A DNA stretch of 64,000 bases from a virus (IMGVR_UViG_3300044991_001407:31038-95037), one strand, 5' to 3'. Counted from the first letter of the stretch, positions 1 through 64,000 are shown. Notes: generated from the letters alone by a model not told the origin. Program-made: numbers and translations.

Positions 1-31
1 TATTTACATCATAGACACTAATTGGCATAAA

Positions 32-568
32 TTACCTCAGGATATCCTTTGTAGGAGCTTTAATATTACCACCAGATGTAAAGCCCTGACCTGAAAAGGA
101 TCTTTTAATTTCAGCTTTGATAACCTTTGCAGCCGCTTCCTTTATCTTGTCTCTCTTAGATGCAATTGCTACCTGTCTAACTTCTTTATAAAATCTTGCA
201 TATCCCTGAGCAACAGAAGCTTGTCTAGTCTTCATGAGACCATCGCCAGCAGAGATCGTTCCCCCGCCCTTCCTGCCAGTCAACAAAATTGCTGATGCAA
301 TCTGGATGTTTCTACCATTCTTTCCAGTTTGTGATTTTGGATATGGTTTAATTTTTAATTTAATACCACCAGCACCAAATGGTATTAGTTCATATTGAAG
401 GTACTTAGCAGCCTTTGCGATTGGAGAAACAGCATCTTTTAACTTCATTTTAGCCATCATCATAGCTTCTGCTTGAGCGTACTGAATTCTGTTTGGCAAT
501 GTATCATAATAAATCTGTGCAGCAATCAATTGCGTCATTGAACGACTATCCACCTGAACATTAAGCAT
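32..568 (-). CDS. putative virion morphogenesis (neck/tail-completion) protein
   Basis: Basic 178-aa ORF directly after the head-closure-like gene; call rests on position only. Confidence 0.45.
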   Translation of the reverse strand: MLNVQVDSRSMTQLIAAQIYYDTLPNRIQYAQAEAMMMAKMKLKDAVSPIAKAAKYLQYELIPFGAGGIKLKIKPYPKSQTGKNGRNIQIASAILLTGRKGGGTISAGDGLMKTRQASVAQGYARFYKEVRQVAIASKRDKIKEAAAKVIKAEIKRSFSGQGFTSGGNIKAPTKDILR

Positions 569-935
569 TTTCTACCACCTTACGACATGTAAGAAGTATT
601 TGACGCACCTTCCCGTTAAGACCAGTTTGTTTATGTATATTTACAATCTCAACTGGTCCAGCCTCAATGATATTCCCAAATCTATCTATAACATTTTGAA
701 TTCTGTTATTGTAAATAGCATAAGCCTGATCTTTATGAGAAATATAAAATTCAATTTCATCAATGTTATCTATGTACGGATAAGTCCTTCTCTCTGACGA
801 CATTGATTGAAAGAAAGCCTTTATTGTTCCAGCCTTAGTGTATGTCATTGTTTTCTGACCAGCATCATTCACAGAAGTGGTGCGTGTATAAACATCAATG
901 CTATGCGGAAGTGGTAGAAATGTTCCTTGTGACAT
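561..935 (-). CDS. putative head-closure (head-tail joining) protein
   Basis: 124 aa, beta-rich, with a 'YTRTTSVNDAGQ' N-terminus typical of SPP1 gp16-like stoppers; follows the adaptor gene. Confidence 0.6.
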   Translation of the reverse strand: MSQGTFLPLPHSIDVYTRTTSVNDAGQKTMTYTKAGTIKAFFQSMSSERRTYPYIDNIDEIEFYISHKDQAYAIYNNRIQNVIDRFGNIIEAGPVEIVNIHKQTGLNGKVRQILLTCRKVVENA

Positions 936-937
936 GA

Positions 938-1870
938 TTATACAATATAGTCCATAACGAAAAGTGTATAATCCATCAACAGGACATCTGCATCAATATT
1001 GCCAGTTGACTCGTAGAACGAAGAATCTCTTCTCATTTCGTACTCAATAGTATCCATATCCACTCTTGCTATACCATGCCTTCTAAACTCAGAATCATCA
1101 TTCATCATGTCAACCAACAAAAGATCTGCTGCTTGCTCAATATTGTTCGGAACAAACTGCCATCCAAAATCACCCTCAATCCGATACACACTTTGAGGAT
1201 TAAACTTATTAACAATTAAAAGAACATTTACGCTATCAAGAACTGATTTCCTGAACTGAACATAATATGAGCTACCAAAACTATGAGGTTCTTTTATTTT
1301 TTCTATATGATTCATTGTTGCATCTGAGTAATCATGAAGAACTATCTCATCATTGGTTCCTGGATCGGCTGTGACCTTTCTCAGAGTAGTTATTGGATTT
1401 GGAAGATGGATTGATTTCTTTCCAGAACCCATAACCTCAAGTTGTTTATTTGGATAGTACTCAAAAGACTGTCCACAGAAAGTGTTGATAATATTTCGCA
1501 CCTTCTTTTCCATCTTCTCAAACTTGTCATACCAATCAGTTTCAAGCTCTGGGTGATCTTCAAAGAAGGTGTCAATGTCAATGTACGGCGTATAGACATT
1601 AAAGTATTGTGACTGTGTATATGATGTTGAACTTATCGTATATGTAAAATCAGCACGATATCTTCCCGCAGCATTTAGTATATAGATACCAGAAGCCGCT
1701 TGACCGTAAGTGATAGTGTAAACACCAGCACTTGATCTTGTTGCGTTTGTTGGACCAGAAACAAGTGAGCCAAACTCATGATACAAACTAACTGACACCA
1801 CATTAGATGTAGGGTCGCTTGGAAGCGTTAGAGTTAGCGTTTTACTTGTTTCAATCTTTACATCATCCAT
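938..1870 (-). CDS. head-tail adaptor protein with N-terminal Ig-like domain
   Basis: 'INTFCGQSF' and 'GDFGWQFVPNNIEQAADLL' resemble gp15/gp6-like adaptors; leaderless TGTTATAAT-N6-ATG promoter. Confidence 0.65.
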   Translation of the reverse strand: MDDVKIETSKTLTLTLPSDPTSNVVSVSLYHEFGSLVSGPTNATRSSAGVYTITYGQAASGIYILNAAGRYRADFTYTISSTSYTQSQYFNVYTPYIDIDTFFEDHPELETDWYDKFEKMEKKVRNIINTFCGQSFEYYPNKQLEVMGSGKKSIHLPNPITTLRKVTADPGTNDEIVLHDYSDATMNHIEKIKEPHSFGSSYYVQFRKSVLDSVNVLLIVNKFNPQSVYRIEGDFGWQFVPNNIEQAADLLLVDMMNDDSEFRRHGIARVDMDTIEYEMRRDSSFYESTGNIDADVLLMDYTLFVMDYIV

Positions 1871-1903
1871 AGTTCAATTATAACAGAATAAGGGTTTTAT
1901 ACC

Positions 1904-2110
1904 CTAGAATGTTGACATTGCTACATCAACAGCTAAATCAGAAATATCAACTTTAAACAGACCTTTTATGTCAAAAGAAATAATTGCATTACTTGAGTCT
2001 TTGAAAAATAAAATACCGTCAGCATAATTAATAGCTAATTCACCATATTCTAAAGATGTTGGGGCAGCATTGGCTGTACCAGAATTTTTAATTTTTATTA
2101 CATTAGCCAT
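1904..2110 (-). CDS. small virion protein, Mtd N-terminal-like domain only
   Basis: 'MANVIKIKNSGTANAAPTSLEYGELAINYADG' motif. Confidence 0.6.
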   Translation of the reverse strand: MANVIKIKNSGTANAAPTSLEYGELAINYADGILFFKDSSNAIISFDIKGLFKVDISDLAVDVAMSTF

Positions 2111-2123
2111 TAGCCCCTCTTAA

Positions 2124-3314
2124 TTAGAATGTACCACCATCAATTGTAGCAGTGTTAGCGGCAAGTGCTGCGAGCTGAGCGCTGTAGGCTTGAACATTTG
2201 AACCAATTGCAAGACCTAATGCAGTTCTTGCATCAGAAGCATTTGCAGAGCCAGTACCACCGTAAGCAATTGCTACAGCAGTTCCTTGCCATACACCAGT
2301 CCCGATAGTTCCTACGGTTGTAAGACTTGAGGTAACAACACTTGAAGCCAAAGTTGTATTTGAAAGTACTGCTGAGCCCCCGATGTAGAATGACTTACCA
2401 GTAAGAATATTGAAGTGCTCAGAAGATGTCCAAGCATCGGTAGCATCTACCCAGTTCAATGTCTTATCTGTTGCACCAAGAATTGTGATACCAGCGCCAT
2501 CGGCAGTTGTATCTGTTGGTGTTGCAACATTGGCAAGAACAATATTCTTATCCTCAACAACGAGTGTTGCTGTGTTAAGAGTTGTTGTATTACCATTAAC
2601 AATCAAATCTCCAGAAACTGTGAGGTTATTACTGATCGTAACATTAGCTGGAAGGCTAAGTGTTACTGCACCAACACCAGAGTTTGATACTGCAATTTCA
2701 TTAGCGGTTCCTGTCAAACCCGTTACAAGGTTTGTTGCTCTATCACTAACTTGTGAAGCAGTGATTGAAATTGATGTAGATGCAGCATTGGTCAAACGAC
2801 CCTGAGCATCAACTGTGAATGAGCCAACAGCAGATGCGTTACCATATGTAGCAGCTGTAACGGCGGTATTGTCAAGGTTAATGGTAATTGTATCGGTTGC
2901 CCCAGCAGTTGCTGTAAGACCTGTACCACCTGAAATTGTCAGGGTGTCACCAGATGTAATTGTCTGACTCGTACCACCATCGCCAGCAAGGGTGAATGTT
3001 GTTGTAGCATTAGATACGGCACTATCAACATAAAGCTTAGTAGCTGCGTGACCGTTTGCAGTTGGAGTTGCGACAATCGTTGCACCGCTAAATGTTTTGT
3101 TACCAGTGATTGTTTGCTCACTAGACAGGGTGATAAAAGCACCAAGACCAGCGATTGCTTCAACAGTGGTTGCAGATCCACCTGCACCACCAGTTCCTTT
3201 ACCGTAGTAAAGAATATTATCTACTTCGTTAAATGCTAATTCTGCATTTTCCAAACTTGCAGGTGCGCCAGCATTGCCAGTCGCCCTTCTTTTGATTCTC
3301 AGCGTATTCGCCAT
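2124..3314 (-). CDS. fibre protein with Mtd_N-like N-terminus
   Basis: 'MANTLRIKRR...LENAELAFNE'; T/A/G/S-rich fibre repeats; ends in DGGTF. Confidence 0.75.
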   Translation of the reverse strand: MANTLRIKRRATGNAGAPASLENAELAFNEVDNILYYGKGTGGAGGSATTVEAIAGLGAFITLSSEQTITGNKTFSGATIVATPTANGHAATKLYVDSAVSNATTTFTLAGDGGTSQTITSGDTLTISGGTGLTATAGATDTITINLDNTAVTAATYGNASAVGSFTVDAQGRLTNAASTSISITASQVSDRATNLVTGLTGTANEIAVSNSGVGAVTLSLPANVTISNNLTVSGDLIVNGNTTTLNTATLVVEDKNIVLANVATPTDTTADGAGITILGATDKTLNWVDATDAWTSSEHFNILTGKSFYIGGSAVLSNTTLASSVVTSSLTTVGTIGTGVWQGTAVAIAYGGTGSANASDARTALGLAIGSNVQAYSAQLAALAANTATIDGGTF

Positions 3315-3613
3315 TAGTAATTCCCTCCATCCATTAATAGATTTGCTGCACTATGAACATGATCTGCCCTAGCCGCTAAATTGCTTACTCCAACACTTGC
3401 AGCTCTAGTGACATCGGCTGGATCTGATGTAGCAAAAGAAAGTGATGCTAAATTAATTGTTCCAGAAGATTGAGTTAGGACTGTTGTATCATTCGTTTGT
3501 ACGGTTACTGCTGTAATCTCAGAAGCAACCGTAATATTTGAGACATCTGTAGATACAGACAGGGATGTTATGTCACCGCTAGATACCTGAACGGTTGTGA
3601 TGTCCCCAGCCAT
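3314..3613 (-). CDS. small structural/fibre protein
   Basis: S/T/V-rich; 'AARADHVH' fibre motif; ends in DGGNY; TAATG coupling. Confidence 0.6.
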   Translation of the reverse strand: MAGDITTVQVSSGDITSLSVSTDVSNITVASEITAVTVQTNDTTVLTQSSGTINLASLSFATSDPADVTRAASVGVSNLAARADHVHSAANLLMDGGNY

Positions 3614-3945
3614 TACCTACTTACCTCACCAGTTACTGTTACTGTTCCAGTAATCAGCGTGGTGACAACAGCGCCATTAGTTTCTTGAAAATCATAAACA
3701 TATGTCCCTGCAGCAATATTTGCTGTAGCCGCAGCAGTCAAAGACATAACAACAATGCCATTAGCACCGTTTGTAATTTCAGATGTAAATGTCGCTGCAG
3801 CCGTGTCAGAGTTTCTTTTCTTTCTAATCTGACCAGAGTAAGTTCTAGATGTAATAGTTACATTAGCATTAGCACTATTTCTAATGCGTAGCTCATGAGC
3901 ATAAGTATCGCCTTGATAAATAGTAATATTTCTAGTTGCAGCCAT
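3613..3945 (-). CDS. beta-sandwich virion protein (BppU/LtfC-like)
   Basis: 'NITIYQGDT...YVYDFQ...LITGTVTV' pattern; SD AGGAG. Confidence 0.6.
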   Translation of the reverse strand: MAATRNITIYQGDTYAHELRIRNSANANVTITSRTYSGQIRKKRNSDTAAATFTSEITNGANGIVVMSLTAAATANIAAGTYVYDFQETNGAVVTTLITGTVTVTGEVSR

Positions 3946-3977
3946 AATATCTCCTATAAGATATTATCAAAGATTGG

Positions 3978-4820
3978 TTATGCCAGCAACGCAGCCCAAG
4001 TGTTTTGATCAACATCTCCAGTAACAGCAAGACCTTTTGCTTTCTGGAAATCTTTAATTAGTCCTTGAGTTTTTGGTCCAAAATCACCATCTGGCTTACA
4101 AGCAAAACCATGCTTTGCTAGAAGTGTTTGAGCTTCTTTAACAGCAACACCTTTGTTATCTTTTGTAAGATTTGGTTTGGCAGCAGCAGCGACAATGTTT
4201 GGCTTAGGCGTTGCTGCCTTTGCTTCAGCAGCAGCCTTTTGCTCAGCTACTGTCCCAAATGGACCGCCTTCTTTTGGATTACGAGCAACATAATCTTTTA
4301 CTGCTTGAGGAACTGCATCACCACATACATAACGGATATGCCAAGGCTCTGAAGGAACTACTTCCCAACTCCACCCGAACTTTTCAACATTAGCAATCAA
4401 CCAATTAATTCTTTTCTTATCACTTGCATTGGCAATATCAACTGCCAAGCCGAGGTTATGCTGTGACTTACCAGGTGTGGCAAGCATAGCCATACCTTTC
4501 TTCAAGTACCAAGTCTTACCTTCAAAAGTTTTTGTTGATCCAGTTCCTGTATTCTCAAGAGTGTAGCGAGTAAGAAATCCTGCCTTTTGGCTCTCATAAC
4601 TGCGATATAGATCGCCGCTGCTCGTGGGCTTAAGCTCAACACCATCAGCTTTTGCAGCCTCAACCATTGCAAGCCATGCATCAGCCGCAAGGTAAAACAA
4701 TTTTCCACCGCCTGGAATATCCCTAAGCAAGCTTGCATGCAACTTACCTGGCTCAACACCTTTAAGCGCAACAGGCATCTTTACTTCAACAATATAATCC
4801 CATTCTGTTCTCTTAGCCAT
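3978..4820 (-). CDS. endolysin: M15 (VanY-like) peptidase plus C-terminal PG-binding domain
   Basis: 'YRSYESQ', 'PGKSQHNLGLAVD', 'EPWH' M15 Zn-site motifs; 'DGDFGPKT...FQKAKGL...G.V...TW' PG_binding_1. Confidence 0.9.
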   Translation of the reverse strand: MAKRTEWDYIVEVKMPVALKGVEPGKLHASLLRDIPGGGKLFYLAADAWLAMVEAAKADGVELKPTSSGDLYRSYESQKAGFLTRYTLENTGTGSTKTFEGKTWYLKKGMAMLATPGKSQHNLGLAVDIANASDKKRINWLIANVEKFGWSWEVVPSEPWHIRYVCGDAVPQAVKDYVARNPKEGGPFGTVAEQKAAAEAKAATPKPNIVAAAAKPNLTKDNKGVAVKEAQTLLAKHGFACKPDGDFGPKTQGLIKDFQKAKGLAVTGDVDQNTWAALLA

Positions 4821-5068
4821 TACTTAATCTCCTCTTTTCTCTTTTCAGTTTTTGAAAAGACACGATCAATTTCGTCTAGACTAAGTTTACCATCATCCAG
4901 GAATGCTCTTGACAACCCTTCAATAACAGTTGCTACGCCTGCGATGCCCGCCATGAAAATTGCTTTCCATAGCGGGACACCAGCAATCGTGCCAGCACCG
5001 ACAACACCCAAGCCAGAAGCAGCAAATGTTGCAATAATTCTAAGGAGGATGTTTTGTATCTGTGCCAT
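4820..5068 (-). CDS. putative holin
   Basis: Two hydrophobic helices, charged C-terminus, coupled to the endolysin. Confidence 0.65.
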   Translation of the reverse strand: MAQIQNILLRIIATFAASGLGVVGAGTIAGVPLWKAIFMAGIAGVATVIEGLSRAFLDDGKLSLDEIDRVFSKTEKRKEEIK

Positions 5069-5080
5069 TTTAAATTAACC

Positions 5081-5278
5081 TTACTTCTTTCTTCCGAAAG
5101 CTGCATCGTTTGGATTCAACCAACGAAGAATTACTGGCGCAATAGCCGCAACTCCTGCAGTAGCAATCGCTTTTGGATCATGATTGCCTGTCATATAGAC
5201 AGCCAAAGCAGCTCCAAAGAACGATCTCGCCCAAGACGAAAGCATTTTTTTATTAGCATCATTCAATAAAGTAGACAA
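5081..5278 (-). CDS. putative holin-like membrane protein
   Basis: 'SWARSFFGAALAVY...PVILRWLNPND.AFG'; two TM segments. Confidence 0.6.
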   Translation of the reverse strand: MSTLLNDANKKMLSSWARSFFGAALAVYMTGNHDPKAIATAGVAAIAPVILRWLNPNDAAFGRKK

Positions 5279-5329
5279 AAACCACCTCCTTACCCCAACG
5301 GGTCAATACTAATTATATCTCAGAGTTAT

Positions 5330-8300
5330 TTATTCGTCATTCTTTAGAATTTCATGAACATAATGCACAAGAATAGCAATTAAAGTTGATACTCCAGCTA
5401 TTTTTTGGGTTGTGCCAGACAATGTAACATAAACAACAAGGCTTCCAGCAAGAGTAAAGATAATTCCAGCTGTTATGTCCCACATTTTTTTACTAAACCC
5501 AAATAGATTAAATTTCTTCATTTCTTTACCCTCCCTTATATAATACCTGTAAATACTATTTTTTGTAAACTCTTCTCCGTCATCTTCTTCTGGACCAGCT
5601 ATTTCACCTGCCATCTCTCCTGACTCTTCTTCCTTTCTAGAACGACCTTCGGTTCCCCCAGAACTTCCAGAACCACCAGATCCTCCCGAACCACCGCCAG
5701 ATGAACCACCAGTGCTTCCTCCAGTAGATGCAGAGCCAACAGCTATTGCAGCTACTGCGGCTGTTGCAGCCAAGATTGATTTACGGGTTCCAACATCAAT
5801 TGATGAACCTGTCGGGGTGTAGTCATCAAACCCATCTCCATAGATGTCAACTTCCTCTTCAAACGATTCCTTAATTTCAGCAGGAGCGTCAGTAAGTGCT
5901 GTTGCTAATTCTGTTTTCTGCTCTTCGGTAAACTGATCTGGCTCAATTGCAGCGAACACTGCTGCAACTTGCTCAAGAGGAAGTTCTTCAAAGTTTCCAT
6001 TCTCAATAACTGCAATTGCAGAATCTGGATCAATTGTCTCTTCACTGATTGCATCAATCACATTTGCTAATGCGTCAACTGATTCAATATTTTCAATAAC
6101 ACCCAAAACCTCTTCTGCCGAAAGGCTGTCTAGGATTTCTGTCAACTGCTCCACAGATACTTCTTCAAAAACCTGGTCTAGTTGCTCAACAGAAAGTGTG
6201 TCAATTAAATATATGACATCTTCCACAGAAGCGTTCATAATCTCGTCAATGACCTGACCAACCTGCTCTTCTGTTAATATCTCCTCAGTTATAACAACTT
6301 CAAACTCTGGGATAAAAGTATCCACAATTTCAGGTTCTATAATTTCGGTCTCTATAATTTCAAAGTCTGGCAGACTGGTGTCCACTTCAACTTCTTCTAA
6401 AATTGAGTCTATGGGTTCAAACTCAGGTACCGTAATTGCTGGTTCCTCAATTACCGTTTCAATCTCAGGAAGGGGCTCAGAGGGCTCTGGGAGCTCCACT
6501 GTTGTATTTATAGGTGGATACTCAATGACAGGGGGCTCTGGTATATTTATAAAAACTGTAGTCGTTGTGGTCGTAGTAGTAGTTGTGGTAGTTACCACGG
6601 TATTGCCATCTTCAACAAAATTAAGACCAGCGTAAATTACACCATTTTCTTCAAATGTATTATTGCGAGAAGTTGACCAAGAGTTTGCATCAACACCATT
6701 GTTGAGCGATTGTCCATTGTTAAATCTATTTGCAAATTCAATTGCATATGCATTACCCGTAAATGTATTTCCCTCTATCAGTTGATTATCAACACCAGGT
6801 GTCCACGATGTAGGTATCCATGATGCAAGACGAATACCAACGCCATTATCTGTAAATGTAGAACTATAAACCTGTTGACGGTTAAGACCTTGTAGTTGAG
6901 CTGCGGCTGCTGTATTGCCAGAGAATACTGAGTTTTCAATTCTTACAAAGCGCTCAGTTGCAAGACCATATGAGTTGTTTAAGAATTGAGAATTATTAAT
7001 ATAAATTCTATTTTGATAGTCAGTGTCTGTAAGACTCTTTGCTGCTGGGGTGCTTCCATAGTCAGAACGAATGCCAGCGTAGTTGTTTATAAATATACAT
7101 CCATAAAAAGTTGTTACAGTTTGATTTTGCTGATACCATGCGTAGTTCTGAGTGTTAGAGAATTTAACATTTGTAATTGTAAATGTTCCTTGATTTGTCC
7201 ATACAAGTCCACCTGCAGCATTTTTACCATTCTTCAGTGTCATATCATTGATAAGAACATTTCTTTGACCATTATTGTAAATAGCACGATATAGACCGCT
7301 TCCGTCAACAATAGTCTCGTTCATCCCCAAGCCAGTAATTGTCAAACCCGCAGTGATTGCTGGAAGATCCGCAGTGAGTGTTACCGTTCCTGCAATATCA
7401 AAAGTAATTGAATCGTATATCCCACCAGAGTTTGCATTTGCCTGATTAATAGCCCAACGCAATGTCCCCGAAGAACCATCGTCTAAAAGACTTGTGACTT
7501 CTAAAGAATTTGCTGGAGGAAGGGTTGTTGTAGTAGTCGGTGGAGTTGTAGTAGTGGTCGTTGTAGTAGTGGTGGTTGTAGTAGTTTCTTCCACAGTAGT
7601 TGTTGGAGCAACTGTTGGTGCTGTTTCATTATTTGGAGCAACCCCGCCAAATGTTGTGCAGGATCCTGCTTGGGTGCAACTTTGAGTTGTACCTACTTCA
7701 TCATCAACCATCAGGACTGGAGAGAGAGCTGTGTCATCAAGATTGAATGCAGTGAAGCCCATCTTGTAAGTTCCGTCAACAGAAACCTCGTATGTTGAAG
7801 TTTGCCAGCCAGTTGAGCCATATGAGTTAGTTGAGTAATCACCAGTTCCTGGATTTGTAAACCCAAGAAGTGCATATGATTGTACAAAATTGTTTACAGT
7901 TATAACTGGAGTTGATGCAACGGTGACAGGGACAAGTGAGGTGATTGAGCCATCATTAAATGGAACATAATCAGTTGCCATATAATTCCAAGACATCGTG
8001 TAAACTACCCCCGCAGTTAATTCAACTTCACGAGTAATCCATGCCGCATCGGTTGGATTGCCATTGCCAAACCCAGCAGCAGAAGCCTGCCCTGCGAGCA
8101 TGCTTCTAATATCAGATGTTTGAGTTGTGGTAAGACCAAGAGCGGCGGTTGCTTGATTAAATGTTTGTTCATTTCTTGGCTGCAGAGCAACAGCATATGT
8201 TCCACCCTTTGGAGAGAATGTCCAGTTGCCTGCTGCAACCGCAGGAGCGTAATATGGGTTTGGTGCACCATTAACTGTTGGGCTTCCCATTGCTCCATTT

Positions 8301-8554
8301 GCACCATGACTAAACAACCTAGAACCGTTGAATATGGTTACTCCAGTTCCACCTCCGTTAATTGATGCCCCAAGGGTTCCTGTTTGTGATCCTCTTGACC
8401 AACCAGTAAAGGTATTATCTTCAAACCCCGCATTCGGAATAGAAACAGAAGTTGCATCTGCGTATGACGATGGAATAAAAATTGATACGAGAGATATAAC
8501 CAGTGCAGGGACTATTACCCAGGAGCCTTTGCTGAAAGATATCTTTCTCATCAC
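5330..8554 (-). CDS. large exported, membrane-anchored protein (beta-sandwich, right-handed beta-helix, Thr linkers, acidic helical region, C-terminal TMs)
   Basis: Signal-peptide-like N-terminus; 'DDGSSGTLRWAINQAN' followed by F..N repeats; poly-Thr tracts; two C-terminal hydrophobic helices. Confidence 0.7.
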   Translation of the reverse strand: MMRKISFSKGSWVIVPALVISLVSIFIPSSYADATSVSIPNAGFEDNTFTGWSRGSQTGTLGASINGGGTGVTIFNGSRLFSHGANGAMGSPTVNGAPNPYYAPAVAAGNWTFSPKGGTYAVALQPRNEQTFNQATAALGLTTTQTSDIRSMLAGQASAAGFGNGNPTDAAWITREVELTAGVVYTMSWNYMATDYVPFNDGSITSLVPVTVASTPVITVNNFVQSYALLGFTNPGTGDYSTNSYGSTGWQTSTYEVSVDGTYKMGFTAFNLDDTALSPVLMVDDEVGTTQSCTQAGSCTTFGGVAPNNETAPTVAPTTTVEETTTTTTTTTTTTTTPPTTTTTLPPANSLEVTSLLDDGSSGTLRWAINQANANSGGIYDSITFDIAGTVTLTADLPAITAGLTITGLGMNETIVDGSGLYRAIYNNGQRNVLINDMTLKNGKNAAGGLVWTNQGTFTITNVKFSNTQNYAWYQQNQTVTTFYGCIFINNYAGIRSDYGSTPAAKSLTDTDYQNRIYINNSQFLNNSYGLATERFVRIENSVFSGNTAAAAQLQGLNRQQVYSSTFTDNGVGIRLASWIPTSWTPGVDNQLIEGNTFTGNAYAIEFANRFNNGQSLNNGVDANSWSTSRNNTFEENGVIYAGLNFVEDGNTVVTTTTTTTTTTTTVFINIPEPPVIEYPPINTTVELPEPSEPLPEIETVIEEPAITVPEFEPIDSILEEVEVDTSLPDFEIIETEIIEPEIVDTFIPEFEVVITEEILTEEQVGQVIDEIMNASVEDVIYLIDTLSVEQLDQVFEEVSVEQLTEILDSLSAEEVLGVIENIESVDALANVIDAISEETIDPDSAIAVIENGNFEELPLEQVAAVFAAIEPDQFTEEQKTELATALTDAPAEIKESFEEEVDIYGDGFDDYTPTGSSIDVGTRKSILAATAAVAAIAVGSASTGGSTGGSSGGGSGGSGGSGSSGGTEGRSRKEEESGEMAGEIAGPEEDDGEEFTKNSIYRYYIREGKEMKKFNLFGFSKKMWDITAGIIFTLAGSLVVYVTLSGTTQKIAGVSTLIAILVHYVHEILKNDE

Positions 8555-8811
8555 TCCTCTGATGAACTGTCTTTATTCCTTCCCGTAGAGATCATTAGAC
8601 CAGCTAATGTTCCTGTAATAAATGTTGCGACAGAGGAAAGAACGCCGAAGAACATTTTGTCGTTTTCGGCTTGAGCGCCAATTGGCTGTGTTACGAATAC
8701 AAGAGCGTAGAGGATAAAAACAGTAGTGACAAGTAGAACTGTTCCGAGCATACAGCCAATAACGAATTTCAAACGAGCGTCTAGTTCTTCTGGAGTTAGT
8801 CTTTTTTTCAT
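8551..8811 (-). CDS. two-TM membrane protein
   Basis: Start moved to MKKRLTPEEL (ATGA overlap with the upstream gene); two TM helices. Confidence 0.7.
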   Translation of the reverse strand: MKKRLTPEELDARLKFVIGCMLGTVLLVTTVFILYALVFVTQPIGAQAENDKMFFGVLSSVATFITGTLAGLMISTGRNKDSSSEE

Positions 8812-9026
8812 GGTACGGTTGTCTCCTCTACGAGGATGCTTGTCTCCGAAGCTGGATCGTATCCGAGCAAGCTTTCTGTGCAAGCCCCATCTACCTTGCA
8901 TATTGGTGGATTGCATTCTTCCTTCTCCCAATTTTCTGGGTCTTGACATGGGTAGCGATAACCACCGTCATATCCGCAAGAAAGCAAGCCTATTGAAAGG
9001 CATAACACAGAAAATAATCTTTTCAC
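8808..9026 (-). CDS. putative lipoprotein
   Basis: Lipobox-like 'LLSC'; Cys-rich 'RYPCQDPENW...CNPPIC...C'; leaderless TATAAT-N6-GTG. Confidence 0.7.
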   Translation of the reverse strand: MKRLFSVLCLSIGLLSCGYDGGYRYPCQDPENWEKEECNPPICKVDGACTESLLGYDPASETSILVEETTVP

Positions 9027-9063
9027 CTAAACATTATAACTTAATCTTAATTATTAAGATAAA

Positions 9064-9588
9064 TTATATAGATATAAGTAATGCTGCTGTGTATAAATCC
9101 TGAACTTTACCAAAGAGGGTTGAGTTTTTTATCTCGTCATAATAAATATTTTTATTAGTTGGTCTTGGGAAATTATCTGGATGGTTTGTTTTCATATCCA
9201 GATTTATATCATTAATATCTAATTGAAATATCTTATCTAAACCAAATTTATTTGATATATTATCCATGCATATCTGTGGACTATTTACTAATGAATCAAA
9301 ACTTATGCAGATAGATGTCTCAGTATTTTCAATAGAAGCCTGTAAGAATCTGCAGTACCAATCTATCAACCCCTCTGTGGTAGAGGGTATCTCCTCGGAC
9401 ATTTTCATCCATGATGAAATACATTCCAGTGGATCTCTAATGATAGTTACTACAGAATCTCCATCCCTGAGAGGCTGTATTCTATGCTGAGTATAATCAA
9501 CATTGTCTATGCCAAAAGAATTTCTACAACAAACATAAAGATATGTTGTTCCGCATCTGGGGAAGCCAACAATTTTTAATCTTGCCAT
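9064..9588 (-). CDS. sulfotransferase-family protein
   Basis: 5'-PSB-like 'GFPRCGTTY' and 3'-PB-like 'IRDPLECISS'; start moved to MARLK. Confidence 0.7.
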   Translation of the reverse strand: MARLKIVGFPRCGTTYLYVCCRNSFGIDNVDYTQHRIQPLRDGDSVVTIIRDPLECISSWMKMSEEIPSTTEGLIDWYCRFLQASIENTETSICISFDSLVNSPQICMDNISNKFGLDKIFQLDINDINLDMKTNHPDNFPRPTNKNIYYDEIKNSTLFGKVQDLYTAALLISI

Positions 9589-9923
9589 TCTCCGACTTCT
9601 TCGTTCCAAACCCAATGCCCTTCAGAGCCAGGTTTTGCTACAGGAGGTTGCCAATCATAATTAGAATCTAACGACCATGAATCATATGGTTTTGGTGTAA
9701 TAAAAACATCAGCTTCTTGATTGTATGTATAACCTACTCCCGCATATTGTTTTCTAAAATTATTATTATATGAAGTCTGAATCCATGTCCCGCCCAACAA
9801 GTTGTGACAAAATTCAGCACCTTTTGCTTCATTTTCAACACCGTCAATTAATAGTTCACTGTTGTTAACAACAACTCCTTGAACAACAATATTGTTTTCA
9901 TCAATTCTTACAAAATGTGCCAT
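9576..9923 (-). CDS. small protein accompanying a Gly-rich fibre (MAHF family)
   Basis: 'MAHFVRIDENN...WIQTSYN..FRKQYAGVGYTY'; paralog of 12524 and 15489. Confidence 0.75.
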   Translation of the reverse strand: MAHFVRIDENNIVVQGVVVNNSELLIDGVENEAKGAEFCHNLLGGTWIQTSYNNNFRKQYAGVGYTYNQEADVFITPKPYDSWSLDSNYDWQPPVAKPGSEGHWVWNEEVGEWQD

Positions 9924-10777
9924 TAGAAAGTTATACTCCCTGTTCCTGTGAATGTGTAGACATGAAATCCACTTCTTGATACTGCGCTATAAGTTGGGGA
10001 ACCAGTTGTTGCTAATGCAACTGGGAATGTACTTGGGTAAGCGATAATTACAACTCCAGAACCACCATTACCGCCAGTTCCGTTATAGAAGCTATACGAG
10101 CCTCCACCTCCACCACCACCAGTATTAGTTCCACCATTACCTCCGCCAAATGGTCCACCAACAACTCCGCCAGCACCGCCTCCACCGCCTCCACCTGCAC
10201 CACCAGCGCCGTAAGAGCCAGTTCCAGAACCTCCACCGCCTCCTCCACGCTGTACAGATGTTCCTGTTATGGAAGAAGCACGACCTGCACCACCATTTCC
10301 GCTAGAGCCAGCAGCATTAGTTCCACCGCCTCCACCACCACGACCGCCAAGGTTTGGGTCTCCACCAGCGGATCCTCCGTAACCCTCAACTGGAGTATAA
10401 CCACCAGAGTTTCCTGCACCACCAGCGGTGTTTACACCACCACCTCCACCGCAACCACCAGAGCCATTAACTATTGCACCACCGCTTGCGGCAAATGTGT
10501 TAAACGATGATGCTTGACCTACTGTTCCACCAGCGTTTGTTTGACCACTACCACCATTACCAACAGTTACGGTATATTGAACACCAGGTGTTACTGCCAA
10601 TGCAGCATTTTCACGCTGTCCACCTGCACCACCTGAGCCAGCAAGAAATGGTGATCCATGACCAGCACCACCACCTGCTTGAACAAGCACTTGAATAGTA
10701 GGTGTTACAGATCTTGACAGAACACGCTGACCGAAATTTTTAACACTTCCACCACCAAATTTAGAATAAAATGGCAT
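9923..10777 (-). CDS. glycine-rich domain fibre protein
   Basis: 'VLVQAGGG...YTVTVG.GG...GGSGVVIIAY...VYTFTGTGSITF'. Confidence 0.8.
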   Translation of the reverse strand: MPFYSKFGGGSVKNFGQRVLSRSVTPTIQVLVQAGGGAGHGSPFLAGSGGAGGQRENAALAVTPGVQYTVTVGNGGSGQTNAGGTVGQASSFNTFAASGGAIVNGSGGCGGGGGVNTAGGAGNSGGYTPVEGYGGSAGGDPNLGGRGGGGGGTNAAGSSGNGGAGRASSITGTSVQRGGGGGGSGTGSYGAGGAGGGGGGGAGGVVGGPFGGGNGGTNTGGGGGGGSYSFYNGTGGNGGSGVVIIAYPSTFPVALATTGSPTYSAVSRSGFHVYTFTGTGSITF

Positions 10778-10785
10778 ATTAACTC

Positions 10786-11736
10786 CTAAGCGAATTTAGT
10801 TTGACTAGCAAGTACGGTGTATGTATTCGCTGCTGTTTTAAGAATACTTAATGCATAGCTATCAATTGAAGATGCATTTCCACCTGTCGGTGCTGTTCCG
10901 CCCTGCCATTTTGGAGTAATTGTTGTCCCATCTACTTGAACAACATTGGCAAAATATGCCGTAGTGCCTTGCTGAGCCATAAACACGACTGTAGCAACAT
11001 CACCGACAGCAATGCTGCTATTCATTGTTACCGTTGAATTACCACGCACATTTAATGTCCAGTTTGCAGATGCGTTTGTTGTATAAAAAACAGAAGGGTT
11101 TGATAAATAATTAATTGTAACCGTTCCAGTCGCAGCTGTTGCAGAAACAAGCATTGGTTCACTAACACTAGTTACAGAAAGTTTTGTTGAAACATTTGCA
11201 TTTGCAGATGTAATACTTGTAAGACCATCAATCGTAGTGTTGCTTGAACCCAACGAGATTGCTGTTGAACCAATTGTTACTGATGCGTTAGCAAGTTTGC
11301 TATTTGTAATAGTAGTGTTTGCAATATCTGCATCAACGATTACCCCAGAGCTAATTGCTGTTACTCCGCTATCAGAGATAACAACATCACCCGTTTCTGC
11401 AACTGAAGTTGGTACGCCTGATGAGTTGTACACAATAATATTTCCAGCCGTACTAGTTGCTAATTTTGATAGCGCAATAGCAGCAGATGAACTGATATCT
11501 GAGTTTACAACAGAGTTGCTTAATGAAAGCTTTCCATATGTAATCGCTGCTGAAGCATTCACATCGGCATTAACAATTGTTCCATCAACAATTGATGCAC
11601 TCGTAACAGAGTTAGATGGAATAACATTTTGTGTTAATGTAATCAAATTCCAGCTTGTACCGTTATACAACCAGGTTTTTCCACCTGATGTAAAGGTGTC
11701 GTTGTTTGCGGGGGAGTCTGGAAAGTTAATTGCCAT
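10786..11736 (-). CDS. fibre protein (MAINFP-type N-terminus)
   Basis: Fibre repeats 'IVNADV/ITNSKLAN'; C-terminal 'KWQGGTAPT...IDSY' domain; leaderless promoter. Confidence 0.75.
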   Translation of the reverse strand: MAINFPDSPANNDTFTSGGKTWLYNGTSWNLITLTQNVIPSNSVTSASIVDGTIVNADVNASAAITYGKLSLSNSVVNSDISSSAAIALSKLATSTAGNIIVYNSSGVPTSVAETGDVVISDSGVTAISSGVIVDADIANTTITNSKLANASVTIGSTAISLGSSNTTIDGLTSITSANANVSTKLSVTSVSEPMLVSATAATGTVTINYLSNPSVFYTTNASANWTLNVRGNSTVTMNSSIAVGDVATVVFMAQQGTTAYFANVVQVDGTTITPKWQGGTAPTGGNASSIDSYALSILKTAANTYTVLASQTKFA

Positions 11737-11803
11737 GTTTTCTATTATATCCTAAATAGATATATTAAACAATACATAGAATTACCCCTCAAGCCAAAAA
11801 GAA

Positions 11804-12511
11804 CTATTTATATTCTTTTTTATGCCAGAAGTTGTCCCGATAACCGCCATAGAATTTCCTTTGAACAGCATGTTTTTGTTTTGTTACTTCTTCTTCATCA
11901 TACAAAGACACTTCCGTATCCCATGATTCCCTTTTGATTGGAATTATCTGAAACATGGGGGTTCCAGCTGGAATCACTCCTTCAAAATCACTGTGGATTA
12001 AAAATGGAAGATTATTTGGGAACGGGTACATTCCGTAGCTATCAAGATCCACTATTCCAGTCGTTGTTTCAAATGGGAGATCGTTTCTATTTAATGGATG
12101 TGTTATTAATGCAGAGTACCCTTTAGGTAGTTTTGGGGACCAAGGCATTCTCCATGTAAATTCTTGATTTACAAATCCACTTGGTATTTCCATCACACTG
12201 TCTGGATGATTGGTCCTCATTGCCATAATTTCTGGCTCACACGAGTAGTGCCATTCAAGCTCTCCATTTTCAGTAGATATATATATGTCTGTCCAAGTTT
12301 CTTGTATATAACCCGTCATGAATGTGTCGCTAAATGGCATACATAATTTCACAGTTTTATTAGACATCTCACCATTATTAAATTTTTTTTTCCCGTCAAG
12401 AAAAAGAGGCATTTTTTTATAGCGTTCTGGAATATAGTCACGAGCTGGTTTTGGATAAGGTACTCTTATTCCAATTTCTTTTGTCATTGGGGTAAATTTT
12501 ATTGTTGGCAT
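11804..12511 (-). CDS. conserved phage protein, possible modifying enzyme
   Basis: 'TVKLCMPF.D...GY', 'PKGYSALITHPLNR', 'IPAGTPMFQIIP' family pattern; SD AAGGAG before ATG 12511. Confidence 0.55.
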   Translation of the reverse strand: MPTIKFTPMTKEIGIRVPYPKPARDYIPERYKKMPLFLDGKKKFNNGEMSNKTVKLCMPFSDTFMTGYIQETWTDIYISTENGELEWHYSCEPEIMAMRTNHPDSVMEIPSGFVNQEFTWRMPWSPKLPKGYSALITHPLNRNDLPFETTTGIVDLDSYGMYPFPNNLPFLIHSDFEGVIPAGTPMFQIIPIKRESWDTEVSLYDEEEVTKQKHAVQRKFYGGYRDNFWHKKEYK

Positions 12512-12523
12512 ACAGCGCACTCC

Positions 12524-12862
12524 TTAGTTGGTTATTTGCTCCCAACTAAGTATATCTTCATTCCAGTCAAAAAACCCTTCAGGTTTTGGTACAGGTGGTT
12601 GCCAATCATGGTTGCTATCTAAAGTCCAGGATGGGAATGGCTGTGGTTGTATAAAAACATCCGCTATAGGATCATATGTGTAGCCAATGCCAGCAAATTG
12701 TTTTCGGATATTGTGATTATAGCTTGTTCTTACACAAGTTTGATTACGGAAATTACTATACCATTCTTCTGGGGTTACCCCATCAAGTATTTCGTGCTCA
12801 TCCTTGCCAGTAATTACTTCCGTTACAATGTTATTATCGTCAAGAAATGCATAGTGTGCCAT
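12524..12862 (-). CDS. small protein accompanying a Gly-rich fibre (MAHY family)
   Basis: Paralog of 9576..9923; TAATG coupling. Confidence 0.75.
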   Translation of the reverse strand: MAHYAFLDDNNIVTEVITGKDEHEILDGVTPEEWYSNFRNQTCVRTSYNHNIRKQFAGIGYTYDPIADVFIQPQPFPSWTLDSNHDWQPPVPKPEGFFDWNEDILSWEQITN

Positions 12863-13782
12863 TACCAACTCACCGTTCCCGTACCAAGTGTAAACTCATA
12901 CACCTTGTTTGCCCCAACTATTGTCTTGGTATAAGTAAGACCAGCGCTAATTGTCGTTATATCTGCGTATTGCGTACCGTATCTAATATATACAACGCCA
13001 GATCCACCAAGACCACCCTGATGTCCACCACCACCACGGTTAGCAGTGCTTCCAGAGCCAGCGCCAGCTCCACCACTTGATGGTACATAACCTCCGTCAA
13101 CATAAATGGCTTTACCACCTCCACCACCTGCACGAGTTATAGATGTTCCTGTTACACTGGATGCAATTCCGCTTCCTCCATTTGGAGTTGAACCTGATGC
13201 ACCACTTCCTCCACCACCTGCAGCACCACCACCGCCTCCACCATTAGCCCATTGGTAAGCCGCTACACCTCCAACTCCACCACTATTTCCCTGTCCAGTT
13301 GTTCCAGAACCACCACTATACCCACCAACAAAACCAGACGAACCACCACCAGCGCCAGAACCACCAGACTGCCCAGCTGCTGCCTCACCGTTTGTTCCAC
13401 CACCACCATTTGATGTAATACTCCCAAAAACAGAATTAACACCATTTGTGTTGTACGCACCAGCAGCACCAACTGTAACTGTGTACGATGTTCCAGAAGT
13501 AATGCTTAGCGGAGTTAGAGCACTCCCGTTTTGACCTGTTAATTCGCCAGAAATTGAAGAGCGATAACCACCTCCGCCACCTCCGCCTGAAATATTCCAG
13601 TATCCAGCGTTTGTTCCGCTACCGCCGCCTGCAACAACAAGGAATTCAACAGAGGGAGGAGGTATTGAGCCCCAATTACTTGCCCCTCTTTCTATCTGAA
13701 CAGTGCGGTTATCCCATATACCAGAAGCGGAGCTAGGACTTACTGCTTGTTTAGCACCAAGAATACTTCCGTTGGGTCGCAC
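12862..13782 (-). CDS. glycine-rich domain fibre protein
   Basis: 'VEFLVVAGGG...GGSGVVYIRY...VYEFTLGTGTVSW'. Confidence 0.8.
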   Translation of the reverse strand: MRPNGSILGAKQAVSPSSASGIWDNRTVQIERGASNWGSIPPPSVEFLVVAGGGSGTNAGYWNISGGGGGGGYRSSISGELTGQNGSALTPLSITSGTSYTVTVGAAGAYNTNGVNSVFGSITSNGGGGTNGEAAAGQSGGSGAGGGSSGFVGGYSGGSGTTGQGNSGGVGGVAAYQWANGGGGGGAAGGGGSGASGSTPNGGSGIASSVTGTSITRAGGGGGKAIYVDGGYVPSSGGAGAGSGSTANRGGGGHQGGLGGSGVVYIRYGTQYADITTISAGLTYTKTIVGANKVYEFTLGTGTVSW

Positions 13783-14135
13783 TAACTAATTTCCTCATAA
13801 CTGCACACAGCCTCAAGATCGGAGTTCGCTGATGCTGTTAAACGCAAAGTATCACCTTCTTCTAAATAAATTGATTTACTAATAACATCAAGAGTAGCAT
13901 CTGATGGGACAGCTACGGTCTTAGCGATATGATAGGCGGTAGATGATCTAAATATGTCAACATTGATATCAGCAGCACTTGTACCGTCAATATTGGATAT
14001 ATAAAGAGCGTTAACCTTAAGTACCTTTCCGCTTCCTCCGCTATTTGTAACGATTGCTGTTGCAGATGTTGTAACCGCAAGCACCGCTGTCTTTCCTGTA
14101 ATTGTTGTTACACCTACAATATTTGGTGCTGCCAT
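13782..14135 (-). CDS. small beta-sandwich virion/adapter protein
   Basis: 'MAAPNIVGVTTITGKT...SIYLEEGD...SYEEIS'; similar to 18167 and 19842. Confidence 0.65.
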   Translation of the reverse strand: MAAPNIVGVTTITGKTAVLAVTTSATAIVTNSGGSGKVLKVNALYISNIDGTSAADINVDIFRSSTAYHIAKTVAVPSDATLDVISKSIYLEEGDTLRLTASANSDLEAVCSYEEIS

Positions 14136-14138
14136 AAT

Positions 14139-14603
14139 CTATCCTCCAAAAACAATTGACATTGCAATTGCCTTACCTGTTGATGCAGGTGTAAAACCTA
14201 AGTTTGTTACAGCAACATTGGCTGCCAATTGTGTATTCGTAATCGTTGCATTTGCGATCTGTGTAGCTGTGATTGTCGCATTTGCAATGTGCGCACTTGT
14301 GATAGTTGTATTTGCAATATGCGCACTTGTAATAGTTGCGTTTGCAATTTTTGCGGATGTAACCGCAGCATTTGCGATCTGTGTATCTGTAATGGTAGTG
14401 TTTGCAATTTGTGTAGCGGTGATTGTAGCGTTTGCAATTTTTGCGGATGTAATTGTTGTATTTGCAATCAAATCATTGGTGATTGAACCATTTGACATCG
14501 CTTGCACAAAAGCTTGCCAGGTATCACCTGTCCATGTCCAGCTTCTTCCGCCAGATGTAAAGATATCATTTGTTGATGGGGAATCTGGGAAGTTAATTGC
14601 CAT
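14139..14603 (-). CDS. fibre protein, MAINFP N-terminus with 10-aa repeats
   Basis: About nine (I/V)TxxxIANxT repeats; ends in KAIAMSIVFGG. Confidence 0.75.
   Translation of the reverse strand: MAINFPDSPSTNDIFTSGGRSWTWTGDTWQAFVQAMSNGSITNDLIANTTITSAKIANATITATQIANTTITDTQIANAAVTSAKIANATITSAHIANTTITSAHIANATITATQIANATITNTQLAANVAVTNLGFTPASTGKAIAMSIVFGG
14236..14490. repeat. 30-bp coding tandem repeat (about 9 units)
   Basis: 'tttgcaat/tttgcgat' recurs every 30 nt (14251, 14281, 14311, 14341, 14371, 14401, 14431, 14461). Confidence 0.85.
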
Positions 14604-14803
14604 TAAATACCTCCTAACAATAGTTGTGCTTCTTCTTCTGTAATACCCAATTTTTCTAACAAAGCCTGTCTTGCGATTGTTTTAGCAGCGAGAGCAGCGG
14701 CTTGCGCTTCGGCTTCGGCTTTGTCGGCTTCAATTTGTGCAGGGTCGTATTCTTCAATGAAAACTGGGCAGGCACTTCCGTTTGGTGTTATTTCATTTGT
14801 CAT
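14603..14803 (-). CDS. small fibre-associated protein
   Basis: 'ALLEKLGITEEEAQLLL' C-terminus, common after phage fibre genes. Confidence 0.6.
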   Translation of the reverse strand: MTNEITPNGSACPVFIEEYDPAQIEADKAEAEAQAAALAAKTIARQALLEKLGITEEEAQLLLGGI

Positions 14804-15489
14804 TTGGTGTACCCATAAATGCTTACTGTTCCTGTTTGTGCTTGGTCGTTTAAAAGTGTTATTCCGTCAAAACTTGTGCTGTCAATTTGTGCGTGACCGT
14901 AACTAATTATTCCGTAATTCGCTCCAGCGTTTTGTTCACGACCAATACCAATAAATCCTGTACTCGTTGCGATAAATGGTGAAATAATATCTGCCACGAC
15001 ATTACGGGTTGTCGTGCTAGAAATTGATAAACCAAAACTTGTTGTTGTTGTTGATCCACCTCCAGGAGTACCTGTGTTTGTGTATAAGCTGACAAAAGTA
15101 TAGTTTGTTGCGGTGTCCGTAGTTGCAATACGAAGTCTTGCTGAAACTGAAGCCGCACTTGCATAAGTTGCCCTATACACAATTCGGTAATTATCGTATG
15201 CAGAACTAAAAACACCGTTCAGACTTAGTGAAGTTGTAGCGGAAGTAAAAGTTACCTGCCCGTTAGTTCCAACTGTTGCAGTACCACCACCAACCGAAAC
15301 TGATGTAGGTATAATTGGAACAAGACCACCGTTCTGTGTGATCCAAGCAGATCCATTATAGGCTACCAAACGAGCTGTGTCAGTCTCATAAATAAGTTGA
15401 CCAACAAACGGAGAAGAAGGGCGAGTAGAACTCGTTACCACTCCTGGCTTAATTACCGATGAAGCTCCGATAACCGAAGAGAATGCCAT
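14800..15489 (-). CDS. fibre protein
   Basis: 'TSSTRPSSPFVGQLIYETDT', 'LNGVFSSAYDNYRI', 'GTVSIYGY'. Confidence 0.7.
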   Translation of the reverse strand: MAFSSVIGASSVIKPGVVTSSTRPSSPFVGQLIYETDTARLVAYNGSAWITQNGGLVPIIPTSVSVGGGTATVGTNGQVTFTSATTSLSLNGVFSSAYDNYRIVYRATYASAASVSARLRIATTDTATNYTFVSLYTNTGTPGGGSTTTTSFGLSISSTTTRNVVADIISPFIATSTGFIGIGREQNAGANYGIISYGHAQIDSTSFDGITLLNDQAQTGTVSIYGYTK

Positions 15490-15725
15490 TATTCACCTTC
15501 TGGCATTACTGTTGGCTCTGGTGTAGGAGGAGCAGTAAAGTCCTGTGTTTCTGAGTCATAGGTGAATCCCTGACCCGCATATGTTTTACCTTCTGTATCA
15601 AAAAAGGTTTCAACCCAACGACCAGGATATCTGTCGGGGTTTGATTCTAAAAAATCACGCATAACAACAGCTACATGTGTAACCACATTGTTATCGTCTA
15701 ATTGTGCAAAATATTGTGCGCTCAT
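15489..15725 (-). CDS. small protein accompanying a Gly-rich fibre
   Basis: 'YFAQLDDNNVV...YAGQGFTYD'; shorter paralog of the MAHF family. Confidence 0.7.
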   Translation of the reverse strand: MSAQYFAQLDDNNVVTHVAVVMRDFLESNPDRYPGRWVETFFDTEGKTYAGQGFTYDSETQDFTAPPTPEPTVMPEGE

Positions 15726-15744
15726 ATATCTCCTATTCTACCAC

Positions 15745-17346
15745 TTATGCTGTTCTAAATCTAACATAGACAATACCAGATCCGCCAGCACCCGCTGCTG
15801 CACCAGAACCACCACCACCACCACCGTTTCCAGTGTTAGCAGCACCAGCCGAGCCAGCAGTTGACGCTGTACCGCCATTACCGCCAACACCAATAGTGGA
15901 ACTACTACCACCAATGAATAGCGACCTATCGTAACCTGCACCACCCGTGGCACCAACAGCGTTAGCCGTAACGCCAGCACCAGCACCTCCATCACCACTA
16001 CTCACGCCAGCAGAGCCATTGAAACCAAATCCTGTTACACCTGTTCCGCCTGGTTGAGATCCCCATAGACCACCACCACCACCACCACCATTTACACCTG
16101 GTGCGCCAAGACCGCTGGTTGCGGCTATATCCCCACCTCTAGTACCGCCTGTAGCATAAACCAACGGAACAATTCCCCCAACAGAACCACCTGTATTCAC
16201 AGCTCCACCTGCCCCGACATCAACATTGTAAGTAGCAGCACTAGCAAACACAGTTGTAAGAATTCTTCCACCAGCAGAACCACCGCCACCACGATAACCT
16301 CCGCCAGCACCATCAGCGCCACCGCCTCCGCCACCGACAATTAACACATCAAACAAACCTGGGGTTGTAACCGTTAATGTTCCATCCGATGTAAATGTAA
16401 GAAGGTTATAAGTTACACCATCAACCGTAATTGATGTTGGAGAACTTGCTCCTGTTGCAACTCCATAACCTTGGGTTGTTGCTAATGCATCACCTTCAAT
16501 TCTTCTACGGATATAAACGATTCCTGAACCGCCCGCACCGCCCGCATATGTGTATGTGCCACCACCACCACCTGAGCCAGTGCTTGCTAAGCCGCTACCA
16601 CCAACAGCGGTATCATTAGAACCAGCACCACCTACTCCAGAGCCACCTGCGCCAGCAGTACCGCCAGACTCACCACGACCTCCGCCTCCACCGCCAGCAA
16701 GGAATTGTGCAGAGCCGAGGAACCCGCTTGCATCATAACCAGTTCCGCCTGCACCAGATGCGGTGCCGCTTGCGTTAGAGCCAACGCTCCCCCATCCACC
16801 ACCACCACCTGATGGGTAAACACCTGTGCCCAAGCCATTCCCGCCAGTTTTTCCTTGCGTCAAAGCAAGCGCAGCACCGCCAGTTGTTACGGCGTTAGTT
16901 CCGTTTCCACCACCTCCAGAACCGCCTGGTGCACCATTGTTGGGTCCATTACTGTCGGTTCCACCACCACCACCACCAATGGCGACAATATTGTTAAAGC
17001 GTGAAGGTAAACCATCTCCACCCCGATTTCCTGCTCCAGTCGTTGTTGCTGCCGCACCACCTGCGCCAATAACTACAGAATATGTTCCAGGTGAAAGATA
17101 TTTTTGAACAGGGGCAACAAGCCCGCCTGCTCCGCCTCCACCACCACGACCTCTTCCTCCACCAGCACCACCGCCGACAACCAAAACATCAAACCAACCA
17201 CCTGTAGAAACAACAAAGTTTCCATCGGAAGTAAAGGTATGTAACTTATATGAAACACCTGATACGGTAATGTCTGTAGCTGTACCACCCGACCCAATTC
17301 CATATTGTGTTGCTATTCTTTTTTGACGGGCACTTGAAACACTCAT
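15745..17346 (-). CDS. fibre protein with two tandem glycine-rich domains
   Basis: Two 'TFTSDG...FDVL.VGGG...GGSGIVY.R' units. Confidence 0.8.
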   Translation of the reverse strand: MSVSSARQKRIATQYGIGSGGTATDITVSGVSYKLHTFTSDGNFVVSTGGWFDVLVVGGGAGGGRGRGGGGGAGGLVAPVQKYLSPGTYSVVIGAGGAAATTTGAGNRGGDGLPSRFNNIVAIGGGGGGTDSNGPNNGAPGGSGGGGNGTNAVTTGGAALALTQGKTGGNGLGTGVYPSGGGGGWGSVGSNASGTASGAGGTGYDASGFLGSAQFLAGGGGGGRGESGGTAGAGGSGVGGAGSNDTAVGGSGLASTGSGGGGGTYTYAGGAGGSGIVYIRRRIEGDALATTQGYGVATGASSPTSITVDGVTYNLLTFTSDGTLTVTTPGLFDVLIVGGGGGGADGAGGGYRGGGGSAGGRILTTVFASAATYNVDVGAGGAVNTGGSVGGIVPLVYATGGTRGGDIAATSGLGAPGVNGGGGGGGLWGSQPGGTGVTGFGFNGSAGVSSGDGGAGAGVTANAVGATGGAGYDRSLFIGGSSSTIGVGGNGGTASTAGSAGAANTGNGGGGGGSGAAAGAGGSGIVYVRFRTA

Positions 17347-18164
17347 ACTTTAAACCTAACATAAATAATACCACTACCGCCTGAGCCTGACGATGAACCG
17401 CCTCCACCACCACCTGAACCTGTGTTTGCGGCAGCCGAACCACCAGCACCACCGCCTGTAGCACCAGCACCGCCGATACCGCTACCACCTGCACCACCCG
17501 TAGTGCTAGAACCACCACCGCCTGCTGCCTTAAACAAACTACTGCCACCTATAAAAGTATTTACTTCTACACCAGCACCGCCAGCACCGCCATTTCCAGC
17601 ACTACCTGTGCCACCAACTGCGCCTGCACCGCCTCCTCCACCGCCTGGAAATGGACTAGTAAAACCAGGACCACCGTTATTACCACCAAAACCCATAGCA
17701 AAACCAATATTTGATGCGTAACTACCGCCACCGCTTCCACCCGAACCACCCCTGGACAAACTGTAAGCCAAATTACCGTTTCCACCACCTGCAGCGGTCA
17801 CACCATTAGTCGCTGTTCCGATTTGTGAACTGAAACCAGCAAGCCCTCCAGCACCACCAGCGCCAACATCAACAGCTAAAGAACCAGCCTGAAAATAAGC
17901 AGTGCTAATAACATATTGACCAGCACCACCACCACCGCCCTGTCCACCATCATAATTAACACCACCACCGCCTCCACCACCGACTAACAAAATATCAAAC
18001 AAACCTGCTGTTGTAACAGTCAAAGTGCTGTCGCTCGTAAATGTCAAATAGTTGTATGCAACACCATTAACAGTTGTTGAAACAGGAGAGCCTATTCCAC
18101 CTGATGCAGTTCCATAGCCAACCTTACCAAGATTGGAATAACCATAGGCTGTTGACAAGCCCAT
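17343..18164 (-). CDS. glycine-rich domain fibre protein
   Basis: Single unit paralogous to the domains in 15745..17346. Confidence 0.8.
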   Translation of the reverse strand: MGLSTAYGYSNLGKVGYGTASGGIGSPVSTTVNGVAYNYLTFTSDSTLTVTTAGLFDILLVGGGGGGGVNYDGGQGGGGGAGQYVISTAYFQAGSLAVDVGAGGAGGLAGFSSQIGTATNGVTAAGGGNGNLAYSLSRGGSGGSGGGSYASNIGFAMGFGGNNGGPGFTSPFPGGGGGGAGAVGGTGSAGNGGAGGAGVEVNTFIGGSSLFKAAGGGGSSTTGGAGGSGIGGAGATGGGAGGSAAANTGSGGGGGGSSSGSGGSGIIYVRFKV

Positions 18165-18166
18165 AA

Positions 18167-18502
18167 TTAATTCGTCTTTTCCCAGCCAACCACCGTGACA
18201 TTAACCTTGGCGGCAGTGTCTGATAAACCCTGGAGGGTTTCTGTGGTTAGGAGAACAAGAGCTGTATCCCAAACCATAACATCGTTTGCACCAATTGGTA
18301 TAGCCGATAAAATTCTGTTAGAAGCTACAGCAGCATTACCGATAGCCAAAGTGACAGTGCGATCAGCAGTATCAGTGTTTGTGATAATAATTTGCTTAAT
18401 CACCTCCGTGATGCCTGTACCAGCAGTACAAATTGTTGTTGTTGAAGTTCCCAATTGAACTGGTCCACCCAGCCTAGATTCTACTCTATCTCCTGATGCC
18501 AT
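18167..18502 (-). CDS. small beta-sandwich virion/adapter protein
   Basis: 'VIKQIIITNTD...VTVVGWE'; similar to 13782 and 19842. Confidence 0.65.
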   Translation of the reverse strand: MASGDRVESRLGGPVQLGTSTTTICTAGTGITEVIKQIIITNTDTADRTVTLAIGNAAVASNRILSAIPIGANDVMVWDTALVLLTTETLQGLSDTAAKVNVTVVGWEKTN

Positions 18503-18505
18503 ACT

Positions 18506-19849
18506 TTACGCTCCTATATCCATAATAATCAAAGCCGCATTTTTTGCGTCTGTCATAACATCTGAACTGACTGTTGCATTAATCCATGCGCTACCATTCC
18601 ATTGTAGCACTTGACCCGAACTTGCGCTAGTGATTGTTACATCACCAACATCATCAAGGGCGTTGATAGTTGGGATTGTTGCATTTACCCAAGCTGAACC
18701 ATCCCACTTCAAAAATTGTCCTGTAGAAATAGTTGTGATAGTTACATCGCCAATGTCGTCAAGGGCGTTAATAGTTGGGATTGAAGCCCATTCAAGACCC
18801 GTTGTTGCAGATGAATTTGCTTTTAGAAAATAACCATTAGTTCCAACTGCCAATCTATTTAGAGTATTATCAGCTGTTCCTACGAGCAAATCACCTTTTG
18901 CATTAATAATTGACAAAAGGCTATTTATTGCTAATGCACCAACTTCAACCCAAACTGAGTCGTAGTAAACATAGGTACCGCCATCTGATGAGTCATACCA
19001 GAATTGACCAGGAATTGGGTTAGAAGGAGCAGTATCTCCTACATAGGCAGCTGTACCGCTTGCTCCAATTTCAATCCAATGAGAATCATAATAAACATAA
19101 GTAGCGGCAGTATCTGACTCAAACCAAACTTGACCAGCAACTGGGCTTGTTGGAGCAGTGTCAGAGATTGTTGCACCACCAGCCCCTAGGTCTGTGTAGT
19201 TTGTTCCATCATTTGTGAACTGCCATTTATCTGTGGATTCATCCCAGCGAATAAAGACATTCGTAGAAGTGCCTCGTTCAATCTCAATACCCGAATTTAA
19301 TGTCGGAGAACTAGTCTCGCCAGAATTAAGAAGGATAAAACTATCTTCAACATTAAGATTAGCGGTATTTATAGTTGTTGTATTTCCACTAACAGTTAGA
19401 TCACCAGTAACGATAAGATTATTAGGTATAGTAACATTGGCTGGCAAGCTTATCGTAACAGCTGCGCTTTCAGAACCCGAACCAGATACGGTTATTTCAT
19501 TTGCAGTTCCAGCAATCGTAGCAACATAGTTGCCTGTTGTGTCTGATCCTAGAGCGATAGAGCCAGATATAGCAAGCGTACCGCTTGCATCGGGGAGGCT
19601 TACAGTTCTATCAGCGGTTGGGTTTACAACCGTTAAAATTGTTTCAAAATCATCAGCTGTGCTACCTTCAAAATAAATTACATGGGGTTCTGGAAGATAG
19701 ATGCCATGAATAACTGGAGTTTGACCAGTTGCAGTAATGGTTGGTCCATTAATAATCGGGGTCGTAAGTGTTTTATTAGAAAGCGTTTGAGTGCTATCTA
19801 AATCAACAGAGAGTGCATCGTTAATTAAATCTTTATTAAGATTAGGCAT
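18506..19849 (-). CDS. multi-module fibre protein
   Basis: Two 'DTAP..P..GQ.W' modules, two 'INALDD.GDVTIT...GQ.L.W.GSAW' repeats, one segment shared with 2124; start moved to MPNL. Confidence 0.75.
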   Translation of the reverse strand: MPNLNKDLINDALSVDLDSTQTLSNKTLTTPIINGPTITATGQTPVIHGIYLPEPHVIYFEGSTADDFETILTVVNPTADRTVSLPDASGTLAISGSIALGSDTTGNYVATIAGTANEITVSGSGSESAAVTISLPANVTIPNNLIVTGDLTVSGNTTTINTANLNVEDSFILLNSGETSSPTLNSGIEIERGTSTNVFIRWDESTDKWQFTNDGTNYTDLGAGGATISDTAPTSPVAGQVWFESDTAATYVYYDSHWIEIGASGTAAYVGDTAPSNPIPGQFWYDSSDGGTYVYYDSVWVEVGALAINSLLSIINAKGDLLVGTADNTLNRLAVGTNGYFLKANSSATTGLEWASIPTINALDDIGDVTITTISTGQFLKWDGSAWVNATIPTINALDDVGDVTITSASSGQVLQWNGSAWINATVSSDVMTDAKNAALIIMDIGA

Positions 19850-20174
19850 ATTCCACACCGCTAATTGTAAATGTCACAGCGTTAGCTGTTACTTGATCAA
19901 CATAGATTTTACTATTAGCAGGTACGACTATGGATGTATTGTAGTACACAACATTGTTTGCCAAAACATTCACATTACTTATAATTTTATTATTCGCCGC
20001 CGCCGTTGCTGCTCCAACAAGAATATGAATGCTGCATACAGCATTAGATGCAGTTGCATTGCAAAGATTGATGTTTTTGATAATTGAATAATTACCAGCA
20101 ACATTAGCTGTTGTATAGGCATCAGTAGTAGAACCACTGCCAATATAAAAACTTTTTGGCGTTAAATTAGCCAT
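19842..20174 (-). CDS. small beta-sandwich virion/adapter protein
   Basis: 'IIKNINLCN...TFTISGVE'; family of 13782/18167. Confidence 0.65.
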   Translation of the reverse strand: MANLTPKSFYIGSGSTTDAYTTANVAGNYSIIKNINLCNATASNAVCSIHILVGAATAAANNKIISNVNVLANNVVYYNTSIVVPANSKIYVDQVTANAVTFTISGVEYA

Positions 20175-20175
20175 A

Positions 20176-20517
20176 TTATACCCCCATCCACATTAATACT
20201 TCATTGTCATATGTTGTTGTATTCATATCTTGAATAACAGCGGCATCAAGAACATGGTCAACATAAGCGCCAGAAGTATGGGCTACTGCTGTAGTACCAT
20301 CATAACCTCTCTGCTCAACAGCAAGAGTGTTTGATGACCTTGAAGAAATCAAGATTTTTTCCTCAGCGGCATAACCACGGTCAATAACAACAACAAATGG
20401 ATTATTTCCACTAGGGTATGTTGAACCATCTAGGACAGAAATAGATGAAGCTGAGTTTGAAATATTTGCTGTAATAGTTGTTCTAAGGACAGCACCACTA
20501 AATTCTCTTCTTAGCAC
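20176..20517 (-). CDS. virion structural protein
   Basis: 'EKI.......L...RGYDGTTAVAH..GA.V' motif. Confidence 0.65.
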   Translation of the reverse strand: MLRREFSGAVLRTTITANISNSASSISVLDGSTYPSGNNPFVVVIDRGYAAEEKILISSRSSNTLAVEQRGYDGTTAVAHTSGAYVDHVLDAAVIQDMNTTTYDNEVLMWMGV

Positions 20518-20526
20518 CTGCCCTCC

Positions 20527-20910
20527 TTAGTCAATACTGATATCAAGATCGCCTGTTGCAATTCTTAGAGTATCCCCAGCATCCGTTGTTTTATTTGTTG
20601 TGAGTGAACCGTACAGCAACATGTTGCCGCTAGTTGAAGCATCAAAAACACCAATTGCTACAGTGGTAGCGGCTGGCATTCCTGTGAAATCAATATTGGT
20701 GTCGTTTGATGTTGCACCACTTGCAGCACCAGTAAATGTCGCTACTTGACGAGCGTATGAACCACCAGTAACTTCTGTTCCACCACCAGCTTCACCAGGT
20801 GTAACGGTAAACAATCCTACATAAACAGCCGCTGGTTTTGTATAAGTGGTTGTACCAAGAAAGTGGTCAATCAACTTATTTTCAAGATAGTTTGTAAGAT
20901 TGCCTGCCAT
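20527..20910 (-). CDS. virion structural protein (fibre-anchor type)
   Basis: 'LTNYLENKLIDH...YVGLFT..P.E.G..TEV.GGSYARQ'. Confidence 0.7.
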   Translation of the reverse strand: MAGNLTNYLENKLIDHFLGTTTYTKPAAVYVGLFTVTPGEAGGGTEVTGGSYARQVATFTGAASGATSNDTNIDFTGMPAATTVAIGVFDASTSGNMLLYGSLTTNKTTDAGDTLRIATGDLDISID

Positions 20911-20913
20911 TAT

Positions 20914-21213
20914 TTAATCCTCCTGATTAGTATAATACAATTCCTTTTCTTCATCACTAGGCAATCTAAAATTATCTAATGTAAGAAGCAAGTTGGCTTC
21001 TTCTACTGGAAGCAAGCCCATTTTATTTCTTTGTGAAAAACGGAATCCAGATGCAGTTGAATACCCAGATCCGCTTTCAAATACAATTAAAACCTTTCCT
21101 TCTTCAGAAATGTTTTCTTCAATGATTTCTTTTTTAACCGCAACTTTCTTTGCTACAGCTTTTTTAGGTTTATTAATTTTTTCGGATGTTACGCTTGTTT
21201 CGTTGTTAGTCAT
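20914..21213 (-). CDS. hypothetical protein downstream of capsid
   Basis: Lys-rich N-terminus; leaderless TGGTAAGAT-N7-ATG. Confidence 0.6.
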   Translation of the reverse strand: MTNNETSVTSEKINKPKKAVAKKVAVKKEIIEENISEEGKVLIVFESGSGYSTASGFRFSQRNKMGLLPVEEANLLLTLDNFRLPSDEEKELYYTNQED

Positions 21214-21261
21214 ATGATCAATCTTACCACTTATGTTAATTTAAATCAATTTAAATATGAT

Positions 21262-21290
21262 AAAAGGCGGGGTTCTTGTGAACCCCGCCC
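21262..21290 (-). terminator. intrinsic terminator after major capsid gene
   Basis: GGCGGGGTTC-acaa-GAACCCCGCC stem followed by TTTT on the minus strand. Confidence 0.85.
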
Positions 21291-21313
21291 AATACCTACT
21301 TTAATTGTTTAAA

Positions 21314-22360
21314 TTAGAGTGAACGCAACTTAACATTCTTACCGATTACATATGAATCAGCATTTTCAATGTTGTTTGCAACTCTCATGTACTGTGTGTA
21401 CTCAATTGTGTCAGTCTTTGGCTTGAACTGGCGATACACTGTGATGTCACGGTGGATACCAATTACACGGTTGTTAGGGAATGTAAGTTCCACAAAACCA
21501 TGACTGCCTGCAGCTGCTGAGTAATCACCAGTTGCGGTTTCTGGCATCAAAGGTACTTCAACAAGAGGAATACCGAATGGTGAAAGACCAGTTGCACCTG
21601 GACCACCATTTGCTCTCATTGAACCTTGCAAGAACGCCATTTCACCAGCTGTTGACATTGGAGCAGGTGCGCCTGCTGTTGCCTCAGTTGCCGAGTTTGG
21701 ATTACCCAAGCTATAAATTGAATCCTGAACAAGTCCTGGACCTGTGAAGAATCGCAATTCATTGCGGCGCTGCAAGTACTTGCTTGGCAAGGTGCGAAGA
21801 ACTTTGTCAAAGACCGAACGGGAAATGTTATTTCCTCCGAAGTCTACAACATCTCCGCTTGTTCTTGCAAGCTTATTGAAGCCATCCAAAGCCTTAAGAA
21901 GACCGTTGTTTGACGATGTGTTGCCGTTGATAAACAAGTCATCAAGGTCGTTTGCTGTCTGACGAGCCATAATCTGTGCGATATGGTCTTCCAGTGAAGC
22001 GCCCTCAATGTTGTCTTCCAACGATTCTGTTGAAATATTCCAGTCAAGACGAAGCTTTACAGTTGAAAGCGATACCTTGCTGAATGTGACAGCTGCGTTT
22101 GTGCCATCATCTGTTGCTTCGGTTGCCTTTGCAAGCAAACGAGTGCCGACAGACACCTTGTCAATGTCCATCTGTGGAGTACGCATACGAATTACTCGTG
22201 CGTTCTTCATCAATACTGACTGATCAACAACGAAGTCAAGGAAGCGGTTAGCTTGCTCTGGGTAGAGAAGTCCACCACCACCACTGACTGGGCTGCTGTT
22301 TGAAACCACCGATGTGGTGACTTCGTTGGCTTTTGCCAAAATTTCTTCTTGTGTTGCCAT
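21314..22360 (-). CDS. major capsid protein (HK97 fold)
   Basis: 'GGLLYPEQANRF', 'LEDNIEG...LE', 'DL..L.INGN'; position after protease/scaffold; SD and terminator. Confidence 0.9.
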   Translation of the reverse strand: MATQEEILAKANEVTTSVVSNSSPVSGGGGLLYPEQANRFLDFVVDQSVLMKNARVIRMRTPQMDIDKVSVGTRLLAKATEATDDGTNAAVTFSKVSLSTVKLRLDWNISTESLEDNIEGASLEDHIAQIMARQTANDLDDLFINGNTSSNNGLLKALDGFNKLARTSGDVVDFGGNNISRSVFDKVLRTLPSKYLQRRNELRFFTGPGLVQDSIYSLGNPNSATEATAGAPAPMSTAGEMAFLQGSMRANGGPGATGLSPFGIPLVEVPLMPETATGDYSAAAGSHGFVELTFPNNRVIGIHRDITVYRQFKPKTDTIEYTQYMRVANNIENADSYVIGKNVKLRSL

Positions 22361-22380
22361 AGTAGTTATTCCTCCTTACC

Positions 22381-24204
22381 TTATGACCTATAACCTAGGG
22401 AGCTAATTAACTCCTGTGGCAAATATGTATTCTTCCAGAATGAAGTAGGTGCAGACTTGGCAATTGCCTCTTCTGCTACTTCTTCATCATCTTCTGGATC
22501 TACGCTCTTTTTAACAGCTCCAGCTGAAGCAAATGCCTCAACCTTTTCTGTTTGCTCAGCGAGAGCCAACTCTGCTGTTTCCAGCTTTTGTTGAAGTTCA
22601 GTACTCTGAACTTCAAAACCCTTAGCAACTGCTTCAATTTTTTCCTGAACAGAGGCTTCAACTTCTTCCTTGATTGAAGTAGCAAAACTAGCCAGTTTTT
22701 CATCAACAACAGCACTCAGAGCATCTTTAAGAACATTAATGTCCATTTCTTCCTCCTGTGTGTCTCCACTTACTTCAACGGAAGTTGAAGTTGTTTCTTC
22801 TGCGACATCTGGAACAAGCCATCCAATAAACTTTTTCAATAGACTAAGTTTACTAATTTCTTGTTCATTCATGTCAGAGATCTTATCATAAGTATTATTT
22901 AATTGCAATTCAGAGTCTTGCTGAATAATAGAATCCATTTTCTCAATCATCTCCTTAATTGTACCAAAAAGTTCATCGTCTTGTGAGAACATTTCGCTTT
23001 TTGTTGTCTTTTCAGTAGGGTTATTTGGAACACAGTTTGGAACCATGCTTCCATCCTTACCCTTCTTTTCACCTTCTTGGTGATAACCTTCCCCACAGGA
23101 AAGGTCTTCTTTCTTAACTTTCTTTTTTGGCTTAAACTTCGGAGAGCCAGATGGAAAAGGAGGAACAGTTGGTGATATGATACCATTTCTTGCTGGATAC
23201 TTAGACTCTGCATTTTCTGTTGTTACAGATGCATCTTTCTCAACATCTTCACAAGAATTGCAACCACAATCACAACCCTGATCTTTTATTAATTCCAAAA
23301 CGACATCCAACAATTCTTCGTCAAAATCATTTTCTAAGAAACCTTTTTTCTTTGAGTTCGCATAACGCTCAAGCATTCTGCGACCTTTTGCAGCAAGCTT
23401 TGCTGCATCAGCCATGTCTTGCGGCACTGGCTCACCCCACGCTGCTGCTGAGAGCGCAAGCCGTGTTGGCTCACCATTTGGCTTCTTCATTGGTCCAGAT
23501 GGATTGGTAAAAAATCTAGTTAGGAATGAACCCTTGCGGCGCATTTTTTCTGGGGTATTAGCAGCACCACGAACACCTGGCTTCAGGTTAGCACCTTCAG
23601 TTTCTTTAAAATGTCTTCTTCCAGCGGCAGTAAGACCACCCTTTGGATCTTTAAGAGGTTGTTTTGCTTTTGCTAATTGGCAATCAAGGTCACAATCAAG
23701 AGCATACTTAAGCAAACCCTCATCATTCATTTTAATAATATCAATAATAGCTAAAGCATTTGCTGGGTTATCTACAAGGCTAAGCTCGCCAAGAACATAC
23801 TTCTTAATAATATTTACTGGTTTACCACGAAAAAATTTATCTGCCGATGCAGATTTCTCAATTACTTTACCACCAATTGAAAAAGAACGAAGTGTTCCAT
23901 CAAGAACTTTTTGCCAAGTATCCTCGGCACCTTTTGAGATGTAAGCTTCTACTTTAACAGCATTGTATGATGTTCCGTCAGCGCCAGTAATAACAACTGG
24001 TTCATAACTGACAGCTTTGCCTACGGCAATAGGGGCATGCATCTCTCTAATATTCCCACCCCAGTTTGCAAAAGCTTCCTTGGATGCCTCAAAGTCAACA
24101 ATATCACCAGCTTTATCAATATTGTCTGCAGTGGCAATACCTACCACAATTCTTTGTTCCCGCTTAATCATATCAATTGGGAATGAAATATTAAAATCCG
24201 ACAT
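22381..24204 (-). CDS. prohead protease fused to a DUF6321-like insert and C-terminal scaffold
   Basis: 'IREMH...AVGK', 'LRSFSIGG', 'ELSLVDNPAN' protease motifs; 'KDPKGGLTAAGR...SFLTRF' insert; coiled-coil acidic C-terminus. Confidence 0.85.
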   Translation of the reverse strand: MSDFNISFPIDMIKREQRIVVGIATADNIDKAGDIVDFEASKEAFANWGGNIREMHAPIAVGKAVSYEPVVITGADGTSYNAVKVEAYISKGAEDTWQKVLDGTLRSFSIGGKVIEKSASADKFFRGKPVNIIKKYVLGELSLVDNPANALAIIDIIKMNDEGLLKYALDCDLDCQLAKAKQPLKDPKGGLTAAGRRHFKETEGANLKPGVRGAANTPEKMRRKGSFLTRFFTNPSGPMKKPNGEPTRLALSAAAWGEPVPQDMADAAKLAAKGRRMLERYANSKKKGFLENDFDEELLDVVLELIKDQGCDCGCNSCEDVEKDASVTTENAESKYPARNGIISPTVPPFPSGSPKFKPKKKVKKEDLSCGEGYHQEGEKKGKDGSMVPNCVPNNPTEKTTKSEMFSQDDELFGTIKEMIEKMDSIIQQDSELQLNNTYDKISDMNEQEISKLSLLKKFIGWLVPDVAEETTSTSVEVSGDTQEEEMDINVLKDALSAVVDEKLASFATSIKEEVEASVQEKIEAVAKGFEVQSTELQQKLETAELALAEQTEKVEAFASAGAVKKSVDPEDDEEVAEEAIAKSAPTSFWKNTYLPQELISSLGYRS

Positions 24205-24253
24205 TTAGCCCTCGTAGCCTACCAGCATATATTGTTTTTAACAATATTGCAAA

Positions 24254-24505
24254 TCAGCCTAGTGCAAAAACTGCTACAGCAGAAGAGGCGGTGACTACCT
24301 CAATGGTTGTATAATCGCCATCAATTTCTATGTATTCCGTAGACTCTGCTGGAAGAAGGATTGTGTATTGTCCATTAAGCTTAATGTCAACATCACTAGC
24401 ACCTTTATTATAAACATACAGCTCACTTGTGTGTTGTCCAATATTTACAACACCATCAGCTGTCACTAAATTCTTATTTGAATATACCAAACTACTTTCA
24501 CTCAT
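24254..24505 (-). CDS. small head-region protein
   Basis: Beta-rich 83-aa ORF between portal and protease. Confidence 0.6.
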   Translation of the reverse strand: MSESSLVYSNKNLVTADGVVNIGQHTSELYVYNKGASDVDIKLNGQYTILLPAESTEYIEIDGDYTTIEVVTASSAVAVFALG

Positions 24506-26156
24506 CGTATTCTCCTTGAATAAATTTACTGGTTGAATCGTTGTTCACTCCAGAATCTTGATTTTGACCACGCTCTGCTTGAGCTCCATCTGCTACTGGA
24601 TCACTTGTTGCTCCATCACCAGTTGGTGACTTGGGGGGATTGGCAGCAGAATTATTATCATTTCCTGGAGGTGCGCCAGGACCAGGATTACCAGCAGCAT
24701 TTTGTTCTTTTTTAACATTTGTTGGGAAAGGCAAAACGCTATCTCCGTCATATCTTTCTGGCAAACCAATTTGACCTCTAACCTCGTTAGGGGTGATGAC
24801 CTCTGTGCGTAGATATCTATCATTAATTCTTGATTGAATATCTTCATCAACAAGATCAATCTTCTTCAGCCGAATTGCCATCAGGTCAGTAAACTCGGCA
24901 ATAAGTCTGTTTAGTTTCTTTTCAATAATTGATTGATCTGGACCAATCACCTGCATCTTAAAACTCTTGTCAGCATCTCTTGATACAGCCAGGTTGGCAT
25001 TGTCATAAACACCAACTTTTGGTGCAGGAACCCTATTTGCAACAAGAATTTCATCACGATTTGATTTACGATATTTATCAAAAGAAGAATCTTGAATTCC
25101 AGCTTCAAGTTTTTCAAATTTAATATCAGTGTCTGTTCCAAGACTTGCAGGAATTGGAATAACTAGCGTACCGTGATTGCGACCCTTAACTTCGTTTCTA
25201 AAATAATTAATCAACTCCTGCTTTGACTTATTGCTAAGTTTTGCACCTTTAATAAGAATTGCATAACGGGGGATTGCTTTATTTTCAAAATAATCAATAT
25301 TATATTCTTTTGCAAACTTATCACCAACAATTGCTGCAGCAGCAGAAACTGCTGATGGAATTCCATAGTATGTATTATTTGGTGAGTAGATTTTGAAATG
25401 AATCAGCTCGTTTGGCTTTGGATCATTATTAATTGGATCGGGAGTTTCTTTATCTTGAAACTGCCTAAAAAATACTGCTTGAATTTTATTTGTTTTTGCA
25501 ATCTGAACATAACCATCACGCTTCCTGCGAACACGAACAAGTGTTGCTGGAACATGACCAATGTAACCAATCTGACCAGAGTTATTACGACCAATTTCAA
25601 GATAGCCATTGCCAACAGTTAAGACATCCTGCCATACACGAACCAAGGTTTCAATCAAAGTTTCTTCAATGTTTAAATTCTCAAATGTTTCATCAAGGTT
25701 TTCTTTAAGATCCTGATACTGCTGTCTTAGTCTTGTAATCTTTTCCTCACTTCCGTGAGCTTTTTCAATTTTTCTTTTAGCCTTAAGTGTCTCTACAAAT
25801 TCATATCCAAGACCAACCGTGTTCATAACACGAGCATTGATTGCTGCGTAATGAATCGCACTCTGGTCATACAGACCAGCAAGCGTATCTAGATCATATG
25901 GAGGGTTTACAATATCGTAAAGTGAATATCCACTTACAACTTCTGGGTCAACATATTTTGACTTAGTACCATCTTCTCCTTCATGCTTCTTTTGCAGACG
26001 CATTGCTTTGCGTTTCATTTTTGGAGAAAGAGATGAAATTTTTACAAAAGAAAAAGGATCGGTATCTTCGGTTTTTGATGTAAACCCCATGTATGAAACA
26101 TCATCTATTTCAGTTTCAACATAATCATCCTGCACGAGCTCCATCTTCTTATCCAT
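24498..26156 (-). CDS. portal protein
   Basis: 'PPYDL..LA.L', 'GNGYLEI.RN..G', 'YYGIP', 'YFENKAIP', 'ITPNEVR'; start MDKKM with SD AGGAG. Confidence 0.9.
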   Translation of the reverse strand: MDKKMELVQDDYVETEIDDVSYMGFTSKTEDTDPFSFVKISSLSPKMKRKAMRLQKKHEGEDGTKSKYVDPEVVSGYSLYDIVNPPYDLDTLAGLYDQSAIHYAAINARVMNTVGLGYEFVETLKAKRKIEKAHGSEEKITRLRQQYQDLKENLDETFENLNIEETLIETLVRVWQDVLTVGNGYLEIGRNNSGQIGYIGHVPATLVRVRRKRDGYVQIAKTNKIQAVFFRQFQDKETPDPINNDPKPNELIHFKIYSPNNTYYGIPSAVSAAAAIVGDKFAKEYNIDYFENKAIPRYAILIKGAKLSNKSKQELINYFRNEVKGRNHGTLVIPIPASLGTDTDIKFEKLEAGIQDSSFDKYRKSNRDEILVANRVPAPKVGVYDNANLAVSRDADKSFKMQVIGPDQSIIEKKLNRLIAEFTDLMAIRLKKIDLVDEDIQSRINDRYLRTEVITPNEVRGQIGLPERYDGDSVLPFPTNVKKEQNAAGNPGPGAPPGNDNNSAANPPKSPTGDGATSDPVADGAQAERGQNQDSGVNNDSTSKFIQGEYDE

Positions 26157-26490
26157 TCTGTCTCCTATTGTCAAAGTGTTCATCAAACATATCTTCAAAC
26201 GGGTCAGCTACAAATCCGTTAGCTAACCTCTCTGTTTGATCATCTCTTTCTGCGGCAGAAATTTTTCTACCTCCAGCAATCCATCTAACATGCCCATCGT
26301 CATCGCCAGACCAGTACTTACCAGCATCAAGAACTCTTTTCTCAATGCTTAAATCATACATAATACCCTCTGCTGAAAGGACACCATCGCCATCCGACAA
26401 CGCTTCACCTTCAGCTGTAAAGTATACGCACACCCCATAGGAGCGCTCTGGAACCCAAATATTTTTATCTTTGATCATATCTGACGACAT
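26149..26490 (-). CDS. hypothetical protein
   Basis: Overlaps the portal start; leaderless TATAAT-N7-ATG. Confidence 0.7.
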   Translation of the reverse strand: MSSDMIKDKNIWVPERSYGVCVYFTAEGEALSDGDGVLSAEGIMYDLSIEKRVLDAGKYWSGDDDGHVRWIAGGRKISAAERDDQTERLANGFVADPFEDMFDEHFDNRRQNG

Positions 26491-26543
26491 AGGTTTAATT
26501 ATACACTAGTTTTAATCAAAAACAGTACAAGTATGTTCGGATA

Positions 26544-28472
26544 TCAGCGTATTGGGCATGCACCTGTTGCGCAATCATCCATGTCAATCATTAGATCACT
26601 AGAGTTTTGCTGAAGTGGGATTGAAAAGTCTAATTTTGCAACAGACTTGTTGTACTCTTCCTCGGTGATTTCTTCATACGGAGGAAGGGGAAAGTTATGA
26701 TCAACATGAAGTAGGAAAGAAACGCTCTTCACTGATGAGTCGTAGTTGGAGGCAAGCCACTCTTTAATTGATGACAACTCCTCTTTGCGATAATACACCG
26801 TTACAGAAACAGCATTATCAGCCCATTCAGTTTGCATCTTCTTTACCCACTCAAGCTGATCTATTGCAGTCATGTTTGCGGCTAACACAGCACCCTCTGG
26901 TGATTTGCATGGGAACTCAACAACATAGCGAGTATGATCTTCACGACCATCTAGCCCAATATCCCAAACAACCTTGTACCCACGCTTACGACAGGCATCA
27001 ACTAGTGGATCAACGGAGCTAAACCGAACTCTTCTTGTATAGAAATTAGCAAATGCTGGGTGGATACCTGGTGTCACACCTGGTAGCAACGAAAGAGTTC
27101 CAGATGGCTGAACAGTAGTGAGTCTCACCGAAGGGTTCCAGCCATGATCTTCACTATAAGACTTATCAAAACTCTTAAGATATGCATAGGTCTCATCAAG
27201 CCATGCAACTTGTTTCTCCGTTGCCTGAAGAATACCCGTCACAGACTGACCAAGGCGACCATTTTTATGAACAATAGTGTTCGTCTTTTCATATGGATAC
27301 GAAAGCCTTGTAATCTGTTTCTGAACCATGTACAGAAGTCTTGATACCTCAAGCATTTGAGCCAATGACTCAATGTTTGGCAAAAAGATTGTAGATAGGT
27401 TACAAGATTCACCATCTGATAGTGCAATTTCTGCACATGGATTAAATCCCTCTACTGTTGGGTCTGGTGACTTCTCACCAAGTCTGCCATATGTTCTTGC
27501 CATTCTTCTGTTTAATAAACCGTATGGCTCACCAGTTCCGTCATACCCCTTCCAGAATTCTGGAACAATCTCATCATAGGAGTCTGCATAAATACTATTA
27601 TTGCTGTTTGATCTCCAGGCTGGTACATTACCGCTTCCCCAGTTTTTTGCACGAAGGAATAACATATCGTCAGGATCGCCAATAGCAATCTGTGCTGAAC
27701 GGCGTGAAGAGCCAGAAATTACAATACGACCAATGATGTTGCAAATATCCAACACATCAACTGAGCGAAGTTTTTTCCCAACACGATTATCAAGAACTTT
27801 ACCAATATCAACAAGACCTTCTACAAGAGCTCCTGGACCAGAAGCAATGCCACCAAATGTCTTTAGTGGTGCCCCATATTCACGAATGAGAATTGTTGAA
27901 TATGTAAAGGATTTTCCAGTAATAAAATAAGATTCAAGAACCTTATGAAGAAGCTCTCTCCAACCCTGTCTTGAGTCTGGAACAATGAAGTCAGCGTCTG
28001 CGGTTCTTTCTGCTGTGATGTAATTAACTTTTTTAATCTTTGGCAGGTCGTGAATCTTTGAACGCTCAACAGAAAAGCCAACACCACCACCAAGCATCAA
28101 GTAATCAAACAAAAGCTCAAAGTCTTCAATCTTCTCAATATTTGTATAAAAACAATTATTAAGGGAAGTTCCAGAAAACTTACTTACAAGAGGTGTACCG
28201 AGCTGCCAGAGGGCTCTGCCAGAGACTGAGCACCTAAGGTTAAACATATGATCAAACAATTTCTCCGCTTCTTCCTGGGAAAAAGGAACTCCGATTTCAA
28301 CAGCGCCATTAATAATTCTTTTTATGGTTTGAACCCAAGACTCTGTTGAGTCAGTTCCTTCAATCTTGCGACTATATGTCCTAAGGAACACAACTTCTCC
28401 AAGCCCACCAAAACCCCAAGGCGGGGTCTTTGAACCATAACTAGCAATAAAATCATTTGACAACAGTGACAT
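26544..28472 (-). CDS. nrdJ: adenosylcobalamin-dependent (class II) ribonucleotide reductase
   Basis: 'RTYSR', 'SLNNC', 'RRSA', catalytic 'NPCAE', 'TTVQPSGT', C-terminal 'CATGACPIR'. Confidence 0.93.
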   Translation of the reverse strand: MSLLSNDFIASYGSKTPPWGFGGLGEVVFLRTYSRKIEGTDSTESWVQTIKRIINGAVEIGVPFSQEEAEKLFDHMFNLRCSVSGRALWQLGTPLVSKFSGTSLNNCFYTNIEKIEDFELLFDYLMLGGGVGFSVERSKIHDLPKIKKVNYITAERTADADFIVPDSRQGWRELLHKVLESYFITGKSFTYSTILIREYGAPLKTFGGIASGPGALVEGLVDIGKVLDNRVGKKLRSVDVLDICNIIGRIVISGSSRRSAQIAIGDPDDMLFLRAKNWGSGNVPAWRSNSNNSIYADSYDEIVPEFWKGYDGTGEPYGLLNRRMARTYGRLGEKSPDPTVEGFNPCAEIALSDGESCNLSTIFLPNIESLAQMLEVSRLLYMVQKQITRLSYPYEKTNTIVHKNGRLGQSVTGILQATEKQVAWLDETYAYLKSFDKSYSEDHGWNPSVRLTTVQPSGTLSLLPGVTPGIHPAFANFYTRRVRFSSVDPLVDACRKRGYKVVWDIGLDGREDHTRYVVEFPCKSPEGAVLAANMTAIDQLEWVKKMQTEWADNAVSVTVYYRKEELSSIKEWLASNYDSSVKSVSFLLHVDHNFPLPPYEEITEEEYNKSVAKLDFSIPLQQNSSDLMIDMDDCATGACPIR

Positions 28473-28545
28473 CTATATACCTCCAAAAGTAAGAACAACT
28501 AGTTTAGACGCTGAGCATAGCAGAGTCAAAGATTAGTACTTAGGA

Positions 28546-29559
28546 CTACGACAAAGATTTTTGATAAAAATCAAGACGGTTTAAAATTTTATCTGCGACA
28601 GATGACCAAGACCACTCGGAGTGAATAATCCTTGCTGATTTAAACGCATACTTTTTAAAATCATCATACTCATTTACAACATTTTCCATTAAGTCAAGGA
28701 GTTGTTGAAAATTTGGACTTGCCCAATCCCCAGTATCACAATCGTAGAGATGATCTTGCCAATCAGCTTTTACAAAACTAGCCTCAAGAGGAATGCCATA
28801 TTTTGCAAAATCAGCACAACCAGTTAAGTTTGTGACAATTGTTGGTAGACCAGTTGCAATTGCCTCAAAAGGAATCATTCCAAAACCTTCACCCATTGTT
28901 GGATAAACCATACAATGGCATTTGTGATACAAAGATACTAAATCTTCTGTGCTAAAGTTATCTGGAATCCCAAGAATCTGAGGGTGATTATGAGCTGGCA
29001 CAAGTTGATCATTAACATAACACTCTGCATAGCAGAACTTGTTATACTTTAAAACTAGTTGAAAATCTTCATTGCCATCGTATAACTCAAGAAAAGCGTC
29101 AACAACCATTTGTGCATTTTTTCTTTTTGAATCTCCGCCGACATGTAAGAAGTTAAACTTCCCAGTTAGTTCTCTTTCAAGTATAGAAAATTCTGGAGAG
29201 ATACCGTGAGGGATGGTAAATACATTTGCATTCACATTGTGTTTAATATAAATATCTCTGATGAAATCAGATGTAGCCCAAACCTCATCACACTTACGCA
29301 TGTTATCAATCCAGTGTGGAGGGATCTTGGTTGACTCCCAAGGAGTATAACCAATATTGTATTTTGACTTTAGCTGATAGTAAGTTGGGGGGCAGAAGTT
29401 GATGTGATACGGAATGTCTTCTCGTGTATAAAACACCGCACACTCTTTTTCCTGCAAGGCTCTGATTGTAGACAGGGCAGCATTATAGTAACCCTGGCTA
29501 TACCAAGTGTCACCAGATGCATCTACATGATTTAGACTAAACCAGCTAATTTTTTTCAT
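28546..29559 (-). CDS. GT4-family glycosyltransferase
   Basis: 'YTPWES', 'IPHGI', 'RKN', 'EGFGMIPFEAIATGLP'. Confidence 0.9.
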   Translation of the reverse strand: MKKISWFSLNHVDASGDTWYSQGYYNAALSTIRALQEKECAVFYTREDIPYHINFCPPTYYQLKSKYNIGYTPWESTKIPPHWIDNMRKCDEVWATSDFIRDIYIKHNVNANVFTIPHGISPEFSILERELTGKFNFLHVGGDSKRKNAQMVVDAFLELYDGNEDFQLVLKYNKFCYAECYVNDQLVPAHNHPQILGIPDNFSTEDLVSLYHKCHCMVYPTMGEGFGMIPFEAIATGLPTIVTNLTGCADFAKYGIPLEASFVKADWQDHLYDCDTGDWASPNFQQLLDLMENVVNEYDDFKKYAFKSARIIHSEWSWSSVADKILNRLDFYQKSLS

Positions 29560-29567
29560 TAAAGGTG

Positions 29568-29807
29568 TTACTCTTTTTCATTCTCCAGAACGATTTTGTC
29601 TGACGACATAGACAAACATTTTACACCTTTTTGCATCAGCTCGTTGGCTGTTTCTTCAGATATTTCTACGCTGATTGGCATGTTGGTAAAAACACACCTT
29701 GTAGCCGCAAGATAAAAATCATCAAATTTGACAACACTGATTTGTTCGGGGTCAACAATTGCAGCAGGACCATAATCATCTGATTCTACAACAGCAATAA
29801 TCTGCAT
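29568..29807 (-). CDS. hypothetical protein
   Basis: Leaderless TGGTAAGGT-N6-ATG; first gene of the leftward block. Confidence 0.65.
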   Translation of the reverse strand: MQIIAVVESDDYGPAAIVDPEQISVVKFDDFYLAATRCVFTNMPISVEISEETANELMQKGVKCLSMSSDKIVLENEKE

Positions 29808-29995
29808 GCTTCTACCTTACCATCTTTTCCGTTCGGAACATAGTGCTGGTATGCTTAGTATACTAAGTATATAAGTATATATAGTTTATAAGTATGCTAG
29901 GTTTTCCCGCATGCCCGCATGCGAAGCATACCATGAAATCTGAAAAAATTCCTGAGTAAATGATTTTTTTTTAATTTCTCTGATATCCTGTCTAC

Positions 29996-30232
29996 ATGTC
30001 AAATTTTTTCTTTTGGATAGTCTGGTTTACTGTATCTGCTTTTGGTCTGAAGTACTCTACAAATCAATTACTGGATAAGGATCTTAGCATACAGGCAAGC
30101 TTTGTTATTATGTTTATTTATCAATGGATTAGATTTGTTAAACCAACAGATAAAGTTAATACTAATACAAATAAAACTTTACCTCCACCAAATACTAATA
30201 CTAAAAATAAGCGTAAATATGAGAATAACTAG
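29996..30232 (+). CDS. small membrane protein
   Basis: Two hydrophobic segments; leaderless TGATATCCT-N6-ATG. Confidence 0.6.
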   Translation: MSNFFFWIVWFTVSAFGLKYSTNQLLDKDLSIQASFVIMFIYQWIRFVKPTDKVNTNTNKTLPPPNTNTKNKRKYENN

Positions 30233-30497
30233 TTTTAACTCTGACATTAATCTAGAGGATATTGAGTCTCTCCAGATTATAATTAAGGCTGTGCCTTTTG
30301 AGGATAGTTATGTTCCAGCTTTTATTATTATGTCTCCAGAAGATAAGTATGAAATGACAATTGACGAACTTAATTCTTTGATGGATGGAATAGAGATAGC
30401 AAGAAACAAAGTTGATGAAATCATTACATATATTTTAAGAAAAAAAATATTTAATGAAAACGGAGAAGATAGATATGATTTTGGGACAGGTAATTAA
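30219..30497 (+). CDS. hypothetical protein
   Basis: Start moved to MRITSF. Confidence 0.65.
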   Translation: MRITSFNSDINLEDIESLQIIIKAVPFEDSYVPAFIIMSPEDKYEMTIDELNSLMDGIEIARNKVDEIITYILRKKIFNENGEDRYDFGTGN

Positions 30498-30762
30498 AGA
30501 CTTTCCATATCCGACAAGAACATGTCCATATTGCAATAGAAATCTTGTTGTTGTTAATGCAGTTCACTGGCATGAGGACAGGTATCAATACAAAGCACTT
30601 TATTTCTGTTCATATGGGGAATGCCCTGTTTATGACGAAGGTGCTAAGAAAGCTTATGCAAGAATCGTATACTCATCCGAAGACGCTGCCGCATATTTTT
30701 GGCGTGTACAAATCCCAGTTCAACGCTGGGAGCAGGCTGATGTTGTGAGTATTTATGAATAA
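30454..30762 (+). CDS. putative zinc-ribbon protein
   Basis: CPYC ... CSYGEC. Confidence 0.6.
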   Translation: MKTEKIDMILGQVIKDFPYPTRTCPYCNRNLVVVNAVHWHEDRYQYKALYFCSYGECPVYDEGAKKAYARIVYSSEDAAAYFWRVQIPVQRWEQADVVSIYE

Positions 30763-30781
30763 TATGATAAAATAATAGATT

Positions 30782-31759
30782 ATGCCAGTGAATAAATGTT
30801 CAGAAGATGGAAAACCAGGTTTTAAATGGGGAGACTCAGGTGCTTGTTATATCTACACCCCAGGCAATGAAGCATCAATAAAATCTGCAAGGAAAAAAGT
30901 TCTTGCTCAAGCCCTTGCTATTGGTGATATTGGTAAAGATGATGATCTTCTATCGGAAGAGAATATTGAATATGCAATCAAGTCTTTGAAAGAATGGTTT
31001 AAAGAAAAATGGGTTGATATTTCAAGACCAAAGCCTGGTGGTGGATTTGAACCGTGTGGTCGTGCAGATGCAGATTCTGGTAAATATCCAAAATGCGTTC
31101 CTGCTTCAAGAGCAGCGAGAATGACACCAGAACAAATCGCCTCAGCCGTCAGAAGAAAAAGAACTGCTGAATCTACTCAACAAAGAGAAGATAAAAAGCC
31201 AATAAATGTTTCAACAGAAAAAGCAGAAACAAAAAATGTTCCAACAAATCCAGCTTTATATGCTAGGGTTAAAGCAGAAGCTAAGGCTAAATTTGATGTT
31301 TATCCATCTGCATATGCAAATGCATGGCTTGTTCGTGAATATAAAAAAAGAGGTGGAGGTTATAGAACAGTGAATAAAAGTTTTGATGTTTATAAAGTCG
31401 CAGAAGACTTAGCAGAGGAAGAGGCAGCTCTTGCCGATGCACTTGTAACAATTGCTCGGACTTATGGAAAGTTCAATGAAGATGAAACTGGCATTTGGGC
31501 TGGTTACGAGAGCGCTGAAGAAAACGAAGTTAAGGATATCGGCGTTAAATGCTCTAATTGTGTTCTCTATGAAGGTAATGGTGTATGTATGGTTATTGCT
31601 CAAGAAGTTGAGGATGACGGAATGTGCAGATTTGCCATCATTCCAGATGGAGTCGTAACCCCAGAAGGGGATGACGATATGGAAGACGATATGGAAGAAG
31701 AAATGGATAAAAGTGTTGGAATCAGCATTGCTGATGAGGTTATAAAAAATTTACTATGA
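30782..31759 (+). CDS. multi-domain protein (DUF5872-like modules and a HiPIP-like Cys domain)
   Basis: 'LKEWFKEKWVD...CGR...YPKCVP'; 'PSAYANAWLVREYKKRGGGY'; 'KCSNCVLYEG...C...V...G.C'. Confidence 0.7.
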   Translation: MPVNKCSEDGKPGFKWGDSGACYIYTPGNEASIKSARKKVLAQALAIGDIGKDDDLLSEENIEYAIKSLKEWFKEKWVDISRPKPGGGFEPCGRADADSGKYPKCVPASRAARMTPEQIASAVRRKRTAESTQQREDKKPINVSTEKAETKNVPTNPALYARVKAEAKAKFDVYPSAYANAWLVREYKKRGGGYRTVNKSFDVYKVAEDLAEEEAALADALVTIARTYGKFNEDETGIWAGYESAEENEVKDIGVKCSNCVLYEGNGVCMVIAQEVEDDGMCRFAIIPDGVVTPEGDDDMEDDMEEEMDKSVGISIADEVIKNLL

Positions 31760-31796
31760 TATGCTAGTAAGCATATCTTTAATACAAGGAGAATAT

Positions 31797-32177
31797 ATGA
31801 AAGACAATATGAAAAAAATGGTCTCTGACCACAACTCAATGAAGTCTTGGCACGAAACTGCTGCAAAAACTGCCGCAGAACAAATGCAAGATCACATTAA
31901 GGCTGCCGCATGGCATAGTTCGCAAGTTGATATTATCAAGGGAATGATTAATGAAGTTCCTCTTGATCCAGAAAAGAAGGTAAGTTCAGTCCCAACAGCT
32001 GGTTCTGCATCAACACCAACATCTGGTGCTGGAAAGACATCGGCTACAAACGAAGTCCCGCTTGACCCAAAAACAGTTAAGAAGAGCGATCTTGTTACGG
32101 CACTCTCTTCTTTTGAAGAAGAGTTCGGTAAGTTTGATATGTCAGTAGAGGATATTGCAAGCTTTCTGCTTGCATAA
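31797..32177 (+). CDS. hypothetical protein
   Basis: SD AAGGAG; internal repeat NEVPLDP x2. Confidence 0.7.
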   Translation: MKDNMKKMVSDHNSMKSWHETAAKTAAEQMQDHIKAAAWHSSQVDIIKGMINEVPLDPEKKVSSVPTAGSASTPTSGAGKTSATNEVPLDPKTVKKSDLVTALSSFEEEFGKFDMSVEDIASFLLA

Positions 32178-32189
32178 TAGTGAGGGCTG

Positions 32190-32432
32190 ATGGAAGCTGT
32201 AACTGTTGCTCTAATTGCTGCTGTCGGGGGAATCCTGGTAGCTTTGGTACAAAAGGGAAGAATAGAAAACAAAAACGATCATGGCGTAGTCGCTTCTTTG
32301 CTAAGAGATCTTCATAGTGATGTTGAGGTTGTAGAAAGCAAACTTGACAAACACATTGAATCACACAACCCAAAACAAGAAACAAAGCCAGTAACAACTA
32401 AAGTCGTTAAAAAAGTATCAACTAAAAAATAA
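32190..32432 (+). CDS. small membrane protein (N-terminal TM plus coiled coil)
   Basis: 'VALIAAVGGILVALVQ..R.EN..DH'. Confidence 0.7.
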   Translation: MEAVTVALIAAVGGILVALVQKGRIENKNDHGVVASLLRDLHSDVEVVESKLDKHIESHNPKQETKPVTTKVVKKVSTKK

Positions 32433-32436
32433 ATTT

Positions 32437-32505
32437 AAACAGGCATCTTCAGGTTTGTAGTATTCCGAAAGGTTATTATAAATGTGTGAGGATGCCTGTT
32501 TTTTA
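32437..32505 (+). terminator. long hairpin/terminator
   Basis: AAACAGGCATCTTCA/TGAGGATGCCTGTTT stem, inner stem with GAAA loop, then T-tract. Confidence 0.65.
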
Positions 32506-32583
32506 TTTTTAAAATAATCACTTATCCCGTTGATTTCCTTTTCTAATAATGATACGCTCTTCTCACCTAGAGAAAGGCTATAT

Positions 32584-33039
32584 ATGTCAGAAGAAAACAT
32601 CAACGAAGAAGATTCTGGATTTACTGCAACAAAAGAGTTCAGTATAATTTTTGACAAGCTTATTGGCTTGATCCCAGTCTCAGACCACAGAGAAGCTGCT
32701 TCTGTTATTTACGGTCATTACAAAGGTTGGTCTCCATCAAAGACCATTAAATATTACAACATTGATGAAAAATCATATTCAAAATACGCTGAGCTTTTCA
32801 AGTTCAAAGAAAAGGTGGTAAATCAAATGAGTGGAAGAAAGTCAAAACAAGATAATATTGTTAGTTTCCTTAGTGGAAATGTTGGTAAGGTCATTACACC
32901 TGTGCAGCTTGCAACGGATGTAGAAATTTCACTACCAACTTTTTACAACTTCTATAATGCAAATCGTTCTTACTTCAAGAAGGTAAAGCGTGGACATTTT
33001 GAAATCGTAGACCCAAAGGTTGAACGAGCAAATAGCTAA
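32584..33039 (+). CDS. putative winged-HTH DNA-binding protein
   Basis: C-terminal 'ITPVQLATDVEISLPTFY...KKVKRGHFEI'. Confidence 0.55.
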   Translation: MSEENINEEDSGFTATKEFSIIFDKLIGLIPVSDHREAASVIYGHYKGWSPSKTIKYYNIDEKSYSKYAELFKFKEKVVNQMSGRKSKQDNIVSFLSGNVGKVITPVQLATDVEISLPTFYNFYNANRSYFKKVKRGHFEIVDPKVERANS

Positions 33040-33040
33040 T

Positions 33041-33706
33041 ATGGAAAAAACAATAGTCATACGAAATACAAAATCATGGGAGTTCTGTGCGGAAGAAGCC
33101 GTAAAAGACTTATTTTGGTTCGTAGATAGGTTTGATATAACTGGTATGACTATTGAGTGTGGTACTTCTCAGAAATCACGGGTGAGTAATTTTTACTGGG
33201 ATAACTTAAACATTGAATTATCAAATGATCATGTTAATAACATTAAAAAAATTATTGATTGGTGCATTGATAATAAAACATGGGAAAGTGACCCTCATTA
33301 CTACACAGGTGAAAATGATGATAAGTTAATGTATTGTCGGCAGTACCATAGTTGGTTATGGTCAATGATTGGTGCTGCCGCTCTGCACTACTGTAAAATA
33401 AATGGTATCTCTTTAGACAAAGAAATGCTTTCATCTACTCTGATTAAAAAACAAAAAGATTACGGTCCAAAAAATATTGAAAGATTTGGTCTTAACGGTC
33501 TGACTATCAGACTGCATGACAAAGTAGCTAGGTTAGAAAATCTTTTATCAAAACCAAAAGGAGTTACTAATGCAGTCTCAGATGAAAGCGTTTATGACAC
33601 ATTGCTTGATATTGGCGGTTATGCTGCGATTGCACTGATGTGGATTCGTGGAGAGTTCTTATTTCCAATGGAATATTTAGAACAGAGTGATCATGATATT
33701 ACTTAA
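33041..33706 (+). CDS. DUF1599 (nucleotide-modification-associated domain 1) protein
   Basis: 'KKQKDYG..NI..FG..G...RL.DK..RL.NL...ESV.DTLLDI.GYA'. Confidence 0.8.
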   Translation: MEKTIVIRNTKSWEFCAEEAVKDLFWFVDRFDITGMTIECGTSQKSRVSNFYWDNLNIELSNDHVNNIKKIIDWCIDNKTWESDPHYYTGENDDKLMYCRQYHSWLWSMIGAAALHYCKINGISLDKEMLSSTLIKKQKDYGPKNIERFGLNGLTIRLHDKVARLENLLSKPKGVTNAVSDESVYDTLLDIGGYAAIALMWIRGEFLFPMEYLEQSDHDIT

Positions 33707-34478
33707 AGACCTAGATGTTGGTTACATTCCTCCAACACCAAATACTATTGAGTCTATTCCAGGCACAGATAAAGCTAATAGGGTAATAATTACTTATGCA
33801 GAAAAATACGGACACCCAGTTGGGTATCTTCAAGAGCAGCATGGAAGGGTTGTGCAAGATATTTTTCCAATCAAAAAATCTGCAGAGAGTCAAATATCTT
33901 CTTCATCAAAAACCACACTAGAGCTACACACGGAAGCTGCGTTTCACCCCTATCTTCCAGACTATCTGCTTTTATTATGTTTGCGTGGAGATGAGAATGC
34001 TGGAACAACATACTCTGATTTATCAGACATACTAAAAGATATCCATGTTGGAATTATTAATATTTTAAAGCAAAGCTTATTTGAGACATCCGTAGACGAG
34101 AGCTTTAGGTTGAATGGAGAAGAAAATACTTTTATAAAACTACCTGTTCTAATCTGTGACTCAGATGGGAAATATACAATGAAATATGACAGAACGGTTA
34201 TGAGTGGGATTACTACCGAAGCTCAAATGGCTTTAAAAGTTTTTAACAATGCAGTTGAAAGAAATAAAAAAACTGTTTTTCTAGAAACTGGTGATTTGAT
34301 CATTATTGATAATTCAGTCACTGTTCACGGAAGAACATCTTTTGACGCAAAATATGATGGAACAGATAGATGGCTAAAGAGAGTTGTTGTGAGAAAAGAA
34401 GTAGATTCTATTAAAAATACATCTATCTGTTCTAAAACAGGATATGCTGTAATCAACAGTTATATGGAGGAAAAATGA
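33693..34478 (+). CDS. clavaminate-synthase/AsnO-like Fe(II)/2OG dioxygenase (TauD family)
   Basis: HxE ligand motif 'LELHTEAAFH..PDYLLLLCLR'; 'IDN...VHGR..F...YDG.DRWL.R'. Confidence 0.85.
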   Translation: MILLKDLDVGYIPPTPNTIESIPGTDKANRVIITYAEKYGHPVGYLQEQHGRVVQDIFPIKKSAESQISSSSKTTLELHTEAAFHPYLPDYLLLLCLRGDENAGTTYSDLSDILKDIHVGIINILKQSLFETSVDESFRLNGEENTFIKLPVLICDSDGKYTMKYDRTVMSGITTEAQMALKVFNNAVERNKKTVFLETGDLIIIDNSVTVHGRTSFDAKYDGTDRWLKRVVVRKEVDSIKNTSICSKTGYAVINSYMEEK

Positions 34479-34735
34479 CAGATAATTTTTATGATCCAGA
34501 AAAAAATTTTAATCCATTCTTTGGAACGATGGAAGTAAATTTTGAGCGATGGATCGCTACTGGAATAAGCAATGGTTGGATCAGTGGACCAGTGTGTTCA
34601 ACGCATGATGGTATTCCAACCACGCATGATGAAGATGTGGAATGGGAAGAGGGTGGGGATCCATGTATCTACGCTGTTCGCCTATTTGCAGATGATGAAG
34701 AAAGAAAAGCCGTGGAGGACAACTGTGGTATATAA
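34475..34735 (+). CDS. hypothetical protein
   Basis: 'W...GI.NGW...PVCSTHDG.P...E...W.EG.DPC'; ATGA coupling. Confidence 0.7.
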   Translation: MTDNFYDPEKNFNPFFGTMEVNFERWIATGISNGWISGPVCSTHDGIPTTHDEDVEWEEGGDPCIYAVRLFADDEERKAVEDNCGI

Positions 34736-34736
34736 G

Positions 34737-35228
34737 ATGGCAAGACAACCTGCAAAAGTTGAAGAGATGGATGCCTGGGTTATTCGTTATGTGAATAAGC
34801 TTAAAAATATGATGGGGCTTTCTAATTGGACAATCATGATGCAAGCAAAGCCATCCAGTGCTGATGCTCTTGGAGAAACAGAGGTTATTCATGGTCAACA
34901 TCTAGCGAAGATGTATCTACACAAAGACTTCAGAAAGGACACTCCAGAAGATATTCGTGCAACTATTGTTCATGAATTGCTTCACTGTCACCTGGCTGTT
35001 CTGGAAGAAGCGGTGCATGAGGTTCTTAAGCCAGATCCAGATGATGCAAAAGCAAAAGCAGTTCATAAGATGATTATTTCTCTTATTGAATATGAAAATG
35101 AACGAATCATTGATAGCCTTGCCGAGTCAATGGGTAAGTGGATGCCAGTTCCAGATATGCCAAAACCAAGAGCTAAAAAGAAAGCGGCAAAGAAGACTGC
35201 TAAGAAACAAGTAAAAAGAAAGATATAA
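34737..35228 (+). CDS. putative Zn metalloprotease (HExxH)
   Basis: 'TIVHELLHCH'; Lys-rich tail; start moved to MARQP. Confidence 0.7.
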   Translation: MARQPAKVEEMDAWVIRYVNKLKNMMGLSNWTIMMQAKPSSADALGETEVIHGQHLAKMYLHKDFRKDTPEDIRATIVHELLHCHLAVLEEAVHEVLKPDPDDAKAKAVHKMIISLIEYENERIIDSLAESMGKWMPVPDMPKPRAKKKAAKKTAKKQVKRKI

Positions 35229-35229
35229 G

Positions 35230-35829
35230 ATGGAAGTTCCAAACAATATGATTCCCCATATTGAAAAAATATTCAAGGGGGAGTACGACATTCCGTATGA
35301 AAAAGAGAATCCAGTGATTCTAGACATCGGTGGTAATGTTGGTGGATTTTGTTTATGGGCTAATCAAAGATGGAAGAACTCAAAAATTTATTCATATGAA
35401 CCAATTAAAAAAAATTTTGAGTTTTTAAAATTAAATACAAAAAATCTTGATAATATCATGGTTATGAATCTTGCAATAGGTTCAAAGACAGAACAAAGAA
35501 GAATGCATTATGGAGCTCACAATGTTGGTGAGTGTAGTTTTCAGCATGGCGCTGAGCAGGTTGAAGAAGGTGAGGATGTTTCTGTTGTAGCAGCAAGTTT
35601 GTTGCCAAAAGCAGATATTGTGAAAATTGATACCGAAGGTGCTGAGATTGAGATACTAGAAAACATGGTTATTAAACCAGATGTTTATTTGATTGAATAT
35701 CACTCAGCGTACAATAGAAGAAGAATTGATAATATACTATATGAATATACACTTGTCGCAGCAGATATTGCTAATGCCAATTTTGGAATCGTAAAGTATG
35801 CTTTATCAAGTAAAATAGAATATAAATAA
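35230..35829 (+). CDS. FkbM-family SAM methyltransferase
   Basis: 'LDIGGNVG', 'YEP', 'KIDTEGAE'. Confidence 0.88.
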   Translation: MEVPNNMIPHIEKIFKGEYDIPYEKENPVILDIGGNVGGFCLWANQRWKNSKIYSYEPIKKNFEFLKLNTKNLDNIMVMNLAIGSKTEQRRMHYGAHNVGECSFQHGAEQVEEGEDVSVVAASLLPKADIVKIDTEGAEIEILENMVIKPDVYLIEYHSAYNRRRIDNILYEYTLVAADIANANFGIVKYALSSKIEYK

Positions 35830-35830
35830 C

Positions 35831-35902
35831 GCCCCTTTAGCTCAGCGGTAGAGCACTTCACTTGTAATGAAGCGGTCCTCGGTTCAAGTCCGAGAGGGGG
35901 CT
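35831..35902 (+). tRNA. tRNA-Thr(UGU)
   Basis: Acceptor GCCCCTT/AGGGGGC; anticodon arm CTTCA-CTTGTAA-TGAAG; T-loop TTCAAGT; no encoded CCA. Confidence 0.92.
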
Positions 35903-35923
35903 CTAAAAAAGGAGCAATGCAAT

Positions 35924-36559
35924 ATGCCAGAACTAAATGCGAATATTCCACCAATTGAATGCTATGTGCGTGGTAACTTCTTGAGAAATCAAGTTGATAG
36001 TCATGATATTAAATTCCCATGTGTAATTTTTGGGGTAGCGTCAATACCAGATAGAGCACCTGTGTTTCATTTCTTAATGGAAGATGGTGGTGTTTGGTGG
36101 AGAGCTCCAATAAATGCTTTTTGCTCATCCCTAGACAGCCCTGAGGTTGACCTGCATGATTTGGTTATGTGGAATAGTTTTTCTTCTCATATCGCAGTGA
36201 CAACTTTTGAACACATGCGTGGTATGTCTATGACCTATCTTGACAGGCGTAAGAATAAAGTTGATGGCAAATATATGTTCACATTGGACTGGCATACTCC
36301 TGATTCAAATATTATAAATACTGGATATTCAATTAATCCAGGTCAGCACAAGTGTGGTCATGTGATAAAAAGAAAAGATGGTAACTTTGCCATCCAGCCA
36401 AATAACAGAGTTAGGCTATGGGATCCTTCTTACACAACAAAGAAAGACGAAAGATTGATTGAAAGATTGATCAATACAAAAGTTTGGGATGTGGAAGATG
36501 GAGATAAATGGGTAACATCAGATGACGACAGATACGATTACGACATCGTTTCTGAATAG
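35924..36559 (+). CDS. conserved phage hypothetical protein
   Basis: 'MPELNANIPP..CYVRGNFL', 'GQHKCGH', 'GNFAIQPNNR'; SD AAGGAG. Confidence 0.75.
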   Translation: MPELNANIPPIECYVRGNFLRNQVDSHDIKFPCVIFGVASIPDRAPVFHFLMEDGGVWWRAPINAFCSSLDSPEVDLHDLVMWNSFSSHIAVTTFEHMRGMSMTYLDRRKNKVDGKYMFTLDWHTPDSNIINTGYSINPGQHKCGHVIKRKDGNFAIQPNNRVRLWDPSYTTKKDERLIERLINTKVWDVEDGDKWVTSDDDRYDYDIVSE

Positions 36560-36658
36560 ATGGGGGTGAACAATGTCAAAACAAGATAAGATTACACATG
36601 CAGTGTATTTCACACTTCATGCAATTACAATTGCTATACTATTAATTAAGTAATACAA

Positions 36659-36734
36659 TGGCGAGTAGCTCAGTTGGCAGAGCAAGGGACTGTTAATCCC
36701 TGGGTCGTAGGTTCAAGCCCTACCTCGCCAGCCA
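36659..36734 (+). tRNA. tRNA-Asn(GUU)
   Basis: Acceptor TGGCGAG/CTCGCCA, G73, encoded CCA; anticodon arm AGGGA-CTGTTAA-TCCCT. Confidence 0.93.
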
Positions 36735-37288
36735 TGTTTATTATTGATAACTATGTACCTATAGAAGAACAGTCGTATCTTTACGATTACTTTACTAATC
36801 CTAAAGTTCCTTACCGCTTCTATCGCAGCCATATTTACCACGAAGATGCTAAGTGGTCACATGCACCAATGCAGATGTCTCATCACCTGTATGAGTCGGA
36901 ATCAGATATTGCCTCAACTCATCTACCAGCAATCCAGAAGCTTGTAGGTAATCTAGCAGATAAGTTTGGAAATATCAACCTATTGCGGGCTAAAGTTAAT
37001 GTTACTTCCCCTTACCCCCCGATGATGCACTATGAGCCTCAAGTTCCTCATGTTGATTTAGAGTACGATAATGGCGAGCCCGTTGACCACAAAGTTCTTC
37101 TATATTACATAAATGACTCAGATGGACCAACTTACTTTTTTAACGAAGCACACGAGCTCCAAGACACCGTATATCCAAAGCCAGGGCGAGCTATCATCTT
37201 TGACGGTAGCAACATCCATGCCGCTTCAAATCCCGTTCGCTCTCCGTTTAGGATGGTTGTCAATATTGACTTCCAAACATACAGATGA
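36734..37288 (+). CDS. 2OG-Fe(II) oxygenase
   Basis: 'PHVD', 'LYYINDSDGPT', 'FDG...HA...P...R...N'; starts MFIIDN. Confidence 0.85.
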   Translation: MFIIDNYVPIEEQSYLYDYFTNPKVPYRFYRSHIYHEDAKWSHAPMQMSHHLYESESDIASTHLPAIQKLVGNLADKFGNINLLRAKVNVTSPYPPMMHYEPQVPHVDLEYDNGEPVDHKVLLYYINDSDGPTYFFNEAHELQDTVYPKPGRAIIFDGSNIHAASNPVRSPFRMVVNIDFQTYR

Positions 37289-37476
37289 ATTATTTTTTTT
37301 GGATATGGTGGTTATTTGAATTATGCCTGCTATTCTTAGCGGATATGGCATATTACATTCTTGGATTAATCTTATTGTGGTGGGTGGCAAAAATCGGACT
37401 AAGCCAAAGGCATCGTCAGAAATCCCTTACCAGGCATAGAGTTCGCAATAGCTTTCGCAAGTCTTTTGACGAGTGA
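37285..37476 (+). CDS. possible small membrane protein
   Basis: Hydrophobic ORF with ATGA coupling; the true start may be internal. Confidence 0.35.
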   Translation: MNYFFWIWWLFELCLLFLADMAYYILGLILLWWVAKIGLSQRHRQKSLTRHRVRNSFRKSFDE

Positions 37477-37890
37477 CTACTTCTTCTTGGAAAAGGATTC
37501 TCGCTTAGCGAGCAGAGCGTCAAAGTCTTTGATCTTGGTTTCGCCCATGTATCCCCAGGCATAACCTTCTTCAATGAGTTGTTCGTTGATTGACTTGGCA
37601 GCCCCATCAAGATATACCCAACCCAGAATGCGCCCGTACTTTTCCGAGCTGTCTGGCTTTTCTGTTTTGATCACTACATCTTTGGCGGCATCAATTGATT
37701 TCTTGAGCTTCTCTTTTACCTCAAGCCCCAGAACCTTCTCTCGTGCGTCTTTTGTGCGAGATTCAGGGGTATCAATTCCCGCCAGTCTAACTCTTTGCGT
37801 ATAGGAGATGTCAAACCCCAAATCAATGTCCACATCAATTGTATCTCCGTCAACAATCTTCAAAACCTTCTTCACACGATATTCGTACAT
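37477..37890 (-). CDS. thermonuclease (SNase-like)
   Basis: 'IVDGDT', 'RVRLAGIDTPE', 'KYGRILG'; leaderless TGGTATAAT-N6-ATG. Confidence 0.92.
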   Translation of the reverse strand: MYEYRVKKVLKIVDGDTIDVDIDLGFDISYTQRVRLAGIDTPESRTKDAREKVLGLEVKEKLKKSIDAAKDVVIKTEKPDSSEKYGRILGWVYLDGAAKSINEQLIEEGYAWGYMGETKIKDFDALLAKRESFSKKK

Positions 37891-37958
37891 CTTTACATTA
37901 TACCACGGTGGCTCCGAAAGTACTAAGAACCAAACCTTACCTGCTTTTGTTTGTGAGT

Positions 37959-38204
37959 TTAAGGTTCAATGAAAATACACTCGCCAGGGCATTCCTCGGC
38001 GGCTTCAATGACATCTTCCAGCCGATCATCGGCAAAAGAAGCTAAGCCAGCTGCGCCTTCGGGGTTTCCCACAGAGGAAGCAAATATTTTGTCTCCTTCT
38101 CGTACATATGCTAAACCATCGGGCATCATCGTAAACACATCGGGTGCTATCTCGGCGCACAGACCATCTCCAGTACATAAGTCTTGATCAATCCAAACTC
38201 TCAC
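37959..38204 (-). CDS. monocluster ferredoxin
   Basis: CxxDxxC ('CTGDGLC') ... 'CPGECI'; leaderless TGGTATACT-N7-GTG. Confidence 0.9.
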   Translation of the reverse strand: MRVWIDQDLCTGDGLCAEIAPDVFTMMPDGLAYVREGDKIFASSVGNPEGAAGLASFADDRLEDVIEAAEECPGECIFIEP

Positions 38205-38241
38205 AATAGGAAGTATACCATTCTTACGCTATAATGGGAAC

Positions 38242-38418
38242 ATGCCACAATACAACTATCGCTGTTCTAATGGGCATACTCATGAAGAGTTTAGATCCAT
38301 TCTGGAAGATAGTAAAACAGATGTTTGCCCCGAATGCAACGCTACGCTAAAACAAATCTATTCCCCGCCGATGATAGAACTCAAAGGCAGTGGATTTTAC
38401 CGTAACTCTAAGAAGTGA
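38242..38418 (+). CDS. FmdB-family zinc-ribbon protein (58 aa, not in ORF track)
   Basis: MPQYNYRCSNGH...CPEC...LKGSGFYRN; leaderless TATAAT-N6-ATG. Confidence 0.85.
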   Translation: MPQYNYRCSNGHTHEEFRSILEDSKTDVCPECNATLKQIYSPPMIELKGSGFYRNSKK

Positions 38419-38429
38419 TATAATACTTA

Positions 38430-38580
38430 TGGCACCCTAAAAGTGTCAAGCGGCAATCGTGATCTGCACTATCACCAGAGCAGAACGAATTTCGCTATCT
38501 TAGGACCGTTATAGTAACCATCCGCAAGGATGTTAACACACTGAGAAGAAAGAGAGACCGCCCGCAAAGCGGTCTCTTTT
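38430..38580 (+). ncRNA. candidate structured small RNA
   Basis: TGaTATAAT promoter at 38416-38424; several predicted helices including CATCC-GCAA-GGATG; own terminator; no convincing plus-strand ORF. Confidence 0.55.
38551..38580 (+). terminator. intrinsic terminator
   Basis: AGAGACCGC-ccgcaaa-GCGGTCTCT followed by TTT. Confidence 0.8.
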
Positions 38581-38731
38581 CTATTCTCCCGCATTTTAAA
38601 CCAACTCCCGCCCATTTCCCGCCCACGCCATTTTTTAGAAAAATTGAGTATATATTCCAAGAGTGTTATGCATCTCTCAGGAGGGGTGGGCGAACCTATG
38701 TTCGGTAGGGTCAATGGGGTCTAGTCCGAAA

Positions 38732-38776
38732 TTGGTCATTATGCGGATTTTTTCTTGGTCATTATGCGGATTTTTT
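38732..38776. repeat. 22-bp direct repeat x2
   Basis: TTGGTCATTATGCGGATTTTTT at 38732 and 38755. Confidence 0.85.
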
Positions 38777-38913
38777 TTCCGTCATTATCTAAGCCTTATT
38801 CCATAAGGGTTTTATAGGATTGGGTTATTCGTTGGGTGCTTGAATTGGTTAGCCATTGAACTATGCTTTAGTTATCGGGATGAACGAACGATTTCCGATA
38901 GGAGATAAGGAAC

Positions 38914-39354
38914 ATGGCAACCAAGATAAGCACCGCCAAGGCGGTAGAGAAATACAACATTCAAGCGGGAAAAAATCAACACCGCCCAATCGCTACCCAA
39001 GCGGTAGAGACAGTGAAGGGAAAATCCAAGGTTCACAAATTGGAAGCGTTTTGGTCAATGATTGACAACACCGCCAAGGCTACGAAAAAATGTCCACACC
39101 CAACACTACGAACCAACGGTGAAGCCCGTAGGCGTTGGTGTGCCGATAACAATATGCCCGTAGTGTTCGTGAACACCATTGCGGACAGGGTAGGTAGTCG
39201 CTGTGAAAATGTTGTCCGTGAGAAATTGGCGGTGTTAGCAATGATTAGCACCTACGCCGAAAAAATCGGATATGTTCGGGTATTGGACAGCAACACCGCC
39301 CAAGCCGAACCCAATCACCCAATGATCAATGCGGTGTACCTCTACAAGATGTAG
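38914..39354 (+). CDS. small basic protein, paralog of 40187..40606
   Basis: SD-like leader; shared MATK start and 'LAVLA...GY.R...LY.K/M' C-terminus; hairpin follows at 39358-39399. Confidence 0.8.
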   Translation: MATKISTAKAVEKYNIQAGKNQHRPIATQAVETVKGKSKVHKLEAFWSMIDNTAKATKKCPHPTLRTNGEARRRWCADNNMPVVFVNTIADRVGSRCENVVREKLAVLAMISTYAEKIGYVRVLDSNTAQAEPNHPMINAVYLYKM

Positions 39355-39476
39355 ACCGTTGGGGAGGGGAGAAATCCTCTCCCCAAAACCCCCTCCCAAC
39401 CATAGAGCCCCCATACAGTCTCTTTAGTGAATGATTACAGCACCTTTATAAACAACCAACAACAAGGAGAATACCA

Positions 39477-39677
39477 ATGAATACACAGACAAGACCAAAT
39501 ATCCGCATGAAGGGCATGCCCGTAGCGGTAGTACAGACAGGACATATCCTCACCATATGGGTCGCCAGCCCAACGGGTGATAGTTCAGACAGTCACTTAT
39601 TCACCATGCCATGTGTCAATGAGGCACAAGCCGAGACCATCATGCAGACATGGCTACAAGTATGGGGGCTCGTATGA
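39477..39677 (+). CDS. hypothetical protein
   Basis: Strong SD AAGGAG. Confidence 0.7.
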   Translation: MNTQTRPNIRMKGMPVAVVQTGHILTIWVASPTGDSSDSHLFTMPCVNEAQAETIMQTWLQVWGLV

Positions 39678-39814
39678 ATTGGTTCGGACTGTTCACCATG
39701 TTCCTCATGGTGACATCAGTAATCGTATGGTTCGCATACGAGGCAGGCTACAATAAAGCCATAAAAGATGTCACTATGTCCAAAACATGGTTAGACCTAA
39801 ACAATAGAAAATAA
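39674..39814 (+). CDS. small TM protein (46 aa, not in ORF track)
   Basis: MNWFGLFTMFLMVTSVIVWFAYEAGY...; ATGA coupling; hairpin follows at about 39829-39855. Confidence 0.6.
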   Translation: MNWFGLFTMFLMVTSVIVWFAYEAGYNKAIKDVTMSKTWLDLNNRK

Positions 39815-40186
39815 TCTCCATCCAAAAAGAACCCCCTGAGAAATCGGGGGGTTCTCTCCTTTACACCATGCCCACCATAGACGGTACACTCCGTATCTTT
39901 AGTGAATGTTTTTATGATGCTTTTACATGAGTGTAAGTTTACAAGAAAGGAACTTACATCCATGTAAGTTTTCAGGCGGGTGGAGCTGCACACGCAGGTA
40001 GCAGACGCACCCGCCGAGGCATACATGGTACATGTACCATTTTTAGTACATAAATGTAATCGCAATGTTGCTTTATCGCAACAACAGTGTTACCAATTCA
40101 CAACAACAGTGTTGTGTTTATGCAACAGTGCATACAAAAAAAATACGGGGCATCTCTGCCCCGTACCTTTTTGCTTTTTGTTTTGT

Positions 40187-40606
40187 TTACTTGCGATACA
40201 ACAAAACTTTGTAAGCGTCTGGGTTACTCTCATCACTTGCAAGTGTTGTACCATTTACGGCATATCGTGCATACCCAACATTTGCAAGCTTTGCATCAAA
40301 CTCTACAAGTGAGAGCATAATTGCAAGCACTGCCAACTCTGGGCGCATAACGCCTTTTTCATTTAGTTTTGACTTGCGAGCGCATACTTCATACTGCAAA
40401 ACACTTACGCCATGAGTGAGCGCATGCATGCGAGCATTGTCACCTAGTGGAAGTTTTGGCATGTCGTATGCCTTGTACATTGCAATTGCAAGTTCGGTAT
40501 GGTCTGCATACTGTCTTACCCTTGCTTTGCTTGCCTTTGTATTGTGCTTTGCCATCTTTGCAATGAGCGCACTAGCCCGTTGCTTTGGCGTTTGCTTTGT
40601 TGCCAT
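40187..40606 (-). CDS. small basic protein, paralog of 38914..39354
   Basis: Start MATKQ with GAAAGGCAAGGA leader; hairpin TACGGGGCA/TGCCCCGTA downstream. Confidence 0.8.
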   Translation of the reverse strand: MATKQTPKQRASALIAKMAKHNTKASKARVRQYADHTELAIAMYKAYDMPKLPLGDNARMHALTHGVSVLQYEVCARKSKLNEKGVMRPELAVLAIMLSLVEFDAKLANVGYARYAVNGTTLASDESNPDAYKVLLYRK

Positions 40607-41106
40607 GTCCTTGCCTTTCTGTAAGTGTGCCCCGTTTGGCACTGATGTAAGACTACACCCAATATGAGAAAACAACTCAAAAATAGCGTTACAATTTGAT
40701 GACAATTTAGTTACAAAATAACCTAAAGAATGTCACAAAACTTACACCAAACCCAAACCCAAAAACTCACCAGACGCATCAGGAGCCTCTTACAGCCGTG
40801 TAAGATTACACGAAGAAAACTTTATGAGGGGCTTCCAGGGAACCTTCTGGGTGGGCGTAAGGTGCTTCGCTAACAACCTTACGCCCATGTAAGTTTACAC
40901 CGTTGAGACTTTATGTTTAGTGTACATTTTGTATGTAAGTTTACAGCTATGTAACTTTATGAGAATGTATTTAGGGGATAACTTACACAAGGTCTGGAAT
41001 AGGGTCAAATTAGCCCGAAATCTAATGCTTGCAATTGGGTTGGGCATGGGGTAGGGTTGAGCGTAGCGAAACAAGTCGCACCTAAACGAAAGGCAAAACT
41101 TACACC

Positions 41107-41331
41107 ATGTCCTACCTAACCTGTAAGATTAGGAACCGCATAAATTACCGAGATGATCTACCGCATGAATATATGTTCATTGGTACAGATACAACCGAGA
41201 CACAACACGGGAAATATACGATCACTCAAATACACGCAACTTGTAAATATTGCGGGATACTGAACACCACGACACAAATTGAAGATAGCGAACATTCATA
41301 TTCATCAACTTTGGGCGAGACCCAAAACTAA
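41107..41331 (+). CDS. hypothetical protein with CxxC motif
   Basis: GAAAGGCAA leader; CKYC. Confidence 0.55.
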   Translation: MSYLTCKIRNRINYRDDLPHEYMFIGTDTTETQHGKYTITQIHATCKYCGILNTTTQIEDSEHSYSSTLGETQN

Positions 41332-41349
41332 CACGGGAGAAAACTTACA

Positions 41350-41613
41350 ATGAACACTTACGAAGTATCCTGGCAATTTGAGCAAGGCGATGCAGAATGG
41401 GCAGATAGTTATCTGTACTATGCCAATAGCGTTGAGGAACTAGGCAAAATTTTGCGCTCTATCAAAAATTCCAATTCAACATGGAATGGCAAGCACGATG
41501 AAGACGAACCTGACATGAGTGTAATTTTTGCACAAATTCTAGATGATGATCTAGATGACGCAGATGACCGAGACATTACAGATGAACTACCCGAAGATAT
41601 TCTTGCTGACTAA
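41350..41613 (+). CDS. very acidic small protein
   Basis: SD GGGAG; D/E-rich. Confidence 0.7.
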   Translation: MNTYEVSWQFEQGDAEWADSYLYYANSVEELGKILRSIKNSNSTWNGKHDEDEPDMSVIFAQILDDDLDDADDRDITDELPEDILAD

Positions 41614-41655
41614 AGTTACACAACCGCAAACTTACACGGAAAGGCAAATAGTGAT

Positions 41656-41865
41656 ATGAGAAAATATACCCCGCTTTTCAGAGAAGGTCAATGGAAGGAA
41701 ACCTTGAAAGAGAATTCATTTCTTATTTTCGTTATTATTCTTTGGATAAGTGCATTTGTTTCTGTGACTTTCCGAGAACCGAACACCAGTCGTTGTGAAA
41801 TCGCACCTAGTTACTGTGAAGATGTGTACGAAGAAGACTACTTTCATTACGAACCTAGAGGATAA
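41656..41865 (+). CDS. small TM protein
   Basis: GAAAGGCAA leader; one TM segment. Confidence 0.6.
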   Translation: MRKYTPLFREGQWKETLKENSFLIFVIILWISAFVSVTFREPNTSRCEIAPSYCEDVYEEDYFHYEPRG

Positions 41866-41897
41866 ACAATGAATTCTAAACTTACAGGAGTGTAATA

Positions 41898-41990
41898 ATG
41901 AACATACTAAAAATAATCTACGGTGTCCTTATTCTTTGGTCATGGATAATCTTGCCAGTAGCGTTAGCGTGGTATATGGAAAGAGAGTAA
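41898..41990 (+). CDS. 30-aa hydrophobic peptide (not in ORF track)
   Basis: SD AGGAG; MNILKIIYGVLILWSWIILPVALAWYMERE; terminator follows. Confidence 0.5.
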   Translation: MNILKIIYGVLILWSWIILPVALAWYMERE

Positions 41991-42010
41991 ACTTACAAGC
42001 AAGTAAGATA

Positions 42011-42040
42011 AGCCCCCGCCAAAAGCGGGGGTTTTTCTTT
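42011..42040 (+). terminator. intrinsic terminator
   Basis: GCCCCCGC-caaaa-GCGGGGGT followed by TTTTCTTT. Confidence 0.8.
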
Positions 42041-42468
42041 GCCTGTCTAAACTTACACAGCTGTAAGTTTACAGGCAGGTGTAACTTTTATGCCCTGCAA
42101 AAGTTACACCTGTGTAAGTTTGCACCGTTGTAAGTTAAGATTTAGTACATGGTTGTAAGTTAACTGAACATATCTTTATGATGTGAGAAAACTAACACTT
42201 GTGTAAGAGAACACGCATGTACTTTATGGAGCCCGCAAACTAACGCACCTGTAAGTTAAGGAATAGGTTGTGTAAGTTATCAAAAGTTGCTGTAAGTTTA
42301 GGGAAAAGGGTATCTGTAACCAGACTGTAACATTCCCTCTGATATATCTCATATGGGCATTGAGTTTCCCGACATTGTTACAAAATGATTACCTTGTGTT
42401 TGTGTTTGGGTTCCGATATTGTTTCTCTTATCAAGCAATAACGCTTGGTACTAACGAAAGGCAAGGAA

Positions 42469-42741
42469 ATGGAATTTGAAGTAATTGAAGAGTCAGCGAT
42501 GGAATTCGTTCCTCGTGGTCGTCAGAGTCTCGTTCCCCAGGAATTGGTGAACGCATTGCAGAAGTTGGGTAAGGGCAAGGCTCTTAAACTTACAGGCATG
42601 CAAGTTAACCCAACTGCCAAGACTTTCAAGACTGACAAGGCACGAATCAGTGCAACACTCCGCCAAGCCGCAAAACAGGCAAAGTGTGAGGTTCACATTC
42701 GCTGGAGCGTCAATGGCACTCCACAATTGGTAAAGAAGTAA
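42469..42741 (+). CDS. small basic PRGR-motif protein (putative DNA binder), paralog 1
   Basis: GAAAGGCAAGGA leader; 54/90 aa identical to 43229..43501 without gaps. Confidence 0.85.
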   Translation: MEFEVIEESAMEFVPRGRQSLVPQELVNALQKLGKGKALKLTGMQVNPTAKTFKTDKARISATLRQAAKQAKCEVHIRWSVNGTPQLVKK

Positions 42742-42789
42742 TTCACCCCCGAATTACTTCCGTGTAAGTTACACTTAACTTACACGCCT

Positions 42790-42827
42790 GTAAGGGAGCG
42801 GTAGCCTTCGGGCTACCGCTTTCTTAC
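42790..42827 (+). terminator. terminator hairpin
   Basis: AGCGGTAGCC-TTCG-GGCTACCGCT followed by TTCTT. Confidence 0.8.
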
Positions 42828-43228
42828 GCTCTAGTAAACTTACATGAGCGTAAACTTACACGGAGCTTGAGGGCGGGTGTAAGTTTAGTGCACTCCTAAA
42901 CTTACACCCGCTGTAAGATTACACATATGTAAGCTAAGTTTAGTATGTTTATGTAAGTTTACAGTCATGTACTTTATGTAATCCAAATACCAATGTAAGT
43001 TTACACCGAACACCTTTATGGGCAGCCCCGTGTAAGTTTTCTGAATTGGCTTGTAAGTTATCAAAACCTTGATAAAGGTTAGATATATCACTAAAACCCA
43101 TATGCAATAAGGGTTTTATCGGGGTTAGGTAGTATCAATGGGTTAGGGCTTGGACTAATCTGAGTGTTGTCAAAGCAATACCGCAATGACAACCGCTTAG
43201 GCGGTCTAAACTTACAGGAGAGGTAATT

Positions 43229-43501
43229 ATGGACTTTGAGTTCATTGACGAAGGGGATATGGATTTCGTACCCCGTGGGCGTAGGTCATCCGTACCTGCC
43301 GAACTGGTGACAGCCATTGCCAAATTGGGCAAGGGCAAAGCCATCCGCGTGTCATCCATGAAGGTGGATGTCACCAAGCCAACCGCAAAGACCGACAAGG
43401 CTCGGGTCTCGGCAACCATCCGCCAAGCAGGCGCACAAGCAAAGACTAAGGTCACGATTGCTTGGTCGCTTGACGGGACACCACAGGTACTGCGTAAGTA
43501 A
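43229..43501 (+). CDS. small basic PRGR-motif protein (putative DNA binder), paralog 2
   Basis: SD AGGAGAGG; paralog of 42469. Confidence 0.85.
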   Translation: MDFEFIDEGDMDFVPRGRRSSVPAELVTAIAKLGKGKAIRVSSMKVDVTKPTAKTDKARVSATIRQAGAQAKTKVTIAWSLDGTPQVLRK

Positions 43502-43524
43502 CCCCAAACTTACAGACCTGTAAG

Positions 43525-43556
43525 AGAAGCCCGCTGTTCGCAGCGGGCTTCTTTTA
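43525..43556 (+). terminator. terminator hairpin
   Basis: AGAAGCCCGCTG-TTCG-CAGCGGGCTTCT followed by TTT. Confidence 0.85.
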
Positions 43557-44265
43557 TCTTACCCTTGTGTAAGCTTACACACCAGTAAGTTATGGGCGGG
43601 TGTAATCTTACATTTTTGTAAGATTACACCCGTGTAAACTTACACCACTTCCTTATCTAATTGAGTATGTATTTTCTAATCCAAATCAGAACCTTTATCC
43701 TAATCCTATTTTCAATACTAACTTTATGGAAGCGTAAGGTTACAACCCTGTAAGATTACAGTCCTGTAAGCTTACACCGCTGGAGATAAATAAAAAGGTA
43801 AAGGCTTACCTATGCTTTTAGATAAACCTTTACCTTTATGAGGGGTCTTTTACCCAACTTATATTTTTGGGGATTACATCATTGTAATTTGTATCTAGTA
43901 CTAGAGTAGATACCTAACCTGTTGGTCACACCTAATCATTCCCCGATTTCAATTACAAATTCTTGGACATGATCTTTCACTAATATCCTTGTGATATATC
44001 ACACTAAAGTTTTGATGAGTATGTTCATTTAATTTTTGGGGAATATATACATTAATGTATTCAGAACCTTTATAGGGGGTCATATAGGGTCTCATTCTAT
44101 GTCGCATACAAAAATCCTAAGGAAATAGGGTATATTTCCCTTATTTTATATGGTTTTACTATAAAACACCTATGTATTTAATAGATTCTACACCTTTATT
44201 GAGCGCTTTTCACAACAATTTAGGTATACGGGTAGGTATACGGTATGCTATTCAAGGGCTAATCC

Positions 44266-44475
44266 CTATCTAATAGCTGTCCACCATTCATCTTCCTTAT
44301 CTTGATCTACTCCAGGTAATTGGTCTACCTTAGATTCAATCCTATTCAGACGATGAATGAGTTTCCTTTCTCTGAGGTAATCCTCTAGTATCTCTATCAT
44401 AGTAACCAATAGATATACCCCGCCAAATATCATGAAGTATGAGGCAACCATTTTTAGAAACAGATCCGTAGTCAT
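44266..44475 (-). CDS. small TM protein
   Basis: Start MTTDL; one TM; last gene of the leftward early block. Confidence 0.6.
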   Translation of the reverse strand: MTTDLFLKMVASYFMIFGGVYLLVTMIEILEDYLRERKLIHRLNRIESKVDQLPGVDQDKEDEWWTAIR

Positions 44476-44479
44476 ATCC

Positions 44480-44671
44480 TTATCCCTTCTCAATCGTAAA
44501 GTGAACACTATGCCCACCTGGGTTCTCATCCGTAGATACCATATGATCTATAACCTCATCCAGTTCCAATTCTGCATTACATTTCCTACAATAAACCAGA
44601 ACCTTTTCCCCAGCTTTTAAAACACTCAAAGGGAAGTTCCCATACAATTCCATAACACTATTGGCACTCAT
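44480..44671 (-). CDS. small CxxC protein
   Basis: CRKC; coupled to neighbours. Confidence 0.55.
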   Translation of the reverse strand: MSANSVMELYGNFPLSVLKAGEKVLVYCRKCNAELELDEVIDHMVSTDENPGGHSVHFTIEKG

Positions 44672-44828
44672 GCCCATACCCCATTTCATTCTCATCTAAT
44701 AACATTTCACACTCATCACAAATATCATAATAAAGCGTACCTGTTTCTATATCCTGAAGGGCTTTTACTCCCGCAATATTTATGCGAGCCATAGCCACTG
44801 CATCAGCTTTGTATTTAACCTTAGTCAT
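44658..44828 (-). CDS. small CxxC protein
   Basis: CDEC...GHEC. Confidence 0.55.
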   Translation of the reverse strand: MTKVKYKADAVAMARINIAGVKALQDIETGTLYYDICDECEMLLDENEMGYGHECQ

Positions 44829-44979
44829 TTTTTGCCACCTGGTCCTTTTCAATAATTAATTTCATTCGTTCCACTATTTTCTTAACTTCTGTATAATGCC
44901 ATACTGGTCTATCAACATAGCCTTCTTCTAATTTAGATAGTATCCTAATAACCCATTCCATCTCTTGGCTATTAATCAA
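44821..44979 (-). CDS. hypothetical protein
   Basis: Fills the gap between coupled genes; start uncertain. Confidence 0.4.
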   Translation of the reverse strand: MINSQEMEWVIRILSKLEEGYVDRPVWHYTEVKKIVERMKLIIEKDQVAKND

Positions 44980-45184
44980 GATAATCCTCTTTCCATTGCT
45001 GAACAAGAGCTTTGAGGTTATCAAGGATCTTATAGATTTCGCTAAAGTCAGGGTGATCTTTTATCACAACCCCGATCCTGGTATGTTCCATATCCTCAAT
45101 GAAACCTCTAACAGTTTCTACACCCTTCTCTAATTCTTCAAGGGTTAAATCCATAGCCATTGTCTTAGTTATTCCCTGTTCCAT
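44972..45184 (-). CDS. hypothetical protein
   Basis: ORF track; operon context. Confidence 0.6.
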   Translation of the reverse strand: MEQGITKTMAMDLTLEELEKGVETVRGFIEDMEHTRIGVVIKDHPDFSEIYKILDNLKALVQQWKEDYLD

Positions 45185-45381
45185 TTATACTCTTCTTTCC
45201 ATTGAGTTCCGTATTGATCATGCTTTTCAATTGCTCTTCTAACCACATGAATATGAAACTGAATGCCAGCAAACATGCCAACTCCTAATGCCAATATTGT
45301 CTTCAACTTAACTCCCTAGTAATAAAATCATAATAAAGATACCGATAATTCCTAACCCAATTCTAACCATTTCAAATGTCA

Positions 45382-45711
45382 TTAAAACTCCTCCTTTTTA
45401 AACCCCAATCCGTATGTATTATCGCATTCCATAATACGACTAAACCCATCTCTCATAACCTTAGCTTGATGCGAACCGCAGCAATAGTCTTGATTATACC
45501 TACTTAGTTTAGTCGCACAATTAACATAACAACAAATACCAGTATTTAGCTTTGAAACATCAAAACCAATTTCTGATAATTTCTTGATAACTCTGGTTTT
45601 TCTTGATTCATTTCTCTTACGATTTATCGCAAGACGAGCTTCAGGATCAACCTTCATCAAAGCTTTTTTCTTTTCGTATTTCACTTTCCTTGACTCTGGA
45701 CTATATGCCAT
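45382..45711 (-). CDS. basic Cys/His (possible Zn-finger) protein
   Basis: 'C.YVNC.TKLSRYN...CCGSH'. Confidence 0.65.
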   Translation of the reverse strand: MAYSPESRKVKYEKKKALMKVDPEARLAINRKRNESRKTRVIKKLSEIGFDVSKLNTGICCYVNCATKLSRYNQDYCCGSHQAKVMRDGFSRIMECDNTYGLGFKKEEF

Positions 45712-45770
45712 TTGTTCCCTTTTATATATGATAAAAATATTGTTGATATATTAGTTTTTCCTAATGATAA

Positions 45771-46319
45771 TTATAGCTCTACCTTAGGATACATTCCCAT
45801 CTCTTTTTCCCCTAGTTTTAGGTCATCTTTGAACCTGGTCAATGTCTGAACATAAGGTCTAGCTGACTCTAAACTCACTAATGATCTACCATCAAATTCA
45901 TCTAGAATTTCTTTCCTGACATAAACAAAATTCTCTTCCCAATTCTTAGGGTCAATCATATCGTGAATCCTTTGTAGGATAAGTAACATACCCAATGAGT
46001 TATCTGTAATCTCCCAATTTTCACAAGATGTTCTTACAGCATCAATCACACTTGGATTATCAATAGTTTGTGATTCTAAATGGTCATCATAAACATCATC
46101 ATCAATGATATGACCAACGGCACATTTAAGTGTGTCAATAATCGTACCTTGATCATCTCTTATAAAACCACGATAAACGCAATCTCCACTGCTATCCCAT
46201 GTTTCAGTTTCATAATCAAATACACTCTCTTGTGATTTCTCACCCTGTATCAAAAGGTTTGAAACAATATAATCCATCACTTGCATGTCATTTTCTAAAT
46301 CACTCAATTGCATAGTCAT
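45771..46319 (-). CDS. hypothetical protein, paralog of 48846
   Basis: 'C.YR...CAVG..I.D..Y...E...LQ.IHD'. Confidence 0.75.
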   Translation of the reverse strand: MTMQLSDLENDMQVMDYIVSNLLIQGEKSQESVFDYETETWDSSGDCVYRGFIRDDQGTIIDTLKCAVGHIIDDDVYDDHLESQTIDNPSVIDAVRTSCENWEITDNSLGMLLILQRIHDMIDPKNWEENFVYVRKEILDEFDGRSLVSLESARPYVQTLTRFKDDLKLGEKEMGMYPKVEL

Positions 46320-46412
46320 ATTAAAATGCCTCCATTTAGCTCTATTTGGCTCTATTTTCGTTTTTAAAGGTTAAACACCCCAGATATACCTACCTGGGGT
46401 GTTTAACAAAGA

Positions 46413-46610
46413 TTAAGCTTTTATATCGGATTGATACTCGGCGTGAATATATTTCCAATATTTATTCAATTCAGCAGTGGTAGCTTCAGATGAATCTATA
46501 CCGTTAGACACAGTATGCTGATAATTCAAAAGAATATCGGCATAATCATCATCACAACCTAAAGCATCTTTTACCATGCTTCTCCAGTAATGATTATATT
46601 TATGGATCAC
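46413..46610 (-). CDS. hypothetical protein
   Basis: GTGA coupling; hairpin downstream at 46371-46406. Confidence 0.65.
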   Translation of the reverse strand: MIHKYNHYWRSMVKDALGCDDDYADILLNYQHTVSNGIDSSEATTAELNKYWKYIHAEYQSDIKA

Positions 46611-47233
46611 GATACTACCGCTTCTTTCTTAATGTAATACGGTTCACCATCCATATCAGCTAAACAAATTTCTTCATTTAGAATTCTTGTTAATACATCT
46701 ATTGCTGTAAGGTAATCAATAGTCGTAAAATCAATCATAAGATCTGGGTTATCCCATTCCATACCATATTCATCAGCCTCTTCTAATGATCCATACTCTT
46801 CTACTCGCAAATCAGAATATTTATCTGACTCCATATACATCAACCATTTCCAAATAGAAGCACCATCACCATAATAAAGATTTCTACCCTCTTGATATGT
46901 GAAACCTAAAAATTCATTTGATGTGCTTTCAAAACCTTGAAGCTGAGCTGAATGATCATCAATTGTCAACCACTTAGGCGCTTTCCATTCATTTGCTATT
47001 GCTGTAGCAAATCCTGCAATACAACCCATTGATGTACAATTAAAGATATTTGTACCTTCTTCAATACGAAGAACTCTATTTACATTATATTTACTTGCCA
47101 ACTCACCATCTTCAAATATATATTCTTCATTTCTATCATCACTTAGCTTACCAATAAAGGCAGCCATATTAAATTTCTTTTGTCCATCAAACTTAATGGC
47201 ATCAATTACTCTTTGTAGATTTTGCTTATTCAT
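46607..47233 (-). CDS. hypothetical protein (CIAG motif)
   Basis: SD AAGGAG; 'FNM...CTSMGCIAGFA'. Confidence 0.75.
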   Translation of the reverse strand: MNKQNLQRVIDAIKFDGQKKFNMAAFIGKLSDDRNEEYIFEDGELASKYNVNRVLRIEEGTNIFNCTSMGCIAGFATAIANEWKAPKWLTIDDHSAQLQGFESTSNEFLGFTYQEGRNLYYGDGASIWKWLMYMESDKYSDLRVEEYGSLEEADEYGMEWDNPDLMIDFTTIDYLTAIDVLTRILNEEICLADMDGEPYYIKKEAVVS

Positions 47234-47368
47234 CTCATCTCCTTGTAGTTTCCGTTTGCTGTTTCTTTTAGGTTTGTATAAATAATAACTTGACCTTCAT
47301 TATCTTCATCAAAAGAACAATTAGGCAAAAGCTTTTCTAACTTATTGCGTAACTTATCTCCATTTATT

Positions 47369-47608
47369 TTATTCATTCTCAATCCATCCATCATACTCAG
47401 TTATAGTTTCTACTATCATGTTGTATATTAAACCCTGGTAATACTCAGTCATATCGTCAAACTCCATAACTACCTTTTCCCATGACTCATTAGTTACTTT
47501 TGCATCCATGTCTTCAAATAACTCTTTAGCCCACCATGCAATACAAATTTCTTCATCCTGGTCTAAATAATCATTTAGCATCTTGATTGCTTCTTTTACC
47601 GTTGTCAT
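47369..47608 (-). CDS. acidic hypothetical protein
   Basis: ORF track; operon context. Confidence 0.7.
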   Translation of the reverse strand: MTTVKEAIKMLNDYLDQDEEICIAWWAKELFEDMDAKVTNESWEKVVMEFDDMTEYYQGLIYNMIVETITEYDGWIENE

Positions 47609-47609
47609 A

Positions 47610-47930
47610 TCAGAATAGTAACGCTTCCTGTACTCTTAGGAAATCCAAAACCTGAAGCCATTTCTCATCACTGAGCGCACCCAAATCAAGGAGGTCTTTT
47701 TCCAACTTATCATTAAGCCCAAGATCTGCCAATTCTTTTACACAGGAGACAAACTCAGGTTTGTTTGTTTCAAAATGAGCAATCTTACCTGTAATAGGGT
47801 TTCTTACATAAACAAATTGCGCACCCTTACAAGGAATCAATAGGCTATAATTTCCGTTAATAGCTCCTTGAATCAATTGCTCTTGTTCTGTCTTTTTGTC
47901 TAGCTTTACTGCAGCCTTTTTAGTTGCCAT
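47610..47930 (-). CDS. hypothetical protein
   Basis: SD GGAG. Confidence 0.7.
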   Translation of the reverse strand: MATKKAAVKLDKKTEQEQLIQGAINGNYSLLIPCKGAQFVYVRNPITGKIAHFETNKPEFVSCVKELADLGLNDKLEKDLLDLGALSDEKWLQVLDFLRVQEALLF

Positions 47931-57321: not shown

Positions 57322-57586
57322 GTTTAATCACAATTTCCTTTGCTTGGTTAATTTCAATGTTTTTTTCATAAAGTCTATGATATTTTCTTCTTTCTCTTTG
57401 CGAAAGACCACCCCAAATGCCATATATTTCGTCAGCTCTTATTGATTGGCTTAGACATTCTGGTGCTACTTGACATTTCTCACAAACTTTTTTTGCTCTA
57501 ATAATTGCTAAAGCATCATCTGCATAAAAATCTATTCCTTTAATTGTTCTGCAATATGCTCTTTCAGTCCAATGTTCACTCACCAT
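57299..57586 (-). CDS. whiB: WhiB-family transcriptional regulator
   Basis: Four Cys (C...C-x2-C-x5-C) and 'GIWGGLS..ER'. Confidence 0.92.
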   Translation of the reverse strand: MVSEHWTERAYCRTIKGIDFYADDALAIIRAKKVCEKCQVAPECLSQSIRADEIYGIWGGLSQRERRKYHRLYEKNIEINQAKEIVIKHGNKIIE

Positions 57587-57965
57587 CAGTTTCCTCTAAA
57601 TCCCAATATGGAAGCGTAGATGATTCATCAATAATTACTGGTATCACTTCATTTTTAGTGAACTCAAAATAATCTTGACGACTATCATCTTCCAAACTAT
57701 TGATTACATTAATAACATGAAAGCATAGAGATATAATTACTCCAGTAACTCTTTCATGATCCAATTCTCCATTATCATCATATGTATGATTAATTATATT
57801 CATCATTCCATGCATTCTAGATGTCATGTCATCATAATCTAATTCAGATAGAATATTGGTAATTGATATCATATCATTAGCATAATCACTTGCGTCAACC
57901 AAACCATCTGGCGCTGAATCAGTATTATCTTCACTCATCTTATCAAAATCATTTTCATTAAACAT
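57576..57965 (-). CDS. acidic hypothetical protein
   Basis: SD AAGGGAG. Confidence 0.7.
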   Translation of the reverse strand: MFNENDFDKMSEDNTDSAPDGLVDASDYANDMISITNILSELDYDDMTSRMHGMMNIINHTYDDNGELDHERVTGVIISLCFHVINVINSLEDDSRQDYFEFTKNEVIPVIIDESSTLPYWDLEETDGE

Positions 57966-57982
57966 TTAATCTCCCTTGTTAG

Positions 57983-58471
57983 TTAATACCAAATTGCTGA
58001 ACCTTCACAAAATTCACCTGCAAATTCTAACCACCAAGTTGCGTACATCCAATCCTTAATGAATTCCTCATAATTATCTGGATGCAATTGCTTAGCATTA
58101 AATGCAAACTTCTCTGTGTTATCTTTCATTATATTAGCCATAGAAATACATTCATCTGAGCTAATACCTTCCTCACCATTAGCAAAACCTTTTCCATAAA
58201 ATGAAATGCCAAGCGAAGATTCATGCCACATATCATCTATACCGTCAAGCATAGATATTAGTCCATTTCCATATTTACCTCTATACCAACAATCAGTTCC
58301 CATAATTCCTGTTGTTGGAACTGAATCTTTAACCATTGGATTAGATTCATATTCATTCTTCCATGTACATTTACCACAAGCTTGTGTTTCATTGCAATCA
58401 ATACGACCATCATGATCTTTAATTGCAACATCAATACATGGATATTCCTTAGGTATATTGTCTAGTCCCAT
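57983..58471 (-). CDS. hypothetical protein
   Basis: 'MGLD...CWYRGK.G'. Confidence 0.7.
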   Translation of the reverse strand: MGLDNIPKEYPCIDVAIKDHDGRIDCNETQACGKCTWKNEYESNPMVKDSVPTTGIMGTDCWYRGKYGNGLISMLDGIDDMWHESSLGISFYGKGFANGEEGISSDECISMANIMKDNTEKFAFNAKQLHPDNYEEFIKDWMYATWWLEFAGEFCEGSAIWY

Positions 58472-58473
58472 TG

Positions 58474-59082
58474 TTATTCTCCGTATAATCCAAAGTCAAT
58501 GTCTTCTACATCATCATAAGTTTGATGAAATTCCCATTGATCATGTTGTTTAATTTCACCATTAGCAAATATCAATTGTCCAGCAAATGCCATTCCTGGT
58601 TCTTCATATGATATAAAACCACTTAGTTTCGGAAATCTATTTACAATTGCATTTGCTAATTCATCACAACCTGGACCCCAAGCAGTATCATATTCAAAAT
58701 GGATACTTGATTCCCCAGACAATGTTACAACTGGATTCTCATAATCTGTTTCACCATTTTCAAGGGTTGAATACGCATAATTTTTTTTATGAGTAATACC
58801 ACTTGCTGTCAAACTATAATCACCCCATTTAGTTCCCCAATTAGCATTGCACCAATCATACCAATTATCATGACCATACTTATCAACTAAATCTATATTG
58901 CTTTCTTTTCCAAATGATGATGTCGTTCCTTCTAATTCTTTTGGCATTGGCAATAGATTTGCAAATAATTCATATGGATTATCTTCTTTATCTGAACCGT
59001 TGTTTTCAACTGTTTTAATAAAGATTTCAATATCTTCAGTTGACCCAGTAATACCTAATTTATTATTACAATGGTTTGGCAT
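58474..59082 (-). CDS. DUF1281/YubB ferredoxin-like domain protein
   Basis: 'MPNHC.N', 'WYDWC..NWGTKW', 'DTAW.P', 'YEEPG..FAG'. Confidence 0.8.
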   Translation of the reverse strand: MPNHCNNKLGITGSTEDIEIFIKTVENNGSDKEDNPYELFANLLPMPKELEGTTSSFGKESNIDLVDKYGHDNWYDWCNANWGTKWGDYSLTASGITHKKNYAYSTLENGETDYENPVVTLSGESSIHFEYDTAWGPGCDELANAIVNRFPKLSGFISYEEPGMAFAGQLIFANGEIKQHDQWEFHQTYDDVEDIDFGLYGE

Positions 59083-59333
59083 TATTCTTCTCCCTTATAT
59101 GTCTTTTTGTAATGTGTATATTTTGATTCAATTACTGCTTTGAATTGTTTTCCAGGAGTTGTTCCTGGAGTATTTATTAACTTATTAAAATCATCAACAT
59201 ATATTTGCTCATAATAATATGTATCCAAAGATTTAAATATGGCTGTTAATTCACCATACATATTGCCGTTATCTCTTTCATATCTCAACTCATCAAGCAT
59301 TGATGAATTAAGATTTGTTACTGTTACTATCAT
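59082..59333 (-). CDS. KTSC-like protein
   Basis: 'SS.L....Y...L...F....Y.Y......F..L......GK.F...I...Y'. Confidence 0.55.
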   Translation of the reverse strand: MIVTVTNLNSSMLDELRYERDNGNMYGELTAIFKSLDTYYYEQIYVDDFNKLINTPGTTPGKQFKAVIESKYTHYKKTYKGEE

Positions 59334-60025
59334 TCAAACTCCAATACTGGTTGTGATTTGTCATATTTAGATATTTCATTAGCAGTAAATGGAGGTCTTT
59401 CCATTCCATTTTGATCACAAAATGAATACCATTCCATAAACCTTTCTGGACTCCAAATCTGAAGGTTAAAGATTGCCATCAAGATATCATTATCTTTAAA
59501 TCCTGAATGTCTGACATCAATATCCATATTTATTTCTAATTCATGATAAACTTCAGAAGCCCAATCTGGATTTTCAACAATATCTACATACCCAGGATTT
59601 AGATAATTCCAAAAGTCAATACTATCAATATTGTCATCATCAATCATTTTGTCGTATGTTTCTTCATCAGCAACTGGATAGTCATCTAATTTATCTAACC
59701 ATTCCATTGCTAAATAGAATGAAGATGCGATAACTTTTTTGTCTGTATCATCTTCATAAACACGACAAACTAATCTATCAACATTACCAACAGCCCAATG
59801 TGCATAGTTTTCTATTCTGAAATCTTCAGGAAAAATGCCCATCAATTCTTCAGTAATATATTTGAAGTTTGCTTTTTCTAATGGATCAGAATCTCTATTC
59901 TGATCAATATTAGTAAAACCCCAAGTATCAAACATATCTTTACTACCCCAATAACCGAATTCTTCTGGTTTAGTTGTAGCTTGTTTTGCATACTTTTCAA
60001 TATTTAAAACAAAATCGCTCATCAC
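59330..60025 (-). CDS. acidic hypothetical protein
   Basis: 'RDSD.LE.ANF...HWAVG.V...L.DYPV.DE'. Confidence 0.75.
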   Translation of the reverse strand: MMSDFVLNIEKYAKQATTKPEEFGYWGSKDMFDTWGFTNIDQNRDSDPLEKANFKYITEELMGIFPEDFRIENYAHWAVGNVDRLVCRVYEDDTDKKVIASSFYLAMEWLDKLDDYPVADEETYDKMIDDDNIDSIDFWNYLNPGYVDIVENPDWASEVYHELEINMDIDVRHSGFKDNDILMAIFNLQIWSPERFMEWYSFCDQNGMERPPFTANEISKYDKSQPVLEFE

Positions 60026-60489
60026 ACCTCGCTTCCAGCAATCATCAATTCTTTAACTGCTTCTGCAAGCTGACCTCTAGCATCACCATAATCATAAACT
60101 GGATTCTCTAAATCATCACTAAATGAAATACAATTAGCAAATTGAAGGTGACTATTAGCCGAAACTAAAAGACGAACTCTACGCCTATCTGGATGTTCAG
60201 ATGGAGGCAAATCACTATTCTCATCATTTTCTTCTTTAATAGGTGCAGCCCAACCAGTTGTTGCAATAGTAATAAAATCATAATTTTTTACTTGAGCAAT
60301 AAGTGCTGGATTATCATAAAGCATATCGTAAATATCTCCGTCAGATGCAATCTGTTCTGTTTGCACAGTCAAATCATTATTTACCATAACACCATATGCT
60401 ATTGCTTTACCCATACTAAAATCAGTACTGATTGAATCAGTAATATAGTCTGCTATGATTTTTAGTGTATCGTCATCTACTTTTTTCAT
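60022..60489 (-). CDS. hypothetical protein
   Basis: 'TTGWAAP...PSEHP.RRRVRL'. Confidence 0.75.
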   Translation of the reverse strand: MKKVDDDTLKIIADYITDSISTDFSMGKAIAYGVMVNNDLTVQTEQIASDGDIYDMLYDNPALIAQVKNYDFITIATTGWAAPIKEENDENSDLPPSEHPDRRRVRLLVSANSHLQFANCISFSDDLENPVYDYGDARGQLAEAVKELMIAGSEV

Positions 60490-60827
60490 TTTGCATTCTC
60501 CTTATTTGTTGTTAGGTTTAATTCTTTAATTGCTTCCTCATCCCAATTAGTTGGGGTATTCCATTCAATTTCAATTGCTGTTGCCGCCTCTAATTCATTA
60601 TCAGCATCATAAACAATTACAATTTCACCATATGAGCCAAAATCATGTGGAAACCACATCTTTTTAAATCTCATACTCTTATGTGTTTCTAAACCTGGAA
60701 ACATACGCTCAAGCTGAGCCATATACGCATCCAATTCTTTATTCGCCCGATTTTCATAATCTGGACTACCAACTTGAGCACAATCTTCATCTGAAGGTGT
60801 GCTTCCTAAATTAAGATAATCTAACAT
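60486..60827 (-). CDS. conserved phage hypothetical protein
   Basis: 'LGSTP.DEDCAQVG..DY...HDFG.Y.E'. Confidence 0.75.
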   Translation of the reverse strand: MLDYLNLGSTPSDEDCAQVGSPDYENRANKELDAYMAQLERMFPGLETHKSMRFKKMWFPHDFGSYGEIVIVYDADNELEAATAIEIEWNTPTNWDEEAIKELNLTTNKENAK

Positions 60828-61165
60828 TTTATACCTCTCCTATTTCTTTGATTTTCCATATTTCATCTGGCATTTTTTTCTCAGTCCAACCTGTTTTTTC
60901 AGTCCAATAATATTGAGGCTCAGGTTTTTCTTTCACCCATTGCAGTATTTTTACTTTTTTCTTTTTCATAATTTATCCTTAATTAAAATTGTGAATATTA
61001 ATAAAAGCATTGCTAAAAGCAAAATGTGATCCATTTAGTAACCATCATCCCAATCAGATTGAGAACTAATAAAATCAACTGGAATCACAACTTCACTTCC
61101 ACAAATAGGGCAAGGCATAACCCCTTCTTCAAAGAATTCAAAACATTCTTGACATTGATAATCCA

Positions 61166-61573
61166 TTACATATCCTTTTCTGTTAGTTTGATAGTGACCC
61201 AACCCCAGTCACAACACTGGTATTCTTTTTGATCTGAAGGGTGAAGCCCAATCAGATTTTTTGTTTTTCTATAAAATAAAGTAAACATCTTTACTGTACA
61301 GTCATGACAAGCAGTTATTTTAACCACATCATCTTCTGACATACAGTCAAAGAATTCACCATAACCACCACATAATTCAAAAGTCAAACCTTGACTTATT
61401 TGTTCTACAATAATGTCAGGTTCACGACCTTCAAAATTAAATTCCATACTCTCATTGTCTGAGTATTCTTTTGTTTTTTCATTATATGTTCTTTGCCAAA
61501 ATACGGGAGCTATTTTTTCACCACAACCGTCACATTCAACCCAATCTTTTTTGGTTAAGATTATTGTATCCAT
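61166..61573 (-). CDS. Cys-rich hypothetical protein
   Basis: CDGC, 'GGYGEFFD', CHDC. Confidence 0.7.
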   Translation of the reverse strand: MDTIILTKKDWVECDGCGEKIAPVFWQRTYNEKTKEYSDNESMEFNFEGREPDIIVEQISQGLTFELCGGYGEFFDCMSEDDVVKITACHDCTVKMFTLFYRKTKNLIGLHPSDQKEYQCCDWGWVTIKLTEKDM

Positions 61574-61770
61574 TACCTATTCCATCCTGAATTACCGAAG
61601 TATTCATTTATTTCATTCTGCCATTTTTGCCAATCTGGATTCATATCCAAATCTAATGCCCAGTCGTAAACTTCAACTCTTTCATGAGTTTCACGAGTAA
61701 GTTTATTTGATTTCTTCATTGCAGGATGATTTTTTCTACTTTCATTTTCTTCAAACGGGTTCATTTTCAA
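61573..61770 (-). CDS. hypothetical protein
   Basis: TAATG coupling. Confidence 0.55.
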   Translation of the reverse strand: MKMNPFEENESRKNHPAMKKSNKLTRETHERVEVYDWALDLDMNPDWQKWQNEINEYFGNSGWNR

Positions 61771-61778
61771 TCTTCTTT

Positions 61779-62000
61779 CTATTGTAGTAAGTCGGCTCTA
61801 ACATTTAGTGTTTTTAATTCTGTTTTCTTTACCCAAAAGTAATTAGATTTGTGAAGCAAAGCAGGAGTATAAATCTTTCTAAATTCCCTTTCTGAAACAT
61901 CAAGACCAATCTTTTGGCATTTCTCACCTAAACAATATTCATAACCAGCTTCATATCTTTCATCAATAAAATCTGATGAACAATATATACATTTAGCCAT
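61779..62000 (-). CDS. small Zn-finger-like protein
   Basis: 'CIYC...ER..AGY.YCL...C'. Confidence 0.65.
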   Translation of the reverse strand: MAKCIYCSSDFIDERYEAGYEYCLGEKCQKIGLDVSEREFRKIYTPALLHKSNYFWVKKTELKTLNVRADLLQ

Positions 62001-62181
62001 TCGTTTCATCTTTCATTAGAAGTTGGCAAATTGTAATTACTTTTTTTATCTTTTTATTATCCGTATTGTTTATTGCAACATTACGCATAATCCAGCGATA
62101 ATCCCTTCTGCGAGCAAAAGGAATATCTAAAAGACTTGATAATTTCTCAAGTTCATTCAATAGCTGACTTTTATATTCCAC
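61993..62181 (-). CDS. hypothetical protein
   Basis: 'LDIP..RR.DY.W..RN'. Confidence 0.65.
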   Translation of the reverse strand: MEYKSQLLNELEKLSSLLDIPFARRRDYRWIMRNVAINNTDNKKIKKVITICQLLMKDETNG

Positions 62182-62182
62182 T

Positions 62183-62581
62183 TTATTCCTTTACCAGTTG
62201 ATCGTGATAGATAACAAATTGACATTCAGTATTCATAAAACTCTCAATCAATTGTTCTTTGAACATTTTACTTAGAAGTAAAAATTCACGAATATCTTCA
62301 AGAATTACCACTTCACCTTTTCTATTCTTTCTTTGAACCTTGATGGATACTAAAGACATAAGCAATTCCTGGTCATTATCTCTCCAGTAATCACGATATG
62401 TTCTTTCTTTTGTATATGAACCATAAGGAAAAAACGCATCTACTTTTGCTTTCTTTTCTTTGATTACAATCTCAACATCATCTTCTTCAATAATGTCAAT
62501 AACAAGGTTTCCAGTAATCTCATATGAAGTCATAGTCTTATCTGGAATAACTTCTGAAACATCAACGATTTCAATTTCCAT
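62183..62581 (-). CDS. hypothetical protein
   Basis: TAATG coupling. Confidence 0.65.
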   Translation of the reverse strand: MEIEIVDVSEVIPDKTMTSYEITGNLVIDIIEEDDVEIVIKEKKAKVDAFFPYGSYTKERTYRDYWRDNDQELLMSLVSIKVQRKNRKGEVVILEDIREFLLLSKMFKEQLIESFMNTECQFVIYHDQLVKE

Positions 62582-62796
62582 TACTGCAACTCGCTTTCTA
62601 TTTTCAATAGTTGTTTTTCCTGAACATCTTCTTGTATTCTTTCATAAACATCATCTTTAATACCAGTACTAAACTCAAGCAAAATCATTTGTTGTTCTGC
62701 ATAAAATTGTTGAGGAGTAATCAAACCCCTATTCTTTTGCATATACAAACGATTTAGACGATTACTAATATAATAGTAAAGTGATTCTATTCTCAT
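62581..62796 (-). CDS. hypothetical protein
   Basis: ATGA coupling. Confidence 0.6.
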   Translation of the reverse strand: MRIESLYYYISNRLNRLYMQKNRGLITPQQFYAEQQMILLEFSTGIKDDVYERIQEDVQEKQLLKIESELQ

Positions 62797-63206
62797 TTGC
62801 TTTCTCCCATTGTTTGCTTATTATAATAAACTGGATTACCTGAACTAATATGAGAAGTGATATTTATTTTCTCATCTCCAATAGTTGCTGTATTGTTTAT
62901 ATTACCCGTAACACAAGGTGAAACAATACGCTTACGCTGAGGACCAAATTTAGCCTTAGATACTTGGTAATCATTAGACCAAGCATAAACTACAAAGTCA
63001 CTACCTTTTTTACGCAAACGCAAATTCTGAGCATAAAGTAACTTAGCAACGGTAGATATACGCATTGCTTTACCTGAATCTAACACTACGGCAAAGAATG
63101 TCTCATTATTTTGCGTAATCTCTACTACTTCAGAGACAATACCATAAACCCTATTTTTATCTGATATTTTATTACCAACAATAGAACCGAACAATCTATC
63201 ACTCAT
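62793..63206 (-). CDS. hypothetical protein
   Basis: First gene after the 63.2-63.6 kb intergenic region. Confidence 0.65.
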   Translation of the reverse strand: MSDRLFGSIVGNKISDKNRVYGIVSEVVEITQNNETFFAVVLDSGKAMRISTVAKLLYAQNLRLRKKGSDFVVYAWSNDYQVSKAKFGPQRKRIVSPCVTGNINNTATIGDEKINITSHISSGNPVYYNKQTMGESK

Positions 63207-63442
63207 TGACTAATCCAATCTTTTAGATTTATGCTGATATACGAAAATATCACACTAAATCTCTTAGAAATAGTGTGATATAAAATTTGACCTAATTGCT
63301 GAACTAATGTGTCGTTCATTGAGTAATAACGATATCGGGGAAACTAATCAAAAAAAACCTGCGTGAAAATATTTCTTTTATATTTCTTTTGCATCGGAAA
63401 AGTATGCAGAAAACAAATCAGCTCTTATATAAACTTTTACAT

Positions 63443-63487
63443 AAAAAAACTTACAGCCCCGTGTAAGATTACAGGGCTGTAAGTTTT
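63443..63487 (-). terminator. terminator hairpin built from TGTAAnnTTACA boxes
   Basis: AAAACTTACAGCCC/GGGCTGTAAGTTTT stem with TGTAAGATTACA in the loop; T7 tract on the minus strand. Confidence 0.7.
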
Positions 63488-63601
63488 CCGCTTGAATATT
63501 ATTATTTATATTAAGAATTAGCTAATGAATCACCAAGCATCTTTTAGCCAATATTTTACCAAATTTTAATATGTATTTCATGACCAACTAGGGTCATTTC
63601 A

Positions 63602-64000
63602 TTATTTTGGATTTTTAGTAGGTTTTTGGGAAATAGAAATTAGGTAATCCATCATGCTACCTTCATAGTTAAATCTACCTAAATGCTGAATCTCAATCGC
63701 AGGATCAACCCAAACTTTACCATCAAGCTTTTGCCAATACCTACAGAATCCATAATCTTCAGATACGAATCTACCATCATCATCTACATAAGAATTAAAG
63801 AAAGCATATGTCCAGTTCTTTTCTTCATCATTCATTGAACCTGTATCATCATTAAACTTTAATTCAGGGTATGCCTCAATAAGCTTTTCAATAACCGATC
63901 TCTTAATGCACATAAAGCCAGTACCAGCATCATGAACAGAAATTGCACCATTATCTGTTTCAATTGTATTATTTCCAGCACGAACAGGATTTACCACAAA
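63602..64000 (-). CDS. GT2-like glycosyltransferase, C-terminal part (5' end outside the window)
   Basis: 'GTGFMCIKRSV', 'SEDYGFC', 'VWVDP.I...HLG'. Confidence 0.8.
   Translation of the reverse strand, partial: FVVNPVRAGNNTIETDNGAISVHDAGTGFMCIKRSVIEKLIEAYPELKFNDDTGSMNDEEKNWTYAFFNSYVDDDGRFVSEDYGFCRYWQKLDGKVWVDPAIEIQHLGRFNYEGSMMDYLISISQKPTKNPK

Follow-up and report, generated by a model that had tools for sequence, protein, structure and literature searches.

Phased palindromic boxes between the small genes of a phage module: a candidate operator/promoter array with a predicted phage-encoded regulator

Results

The window, the whole 64,000-nucleotide stretch of viral DNA that was analysed (IMGVR_UViG_3300044991_001407), comes from an uncultured tailed freshwater phage and contains a compact and self-contained gene module. 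Its small genes number about ten, and each possesses a leader hairpin, a ribosome-binding site and an intrinsic terminator of its own. Short palindromic boxes form an island in the gaps of this module (Table 1). The module includes two members of the RGR family, whose genes occur as two to three paralogs per locus with arrays flanking each. R16-G17-R18 is invariant among 29 diverse family members. Compared with the AT-hook, which has an Arg-Gly-Arg-Pro core set in a basic patch, the family usually has K after the invariant R-G-R and P, K or R before it, and the RGRP order is lacking. The predicted RGR structure (pLDDT 83) matched no known DNA-binding fold, and in the structure models of the 90-aa and 139-aa proteins an N-terminal strand-helix-helix of the ribbon-helix-helix type was absent.

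Table 1. Genes and sequence features of the island and the distal site (positions in the window)
Feature	Position	Strand	Details
146-aa protein	38914..39354	+	Distant paralog of the 139-aa protein
Two small conserved genes	39477..39814	+	66 aa (39477-39677) and 54 aa (39650-39814); CCTTTATA begins 34 nt 5' of the ATG of the 66-aa gene; terminator 39828-39855
First box cluster	39923..39975	.	Downstream of terminator 39828-39855; TTACA, box 39932-39943, TTACA-N4-TGTAA at 39954/39963
139-aa protein	40187..40606	-	Sole minus-strand gene of the island; distant paralog of the 146-aa protein
Gap between the divergent 139-aa and 74-aa genes	40742..40990	+	Boxes 40799, 40888, 40934; CTTTATG at 40820, 40909, 40955, beginning 9 bp 3' of the respective box; hairpin 40852-40887 (TGGGCGTAAGGT..ACCTTACGCCCA) directly adjoins box 40888
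Four small genes	41107..41990	+	74 aa (41107-41331), 87 aa (41350-41613), 69 aa (41656-41865), 30 aa (41898-41990); single AAACTTACA half-sites adjoin the ribosome-binding sites of the four; terminator 42010-42034
Gap upstream of RGR gene a	42046..42335	+	TTACA-N4-box 42046-42073; hairpin 42076-42112 (14-bp stem); nine TGTAAG(TT) half-sites as direct repeats, 42113-42330; CTTTATG at 42174, 42222
RGR-family protein, paralog a	42469..42741	+	90 aa; terminator 42798-42825 past its 3' end
Gap upstream of RGR gene b	42761..43065	+	Hairpins 42761-42786 and 42873-42911 (16-bp stem); boxes 42912, 42952, 42994; CTTTATG 8 bp beyond each of 42952 and 42994; TGTAAGTT half-sites at 43031, 43052
RGR-family protein, paralog b	43229..43501	+	90 aa; 60% identity with paralog a; terminator 43521-43556 past its 3' end
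Array past RGR gene b	43510..43650	+	Terminator 43521-43556; box 43568; perfect palindrome 43597-43632 (16-bp stem) containing boxes 43601 and 43617; box 43633, then CCTTATC-taatt-GAGTAT
Terminal phased triple	43733..43776	.	Degenerate CGTAAGGTTACA, boxes 43749, 43765; in relatives the counterpart lies upstream of a third RGR paralog (minus strand), lost here
Conserved non-coding stretch	43780..44266	.	AT-richer; plus- and minus-strand gene blocks converge here; inverted repeat 43794-43837; CCTTTAT at 43833, 44067, 44193; TTACA-N4-TGTAA at 43874/43883; GTGATATATCAC palindrome at ~43996
Solitary distal box	63446..63493	-	Box 63462-63473 in the loop of a hairpin with a 14-17-bp stem, terminator-like because a T-run follows on the minus strand; intergenic gap 63207-63601, about 20 kb from the island

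The exact 12-bp box (TGTAANNTTACA) occurs 15 times in the window, whereas 0.21 copies are expected and shuffled sequences contained three at most. A scan of the whole 95,037-bp genome record returned the identical 15 sites and none extra, with 14 clustered within 39932-43776 and one at 63462. All 14 island boxes are intergenic, lying between conserved ORFs. A preliminary description of this DNA had reported 14 exact copies of an inverted repeat, almost all of them intergenic, and a single exact site outside the island, in agreement with these counts.

The interval 39800-43900 contains 85 TGTAA/TTACA half-sites, whose offset peaks sharply at 7 from TGTAA to TTACA (a 2-bp gap, n = 14) and at 9 from TTACA to TGTAA (a 4-bp gap, n = 15). 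The everted TTACA-N4-TGTAA pairs, which are hairpin-capable, are as common as the 2-bp-gap boxes, so that each run is a single unbroken alternation of half-sites. Fifteen pairs of half-sites with like orientation are spaced exactly 16 bp apart, compared to 0.83 under random placement (maximum 7 in 2000 trials). The 16-bp period noted previously is thus far above chance, and the runs that were listed are present, several with degenerate members such as CGTAAGGTTACA at 43733 and TGTAAGTTTGCA at 42113.

Three elements recur in all gaps of the module. The first is the box itself, a 12-bp TGTAA-NN-TTACA dyad that is frequently found in 16-bp phased runs. The second is a long perfect hairpin palindrome with the base GGGYGTAA...TTACRCCC, usually abutting a box. 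The third, CCTTTAT(G/C), is strand-specific, lies 8-9 bp 3' of a box and is oriented like the genes. Across seven non-redundant loci, CTTTAT was found on the gene-direction strand 8-9 bp 3' of 29 of the 116 boxes (31 when distances up to 16 bp are counted), compared to one on the opposite strand. In the island, CTTTATG occurs nine times on the plus strand and never on the minus strand. CCTTTAT is no recognizable sigma-70 -10 element, and the island shows no enrichment of canonical sigma-70 promoter matches (7 against an expected 14.9). TTTACA inside the box resembles a -35 element, but an nAnnnT hexamer 17-18 bp past TTACA shows no clear enrichment. No recognizable sigma factor gene was found in the genome.

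This grammar is conserved across a clade of 80-110-kb freshwater phages, where relatives with an RGR protein just 55-66% identical still hold 10-26 boxes each. In a complete 109-kb relative, ten island boxes are accompanied by one about 21.5 kb off, paralleling the 63462 site. Some of the more distant RGR-family loci have TGTAA boxes. In L070 and L071 the TGTAA box is absent and 27-28 copies of CTAACGTTAG are found, and L074 contains 20 copies of TTAACGTTAA. The box variants in these distant RGR-bearing clades are TCTAA-CG-TTAGA or CTTAA-CG-TTAAG. The 5-2-5 geometry persists in clades with an altered box, as do the GGGTGTAAC hairpin base and the strand bias of CTTTAT, and distant genomes of this kind carry an outlier pair of their own box type ~21 kb from the island. 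Within 4 kb on each side in L070 and L074, RGR is the sole detectable island protein family. Judging from these sequences, the site appears to co-vary across clades with a phage-encoded protein. All of these clades carry RGR-family paralogs, an association that is partly built in because the RGR protein served as the query that retrieved the loci.

Considering that the box sequence changes while the geometry, the hairpin base and CCTTTAT stay, a phage-encoded binder appears to co-evolve with the box. Double-box arrays of the island type were missing from 185,579 prokaryote species genomes beyond unrelated single hits, which argues against the regulon of a common host factor. The earlier proposal that a dedicated protein recognizes the palindromes gains support from the conservation of the box, its change within a constant geometry and the retention of RGR. 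The roles proposed with it (segregation or tethering, replication initiation, packaging or terminus definition, shielding of first-injected DNA) are unsupported. Transcription control was not among them.

Discussion

The fixed, strand-specific link between box and CCTTTAT, in gaps between terminator-bounded small genes, points to transcription control. The boxes are intergenic and promoter-proximal, with a fixed geometry to a directional promoter-like element, as expected of operators. We suggest, with somewhat better than even confidence, that the island is an operator/promoter array of the gene module, bound by a predicted phage-encoded regulator. The boxes would be operator sites for a dimeric DNA-binding protein encoded by the phage. 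The most likely binders are the module's own 90-aa RGR paralogs, which would represent a new family of small phage proteins. The TAA-NN-TTA core, which stays constant, would suit their invariant Arg-Gly-Arg arm. In the TGTAA clade, another module protein could be the binder, for example a member of the 139/146-aa family or the 74-aa protein. Such a protein would cover the upstream part (about -40 to -29) of the promoter-like box-CCTTTAT units, and the phased runs may lead to cooperative occupancy. Once bound, it would turn the numerous transcription units of the module on or off together, along with the one distal site 20 kb away.

The palindromes might instead act chiefly through extruded DNA hairpins or RNA stem-loops, with dimer binding to duplex DNA playing no main part, which we consider unlikely. 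The GGGYGTAA...TTACRCCC palindromes and the TTACA-N4-TGTAA units would then form cruciforms or hairpins, with the simple boxes as by-products or loop elements, and could serve as supercoil-dependent promoter elements, RNA processing or stability sites, or conditional terminators. The island contains ten hairpins with stems of at least 12 bp, compared to 0.07 in shuffles, and single-strand fold z-scores range from -5.4 to -11. Among ten orthologous or paralogous hairpins, five pairs changed on both sides (CGTAA/TTACG and TGTGA/TCACA, for example), a result unmatched by any of 500 shuffles. Such compensatory changes are needless for a dimer on B-form DNA and suggest that hairpin or cruciform formation matters. 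Moreover, the distal 63462 box is inside the loop of a terminator-like hairpin, and the hairpin base is kept even where the box of a clade differs. Conversely, most exact 2-bp-gap boxes are unable to form a stable hairpin alone, and half-sites exist also singly and as direct repeats (42113-42330). Since the majority of the long palindromes are flanked by a terminator upstream and by CCTTTAT units downstream, they may be transcribed only by read-through. Nor was a hairpin-reading polymerase found: a T7-like polymerase search of the genome gave no match, its control being likewise silent, and the DxDGD two-barrel polymerase motif was absent in every frame. N4-type hairpin promoters have a 5-7-bp stem and a 3-nt loop and are used by a virion RNA polymerase; the island stems are 11-18 bp and the loops 4-14 nt, and this candidate was rejected. 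Action through hairpins is compatible with protein binding.

A bolder idea, which we regard as speculative and unlikely, is that RGR is a new small nucleic-acid-binding family whose fold has had no earlier connection to DNA binding. It would read TAA-NN-TTA palindromes partly as extruded hairpins, coat the island, and bracket or loop the low-GC block of small genes with the site ~20 kb away into one co-regulated domain. If true, this would be a phage-encoded chromatin-like switch with specificities that differ between clades.

A replication origin in the island or at its right end (43560-44266), where a phage initiator would use the boxes and CCTTTAT repeats as iterons, is improbable. Iteron origins do typically contain short dyad or direct repeats in arrays, and relatives have CCTTTAT runs at 11-12 bp spacing beside the triple box (L028, 9362-9421). 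In L058, an unrelated phage of lambdoid type, five TGTAATTTTACA boxes lie within an O-like gene beside a DnaB-like helicase, which is a classic origin arrangement. A conserved, AT-richer non-coding stretch of 500 bp (43780-44266) lies where the gene blocks converge. However, the sites are not compact: they extend over ~4 kb and at least six gaps, each tied to a transcription unit, with one more 20 kb away. The DnaB-like helicase, which is the sole recognized replication gene, is ~39 kb from the island in a complete relative (G001), and DnaA boxes are neither enriched nor clustered. The O-like protein of L058 is unrelated to either island protein family. These observations speak against an iteron-type origin, and with it against the replication initiation proposed earlier.

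Still less probable is that the island marks an end of the genome, a long terminal repeat, or a site that controls packaging or injection, after the model of the host-takeover modules in the terminal repeats of SPO1 or T5. In the host-takeover module of SPO1, the numerous small genes have separate promoters and terminators, and the small-gene module with its putative individual promoters and its terminators recalls this terminal-repeat module. In three runs, the depth of assembled contigs was ~2x that of the flanks over roughly 36.7-45/46.5 kb, many contigs of relatives stop 270-750 bp beyond the terminal double box on its right side, and the closest named relatives of the portal are those of large Streptomyces siphophages. 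On the other hand, a single contig spans 36664-46499 unbroken, continuous through the island and its right border, with no pile-up of ends reported at the level of contigs; this does not favor the packaging or terminus role of the preliminary description. The extent of doubled depth also varies among runs, as expected if co-occurring strains share a conserved stretch.

Least likely is a centromere or tethering site that segregates a plasmid-like phage genome (of the ParR/parC, TubR/tubC or omega type): phased short-repeat arrays at the promoters of small DNA-binding proteins recall parC/ParR and omega heptads, and an extra dispersed site exists, but searches of this genome (G000, 91% complete) and a 100%-complete relative (G001) found no integrase, nothing else that marks a temperate or plasmid lifestyle and, with positive controls, no ParA-type ATPase (PF13614), ParB (PF02195) or tubulin-like GTPase (PF00091). 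Type I (ParA/ParB/parS) and type III (TubZ/TubR/tubC) partition were rejected on these grounds; the ParM search (PF06406), also negative, is uninformative because it was silent in the control genomes too.

Comparison with known systems

The island array differs in the following features from each known system with which it was compared. In T4 middle promoters (MotA box and -10), a box specific to the phage takes the place of the -35 region, with a short and constant spacing to the promoter element downstream. The island box likewise keeps a short, constant spacing to a promoter-like element downstream of it, but a MotA/AsiA homolog is absent, CCTTTAT is not a sigma-70 -10 element, and the box is palindromic and repeated.

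The omega heptad arrays of inc18 plasmids and ParR/parC of plasmid R1 consist of contiguous short repeats in mixed orientation upstream of several promoters. A small dimeric protein binds them cooperatively and regulates its own gene. These binders are ribbon-helix-helix centromere proteins with a ParA or ParM motor as partner, whereas no motor gene was found in the island phage and the model of the candidate protein is without a ribbon-helix-helix.

The lambda-type O-gene repeats of the unrelated contig L058 are probable iterons and consist of the same 12-bp palindrome. They lie inside the initiator gene, beside the helicase and a Cro/CI switch, while the island repeats lie between many small genes and are remote from replication genes.

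Cluster O mycobacteriophages contain more than 30 dyad-symmetric 17-bp repeats that are thought to bind a dimeric regulator (PMC4351075), and the SAS/ESAS of Cluster K combine a motif beside start codons with inverted repeats of variable spacer (PMC3203893). Both are clade-specific, of unknown function and absent from host genomes (PMC4351075, PMC3203893). The island's AAACTTACA beside ribosome-binding sites and its variable-spacer palindromes recall Cluster K. The Cluster O and K repeats have other sequences, belong to another phage lineage and are scattered singly and unphased. Unlike for the island, neither a co-varying paralogous family of small proteins nor a directional partner motif has been described for them.

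The stoperators of Cluster A mycobacteriophages, bound by an L5 gp71-type repressor that acts on transcription at numerous positions, are asymmetric 13-bp sites, monomer-bound, oriented with transcription and distributed genome-wide; site and repressor specificities co-evolve between sub-clades (PMC9283540, PMC6550527). Neither an HTH repressor nor an integrase was found for the island phage. As with stoperators, many copies of a short phage-specific site occupy short intergenic gaps, with a candidate phage-encoded regulator and a clade-wise change of the site. In contrast to stoperators, the island sites are dyad-symmetric, phased at 16 bp, gathered within 4 kb and combined with hairpins and a second motif.

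The box island and its phasing

The box TGTAANNTTACA occurs 15 times in the window, compared to 0.21 expected and a maximum of three in shuffled sequence. Fourteen of the 15 exact copies lie within 39932-43776, while the remaining one, at 63462, forms part of the loop of a hairpin that resembles a terminator, between minus-strand genes. This bears out the island with a single outlier that the preliminary description had recognized, and a scan of the whole 95,037-bp record returned the same 15 sites and none beyond them. The half-sites TGTAA and TTACA (n=85 in 39800-43900) showed two offset peaks, at 7, the box with its 2-bp gap (n=14), and at 9, an everted pair with a 4-bp gap (n=15). Fifteen same-orientation pairs of half-sites were exactly 16 bp apart, against 0.83 under random placement. 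The 16-bp period proposed earlier thus holds up, and the phased runs listed with it are present, several of their members being degenerate.

The island also contains long perfect palindromes, whose arms start with (C/T)(G/A)GG(T/C)GTAA and which are usually followed directly by a box. Ten hairpins in the island have a stem of at least 12 bp, compared to 0.07 in shuffles, and the fold z-scores of the palindromes range from about -5.7 to -11. Across ten elements in seven genomes, five base pairs were altered on both sides, a level that none of 500 shuffles reached. These compensatory changes, some of which fall within the half-site itself (for example CGTAA/TTACG), show that selection is acting on palindromy as such. 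They also show that the mechanism probably involves hairpins or cruciforms, formed in either DNA or RNA.

Genome setting and gene module

The record belongs to a tailed phage, with portal, protease-scaffold, major capsid protein and ribonucleotide reductase genes; the long tail genes lie elsewhere on the record, left of the window. Its portal shares ~47% identity with the portals of large Streptomyces siphophages. Every sequencing run containing this stretch came from a lake-water metagenome, and no RNA run was among those listed. Plus-strand genes extend over ~30.8-43.5 kb. Facing them is a low-GC block of small minus-strand genes, which starts at 44.27 kb and reaches at least 63.2 kb; the point of convergence lies immediately to the right of the island.

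By comparison with relatives, the island comprises about ten conserved small genes, with strong intrinsic terminators between them. Two families are duplicated: the RGR family, named for its Arg-Gly-Arg motif, with two 90-aa paralogs that are 60% identical, and a second family consisting of a distantly related pair of 146 and 139 aa. Searches of Pfam, PHROGs and the ESM Atlas gave nothing usable for any island protein, and the small proteins had no Pfam or PHROGs match. Named phage records contained no match to the island in near and distant DNA searches, nor to RGR gene a in a protein search. Only sub-threshold chance rows were returned by Rfam for 37000-46000.

Coordinates of island features in the window and of counterparts in related loci (L-numbers)
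Feature	Position	Strand	Remarks
RGR gene a	42469-42741	+	90 aa
RGR gene b	43229-43501	+	90 aa
Second family, 146 aa	38914-39354	+	
Second family, 139 aa	40187-40606	-	
Intrinsic terminators	39828-39855, 42010-42034, 42798-42825, 43521-43556		strong; between island genes
Long perfect palindromes	40852-40887, 42076-42112, 42873-42911, 43597-43632		examples
Leader hairpins	42433-42448, 43166-43193, ~41050-41075		same places in L012, L016, L027, L028
Leader hairpin	~40620-40640	-	same places in L012, L016, L027, L028
TGATATATCA palindrome	~42340-42350, 43080-43090, 43995-44006		also in L010, L024
Third RGR paralog, relatives	L012 7889-8212, L028 9498-9839, L010 5508-5834	-	107-114 aa

Three further observations concern the module. 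Many island genes carry a leader hairpin, separated by a few bases from a GAAAGG ribosome-binding site downstream, in which the stem varies and the loop region GCAAT(A/C)(A/C)CGC is conserved; this hairpin may serve control or stability at the level of RNA. The palindrome TGATATATCA, which on either strand resembles an extended -10 element, recurs ~110-150 nt ahead of the RGR genes and within the non-coding DNA to the right of the island. Relatives encode a third RGR paralog between a triple-box array and a terminal double box; this genome has lost the gene (43650-43733) and kept both flanking arrays.

A strand-specific motif downstream of the boxes

The boxes are accompanied by a strand-specific motif, (A)CCTTTAT(G/C). 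Within the island, CTTTATG has nine occurrences on the plus strand and none on the minus strand. Of the 116 boxes in seven non-redundant loci, 29 are followed by CTTTAT at a distance of 8-9 bp in the direction of the gene (31 within 16 bp), compared to one on the other strand. The recurring unit consists of a palindrome, a box, 8-9 bp and CCTTTAT(G/C), with a TAGTGT-like hexamer after it in some cases, and is found at equivalent positions in all relatives. CCTTTAT also forms short runs with 11-12 bp spacing in relatives. The unit is not recognizable as a sigma-70 promoter, and we found neither a sigma factor nor a single-subunit polymerase. Bacteroidota, ECF and sigma-54 promoter readings were dropped for lack of fit. 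We also discarded CCTTTATG as the start codon of short ORFs, since the ATG is missing from variants with a final C or A.

A canonical extended -10 promoter (TTTACC, 17 bp, TATAAT with TG) lies in 38396-38580, ahead of a terminator-bounded stretch without an ORF. Its presence suggests that transcription by the host polymerase starts from ordinary sigma-70 promoters, in contrast to the box-CCTTTAT units.

Conservation and switches of box type

Relatives whose RGR proteins are 55-71% identical each possess 10-26 exact boxes in the same gaps. A 109-kb relative (100% complete) has 11 boxes, ten within its island and one at a distance of 21.5 kb, which parallels the 63462 site. An RGR profile detected 105 clusters (50% identity) among 1.84 billion representatives, and the Arg-Gly-Arg motif was invariant in an alignment of 29 diverse members.

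The distant RGR loci display three box types. The first is TGTAA-NN-TTACA, mostly TGTAATATTACA; the second, CTAACGTTAG, is present in 27-28 copies where the TGTAA box is absent; the third, TTAACGTTAA, is present in 20 copies. All types retain the 5-2-5 geometry, the TAA-NN-TTA core, the hairpin base GGGTGTAAC...GTTACACCC and the strand-biased CTTTAT adjoining the boxes. Distant genomes also have an outlier pair of their own box type ~21 kb from their island. RGR is the only island protein family detectable at the distant loci. Among 2.9 million viral contigs, double-box arrays were essentially limited to this phage group, and prokaryote genomes yielded unrelated single hits only. We found no phage report of the box sequences in the literature.

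The palindrome TAACGTTA has 0 copies, versus 5-11 for a reversed control, in four whole records of the TGTAA-box type (G008-G011, containing L067, L077, L068 and L073; 90-109 kb). Genomes with TAACGTTA as box core have 36-43 copies. Its absence may reflect avoidance of the AACGTT restriction site or of cross-talk between box types.

Candidate binder

This pattern of boxes and proteins is what would be expected if the phage encoded a recognition protein that evolves together with its sites. It makes the RGR paralogs the leading candidate binder, although these loci were found through the RGR protein itself. Neither the RGR model (pLDDT 83) nor that of the 139-aa protein (pLDDT 81) convincingly matched a known fold. 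Foldseek and VIA-align gave weak, non-specific rows only (best Z 5.8 for the RGR model and 4.3 for the 139-aa model), and none of the predicted likenesses, which include IF3-C, R3H, SepF-like and RepE winged-helix folds, stands out. Profile comparisons revealed no relation between the RGR and 139/146-aa families.

We consider it most likely, with moderate confidence, that the boxes act as operators to which a dimeric protein of the phage binds, and that this protein, probably represented by the RGR paralogs, controls a multi-promoter module and one distal site. The dimer would occupy the upstream part of the box-CCTTTAT units, the phased runs would lead to cooperative binding, and the occupied sites would jointly control the module and the distal site. 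Here we infer the protein binding, the transcription starts and the sign of regulation.

Origin, terminus and partition

The preliminary description had also offered replication, terminus definition and segregation as roles. Elsewhere this palindrome can function in an origin, since an unrelated lambdoid contig (L058, IMGVR_UViG_3300035506_000064) has five TGTAATTTTACA boxes (13586-13687) in a 302-aa O-like gene, which are probably origin iterons. This gene adjoins a DnaB-like helicase and a Cro/CI pair; its product showed no relation to the RGR or the 139/146-aa family in profile comparisons. In the complete 109-kb relative, the DnaB-like helicase is ~39 kb from the island. DnaA boxes do not cluster, and DnaA boxes inside CCTTTATCC were dropped as only some copies fit.

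Depth, as taken from assembled contigs, is ~2x that of the flanks over roughly 36.7-45/46.5 kb in three sequencing runs (X1, X6 and X11). This could indicate a long terminal repeat. We tentatively favour co-occurring strains that share a conserved stretch, since the extent differs between runs. In one run, a contig extends unbroken through the island and past its right border. For partition, no gene for a ParA-like ATPase, ParB, tubulin or integrase was found in this genome or the complete relative.

Several different sequences join at 36658-36666, and a variant in three runs joins 36723 to 38621, skipping oxygenase, nuclease, ferredoxin and zinc-ribbon genes. The complete relative (G001; 109,177 bp) is circularly permuted with respect to this record. 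The ends of its contig fall between the homologue of window gene 35867-36559 and the ferredoxin gene, which is also the variable spot at which contigs from the runs branch.

Comparison with known systems

Clade-specific repeats such as stoperators, Cluster O dyads and SAS/ESAS are seen in many phage genomes, most without a known function or binder. The present case ties three cis elements to one candidate protein family, and the natural switches of box type make specificity directly testable without culturing the host. If the operator reading is true, it would provide a new small DNA-binding fold and a set of orthogonal protein-operator pairs. It would also give insight into how a module of small genes, probably directed at the host, is timed in large uncultured freshwater phages.

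The nearest counterparts in logic are the stoperators of Cluster A, the 17-bp dyad repeats of Cluster O and the SAS/ESAS motifs of Cluster K. Further systems for comparison are the omega-heptad arrays, the ParR/parC arrays and middle promoters with a MotA box. The present system differs in its phased palindromes, its three-part grammar, its co-varying box types and a paralogous candidate binder with an unmatched fold.
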